From positions 640,001-704,000 of the forward strand of contig CBDBZY010000064.1 of NCBI GenBank assembly GCA_965213685.1: DNA of 64,000 nucleotides, written 5' to 3'. This document shows, piece by piece, positions 1-64,000 of this stretch (positions are counted from its first letter, which is position 1; each line of letters opens with the position of its first letter). The notes under the pieces are model-generated. The model was given only the letters and a program-made list of their open reading frames with translations, was not told where the DNA came from and did no database searches. This stretch comes from a bacterium. Its GTDB lineage: Bacteria; UBA8248. Position numbers and translations under genes: made by a program.

Positions 1-13092: not shown

Positions 13093-13891
13093 TTAAAGGC
13101 CGCAGTATCAGAGTCAGAGGGAGCTCACGTGATAGCCAATTCCGAGAGTGGAGACTGCAAATTAGCCAATATAATGAACCGGTGCGCGGGCGGTGACGAG
13201 AAACTGACAATCTAGTTTGTGTGGCCTAGGAGAGTGAAAATAGCCATACATTAACAGTTACACTGTATCGTTGGCATTTAACTCTTTAACTACGAAAAGA
13301 ATGCATTTTGGCATTCTGTTTGATTGTTTATACTGCTGGCCACAAATACTCGATTGTGGTGAACTGGTAGTATGTGGGCACAGAAAGATCAAATAACGTG
13401 TGTATCGCGTGGTAGCGTCATACAACGCACAGGGGCGCTACAACGGGGGCGGCAACTTGTCGTTCGAAACTGCTGACTCAGCATTTTTTTATCGTACTTC
13501 GCCCGCGTTTCTACCTTTGCCTTGGGGCACGAAGGTTCATTTTTGTTCTGAATGCTTAGAAGTATTCGTTAGAGAACTAGGAGAAGTAACTCGACTGTAA
13601 ACCTAAGACTTTCTCCGTTATGCGCTCCCCGAGCAATACCGCTTCAATATACACGCGTAATGCGGGCAAGCTCGAACGGTACTCACGCAAGGCTCTATGA
13701 GCTGTCCATTTTGGAATCAAACGGTTTCTAGCCCAAGTACAGTTCTTCCATATGCATCAGCGCTCCCAACTAGCCTGGTGTCATAAAAATAAGATCCAAG
13801 GGTGCGCAAACAAATAACCGCATGTGCTAACTTGGCTAATTTTGCCTTTCCGTATATAAAGAGTTAATCAAGTCGATAAATAAGGACGAAT

Positions 13892-15427
13892 ATGTGTAGC
13901 CACTATAGAACGTCTCCCAACAAGAAGAAGGTTCTCATTGGCTATACAGTCTGCCTGACGCTTGTTGTGCTCACTTTGTTGAGCGTAAAGCAAGAAATCC
14001 AGTCTCCTATCGCCAACAACAGTGTCACGGCTGTGTACACCGGGAAGAGGACAAGCTCGCTAAGTCAGGCTAACTCAACACTAACGGCGAAGGAAAGAAA
14101 TGGACACCACACGGGGAGAGAGACGGTCAAAGTCCCACAAACAGCGGAACAGCGTGGCTACTTGGTGGTTTTGAATTTTCCAGAACAGTTAACTGCAGCC
14201 ACAGACGACCTAATCCAGTTGTACACGTTTAATCAAAAGCACTTGAAGTTAAGAATGATAGAGCCCTATGTACTAGGATCTCACCTGAAAACTGTACCTC
14301 CAGTATCTGAAGATTTCAGGTCTCTTCCACTGATTAGTGCCTTCTTGAATAGGACTGCCATGCTTACTATTCTGAAGAGGTGTTTTCATTCAGACCATGT
14401 GGACTGGCATCCTTTCCCTGATTTCCTGATCAACGCTGCCCGACAGTTCGTTGTTGTGACATTTGTTACAGCAAAAGCAACAATGTTAAATGGGAATATT
14501 TCTACCTGTAGTTCCAATATGGAACATATTGAATATGTTCTCAATTATCACTTGAAGAAGGTGAGCAATAGAGCACTTTCCAAGCATGGAGTGAACTACA
14601 CTTTCAGAGGTGTACATTCACTGTGTGTGAAAGCAATACCTGGGGAACCTTTCTCCATGAAAGATGTGGTACGGTTCATTAGAACGTGGATGACCAACAC
14701 TTCCCATGGAACTAAAGAACCTTTCTCTCCCCAATTTTCTGTTGTCATTCCAGAGTGGAGAGCTGTAAAGAACACAGAGGATCTCTTCTACTACTATGAT
14801 CCTAGTTACATAGGCAGGAATATGACAGGTTCGTGTCAGTTACGGTCTCTAGCACACACCCCATATGTTACTGAAGCTGCCAAAAGTATGTTCCAACGTC
14901 TGTCACTCTCTCGACCATTCATTGCTGTACATGTACGTTCTGAAAGAATCTCAGAACAAGAACTGAAGCGGCACAGAACAGATTTTATCAATAGCTGTAT
15001 CAGTAATTTTTCAAAGATTCTTCAGGTTGTAATGAAAGTCCACAATATATCGCTGGAAAATGTTGTATTTGTTCATGATGGGAGTCAGCATGGTAGTGAT
15101 TCAATGGGAAGTCAAAAAAGTCAAAAAAGGAGTGCATCTAATTACATTATATCAAGAATAAAGGCAATTGGGATTAAAAATGTACAATACAAATCACAAA
15201 ATAGCCCTAATAACGTCAATTCAAGTGCTACAGAATCTGCACTTGCTCAGTTTGTTGAGAAGGAGTTTCTAGTGTCAGCTGATGTTCTTATTGCACTGGG
15301 TTATGGTGGGTTCCAGGGCAGTCTCATCAGAAGGTTCAAGGCAAAGAGCAGTGGTGGAAACAATTGGTACAAACTCTGCTCTGATTATACAAAAAATGAT
15401 CGTCTTCCAGTAAACATTTCTTTCTGA
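13892..15427 (+). CDS. Type II membrane O-fucosyltransferase-like glycosyltransferase (511 aa, single coding exon)
   Basis: N-terminal KKK plus TM anchor, stem region, RPFIAVHVRSE (HxR GDP-fucose-binding motif) and ALAQFVEKEFLVSADVLIALGYGGF (motif III-like). TATATAAA at 13853; AATAAA overlaps the stop. Confidence 0.75.
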   Translation: MCSHYRTSPNKKKVLIGYTVCLTLVVLTLLSVKQEIQSPIANNSVTAVYTGKRTSSLSQANSTLTAKERNGHHTGRETVKVPQTAEQRGYLVVLNFPEQLTAATDDLIQLYTFNQKHLKLRMIEPYVLGSHLKTVPPVSEDFRSLPLISAFLNRTAMLTILKRCFHSDHVDWHPFPDFLINAARQFVVVTFVTAKATMLNGNISTCSSNMEHIEYVLNYHLKKVSNRALSKHGVNYTFRGVHSLCVKAIPGEPFSMKDVVRFIRTWMTNTSHGTKEPFSPQFSVVIPEWRAVKNTEDLFYYYDPSYIGRNMTGSCQLRSLAHTPYVTEAAKSMFQRLSLSRPFIAVHVRSERISEQELKRHRTDFINSCISNFSKILQVVMKVHNISLENVVFVHDGSQHGSDSMGSQKSQKRSASNYIISRIKAIGIKNVQYKSQNSPNNVNSSATESALAQFVEKEFLVSADVLIALGYGGFQGSLIRRFKAKSSGGNNWYKLCSDYTKNDRLPVNISF

Positions 15428-16982
15428 ATAAATGCTGAACGCCAATGAGTATAGCTACATAAAAATGCTTATGTAATACTGCACTACAAATTTCATGGTG
15501 TTCATAAGTGCACATTTTTTTGCTCTCTCAACATGTGGCACTGAAGTGATATAATGAATGTTCAAAATATGTGTAGGATATGTTTCAAGAAATGTGGAGG
15601 AGTGAGGGATAGAGTAAGTTGACTGGTTATCTCAGTTGTAGCTGATTGACATCATGTCACTCCCACACTGAGTTTATACTCTAGAGACTGAAGGCATGTG
15701 TGGGTGTCTCCAAGCATGCTACCACAGCCTGCACAGATGATACAAACATTGCTGGTTTAATACTCAACTTGGCTATAGTCTAGCCCTAGTGTCCTGCCTT
15801 GTCTTTCATGCTGTAGAGTCTGTGCACGTACACGCGTGCACATGCTATAGCCTCCGAGGCTCGTACGCTAAGCCCCCTCCTCACGCACGCGCAATCATAC
15901 AGATGACCTTTAGGATAGCGCGTGCGCAACACGTAAGCGAACGTGTAACCATAGATACTATGAACTACGTAACCGGGATTGGAAACTACGTAATTATTGC
16001 GTGCCAAAAAGCATCTGCAAATAATAACTAAATACAACTGCACCACACGCAAACATGTGGAGGATGGCATTTGTCTGCCAACAGCAAATAGTTTCCTTAG
16101 TCGCCATGTGTCATGCAGATAGAGTTTTTTCAATATCTCTATTTTTAAATACGTGTATGTGCAGCTGTCATCACACTACGTGAGTTTTAAGCTATCTATT
16201 TTTCTACTCAGCATTGTTTCTATCTCATTTTGTAACTTAGTATTCGTAGTATATTTTATCATGGGGAAGTTGGGACACTGGGTGTGTAGGGAGAGTTGGG
16301 CCCATAAAAGACTCTTTAACCTACCGCCCCAGTTCTCAAGGCTGGGCACCCAGGGTCCTGCTTTCTTGTTTTTCTGTTTTGTATGTTGTGTCTTCTGTGT
16401 TTTATGTGTACGTGAGGTTCTTTCTCTTCTTCTTTCTTAGCTAGGATGCTATAAACATGTTTTTTTCCATGATCATTACGGCTCAGAAGCGGGCCGGGAC
16501 CGGGAGGCTTGGGAGTGAGAACGCAAGTAGTCAGCTGTCTACACATTTTGTCCATACCTTCGTGGCAATTTGGAGTGTGAATGTTCATTCTGACTAGGTA
16601 GAGCCACCGCACCATTATAAATCCATTCACGTATGTAAGCCTGACACAATATGTGACTCTGAGAAAACATGTTACAGTCTCATCCTTCATATCCTAGCAA
16701 AAGATCTTTCTAGTTTAGCCACTATAGTCTAATCCCATATACGCTACGCGGAAGTAGTCAGGGGACGTTAGCACCAACGACTTGTATCTTAGGAATGTGA
16801 CATTGCGTAAGAATGCGCACGCTAATATCACGTGAACGCGGAGACACAACCCTCATACGTCAGTGTCAGTGGCTGTCAGTGGGGATACTACAAGCACAAT
16901 GGACAGGTGGCTGCTAGCGTACACTTGGTCAACTGAGATAACCTTAGCAACGTTAAAACAATCATCTCTTTTTTTGCAGTGA

Positions 16983-19180
16983 AATAGGTCCATTTCAACT
17001 GGGCTTTGTTATCACCATACCATTTGTACATGTGGATATAGAATTGGCCAAGCACAGCATGAATACTCAGTAGCTATATTCTACCACCAGCTCCTCAACT
17101 GGCTTGTTCCAGAATGCAAAGACAAACACCTTGATAAGGCACACACATACTGGACTATTGTGCTTTCAATCTCAACACTGAAATGATACACTCCCACTGT
17201 TTTCATAACTATAGAAAAGTACAGTTTCCATAGATTGTGCATGCAAGTTATTCTGAAGCACAACAAAGCACTGTTTTGACAATCATTCTCAAGGGGCATA
17301 TAAAAATGCATGAGCAATTCCTCTCAAAGCTCTGTCCAGCAGCACTTTCTTCTCACCAGCTGATTGCAGCAAGCCATGGAAGGAATCTTGGGCCTTGCCA
17401 TGGTGCTCTTGGCTACGGGACTGCTGTTTGCCCCTACTTCCTGTATGCCAATTTATGCTCCACGGGTGGGCCCAAGTTCCATCCCATCACTCCAGAGCAC
17501 TAATGGACAACCCCAAGCAAGCCGCACTTGGAACATACCACAGGCTCAGGAAGCATCTCCCAATGAACAAGTGGCAGAGAAGGAACAGCTAGGATCATTG
17601 ATTCGGGGAGCTTGGAATATCTATAGGAACAGACACACCCCCAGTGATGCATCAAACATGCAGACCAACCGGAATGACTTTGCCATGAGTGGGAAAATCA
17701 ACCTGGGTGCTCTTACTGACCAACTGAATGCTCTTACTCTCCAGCTGTTGAATAGTCAGCCCTCTGCACATACCCCAACTGAGCCAGTGGCGGAGGCTCA
17801 GCGCAAGAGGTACTGGCCAATCGTTAGGAATTTCCTGGACAACATTCTCTCTCCAACAGACGCACCAAGTGAGCAGCCTGACACAAATACACTTGCTGAG
17901 AGTCTGGAGAATACCTTGAATAGGCAGATTCTCGTAGGAGCAGGCCCTCAGCCAGTAGCTAGGACTCAGGTCTGGTCATCTATACGCAAGTTTGTGGGAG
18001 ACCTCTTCGGTAAGTCGTGCTTGATAGATTGCACGTGTTCAGATGCGTACAAGTAGGTAAATCTTACTATAATGCGACAGATTTGTATACGTGCGTACAT
18101 ATAGCAGGTTACGCACTAGCCACGTTGTATATGACTGTAAGAACTACCACGAATGTGCGTGTACATGCATTTTTTCCTCCGCAATGAGAACATTTCCTCT
18201 CCCACTCCTTCCCTCCTGTATAGCCCCAAAATGCAGCGATGCACTATACATCATGGTCTACACCGGCAGAACCAGGAATGCATCCACCGCGGACACGCCC
18301 GACGTGGAGCTGCAGGTGGGTGAGGAAACCGAATTGGTTTCTCTGCCCCAGCTCCCGGGAGAGGAATTCGTCGCAAACAAGGGAGACCTGTGGAGGATCA
18401 ACCTCTCGGACTTCGGCTTCACAGATACCTGCATCACTAAGGGAGATGTGCAGAGGATCACTCTGGTTGAGGAAGGGAACGATGGATGGCTGATAGACTC
18501 CGTCGTGACGTTCCTGAGGACCGAGGACTCCTTCACTCTGCTGTCCAGCGATATCGACGTAAGCCGCTGGATCGATGGAAATGGAGGGTCGGAGTTGGAG
18601 CGCTTCAGCCTGAGCATCGCCTAAGTACACATGTCAAACAGAGAGTGCGATTAATGTAATAATGTGAAAAAAAACACTCATCTAGAGGATTCTTTAGCCG
18701 TAGGAAGTGTGTTCCCTTCACATAATTTGTGTTGAAATAATCAAAAATACTGAAACAACCTTAGAGATGACAACGCAATGAAATATCAAAAGAAGGTACG
18801 TTTCCAAATGTGTCTGAGTTGCCATAAAGCCTCCTGTAGTACAAGTACAGCCTTAGCTGTCAAACAATGATAAAATAATACTTTTGTTCACAAACGTCCT
18901 GAACAAAACAATATAGCTACCTATTAGTACAAAAATTCCGGAACACAAGTACTTTTTCGTAGCATACACAATCTACTTCTGACTCCCTTTTTCTCAATGA
19001 CCATGTGTTGCTGATTTAATTGACAGCAAAATTATAGTAATGGTTGTCAGCTACACAGCCTTAGATGCAACAGAAGACTGTGCCCAGCTAGAACACTGCG
19101 CAGAAATGAATGCTTTGTGGCTCACAATGGCAGGTGGATTGTCACACTCTCTTCAGTATGCAGTGCACTTACATGTATGT
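16983..19180 (+). repeat. Segmental duplication copy 2 (partner 5764-7970)
   Basis: Near-identical to copy 1 with small indels. Confidence 0.95.
17376..18624 (+). CDS. Secreted protein (344 aa): signal peptide, pro-region with repeated amphipathic peptide cassettes, C-terminal PLAT/LH2-like domain; exons 17376-18009 and 18224-18624
   Basis: Signal peptide MEGILGLAMVLLATGLLFAPTSC. Phase-1 GTAAGT..TAG intron restores the frame. Exon 2 reads YIMVYTG..NAST..VEL..F..NKGDLW..GDVQRITL..GNDGWLIDSVV, matching the PLAT consensus. Confidence 0.8.
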
Positions 19181-19974
19181 GTAGGTTAGGAACCCAACGC
19201 GAGACAAATCGAAATTCTCGAATCCCCGGGCCCAGGGTGTAGCTACCTCGAGGGCGAAGCCCGCACGTGGGATTCTAGAACCGAGGATTTAGAAAATGGC
19301 TCGAGGTATTGTTGGCGGCCGGAGCGAAAAAGTCATTATCACCTCGGCACTTTATAGATGCCATTTTCTTATTTTAAGGAAAGAATATTAACCTGAGAAG
19401 CGGGCAACCTTCGTAGAGCCATAGATAACTAATGTCCGCATCCATCATCTATGGTACATGTATAGAACGGATAATCTACCGTGTTGGTACTTGCTACAGA
19501 TACACAAGATTGGTACTCTGCATTGGAGGATGACAAGGAAGTCTGTGCTATGGTCTTTGACTGTCAAAAACCATCTTACACTGAACCCATCAACCAGTGA
19601 TTGAAAAATCTCTTTCAGTCCATGCATATTAGGTAATTATCTCATGACTTAACTCGTCAACTATGGCGGTGAGTGGACAATCATTAGGAACACGGCTGAT
19701 TATTGACTTACACCAAGATAATAAGTTCTATCTTAAGGTGACAATTTTTTGCGGGTACTAAATAAATGTTTGAAATATTCGCGGACTGGCACAAAAACAC
19801 AAAATTTTGTACACGTAAACAAACGTTTTACTAGCTTGTAGCCTTCTCAACATTACCACATTTCTATTGAAGACTATACATGTTCACTGCCATCATTCCT
19901 TATGTACATGGTTGAAGAAATGTTACAGTGTTTCAAAACAAAGTAAGTGATTTCTGTTTGGATAGGATATTAGA

Positions 19975-20940
19975 TCATGAGTTATCAAAACTGTACTGAG
20001 AAAAGAAAGGAAATCTCTTCATCCTCCACTCAACGTACTGCACCACATCTCTCTCCCACACCACATTGTCTCTGCTCCTGGAGATGTTCCTAAAGACCTT
20101 CTCGTGGCATGCCGTAACATAGTCTGCAGGACAGGGTACCTCCAGCACTGTACAGATATGCTTTATGACCTCCTGTGGATGTCTGATGAAATCTTCACTG
20201 TGGATATCAATCACATGTGCAAACTCAGACACTTTTAGCACTGTTTCAGCAAACCAGAATATCATTTTGATGTAGTATCTCAACTTCTGAAGTTCCAAAA
20301 GTACTTGATTTCCACTCTGTCGCATGGCCCTCATGTCATCTTCATGGGCAAACCGATGCAAAGCACCGGTTGCTATCATGTCAAATGGATTTCTCACCAC
20401 ATGAAACATAACAATTGGCACTCCAACAACATCTCTTAGCATCTCAAAACAAGCCTTTGACTCATTAAAACGTCTACTAAATGTTGCAGAGAGATATCCT
20501 CCACTCTTGTCACCGATGATTTTCAGCTGACGGAATGTTCCCTGCCAAGATGTTGGGATACGTAGATTATAGCCCTTACCAATGTCCCTCTCACTCCTCC
20601 ACCCACTCATCTGGATGGCATTATTGTAGCTATTATTGTAGAGCTTGCTGAAGAGCACGCCCTTGTCCTGCAGTAGACTGGGCCTGTTCAGTAGAGCACA
20701 TTCTTCCAGTATCCTGTACTCGTGTGCTATTACAATGTTTGGGTGTGCATCCATCATGCTGCCAATGATACTGTGACCACTTCTGGGGTAGCCAATGAAG
20801 AGGACTAACTTTTCCACACCATCCACTTCAGATTGGGACAGTGAGACATTGACACCAGTTGTCTTGTCTTTGTACAGCACAGAGCACATATATAATAGCA
20901 CTAAGAATACCAGCACCACGACAACAGTACTCCTCTTCAT
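19975..20940 (-). CDS. Type II membrane (Golgi) sulfotransferase, TPST-like/Sulfotransfer_3 (321 aa from MKRSTVVVV)
   Basis: TM anchor; 5'-PSB loop LFIGYPRSGHSIIGSMMDAHPNI (TPST has FIGGVPRSGTTL..MLDAHP); GDKS; HVVRNPFD (3'-PB). Confidence 0.85.
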   Translation of the reverse strand: MKRSTVVVVLVFLVLLYMCSVLYKDKTTGVNVSLSQSEVDGVEKLVLFIGYPRSGHSIIGSMMDAHPNIVIAHEYRILEECALLNRPSLLQDKGVLFSKLYNNSYNNAIQMSGWRSERDIGKGYNLRIPTSWQGTFRQLKIIGDKSGGYLSATFSRRFNESKACFEMLRDVVGVPIVMFHVVRNPFDMIATGALHRFAHEDDMRAMRQSGNQVLLELQKLRYYIKMIFWFAETVLKVSEFAHVIDIHSEDFIRHPQEVIKHICTVLEVPCPADYVTACHEKVFRNISRSRDNVVWERDVVQYVEWRMKRFPFFSQYSFDNS

Positions 20941-21234
20941 CCTACACTTCCCTCTGTAACTCATGTAAGTAGCTAGGTGTACATATAGCTCTAGCTCTGG
21001 CATGCTCTGCACAACTACATGTGGAAACACAGCAAACGTTCTTCTGCTAGTATCTATGGGAGGACTTGCAGGCTCCATGCCATGTGTACATAGGGATATG
21101 ATGCATTGGAGGGAATGCATGAAACCCCTGGCTGGCATGCATTCCACTGCAGCTAGGTGCTTCATACCAGTAACAAATATGCAAGCTGGAATTTGCCAGT
21201 AATCAATAATAATTACATCAATTGATCTTTGTTA

Positions 21235-21676
<442 letters not shown>

Positions 21677-21756
21677 GGTGCACTGACAAGATAAGGGAGG
21701 AAGGAGGGAAGGAAAGGGAGGAGGAGAAAACAGACAAGAAGAGGAAGTATGCAAGT

Positions 21757-22295
<539 letters not shown>

Positions 22296-22987
22296 GGGAG
22301 AAAAAACATTTGCCCTATAGCTCTCACCTCCTATGTAGGTAACATTTTCACGTAACTGATAAGATTACATTCTCGTATGACCACATTGGCTATGTTAACA
22401 AAATAATTCAAAGAGCAAGGATGCTGGTCTGTTCAATGAGTCTCTCCTCAAATCCAGCAAGAGTGACATCATCGTGGTGGTCTTCCTCATCTTCCCCACG
22501 GGGACCAACAGCTTCAACGTGGAGAGTCTGAAGGGGCAACTACAGCGAGGAACAGCTGCAGTGAGGAGCTTGCATGTGTGTCTTAAATATATTTACTCTA
22601 TGCTAATCAGTACACATAATAGTTATACCGCGAGTCCAAGAATTATTCTACGTGGAGCTAATGGCGTCACAGGGATGCTCAAGACACTCTGTCCATAGAT
22701 TTGATGGTTAACACTCTATGCTATGTCGTAGCCATGACCCTCCCCGCGCGCGGTGCTCGGTGTGAAATAGCGCGTAGAGTCGAAACTGTAACAGGGCTAA
22801 GTCGGGAGGGGGGGGGAATGACGTAATCGCAAAGGGTCTATATATTGGCTAGGCTGCTCGCGCATACCACAATCAAGAGACTCTCCCTCTCCGCTCGGAT
22901 ATGCCTGCCCATTAAGCGAAGACTACGCTGCTACACGCGCCCGTCATGTCCTTGGAGCTAGAACCGACAGTTTAATACCCTGCGCTC

Positions 22988-29210
<6,223 letters not shown>

Positions 29211-29951
29211 ACATGTATGACACACCACATAATATGGTGAGTGCAGTATATGTGCATAGTGGTTACAGTATTATACACACATTACAAGACCCAATGTGGC
29301 ATGCTGCAACACGTTGCGACATGTGCCTTGGTCAAGGGGAGAAAGGATGACGTATTTGTTTGTAGATTAGCTCTGAACTGAAGGAGCTGGCTATATATAT
29401 ACGCCTACAGTAGTACTCCTGCTCCTCACTGATGATGTATAGATATTGCTTCATGTTGGTATTCCTAATCTCTACACTGTCCATGAAATACTAAGTTACT
29501 CAACTTACATACATGTCAATGTAAAAAGTACTGTAAGGCAAGTTGAAGGTGGTGCACTGGAGAGCGTTGGCCTGTAAGCATGTGTATGGACAAAGGGATG
29601 TGGTTTAACTATATAACCTGAAACATTTCTAGCAGTCACTATTTTACTGCATCAGGTGTTATGCCTTTGCCTAGTATTGGAGTTGTACTGGTCTGGTCAG
29701 TCTCCATTGGGCCACCTTACCTCAAATGCATGAAGCATGGAAGAGTACAGATTTGACAATAGCTGTAGGGGATGTGGTCAAGATCCAACTGACCCTTCAC
29801 ATTTCTTGTGCTACTGCACCACCTAGGGAAGTCTTGTTACAAGGTAAAGTTTCATCAGTATGCAGATATTGACTGTACTGTATGCCATTAGTATTTACTG
29901 CACTCCACACGTGCCATCAATCATCCACACACTCACACTCACTGGATGTAG

Positions 29952-30047
29952 AGCAGGAAACTGGGGGATGCTGCTTTGCATGGTGATGTAGCAACAGATG
30001 CTATGCTACTTGATGAAGGAGCTGATACTAACACCACAAGTGGATAC
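29952..30047 (+). pseudogene. Isolated ankyrin-repeat-like exon
   Basis: TAG|AGCAGG..TAC|GTGAAT encodes SRKLGDAALHGDVATDAMLLDEGADTNTTSGY (L..AA..G..LL..GAD.N). A downstream DYDD*TPL remnant lies at ~30163. Confidence 0.45.
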
Positions 30048-30479
30048 GTGAATGAGAGACAGCGTACACTCTCCAAGTAGATAGTACTTTACTCTGTCTC
30101 ATGTCTATGGCTCAATGAGCTAATTTTATGAGCTAATTTTATATTTCCTCTTTCACATGAAAGATTATGATGATTAGACTCCACTAGTCTTCCTCAGGTC
30201 ACTACTATATACAGCCACTGAAAAGACAGTTACATTGCAGTTGTAGTAGACACTCCACACATACCATCATGCACGTAACAATGTATAACAATGGCAATGG
30301 CACAATAGAAAAGGAAGTAGAAAGAAAGATGACTAGACCAAAATAGAGTAAATGAAGTATGAAAGAGAAGGAAGATAAAAATAAAATCTAAAAAGGAACC
30401 ATCAATACAAACAGTTACAAATATGTCACATGAGTGTTCCAAATAGGGCTAACAGCCAAACCCTGGACATATATAGTGT

Positions 30480-30590
30480 ACAAGGTTGACAGACTTCACA
30501 TGGTTGACAGAGTTTACAAGGTTGAAAGGGTTAATAGGGTTTGCAGTTGACATGGTTGAAAGGATTGACAGTTAACATGGTTGACAGCTT
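30480..30590. repeat. Degenerate short tandem repeat (GGTTGACAG-like)
   Basis: Several CA(A/T)GGTTGA(C/A)AG units. Confidence 0.6.
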
Positions 30591-31405
30591 TGACACTATG
30601 GGAAGTTAGGACAAGGCTACTATTATACCATGTGGCCTAGTTGAAAACAATGGCTCAGTGTCACCCACTCTGCAAAAATATGTGAAGTGTCACTCATGGT
30701 TCAGTAAAACAATGTTCTTAACATGTCTGCTTTGGATACTACATGTATGTGCAAGTGTAACAGAGTAATGTACTTTGTGCAATAGGTTTTAAAGAAACTT
30801 TGAGAATAATCTGAAACATGTAAAGAATAATAGATGAAGTATTGGGAATAATCTGAAGATTTGAAAGAATAATTCTGGGAATAAAGGAATAGAATAATAG
30901 GGAGACTTTGGGGAATAATGGCCTATGTTAGTCTAGTAACCAATCAGAGATTTGTGGCACATGTTGTGATGGAGGAACAAACATACTGCACTCTGTCATT
31001 GTCAAAGTTCAATACAATTTGGATGTCTGAAATCAGAATTAGCCGTTTTAATGCAGCATATTGAAGGCATTAATTACAATGTTCAGTAATATTGGACTTG
31101 AATTGGACCAAATATTCACACACTGATTATCACCTGTATCTTCTTGTCTTTTGTTTGGTATTGTTTGTGTGTGACTAGTGTTGCTATGGTTATTCCACAC
31201 CAGATGCACAGTTAGGAGTATATTGTGATGTGAGCTACATGTATGACTGTAATGCTCTGAGCTGTTGTGCATAAAATAAGTAAACACACACTTGAAGAAG
31301 CTAAAGCAACACTCAGTACACTCTAGAATATACAAAATCACTAATGATAAGCACTCTATACAGCAATATCAGTTGCTATTAAGTAACAATAATTTGTGTT
31401 TGGGT

Positions 31406-34400
31406 TCAAGCATGTGTAGAAGGCATTAATCGGTCTCTCTCAGTTGGATGTCTCTCATTCGGGTCACGAAGAGAAGGAAGATCATCATCATTGTCGCCTG
31501 CAGAAACCCTCTCCAGCCTCCACTTCTTGTACCTTGTTATCAACTTCTCTGTTGCAAGAACAATAACACACATGAGTGGTAGAAAAATCAGTACAGTTTG
31601 AATTGTCGATGTAATAATGACAGTCTTCTTCATAAATCGCTGCTCTCCTTTTCCATACACTGCTTCTGAGAAGTTGTACAGTGTAATACTATTGATGACA
31701 GTGAGGTTAGTGAGGAGCAAGGAATCAATTATGTTGTGTTTTCTTTCCTTGTAGGGTTGAAAAATTGCATGCAAAGCCAGGATTAGGATCAGCTGCAGTT
31801 CTACAACTGTATAAAACTGCAGCAGAGTTCGACAGTATGCGTAGGCAGCCAACGCAATTGCACGATAAAGAAAATATAAACCTGCAAAGAAGCGCAGGTT
31901 GTCTTTGAAAGAACTTTGAAAGGAATCCAGGAGTTGAATAGGCATTACTCTCCACAGCACAGTGGCAATCTTAGACTCGCTCAGTTTGCAAATGCCTAGT
32001 GCTTTAAAAGACAGCGGATAGAGTAGCAGGAGCAAGGGGGGAATAATGACTAATACAGTCAGAAAAATGATGGCTGTTGTTGCATACTTCAAATGCTCTG
32101 CACCCAGATAGTCCATGTGCCCACTACGATACACAACTGACTTCTCACATGACAGACCTTGGGAAAACAAGCAGAATTTGTTTAGGATTTGGAATGATAC
32201 TCGAGCGCACTGGGAATAACACAGCATGAAGAAGGCTGAAAAACCATGAATAAGGACACTCCTAGGCTTGTACATCTTCAGAAAGTAACAAAGTTTTCCA
32301 CATTTTCCTCTGCTGATAAGGATCGTTAACAAAACTAGGCCTAAGGCAACACCAACAGTCACATACTTCATCACCAATGCATCCATCACCGTAGCACTTT
32401 TCCACAAACAGAACGATAGGGACTCTAAGCTGAAAAAGTCTAAGTTAAAGAAACGATAGACAAAATGTTGTACATGGCGAATCATGACAACAAACTGTGG
32501 GAATTCTATTGCACCATTTGCATCAGTCGAAAGAGAGTCAAGGATCTGTGCAAACAGTACAAAACAACTTATGTTGCCATGTGTGAAGCTTATGTTGAAG
32601 ATTATTATGGCAATGAAGCAGAGTGTGAGGGGAAATACCTCTGACAGAATGTAGAACAACCAGCCCAAGTGGCACAGATTGTCCTCACCACATTTGTACT
32701 TCCAGGAATGGAAATGGACTGAGTGATTGGGTGCACATTTGCCACACACTCTTCCTGTTCTTGTGGGGCCACATATGAATTGATCTAATTCAGCTGATGA
32801 ATTTGGTAGAGTATGTGTATAGGAGGATGACCTTTTGGTAGTATTATATGAGCAGAATCCATATGGACAGTATGCTGTGCAGAGCTTTGTGATGTCACTT
32901 TCATCACAGTATCCCATCCAAAAGCCATTGATTAATAGAGCATTAGGATCACACCTTGCTATACCAAAGTACTCTGTTGCTGCACACTCACATCTTCCAC
33001 TCTGGTTATTGTGAGAGTATCCTGGTGGGCATGACACTAACATTATGTCCAAAATCAAAGTAACATCATATACTTCCAACATCAAGCTTGCAGAATAATT
33101 AGTAGTTCCCAAGACGTTAATTTTATTGTGAGACACTTGACCATATGCAGGGTCTACCATAACACCACCACCCTTTGACCTTATGGAAGCTCTGTAGACT
33201 ACGTCTGAGACTTTGTTGCTGGCTTCATCGGTGACATTTATGGCTAAAGAATATTCCGAGCCTGGAATCACTTCAAAGGGAAGGTTTTGTGACACATTGA
33301 AATTTACTGGGAATGTGGCAATTAATGAGGAGTTGCTGTTATTCCCATCATCAAAGTGAAAGTCACCAATGCAAGCCAGAATGTCCTGAGGGGATGAAAC
33401 ATGTGTGTCACTACAGTATTTCTTGCAAGGATGAAAAGAGGTTGCATATATTGAGTTACTGTTAGCATTTTGAGCACTGTTTTTAATAAAGTGAAATTCA
33501 GTGTTTGTCAATGGGTGCTCTGGGGAGTTGGGCTGAATGAGGCAGTTTTGGTAAGAGAGTTGTGGGATGAGGGTTTGAGAAAATATTGCACCTCCAGATA
33601 AAGATGCGGTATTACTCACAAAACAGAAGGTAGAGTCGTTGTGAATGTGAAGATTTGAAAATGCATACATTGCAATGGCACCACCATTGATTCCAGAGTT
33701 CATTGTGAATTCTACCTCAGAATGCTGGCTGAACTCCAGCACACTACCAGACAGGTAGACTGCTGAACCACTGTTGTTGACAAAGACTATGTTCTGTTCA
33801 AATGTCACCTTACATTGGCTGATGAATACTGTCCCGAACCCTGAAATACGTTTTCTGGTACTATTGCTTAATTTGACTGAGCGATGGGAAGCTTTGTTCA
33901 TAGAGAATGTGCAGTTGGAAAAGGATATATCTGACAGCACTCCTTGTTTGGTGTAGTCCCAGATACCAGGTGAGATGTACACAGCAGCTCCTGTTGGGGA
34001 ATGGTTGTTTGTCCAGACACTCTTCACAAAACGCACTGTGTTGTTTTGGGCCTCATGTTGTTTGGTACTGAAAACAGCTAATCCTCCACCCATTTTGGCA
34101 TAGTTGTGATGGAATTTGCACCTCTGGCACAAGAATGAGTTGTAATCAGGGACCATCTGCTTCACATCAGACTGCTTGTAGAGCATTAATCCAATTGCAA
34201 TTCCTCCACCTCCGTAGAGAGTGCACTCATTATCCCTAAATGCTGAGTTGTGAAGAGCAACACTGTTGTTTTTTGGAGAGTTTAGCCATTCCGCATTGAG
34301 TCCCCCACCCCATAGCCTAGCTGAGTTGCTTCTAAACATAGTGTCCTTAATGATAACAGTGTTGTATGATGAGCTATCGAAATATCCGATGTAAAGTCCA

Positions 34401-35308
34401 CCACCCCAGTATGCTGCATGGTTATGCTGGAAGACACACTGAACAATGTGTATAACATTATTGGAGGTATTAGACCCAATTTTTATGTACATCCCACCAC
34501 CTTGCCCACTGCTTGGAACAACTGAATGTGGTGTGTAATATTTCACTGTTTCATTCATTTTATCACCTGCATAGTTGTGTGCAAAGGTAGTGTTGCGTAT
34601 GGTGTATGTGGCGTCTCTACCAACACTCTCACACTGTGTACAGTTGCAAGGGGTACAGCTAGTGAACTTAATGTTTAGTCCACCCCCTCCAGCTGTTAAT
34701 GGATGCTTCATTGAGTTGGTGTGAAGAGCACAATTTTCAATTGTCACCACTCCATTTGTGTTGTGAACAGAAAGACCTGTACCATTGGAGTGTGTTAGAA
34801 CTACATACCGTATATTCAAGTGGATGCAGTTGAGAATGTACAAGGCAGAGTTGAGGAACAAAGCCGTATTTGATTCTGCATCATAGCTATCATGCTGCAC
34901 TCCACAGTGCTGGAGAGTCACTGACGAAATAGTAAGATTCTGAATACAAGCAAAATACAAACCAGCATCTGGCATACTGCAGTTGATTACTATTCCAGTA
35001 CTGGTATTTGCTGGTGTGAGAGTGAGATCAGTGAATTGAAAAAACTTCACATGTGATGTCATGTTCAGGTGAGGACTGTGAACTTCAATCACCAGTGGGC
35101 TGTTCTTCAATTGCTGTAAGTTGTTAGCGACAAATTCAAGAGACTTGCACATATGCTCTGAAGAATTTGAAATCAAACATGTTTCATTATCAAATCCATC
35201 CTTGCCATCGATGTAGACAAAATGCCCTTTATCAGATGTACTGCTAACATTCCAAGACATCCAAACCACTAGCAGAAGAGCTAGAGTACCACTCTTTACA
35301 ATGGCCAT
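31406..35308 (-). CDS. 1300-aa intronless cell-surface protein: signal peptide, pectin-lyase-like beta-helix repeats (FxxN..GGA/GGG), Cys-rich stalk, multi-pass TM C-terminus
   Basis: Long uninterrupted ORF. Repeated FxxNxA..GGG/GGAI motifs, CPPGY..CEC and CGPTRTGRVCGKC, seven or more hydrophobic segments and a QPYK..HNIID motif. TATAAATA lies ~45 bp upstream. Confidence 0.85.
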   Translation of the reverse strand: MAIVKSGTLALLLVVWMSWNVSSTSDKGHFVYIDGKDGFDNETCLISNSSEHMCKSLEFVANNLQQLKNSPLVIEVHSPHLNMTSHVKFFQFTDLTLTPANTSTGIVINCSMPDAGLYFACIQNLTISSVTLQHCGVQHDSYDAESNTALFLNSALYILNCIHLNIRYVVLTHSNGTGLSVHNTNGVVTIENCALHTNSMKHPLTAGGGGLNIKFTSCTPCNCTQCESVGRDATYTIRNTTFAHNYAGDKMNETVKYYTPHSVVPSSGQGGGMYIKIGSNTSNNVIHIVQCVFQHNHAAYWGGGLYIGYFDSSSYNTVIIKDTMFRSNSARLWGGGLNAEWLNSPKNNSVALHNSAFRDNECTLYGGGGIAIGLMLYKQSDVKQMVPDYNSFLCQRCKFHHNYAKMGGGLAVFSTKQHEAQNNTVRFVKSVWTNNHSPTGAAVYISPGIWDYTKQGVLSDISFSNCTFSMNKASHRSVKLSNSTRKRISGFGTVFISQCKVTFEQNIVFVNNSGSAVYLSGSVLEFSQHSEVEFTMNSGINGGAIAMYAFSNLHIHNDSTFCFVSNTASLSGGAIFSQTLIPQLSYQNCLIQPNSPEHPLTNTEFHFIKNSAQNANSNSIYATSFHPCKKYCSDTHVSSPQDILACIGDFHFDDGNNSNSSLIATFPVNFNVSQNLPFEVIPGSEYSLAINVTDEASNKVSDVVYRASIRSKGGGVMVDPAYGQVSHNKINVLGTTNYSASLMLEVYDVTLILDIMLVSCPPGYSHNNQSGRCECAATEYFGIARCDPNALLINGFWMGYCDESDITKLCTAYCPYGFCSYNTTKRSSSYTHTLPNSSAELDQFICGPTRTGRVCGKCAPNHSVHFHSWKYKCGEDNLCHLGWLFYILSEVFPLTLCFIAIIIFNISFTHGNISCFVLFAQILDSLSTDANGAIEFPQFVVMIRHVQHFVYRFFNLDFFSLESLSFCLWKSATVMDALVMKYVTVGVALGLVLLTILISRGKCGKLCYFLKMYKPRSVLIHGFSAFFMLCYSQCARVSFQILNKFCLFSQGLSCEKSVVYRSGHMDYLGAEHLKYATTAIIFLTVLVIIPPLLLLLYPLSFKALGICKLSESKIATVLWRVMPIQLLDSFQSSFKDNLRFFAGLYFLYRAIALAAYAYCRTLLQFYTVVELQLILILALHAIFQPYKERKHNIIDSLLLTNLTVINSITLYNFSEAVYGKGEQRFMKKTVIITSTIQTVLIFLPLMCVIVLATEKLITRYKKWRLERVSAGDNDDDLPSLRDPNERHPTERDRLMPSTHA

Positions 35309-35509
35309 CCTCTGGACTGCTCTTAACTAAAATGCAGTACATGGCATAGTGCTATTTATACCACTTCATGCACAGAATTGTGACTTACTGCACCTTTTGT
35401 GTAGGCTTGGGACAGCATCATGAATACTGAACACTTTCATTGTTTCTTCATGTATCCAAAAACACTCAGTTGCTTATGCTTGGGAACAACAGAAGCGTTT
35501 CTAAACTGT

Positions 35510-35990
35510 CATCTAAAAGAGTCATCTGTTCAGTGATGGAGAGGGACCATGCAATGCAACAGTAAGATTCTAAACACAAGCAAAAGACAAACCAGCATGT
35601 ACCGCAGTCAACTACTATTCCCATACTTCAGTTTGCTGGTGTGAGAGTGAGATACAGTGAATTGAACAAACTGCACATGTGATGTCACATTAAATTTAGT
35701 ACTGTGATTTTAAATCAAAAGTGGACTGTTCTTCAACTGTCATGAGTTGTTAGTGATGAATGCAAGAGATTTGCATATACACTCTGAAAAAGTTTTCATT
35801 ATCAGATCCACCTTTGCCATCAATGTTGACAAAATTCCTTCTGTTCGATGTACTACTAACATTTTAAAGCATCCAAACCTCTAGCAGGAGAGCTAGAGTA
35901 CTTCTATTTACAAAGGCCATCCTCTATGTTACTCATACATGAAAGAGTGCTATATATATATACCACTTTGTGTGCACAGACTTGTGGTTG
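35510..35990 (-). pseudogene. Truncated, deleted tandem duplicate of the 5' end of the 1300-aa gene
   Basis: Collinear with ~34900-35390 (TTTGCTGGTGTGAGAGTGAGAT, ACATGTGATGTCA, CTAGCAG.AGAGCTAGAGTAC, GGCCATCCTCT). The upstream flank resumes at ~37100-37170, matching 35440-35495. Confidence 0.8.
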
Positions 35991-36002
35991 CTAAACTGAG
36001 AA

Positions 36003-36944
36003 CAGGCCCGTACGCAGGGGGGGTTCGGGGGGGTTCGGACGAACCCCCCTTTCCGCAGGCATACCCTTAATTGCCGTTAGAAAGCTGTGCAGAACTCCGG
36101 GAAGCTTCACCTCACGCCCGGCGAATTCTACAGGGACCAGTTCACGATGCACAACGGGGCTACGCTGATTACCGCTCAGTTCTGGGATCGATGAACTGTG
36201 AAGGCGGGCCGGTGCCACAGGCCATGGCCGCCCCAGTTTTTGGCCCCCTCCCCCAATATTACGATATCTTCAAGCCCAGATACGTAGTCGGCACCTCGAA
36301 AAGTTCAATTCGCTGCCAGGCGATTATCGCGTCGTATGCACGTGCAGATTCTTACGCATGCTACAGAAGAAGGCGTGGTGTTCCTAGTCACGTTTCCAGA
36401 TGCAAAGGTGCGTGGATGCCGTTTCCTCTCTTTCAGAGAGCACGCTATCAGACGTAACTTCGCAGCCGCTTTCACCTCTGAACAGGGACATAGCCGCTAA
36501 TACGTTTGGTTTCAAGCGAATAGCTTTCTGCCATCACTAGATCTAAATTACTATGTTGCATGCATGTACAGTTGCTCACTAACTTTAGCCGTACAAACTA
36601 ACATGCAATTTACTCTTGCAGTATTACCCCCAAATTGCTCTAGATGCGATCTCAGCATGACTAAAATTCAAAAATTTTCTGGGGGGGCATGCCCCCAGAC
36701 CCCCCTATACTAGGGCGCGCTTCGTGCGCCACAACTCTCGCCAGCGTATCAGTTCATACTCGAGTTCTACACCCTGCTTCACGGCCACCCCACTTTAAAA
36801 AAGCTGGCGCCGGCCCTGGAAGGCGAAAAGCGTGGTTTTGCTGCCACTTGACGGTGCGTGTGTAGTTCAGGATAGACCGCATTATCAGCAATTTGCCAAA
36901 GAAGTTATCGAACCCCCCTTTTAAGAATCCTGCGTAGGGGCCTG
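36003..36944. mobile_element. hAT-like MITE with 5-bp TSD and a nested related fragment
   Basis: GAGAA|CAGGCCCGTACGCAGG ... CCTGCGTAGGGGCCTG|GAGAA. An internal second terminus CTGGCGCCGGCCCTG sits at ~36805-36818. Confidence 0.75.
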
Positions 36945-37959
36945 GAGAAGAGGTACATGTATAGGGCACCTGATACGTATAATGGGCATACTTATAACAG
37001 GTGTGTAGATAAATTTGGGGAAGGGCCTCACAGATTGCTATGCTTATTACTGCACTCACTTATGTAGTTTGAAACAGCAACATCTCAATTAGAAATAGTG
37101 AAATTAACTTTTGTTGCTCATTGCATGTATCTACAAAAACCCAATTGTTTATGATATGGGAGCAACAGAACAGTCATCTTCTTACAGTTCTATATAGGCC
37201 ACTTCATGGTCTGTCTATGTTGTATTCCCATTAACCTACAAAATGGTGGTCTACAATCTCATTACCTTTGACTACATTCACACCAGCACCACCCAAGCAC
37301 TCTCCCACTGATAATGATGACTCGAACGGATGAATGTTAGGATAATAAATGCTAGGAGATTTAATGCACATGCGCAAACTCGTGCTTCTTGTTACATTAT
37401 GTACTAAGTGGAAACAGTAATAAACTGTGGGGCCGGGCTCAGAAGAGAAGAAAACGCAGAAAGTAGCTACTAAGCGCTTACTCCATGTGTATGCATGTCT
37501 GTTATTCGCTCACACACAGCAGGTACATTATGAATAATGAGCATCACAACCGTTGGTCTAGGTCCTGCAGACTCGGGACCTGTGGTACTGACTCCGGCAC
37601 ACCTGTACATCTGCTGTGTACATCATACATGGTGCTGGATGACTACCTATTGCATCATCCTGATTAATAATGACTACCTGCAGTTGCAAAACTACAAGTG
37701 CAAGTCTTGCTACAATGGGTCAGAATGCCTAAGTGCATGTCGCGTAGATGCATTGAGTATTAGGCACATTACAAGCTGCCCTCCAGTATATATACCTCTC
37801 AATAGCTCTTCAAACTTCATGCAACTACATAATGCACATGATAGACATGTATGTGTGTGCTCAATGTACTCTTCACGCACCATGAAGTTTGACTCATGCT
37901 TTTATCATGTGCAGAGGATGTTATGATTGTAACAATACTGGTACACTGTATTCTGAACA

Positions 37960-40154
37960 TAGTCTGGTTAGCAAATGGACTTACCTTTTCCAAACCATCC
38001 CAGACATCAACAGCATCTTAGATCCTTTGGAACTCACCCTCAGGACCAAATTCATCCCTGCCTTGACAGGAAGGCCACCCTCTAATGATCAAGAATGCAA
38101 CTTGTTGCCTCGGAGGTCTTGGCTCAATGAATCCAGTGAAACAGTCTGCCATGGCGCTCTCTGCCTCTCAAAGGATCTCTGGACCCTTGAAAGTCTGTAT
38201 TACCCAGCAGATCCCTGAAATCCCATTTGAGGCTTGGGAGGAACAAAATATATACTCAAGAGGCTGCCCTAGCAATCCTGCCTTTGACAACGCGCCCAGT
38301 GCAGGTGGAGCCAGTTTTACGTGAACGTACACATAACAAATTGTTGGTTATACATGGAGATAGCTTACCTGTCACTCTCCCTGAGTGACTGCACTTACCA
38401 AACCTACCTCTTCTCTGCCCCCCAACCACAGTGCCATCCCTTGGATCCCCAGCCGAGGACTGAGACTGAGGCTGGGTAGAGCATGGTTCTCCGTATAATT
38501 TAACCTCCCATAAATTGATTATATACTCCTTCACTGAAGCAAGCATAGAATCGAAATTCTCTGTCTAAAGCTTAAGCTCACAACCTAACGCAAAAGAATC
38601 CCTCTCAATAGCTTCAAAGTCTTTAAAAGCCTCTCCTAATGTGGCCCTAAGCTTAACCATGAACTCATTCCTACTATCCTTGTAAGCAGGACACTCCCAT
38701 AATACATGGACAATGCTCTCACACTCAATGCCACATAAAATACACTCAGTCATGCCCTTCCTTCCCCTATGCTTACCTAACTCCTCATTCAAACCATGTG
38801 TTCCTGACCTAAACTTAAACAACAGTCTAGTTCCAGCATCACTAACCCCATGAAGGTACCTCTTGAACTCTACTTCCTTAACAAATGTTTTATACAACTC
38901 TAACCTAACCTTGCTATTCAATCCTTCCACATATTCCTTACTTTTCCTATTACTTACACATTCATTCACATTTGACAAAAACAGGCTTAATGGACATTGC
39001 CCCTTCTGAATATCATCCAACAATTCTCCCTTATGCAATCCTAGCACATCAAATAATTCATCTACATACTTATTCCAAGGCTTCCTCTGTCTTCCTCTAC
39101 GTGGCTTCACCTTCCATTCCTGATTAAAAAGCCACCTCGATACCTCCTTACTAGCATCGATGCTAGTTTGTACCACCACCTAAGCTTAGCTTTGTCTCTA
39201 TGACTCTTCAAGGTTTCTAAACCCATGTCTCTTCTAACTGCCTCATAACAACAGCAGGCCAAAACTGAAATCCACACAGAGAGACGTTCACTGGAATTTG
39301 AAAGAACTTCTGTCTTAATTCTCTTCCTAATTTCCTTCAACAGTCAATGTCCCTAGCTCAAGAGAGAGGAGCCTCAAGCTGGCGGACTGCCCTACCCATT
39401 TCAGAATTAGGCTTTGCTTTGCACAAAGGGGCTTTTCATGATGCTCCGTGTTTGCGGTACGGATGGCAACTGGCACGGACACCAGAAAGTGCGACTGTGG
39501 CCATCAATTTTCTGTGGAACATGCTCTATCATGCCCTATGGGGGGTTTCCATCTCTGAGACATAATGAGATTCGGGATCTCACTGCAAATCTCCTCTCTG
39601 AGGTGTGCAATAACATTTCCATCGAACCCCACCTGCAACCATTAGCTGAAGAGCACCTCTTTCAAGCCACAGCCAATTTGCAAGATGGTGCACGTTTGGA
39701 TGTGGCTGCAAACAGATTATGGGGGGGTCGTTATGAGCAAACCTACCTTGACATCAAGGTATTTAACCCCTTAGCTCCCTCTAACCGGCATTGTAACCCT
39801 TCTTCTTGCTATCGCAAACACGAAAACCAGAAGAAAAGAGAGTATGAGCAAAGAATCCTGGAGACCGAGCATGCCTCCTTCTCACGAATTGTGCTGGCAT
39901 GTACTGGAGGTCTTGGGGCATATTGCTACATCTACTTACAAACGCATAGCCTCCTCCTTGCAGACAAGTGGGATCAAGCCTACAGCTCCACAATGTGCTG
40001 GCTTAGATGTATACTGTCTTTTTCACTACTTCAATCATCCATTCAAGCTATTCGTGGATCACGTTCTTCAGCAGGCAGAGCCCTCATATCAAGCTACCCT
40101 CTCATCGACCGGGCGATCTCTGAGTCACGGGTGTCGCCTCGCTGCGGTGCCTGA
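37960..40154 (+). mobile_element. 3' part of a CRE-like non-LTR retrotransposon (restriction-like endonuclease), split by an insertion
   Basis: SKWTYLFQTIP..PLELTLR..IPALTG, GGLG, GASSW..LP, GGFPSLRHNEIRD..IEPHLQPL..DGARLDV..DIKVFNP..HENQKKREY. Frameshifted. Confidence 0.8.
38247..39246 (-). mobile_element. 5'-truncated LINE 3' end (C-terminal CCHC domain; RTEX/Proto-like, clade uncertain) inserted into the CRE-like element
   Basis: EAVRRDMGLETL..LELYKTF..LLFKFRSGTHGLNEELG..CILCGIECESIVHVLWECPAY. Host sequence EAWEEQ|..|QQQAKTEI resumes after it. Possible AACAA duplication at the junctions. Confidence 0.75.
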
Positions 40155-40348
40155 ACTCTGTGGCATTTTATAGGTGGACACTAAGCTCACTGATTTCAAA
40201 CAGTTTTGGCAATTGGCTGCTTGTTTATTGTTCTATTTTTTAACAGCTTATTTGGTTTATTATGCACTTGTACAGTTCCACTTCCTTTTCCTTGTTTCTT
40301 CTCTCTGCATTTGTCTGCCTGTTTATCCCTTCTCAAAATTAACTGAGC

Positions 40349-40880
40349 ATAGTCTCGCGAGCCATACGTATTTTGCGCAACGCACGCAGTGTGCGCAGGA
40401 AAAGGGGGAGGGAAGAAAACATGTCGGACAGAACTTTGCGTAAAAGTGATGTAATTGCCATGATGTACAGCGCAAACGCCAGCCCGTTGACCTCTGACCC
40501 TAGCCCCAGCGCAAACGCAAATCCGTTGACCTCTGACCCTAGCCCCACCTACCACGACTGAGCCCCACCCACATAGAAAATGCCAAGGCTAATGGTGAGT
40601 GCCGTGGTGTGCACAAAACAGGATATTGGTACACACTGATATTAGAAAGTGTGGGAAGCAAAAGGAGAAGTGAAAGTGGCTGAGTGGATTAGAGGAAGTT
40701 TGCAAGACAGTGTCATGTGGTAGGACTAGAAGTTGCAATCATGTACTGATAAAAGTAATGGGCACTCTGCTGTTTGTCACCATTAGATAAAGGCAAACAA
40801 GCTGTGTGTGTCTTTACCATGCAGTAAGCTAGTCTCGCGAGCCAGACCCTTGTAAATCGGGGGTCTGGCTCGGTGACAAG
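40349..40880. repeat. Two TAGTCTCGCGAGCCA-headed palindromic repeats (Academ-like termini)
   Basis: TAGTCTCGCGAGCCA at 40350 and 40830; the second forms the hairpin CGAGCCAGACCC..GGGTCTGGCTCG. A short direct repeat CCGTTGACCTCTGACCCTAGCCCCA occurs twice. Confidence 0.4.
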
Positions 40881-40959
40881 AGCAGCTTCAAGACTTGACA
40901 GTTCAGCCTGGGTGAGCTATGAGTAGCTATATGACTGTAATGTATGAATGTAATGTCTT

Positions 40960-43430
40960 TATGGAGCCAGAAGTTGTGTTGGTTCATTGGTAGGGCAGTC
41001 AGCCAGGCAGAAGCTCCACGTTGACTGATTAGGGTCAAAGAGAGACTTAAACTTGGGAAAACTTCACTCATTAAAGATTCTCTCTTTAACTCATTTTGGC
41101 TCCTTAGGTTACGTTTCACTCCAATGGCCTGTTCATAAGCGTAAGAGATATATGAACTTTCTTCTGGTTGTAAAATAGCCTCTTGCAGAGGAGAACAAAT
41201 TTGTACAGCTGCTTCATAGGCCTGTTGGGATTAAGATGCTGGATTTGGTATATGCCCAGCCCTCCTAGGTGGACTGGAAGTTCAAGGACTGTCCGTACTA
41301 CTTCACTCAAAGCTGTTTGGCCTGTGATGGATGGTAGCAGCCTGTGACAAATGGCTTCCTCCAAGGGTTGGAATAGGTGTGACGTGTTTGGAATTGTGCG
41401 TTGAAGATAAGTCCCCATTTGGACATGACACCATGTGCGAGAGCTGAGTAGGCAGCATGTGGCTGGGATTGAGCAGTGTTACAGAGTGTGTCCAGCACTT
41501 TTATCCAGCCAGACACCTTGGAGGAGACAAACTCGTCAACAAAACATTGTTGACCTATGGCTGCCCCAAGATAAGGGCGACCTTTGTCTGAGATCTGAAT
41601 GCCTGTATTGGGGAACACATTGTGTGCTTGTTCGACTAAGTGGGGGTTGACGACTAGCCAGCACTTGTTGACATTGACTTCATACCCAAAGCATGGGCCC
41701 AGGCTATCCCACCATTCACAAAGGTTGGTGAGGCGGAAAGCTGCAGCTGAGTCATCTGCAAACCATATCTGGGTAGTATTGGCACCTTTCTGGTTGGGCT
41801 TTCTGAATAGAGGTGTAGCCCCTAGAGCATACATGGCCATACCGAGGGGGTCGCCTTGTGTTGTGCCCTCTTTGGACCAAATAATTTTGCCATTTGACAT
41901 GTGCATTGCTACGGGATCTTGATAGCAGTTGATTAAGATGTGAGCCAATGATGGACAAATAGTCTGAGTATTACGAAGGGTTGCCTGTCAGTTCAGTTGA
42001 TTGAATGCATTTGTGGTGTCAACCAACAAGACTCCTTCTGTAGAGAACCTCTCAAAGAGAGAACGCAGAGCGTGTACTCCTACTTCAAAACCTGCTAGTT
42101 GACCAGCACAGAGTTGAGTTGGGCCTGTGGCTTGCATGATGTCATCCTTGACTATAAGGCCATGATAGCCTTTCCAATTATTCTCCTAACAACTTCACAG
42201 ATACCAATTGGTCAAATACCAGGGGATTTGTCAGGCAACAAGAATTGTATGCTTCTACACCTTCAGGGTGCAAATAGGAGGTGCAGAGATGATGAGCCAT
42301 GTGAGCTAAGGCTTTGCACAAGTCAGAGGAAGAGCGACCAAAGGAACAACATAGGCATCTCCAACCTGCAGCATCTATCCCTGAAGGCCCGGCACCCCCT
42401 TTTGTACACAGAGCTGCAGATCAAATGGATGATTCATTAATCCTGGATTGGATGAGGGCCAGGAGAGGGAACATTCTGCAAGTGAATCAGTACTGGCTTG
42501 TTGGCTATCTGGGTGCTTTTCTTTGAGGAGTTCCATCACAGATCTCTTGGTACCTCCGGGAACCTCCACAATCTTGGAAGGGTTTAAAAGGCTGCTGCTG
42601 GAGTCCTCTGACAGCAGTTGAAGATTGAGCACCTTGAATCTTCCCAGAGGACATGAGATGTGCAAACCTTACAGCCAGACATGATTCACTTGTTTCGAAA
42701 GATCTATAATTTGGAAGGTATATATTTCTGAATTGTTCTTCCCACTTGGATAAGATCATTCATCCTACCCTCCTTCCAGAGAATTAATTGCTTGCTAAGG
42801 CACCGGCTGTGTTCTTTGCATGGTGTTTGATTTTCAGGATGGTTTCTGGAGTAGAAGTACTGGGGCAGTCATTGCAGCCTTAAGGGCGATACATTCCATT
42901 GCCATGGCTTGTGTAAATGCTTCGAATAATCTGGTAAGCTCATCTACAAATGACTCTTCAACAGCACCAGTTGGAACAAGAGATATATTCCGACGCCATG
43001 ACCTAGTTTCCTTGTAAGCTGCCGTTGTGGCAGCACAAAATTCAGGGCCATCAACACATCGTTCTCCTTTTCCCCACTTAAACAGTGGCGGAGAGAGTGG
43101 CTCTGGGGAAGGGAGGGGAGGTACTTGCTCTTCGCGCTGCGGCAGAGGTGGCGCTGATGTGCCCTGCGATGGTGTTGGCACTGACAATGGTAGATCAGTC
43201 GGAGATAGCGACGTGCCCTGCGATGGCGATGGCGATGGCAATGGCGATGAAGAGAGTACCTCATTCGAGGGAGGTGACGTTGACTGGTCAAGTCCGAGAG
43301 TCCGCTAATTTGGAACGGTATTTTGGCATCTCTGCTTTCTTGACGGCAAGCAGTTCGTGCAAATGCGCTTGTAGTCACAGCGAACACAACGACTACTATA
43401 CCGTTACACCGACAGCAGGTCATCTAGCTT
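40960..43430 (-). mobile_element. Second degenerate CRE-like non-LTR retrotransposon (N-terminus through RT)
   Basis: Cys-rich N-terminus, AMECIALKAAM..LLLQKP, RT motifs EGTTQGDPLGMAMYALG, WFADD, GY.VN..KCWL, YLGA.IG, LP..LGGLGI, GASAWLTALP. Multiple frameshifts. Confidence 0.85.
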
Positions 43431-43608
43431 ACTGTTCAAAAACTCCTAGCTGCTAGACTCTACATTACACACTACATTATCTATGGTCCCATGATAGAAT
43501 CATGGCAATTACATCACTTTTACGCAAAAATCTGCACGACCATCCTCATTACGGATGTACGTATAACTAACAACACAGGGTCTTAGTGCAGTGACTCCTC
43601 GATTCTTC

Positions 43609-44862
43609 ATGGATACTAACGTAACCAACTCGAGCGACAACGCTACGGCGTGTTATTTCGAGGGTGGGTCAGACGCTACTTCCAATACCAACTCCGACTG
43701 GAACGTCTATCCACCAGAACCGGAAGAGAGAGTCGACAACGGATACTTCAATGTCCTTCTATTCGGAAAAACAGGCATGGGGAAAAGTACAACAGGAAAC
43801 AAACTTTTAAACAGCCACTCAGCAGAGCAGGTCATTCGCCGATGGGAGATGGAAGGGGACGAGGGATACCTGTTGGTTCCTAGCGGAGAGGATGGCGAGC
43901 CAAAGTACTTCGAAGAAGGAAAGGAAGACTCAACCAAATCTACGACAACGGTTTGTGAACTTCTCAGCGACGAAAGCGGAGAATTGGACGGAACCAAGTT
44001 TCGCGTTCTGGACGTGGAAGGATTTGCTCCAACTAACCGCGGTGAGGGCGAGTCTTGCAAGCAGAAAAATCTTTCCATTCTACGCAGAGTGGTGAAAGTT
44101 CAAAACTCTATGAATCTTTGCTTTTCTCGAATCCTTTACTTTATTCCCTCACGCGGACGGCTCCAGAAAGCGGACTATAACATCTTCGAAGAACTTCAGG
44201 TCTTACATCACTTCTTTGGCAGAGACATATTCCACGCCATGATCGTTATTGCTACGGAAGACCCACTGGATGACGTACAAGAGTGGCCACAAAGAAAACT
44301 AGAACTGACAAAGGCAGCATTTTTAGATGCTTTATGTGAAGTCATCGGCCGAACTCACGATCCCCCTGATCCACCAATTGTGTTTTTACCACACTCAGCA
44401 ACCGCTAGTAAGGTCAGGATGTCGATTAAGAGCATTCATGTGAACTGCGAGTCGTTTGTTTTGAAGTTTCGTCAGGGAGTGTGTCACCGCTGTGGACTGG
44501 AGTTCACAGCTCGAAAAGTGGACGGAAAGGTATTCGGCCTAACCTGCACTGCAGACACAAGGACTATCCCATACGGTGAAACCAAATGCCATCCTATGAT
44601 AGTTACCAAGTTCACAGGAGTCGAAAAGTTTGCCGCTAATGTGATACACATTGCGACTTTAGGAGCAACGTACGTTTACAGAAAGAGCCTTGGCATTCCT
44701 GGCTTTGGTGTGAGCTCGCATGAGTGGTGTCCACATTGTCAACAGAAACCAGGTTCTCCGGGCTGTATTCCAGTGGAACAAATCTATGAATACCGTCCAA
44801 GGGAGAGTCTGTATTGTACAACTGTACAGGTCAATCACTCAAGCAATATCAAAGAGTCATGA
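43609..44862 (+). CDS. AIG1/GIMAP-like P-loop GTPase with Cys/His-rich C-terminus (intronless, 417 aa)
   Basis: VLLFGKTGMGKSTTGNKLL (G1), STT (G2), VLDVEGF (G3), FG..IF..MIVIAT (AIG1 box). C-terminal CHRC, CHP, CPHC..PGSPGC. Confidence 0.8.
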   Translation: MDTNVTNSSDNATACYFEGGSDATSNTNSDWNVYPPEPEERVDNGYFNVLLFGKTGMGKSTTGNKLLNSHSAEQVIRRWEMEGDEGYLLVPSGEDGEPKYFEEGKEDSTKSTTTVCELLSDESGELDGTKFRVLDVEGFAPTNRGEGESCKQKNLSILRRVVKVQNSMNLCFSRILYFIPSRGRLQKADYNIFEELQVLHHFFGRDIFHAMIVIATEDPLDDVQEWPQRKLELTKAAFLDALCEVIGRTHDPPDPPIVFLPHSATASKVRMSIKSIHVNCESFVLKFRQGVCHRCGLEFTARKVDGKVFGLTCTADTRTIPYGETKCHPMIVTKFTGVEKFAANVIHIATLGATYVYRKSLGIPGFGVSSHEWCPHCQQKPGSPGCIPVEQIYEYRPRESLYCTTVQVNHSSNIKES

Positions 44863-46833
44863 CTCAACAACTGATTATGCAAAGCTCTAATTACAGCACA
44901 TAATATAGGCGTAGCTACTGTGCCTAAATTTTGAGTATAATAACTTTTATGTATATAAATGACTACAAAATTCAATGCTTTCATTTTAGGCTCATGCACC
45001 CAATACGAGTGTCGCCTTTGTCTTATCAACCGTTTTCAGGACTTGTATTGCACAGCCACGAACTGCAGGCGGCTGTTCTTCGTGAGATTCATAGTTTCTC
45101 TACTACGTGCATGGTCGCTGCTTCTCATCAGAAATATGAATCTGCCTTTTTTTAGCCGGTCGAGCCGAGCAAAAACAGGTCCGACCATTGCCTATTTAGG
45201 ATACCGTTTGTCGTTAAAGTTCTATATAGGGCTGAAAACGAAGGTATACCGTGGCAATACTTCTCCCCAACGGTATGGTTTATTAGGAGAACGAAAGGCT
45301 GTTTATAAAAAAAAGGCGTTGTATACGGACCTCGAATGGGCTAGCTAAAAGTGGACGATCTCTAGTTCTTTCCGCTATAATTGGCATTTCCAGGCGAAGA
45401 TACTTTGATGAAAATATTTGCGACATTTGACCACACGTACAGCCGCGCTTGTACAAGATACACACTCCATGTTTTGCTGGGGTGTTTTCTGACTCTTTCT
45501 CTCTTTGTGCTCCACGTTATATAGCCCAGTTTCTATGTGTGCGCCAACAGGAGGTTGTTGAATCTACACGGGCTGAACATGCCCCCTTCGGTATATTCCA
45601 CCACTTTCAGGAGGAGGGTAGGGACCACTTTCAGGAGGAAGGTGCAATGTCATGATCTCAAAGTGGGGTTGGGAACAAGGGAGGAGTTCTTCCCCACTTT
45701 TTGATTCCATGCAGTATAACCATTGTTCCAACTCCCATGCACTTTTCATGAAAGGTGTAATGACATTTTATGCCTTCTAAAATAGCTGCTGATGCAATCC
45801 TGGGTACTATTGCAAGACCTAATCGCCTTTCATCGTTTTACATCATAGTGAGCAACTACCGAGAGGGCGTGACTCTGCAGCACAGAACGCAGCAGTTACT
45901 ACCGTGAGTACGAGTTAAAGCACTGCAAAAACAGAATTGTTCCTTTAACAAAGACCTTTGTCATGTGAGTTGCACCTGTGTAACCTTGTCCATACTTCAC
46001 TCTCAAGTACTACACAATCACAACATTTCCTTGTCATGTGGCCACAGTACAGCCCAAAACAGCTGTGATGATATCATTTGTAGTATATGAGAGTACAATT
46101 TACATACATCTGCAACTCCCATGACAAAGGTCTTTGAAAGGAACAATGTCCTTTTTTATCTGAGTGACGCGAGCGCGCGCTTGAAATGCGTAAACGTGGG
46201 CGGGGAAGGGTCTTGTTACGGCCCTGAATAAAGGACGCGCAGCGGTCGAAAGTGTTTCTGCACGAAGCGCGAAAATATTCGGGCCAGTAGTTTGGGTCCG
46301 TGTGCGTCTGCATGACGGTACGTGAAGTATCAGGGGTCACGCCTCCCTCGCCTTCAAACGTGGAGCGGCTCAGGCCGCCCCTGCCGCCCCGCTTCCGACG
46401 GCCCTGTAAAAGCACAGATGTTGTACATGTATGCCATAGCAACTGACTATACCTTTACACTATATGATCATCTTATAGACTATATCACTTCTACAGGTGT
46501 ACGAAGATGCATGTAGAGGGAATACCACTTGCTATTGTGTCAGAAGCCAGTGTATGTACTAAACTAAAGAGTGAATGTTGGAAGTGCACACACTCCTGGT
46601 GCAGGACAGCATTCTTGTTCACTTTATTTAATGCCTCGCCAAGCGAGCGTTGAATCACGAGATTGGTGTAAACGTACGTAAATTCATGCGCGCACGTGCC
46701 GTGACTCGTGACTTAACAGGCTGTGTTCTGTACCGTGTATGCATGGAACAGAACCTTTGAAGTCACGAGTCAAACAGTTCGTCAGCAGTTCTGCTTGGTT
46801 TTGCAGAGGAGCAAGAGACGAAGGAGAGCCGAC

Positions 46834-62576
<15,743 letters not shown>

Positions 62577-62959
62577 CCGACCACTGGGCATGTGCTGCCT
62601 GCTAGTAAATACATGAGTGATTGGAACAAATGAACTATTGTTGACATTTTAGCTTGTCGTGAATAACCGTAATTGTATTGTGCGTGCATTGTTTTGCATG
62701 ACATGTACATGTAGGCTGCTGATTGAGGCAGGACCAGTGGGTAGCACTGGCCTGCACTGCAATTGATTGTACTATTACAATATGAGCAGTACATCTATGC
62801 CAGTTGGATAAAACAGTGTAGGGCAAGAATGTAGGGGAAGTACTGCATGTACGTGTATGTAGATCCTACCATGTGCAGGAAAGCCCTACATATAAATGGT
62901 TTCAGACATGAGTTGTGTAAACTGAGACAGTTGGTAGCAGGCTACAATAGTGGCTACCC

Positions 62960-63268
62960 TAGTCTATCGAGCTAGACCCTACTCTGAGCATGAAGTGCGA
63001 GTAGGGTCTAGCAGATGTTATTAGTATGCATTGCCCAGAGGTTTGACACATCCTCATGCAGCTACATGTACTTATCACATGTTTACTCTACGTAGGCCTA
63101 TAGTGCAGTGGTTTTCACACATACTTAACACGTGGATAATATTACCTCTAATTACTGCTCCAGATTCAGCTACTGAATCTGATTGGTCAGAATTTAATGC
63201 ATACTAATAACCTCTGCTAGACACTACTCCGCTTTGCGCTCCTGAGTGGGGTCTAGCTCGATAGACTA
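62960..63268. mobile_element. Academ-like non-autonomous element with 9-bp TSD
   Basis: TGGCTACCC|TAGTCTATCGAGCTAGACCC ... GGGTCTAGCTCGATAGACTA|TGGTTACCC. TAG..CTA termini; subterminal hairpins at both ends. Confidence 0.75.
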
Positions 63269-64000
63269 TGGTTACCCTCACCAGCTTACTCCCAAACTGT
63301 GTGACCCTCAGTACTTGTCAAACTGGACATTCTCGATCTGTTCCACATGACAATGATTTCTGTCACATATACTCTGCTGGTATGCAAACTATTCACAATA
63401 GACATGTGAAGTGCTGTATCATGATTGTATTCCAGAAGCACAACAGTCATGCATGTGACATTGAACATGACAGTGGTTACAGTCATGTAACAGTGGGACT
63501 CTGCACTGGTATGCAAACTATTTGCATTTTTGGAGACACATGAAGTATGCATGAAGATGCATGTAGTGATCTTAAGTTAGCTCCAACATGTACAGTAATT
63601 GGAATGTGTTAATAAGAGTGCTTCAGTTGTACAAGTACGTACAATGTCATGTAGATGGAAGGACTTGCACTCATATGGATCTGCAGCTGTCACCCCCCCC
63701 CCCCCCCCACACACACACACACACACATACTTGTGAGAGACTGGGTGTCTCCACAGTCTCTGGTTTGAGTTGGTTGGTCTGAGTTTGCTTTTGGACACTG
63801 CAGTGTCCTTCCTGTTAGGTGTATTTCCTATTACATTCCCCCTAGGTTTTGTCATTTTCCCCATCTTGTTTGTATAAAAGCTGTATGTATAATATTATAC
63901 TAATGTTGTATTGAAGTGACTGATTGTGTGGTATGACATGGGCTCATGATCACTAATGTGACTGTTGCAGTGATGCATGCCAAACCCTCCTCCCGATCCC

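Follow-up and report, generated by a model that had tools for sequence, protein, structure and literature searches.

What does an animal-type protein with a signal-peptide-like start, a row of short amphipathic segments and a PLAT-like C-terminal domain do, and are its segments released as peptides or kept on the mature protein? A preliminary description of this DNA took the product for a polyprotein, cut after a repeated A-x-x-Q motif to free several cationic amphipathic, antimicrobial or membrane-active peptides together with a helix-PLAT module. We analysed the gene within its window (the whole stretch of 64,000 nucleotides), its tandem copy and its homologues, and found that this interpretation was supported only in part. 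On balance we think it probable, if by a modest measure, that the gene is a lineage-specific eukaryotic one encoding a secreted, two-module binder of lipid or membrane surfaces, with the helices kept on the mature protein.

An animal-type gene in a tandem duplicate

Reading of the sequence bore out the proposed gene of two exons joined across a GT-AG intron, with a spliced product of 344 amino acids (Table 1). The donor GT lies at 18010 and the acceptor AG at 18222-18223, behind a pyrimidine-rich tract. The exon junction is in phase 1 (G + CC, encoding Ala), and the coding sequence of 1035 nt comprises 344 codons and a stop. The homologous exon parts are joined in two spliced relatives, P0168 and P0175. 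In four sequencing runs from one study, genomic contigs cross the intron unspliced and without joints, which is uninformative on expression and splicing. Upstream of the ATG lies a TATA-box-like element, a candidate promoter, whose counterpart in the tandem copy is TATAAAGA. Exon 1 encodes a signal-peptide-like start and a Pro/Gln/Ser-rich stretch, followed by three repeat units. Residues 3-18 form an uncharged hydrophobic core followed by PTSC, and this start region is kept in paralogues, consistent with secretion of the 344-residue protein. Searches of Pfam with both exon products, 11 exon-1 homologues and the subfamily returned no meaningful family. The gene is a two-exon gene of animal type, and the contig that carries it, although binned in a bacterial assembly, is eukaryotic. 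Users of this record should know that what is filed as a prokaryotic genome includes megabases of eukaryotic DNA, probably from the host.

Table 1. Features of the gene (copy 2), its tandem copy and the surrounding duplication; positions are those of the window, and identity is mean pairwise identity among exon-1 homologues unless stated otherwise.
Feature	Position	Strand	Remarks
Duplicated block with gene	16978..19180	+	partner 5757-7972; 95.6% identity over 2232 columns
Tandem copy (copy 1)	6168..7416	+	exons 6168-6801 and 7016-7416; TGA at codon 74 (6387-6389)
TATA-box-like element, TATAAAAA	17299..17306	+	~70-77 nt upstream of ATG; read from sequence; candidate promoter
Exon 1	17376..18009	+	ATG at 17376; codons 1-211 and first base of codon 212
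Signal-peptide-like segment, residues 1-23	17376..17444	+	hydrophobicity scan
VAEKEQ motif and cassette 1, residues 66-86	17571..17633	+	cassette identity 0.50
Spacer helix 1 (putative), residues 110-128, LGALTDQLNALTLQLLNSQ	17703..17759	+	identity 0.87; inside internal repeat
VAEAQ motif, RKR and cassette 2 (residues 143-159)	17787..17852	+	cassette identity 0.81; aligns to P0168 helix 138-152
VAEAQ motif	17787..17801	+	identity 0.96
Basic triplet RKR	17802..17810	+	
Spacer helix 2, residues 173-188, LAESLENTLNRQILVG	17892..17939	+	muH up to 0.60; identity 0.76
VARTQ motif and cassette 3, residues 194-211	17955..18008	+	motif identity 0.93, cassette identity 0.78; aligns to P0168 helix 185-203
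Intron	18010..18223	+	214 nt, GT...AG, phase 1
Exon 2	18224..18624	+	PLAT-fold beta-sandwich domain; two Cys; NAS sequon; TAA stop

The two copies differ by exactly the 15 amino-acid replacements and one stop that had been counted before. The TGA, previously placed at the start of the first cassette, does affect that cassette but lies inside it, at its third residue. All three cassettes had been reported as identical between the copies, and no replacement does fall in them; however, the chance of finding 0 of 15 replacements in 45 cassette residues is P = 0.12, the introns show 0 mismatches and the copies hardly differ anywhere in the 3' half of the gene, so this identity is not significant and is uninformative on selection. 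A sequence from another record, P0004, has the residues that distinguish copy 1 but Ser at codon 74, and by its sequence resembles an allele of copy 1.

The C-terminal domain is a divergent PLAT domain

The AF2 model of the exon-2 domain reached a pLDDT of 96.4 and a pTM of 0.89. Its best structural match in VIA-align was the C-domain of alpha-toxin (residues 252-370; Z 16.5, rmsd 1.6 Å over 114 residues); lipoxygenase PLAT domains scored Z 11-13 and lipase C-domains Z 8-9. Foldseek (probability 1.00) returned 50 matches at E ≤ 0.001, and each of the matches listed is a lipoxygenase or an alpha-toxin. When a profile of the family was compared with PDB sequences, the sole significant match was to alpha-toxin/PLC (five sequences, E 2.1e-5 to 1.6e-4), while phmmer with the domain alone against PDB sequences found a chance match only (E 1.3). 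Pfam was silent: PF01477 matched neither the window domain at E ≤ 10 nor its subfamily, and 4 of the 37 family members gave sub-threshold matches (16.4-19.8 bits versus a cut-off of 23). The ATS3 model (PF06232) did not match the window protein and matched three of 37 relatives weakly; only the six-domain P0014 exceeded the cut-off (35 versus 27 bits), no single stretch of it passing alone. A search of the ESM Atlas with exon 2 gave weak PLAT/ATS3 cluster leads, recognition being below the usual mark. Because profile and fold match where Pfam does not, we assign the domain to a divergent PLAT branch that lacks a Pfam model. Predicted fold, structure search and profile agree, and they firmly support the PLAT/LH2-like identity originally proposed for exon 2.

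Relatives of the PLAT-like domain fall into 286 representative clusters, which include some tandem arrays and one fusion to SRCR domains; in other family members a signal peptide and a variable N-terminal region precede one PLAT-like domain. A search for longer homologous proteins of the exon-2 domain found none, which is weak evidence. We found no description of this secreted PLAT-like family in the literature.

Alpha-toxin, lipoxygenases and lipases use the PLAT fold to dock on membrane or lipid surfaces, and by analogy binding to such a surface would be the most likely mode of action here. The closest comparison is with alpha-toxin, a clostridial zinc phospholipase C, whose C-domain has the motifs A-G/S-T/S-D, P-G-acidic-acidic-F/Y and D-G-W in common with the window domain. 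In both types of protein a helical region precedes the PLAT domain, as seen when the full P0168 model was aligned to alpha-toxin by Foldseek (200-250 columns), although an rmsd of 11-17 means that only the domain order is similar. Unlike alpha-toxin, the window protein lacks a phospholipase C catalytic domain (Pfam finds nothing in exon 1), comes from a eukaryotic gene with an intron and carries its N-terminal helices as short repeats. Animal lipoxygenases (coral 8R-LOX, human 5-LOX and 15-LOX-2) carry an N-terminal PLAT/C2-like domain of the same fold that acts in membrane targeting, whereas the window protein is stand-alone, putatively secreted and without the lipoxygenase catalytic domain. 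The plant PLAT-plant-stress family (Arabidopsis PLAT1; PMC4232524) consists of small single-PLAT-domain proteins. These and ATS3 are likewise small with one PLAT-type domain, but they belong to another kingdom and lack the helical repeat, and the window protein matches neither Pfam model.

Cassettes and spacers repeat and are conserved together

The three segments previously picked out in exon 1, here called cassettes, were found letter for letter and coincide with peaks of the helical hydrophobic moment (muH). Four non-overlapping 11-mers have muH ≥ 0.6, against a shuffle mean of 1.06, and 20 of 2000 composition shuffles reach four; the amphipathic character ascribed to the cassettes thus exceeds expectation. 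The fourth peak, LAESLENTLNR, lies in a 'spacer'. The pattern W-x-x-[VI]-R-x-F-[LV]-x-x-[IL] is correctly shared by the last two cassettes, and a motif does stand ahead of all three, but the first is A-x-x-x-Q (VAEKEQ) and not A-x-x-Q. Net charges are +3, +3 and +1 for cassettes 1, 2 and 3, and -14 for the PLAT domain. Cassette 2 contains an invariant Pro (YWP), and cassette 3 leads directly into the PLAT domain.

Residues 60-135 (unit 1) align to residues 136-211 (units 2 and 3) with a Smith-Waterman score of 45 (shuffles 22.9 ± 4.0; reached by 2 of 2000), and unit 2 aligns to unit 3 with a score of 33 (shuffles 16.5 ± 3.7; reached by 4 of 2000). That motif-plus-helix units are truly repeated, with amphipathic peaks above chance, is in favour of a polyprotein; the internal repeat, however, covers cassette and spacer together. 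We searched with the exon-1 product and found 10 homologues; at least 10 paralogues or orthologues, at 53-94% identity, retain open exon-1 frames. Conservation was taken as the mean pairwise identity among 11 exon-1 homologues (protein sequences only). The VAEAQ and VARTQ motifs are the best-conserved stretches of exon 1, a pattern also expected of recognition or cleavage sites. The suggestion that motifs and cassettes might be conserved over spacers held for these two motifs but not for cassettes 2 and 3 (0.78-0.81), which the spacers (0.76-0.87, with 0.79 for spacer 2a) equal. Cassette 1 is the most variable part of the family and varies in copy number, with duplications or deletions in P0007, P0008, P0011, P0012 and P0013; the P0013 paralogue has an extra, strongly cationic cassette after a VAEAQ motif.

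The helical repeat is an extension without known relatives beyond a small clade. A search of the ESM Atlas with exon 1 returned nothing usable, and one locus from a metagenome scan proved to be a chance similarity, its match lying within a bacterial-looking ORF. A joint MAFFT alignment of full-length sequences and exon fragments misplaced exon 1 onto the PLAT domain and was set aside.

Distant relatives suggest a packed helical unit

The spliced full-length transcripts P0168 and P0175 retain the unit of cassette 2, spacer and cassette 3, and their PLAT domains form one clade of nine rows with that of the window (SH-aLRT 97 in a 91-row tree). BLASTP aligned window residues 147-211 to P0168 residues 141-202 in a single block (pairwise E 9e-5); against P0175, hhalign scored the exon-1 alignment only weakly (probability 1.6%, E 0.031). 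The AF2 model of P0168, whose alignment over the helices is two sequences deep, has helices at residues 138-152, 160-174 and 185-203 (block pLDDT 81-88). Spacer helix 2 of the window lies within the region that aligns to P0168, in which the model has helix 160-174.

Both relatives carry one Cys per helix (147/197 in P0168, 119/170 in P0175) at the positions of window F153 and F206, and each has a second Cys pair in its PLAT domain. The placement of one Cys in each helix suggests that the helices touch in the folded protein, and we infer that they may pack on one another and on the PLAT domain. A complex prediction of exon-1 residues 64-211 with the PLAT domain scored 0.01, below the mark, and carries no weight either way. 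These relatives bear on peptide release from both sides. Both retain A-x-x-Q before the cassette-3 helix, and one also has it before cassette 2, as a polyprotein would have it. However, the Cys pairs point to packed helices, the A-Q of the motif makes up the opening turn of a confidently modelled helix of P0168, and the P0168 counterparts of cassettes 2 and 3 have charges of -2 and +1, i.e. they are not cationic.

Kept helices or released peptides

Taken together, the results lead us to favour the two-module lipid- or membrane-surface binder. After its signal peptide, such a protein would begin with a Pro/Gln/Ser-rich, probably disordered stretch. Amphipathic helices punctuated by prolines would follow in repeat units, each a VAxxQ-capped helix and then a spacer helix. 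Cassette 2, spacer helix 2 and cassette 3 would make up a small helical unit directly before the PLAT beta-sandwich, and the amphipathic helices may add to or gate lipid or membrane binding. This scheme would also allow a single cut, made at the conserved dibasic site that precedes YWP.

That cut may instead be the defining event, an account that overlaps in part with the favoured one and that we regard as unlikely, if well worth keeping in view. Here a furin/PC-type convertase would act once on the proprotein, after RKR145 and before YWP, removing a pro-region (residues 24-145) and leaving a mature protein of helix, spacer helix, helix and PLAT domain (residues 146-344). In all 14 exon-1 homologues YWP is immediately preceded by two or three basic residues. 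By eye, 6 of 30 family N-termini (P0024, P0029, P0031, P0046, P0063 and P0118) show a hydrophobic start, an acidic stretch, [KR]R and then PLAT. Residues 24-142 of the window protein also evolve faster, 15 of the 22 codons that differ between the copies lying in codons 1-104. Against this, P0168 and P0175 lack a basic pair at that position and have their RR upstream of all helices, and the basic residues may simply be part of the helix.

Release of peptides can be envisaged in two forms. In the first, which we consider improbable, a conserved scaffold of helices and spacers with a PLAT anchor would present and release a hypervariable cationic amphipathic peptide of varying copy number at the cassette-1 position and in extra cassettes such as that of P0013, the near-invariant VAxxQ motifs serving as non-canonical recognition or cleavage sites. 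Host-defence peptides are often hypervariable and vary in copy number. With VAxxQ the most conserved stretch and cassette 1 hypervariable, peptide release therefore keeps some small likelihood, and, if true, the protein would represent a novel kind of host-defence precursor, one linked to a membrane-targeting domain.

The second form, the polyprotein of the preliminary description, is more doubtful still. It shares with multi-peptide precursors (apidaecin-type and cnidarian neuropeptide precursors) a hydrophobic N-terminus and tandem spacer-plus-peptide units whose number varies among paralogues, and it can draw on the variable cassette 1 and the extra cationic cassette of P0013. Multi-peptide precursors, however, flank each peptide on both sides with dibasic, furin, dipeptidyl-peptidase or Gly-amidation signals. 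Of the recognised processing signals sought around each cassette (dibasic/furin, X-Pro/X-Ala, Gly amidation), we found only RKR143-145, a single dibasic site inside cassette 2 as first defined, and nothing after any cassette. In addition, the spacers are no freer to vary than cassettes 2 and 3, and a folded domain follows the repeats. The low and unconserved charges, the deviant first motif, the paired Cys, the modelled helix and the non-significant cassette identity between copies likewise argue against cutting after A-x-x-Q, which we do not find supported. We know of no secretory-pathway protease that cuts after AxxQ. Stepwise X-Pro/X-Ala trimming to an N-terminal Gln was rejected as a general rule because it fits only EP-VA-EA before Q142 (unit 2), not the other two units, and the AxxQ/G specificity of picornavirus 3C-like proteases is irrelevant for a secreted animal protein. 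The literature yielded no PLAT-linked peptide precursor and no description of this architecture or of the peptide strings, in keeping with the earlier remark that the architecture is unlike any characterised family.

Least plausible of all is that the gene belongs to a young duplicate family in decay, which does little or nothing in this genome: copy 1 has its in-frame TGA, pN/pS between the copies is 0.83 and no RNA run is among the sequencing runs matching the gene, but copy 2 is intact, the allele-like form of copy 1 lacks the stop, the exon-1 frames of the relatives are open, and the PLAT domain is conserved across its clusters, with spliced transcripts in relatives.

Looking forward, a family model together with one biochemical characterisation would provide annotation for many orphan proteins. 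If the helices of the favoured two-module protein gate or add to lipid binding by its PLAT domain, the protein would be a simple natural membrane binder built from amphipathic helices and a PLAT domain.

Genomic context and gene structure

The DNA of the window is eukaryotic. A gene for the 116-kDa (a) subunit of a V-type ATPase was recognised as at least eight ordered, exon-bearing ORF pieces, parted by long introns of low-complexity and microsatellite sequence, and the window also contains retroelement fragments and long microsatellites. Assembly GCA_965213685.1 (7.97 Mb, 71 contigs) was scored as a prokaryotic genome that is 94% 'complete', and it mixes contigs of ~61-69% GC with 22 contigs of 33-54% GC; the window's own contig (1.64 Mb) is one of these 22, which sum to ~4.9 Mb. 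The intron-split eukaryotic genes, surveyed within these 64 kb of the assembly, indicate that the window is probably host DNA binned together with a symbiont or associate. Two of three matches to the tRNA model fall within the V-ATPase gene region and may represent tRNA genes or tRNA-derived repeats. The GC skew of -0.48 in the 26-28 kb bin is accounted for by a (CA)n-type microsatellite.

Features of the window around the PLAT-domain gene
Feature	Position	Strand	Basis
TATAAAAA, TATA-box-like element	~70-77 nt upstream of ATG 17376	+	window sequence
Second copy of PLAT-domain gene	6168-7416	+	window sequence
Reverse-transcriptase fragment between the gene copies	8239-8589	-	PF00078, E 2e-7
515-aa single-exon ORF between the gene copies	13880-15427	+	no Pfam family match
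Microsatellite, (CA)n-type with interspersed variants, ~0.9 kb	26600-27500		
1306-aa unbroken ORF; signal-like start, long Asn/Ser/Gly-rich repeat-like ectodomain, Cys-rich stretch, several hydrophobic segments C-terminally	31406-35326	-	no Pfam family at E <= 0.001
tRNA-model match	48574-48645	+	57 bits
tRNA-model match	55891-55963	+	35.7 bits
tRNA-model match	60037-60109	+	34 bits
V-type ATPase 116-kDa (a) subunit gene	53354-62576	+	PF01496, profile positions 229-815

The PLAT-domain gene opens with an ATG at 17376 in a frame of 211 codons that closes at a GT donor at 18010. An intron of 214 nt follows, with a pyrimidine tract and an AG at 18222-18223, and exon 2 (18224-18624) resumes the frame in phase 1 and ends with a TAA, giving a spliced product of 344 aa. 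The sequencing runs that contain the locus are genomic contigs. Two single-exon ORFs, at 19975-21231 (-) and 43567-44862 (+), flank the gene, one sulfotransferase-like (PF13469, E 1.3e-6) and one encoding an AIG1-type GTPase (PF04548, E 1e-7).

Each gene copy lies in a duplicated block (5757-7972 and 16978-19180, 95.6% identity), and the reverse-transcriptase fragment marks retroelement debris in the spacer between them. The copies differ at 18 positions in exon 1, 5 in exon 2 and none in the intron. Among the differing codons 6 are synonymous and 16 are not, the latter including, in the copy at 6168-7416 (copy 1), a TGA at codon 74, in agreement with the count in the preliminary description; pN/pS between the copies is 0.83. 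Protein P0004, from another record, has the distinguishing residues of copy 1 but Ser at codon 74, so the TGA is not common to all records.

A divergent PLAT-fold domain

A Pfam scan of both exon products gave no match, even at E <= 10. Scanned in full with HMMER, 1.84 billion representatives yielded 286 relatives of the exon-2 product at E <= 0.001, of which 165 reached E <= 1e-10; most were 120-230 aa long. When 37 of 150 listed matches were scanned against Pfam, 26 were without a family at E <= 0.1, and there were four sub-threshold matches to PLAT and three to ATS3. An alignment of 86 listed relatives with the two window copies, omitting multi-domain proteins and many short fragments, was compared as a profile with the PDB, where it matched five alpha-toxin/phospholipase C sequences at their C-terminal PLAT domain (E 2.1e-5 to 1.6e-4). 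A sixth match (E 0.16) was unrelated. With the same alignment AlphaFold2 modelled the exon-2 domain at pLDDT 96.4 and pTM 0.89, and the matches that Foldseek listed were all lipoxygenases or alpha-toxins. In VIA-align the model superposed on alpha-toxin residues 252-370 with Z 16.5 (rmsd 1.6 over 114 residues), on lipoxygenase PLAT domains with Z 11-13 and on lipase C-terminal domains with Z 8-9. Taken together with the lack of a Pfam match, these results bear out the earlier proposal that exon 2 adds a PLAT domain, and show it to be a divergent member of that fold for which Pfam has no model.

The domain also occurs in tandem arrays, with six copies in the 768-aa P0014 and three in P0019; in P0094 it is preceded by two SRCR domains. 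These arrangements suggest a mobile extracellular module with exon-border limits.

An N-terminal region of repeated, putatively helical amphipathic segments

An uncharged hydrophobic core at residues 3-18, with PTSC after it, resembles a signal peptide. Beyond it lie three cassettes, segments that each follow a VAxxQ-type motif (VAEKEQ, VAEAQ, VARTQ). They had been described as amphipathic, and helical hydrophobic moment does peak in each of them; one more peak, the fourth, sits within a "spacer" between cassettes. Shuffled sequences averaged 1.06 peaks with muH >= 0.6, and 20 of 2000 shuffles matched the four seen here. Residues 60-135 match residues 136-211 over motif, cassette and spacer, scoring 45 against 22.9 +/- 4.0 (2 of 2000 shuffles), and repeat unit 2 matches unit 3 (reached by 4 of 2000). 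Judged by sequence comparison, the exon-1 region repeats internally, in units that extend beyond a single cassette.

Ten exon-1 homologues (53-94% identity) were found, several on single contigs of 1.3 and 1.9 Mb, so in related genomes the gene forms paralogue arrays. Mean pairwise identity across 11 exon-1 sequences was highest for the VAEAQ (0.96) and VARTQ (0.93) motifs, followed by spacer helix 1 (0.87), cassette 2 (0.81), spacer 2a (0.79), cassette 3 (0.78) and spacer helix 2 (0.76), and lowest for cassette 1 (0.50). Spacers are thus no freer to vary than cassettes 2 and 3. Cassette 1 is duplicated, expanded or deleted in P0007, P0008, P0011, P0012 and P0013; P0013 has an extra, strongly cationic unit, a VAEAQ motif with an Arg-rich hydrophobic segment (~8 Arg) that resembles a hybrid of cassettes 2 and 1.

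Two spliced full-length relatives, P0168 (353 aa) and P0175 (323 aa), have PLAT domains that group with that of the window protein in one 9-row clade of a 91-row tree (SH-aLRT 97). In BLASTP, a single aligned block (pairwise E 9e-5) joined residues 147-211 of the window protein to residues 141-202 of P0168; profile comparison of exon 1 with P0175 gave a weak match (probability 1.6%). Both have one Cys in each of the cassette-2 and cassette-3 helices, at the motif position where the window protein has Phe (F153, F206), and both also have the PLAT Cys pair. Such a paired exchange of Phe/Phe for Cys/Cys would be expected of two touching positions. AlphaFold2 placed three helices in P0168 (138-152, 160-174, 185-203; pLDDT 81-88) from an alignment deep over the PLAT part and only two sequences deep over the helices. 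The first helical turn is formed by A-Q of the ARAQ motif, and residues 21-88 have pLDDT below 50.

An intact protein or a precursor

The reading that we favour is a secreted, folded protein of two modules whose amphipathic helices stay joined to the PLAT domain. A convertase could plausibly cut it once, at a conserved cluster of basic residues: in 14 of 14 exon-1 homologues examined, two or three of these stand right ahead of an invariant YWP, and 6 of 30 family N-termini read by eye as a signal peptide and an acidic pro-piece, with [KR]R between the latter and the domain. The preliminary description had instead proposed a polyprotein cut after A-x-x-Q to release several peptides, for which the striking conservation of the VAxxQ motifs (present ahead of the cassette-3 helix in P0168 and P0175 alike, and ahead of cassette 2 in one of them) and the fast-evolving, module-like cassette 1 would speak; we consider this very unlikely, as it lacks both a recognised cleavage logic and C-terminal processing signals, and the positive charge of the cassettes is not conserved, their counterparts in P0168 (charges -2 and +1) and P0175 being non-cationic. 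The one argument for a polyprotein drawn from the window sequence was that the cassettes are identical between the copies; such identity would arise by chance with a probability of 0.12, and the 3' half of the gene is homogenised.

A mention of PLAT in PMC4890752 refers to a PKD1-like protein that is unrelated.

The PLAT domains of alpha-toxin, lipoxygenases and lipases dock on lipid or membrane surfaces. By analogy, the intact two-module protein likely docks on such a surface, and its proline-punctuated amphipathic helices could add to binding by the PLAT domain, or mask it.
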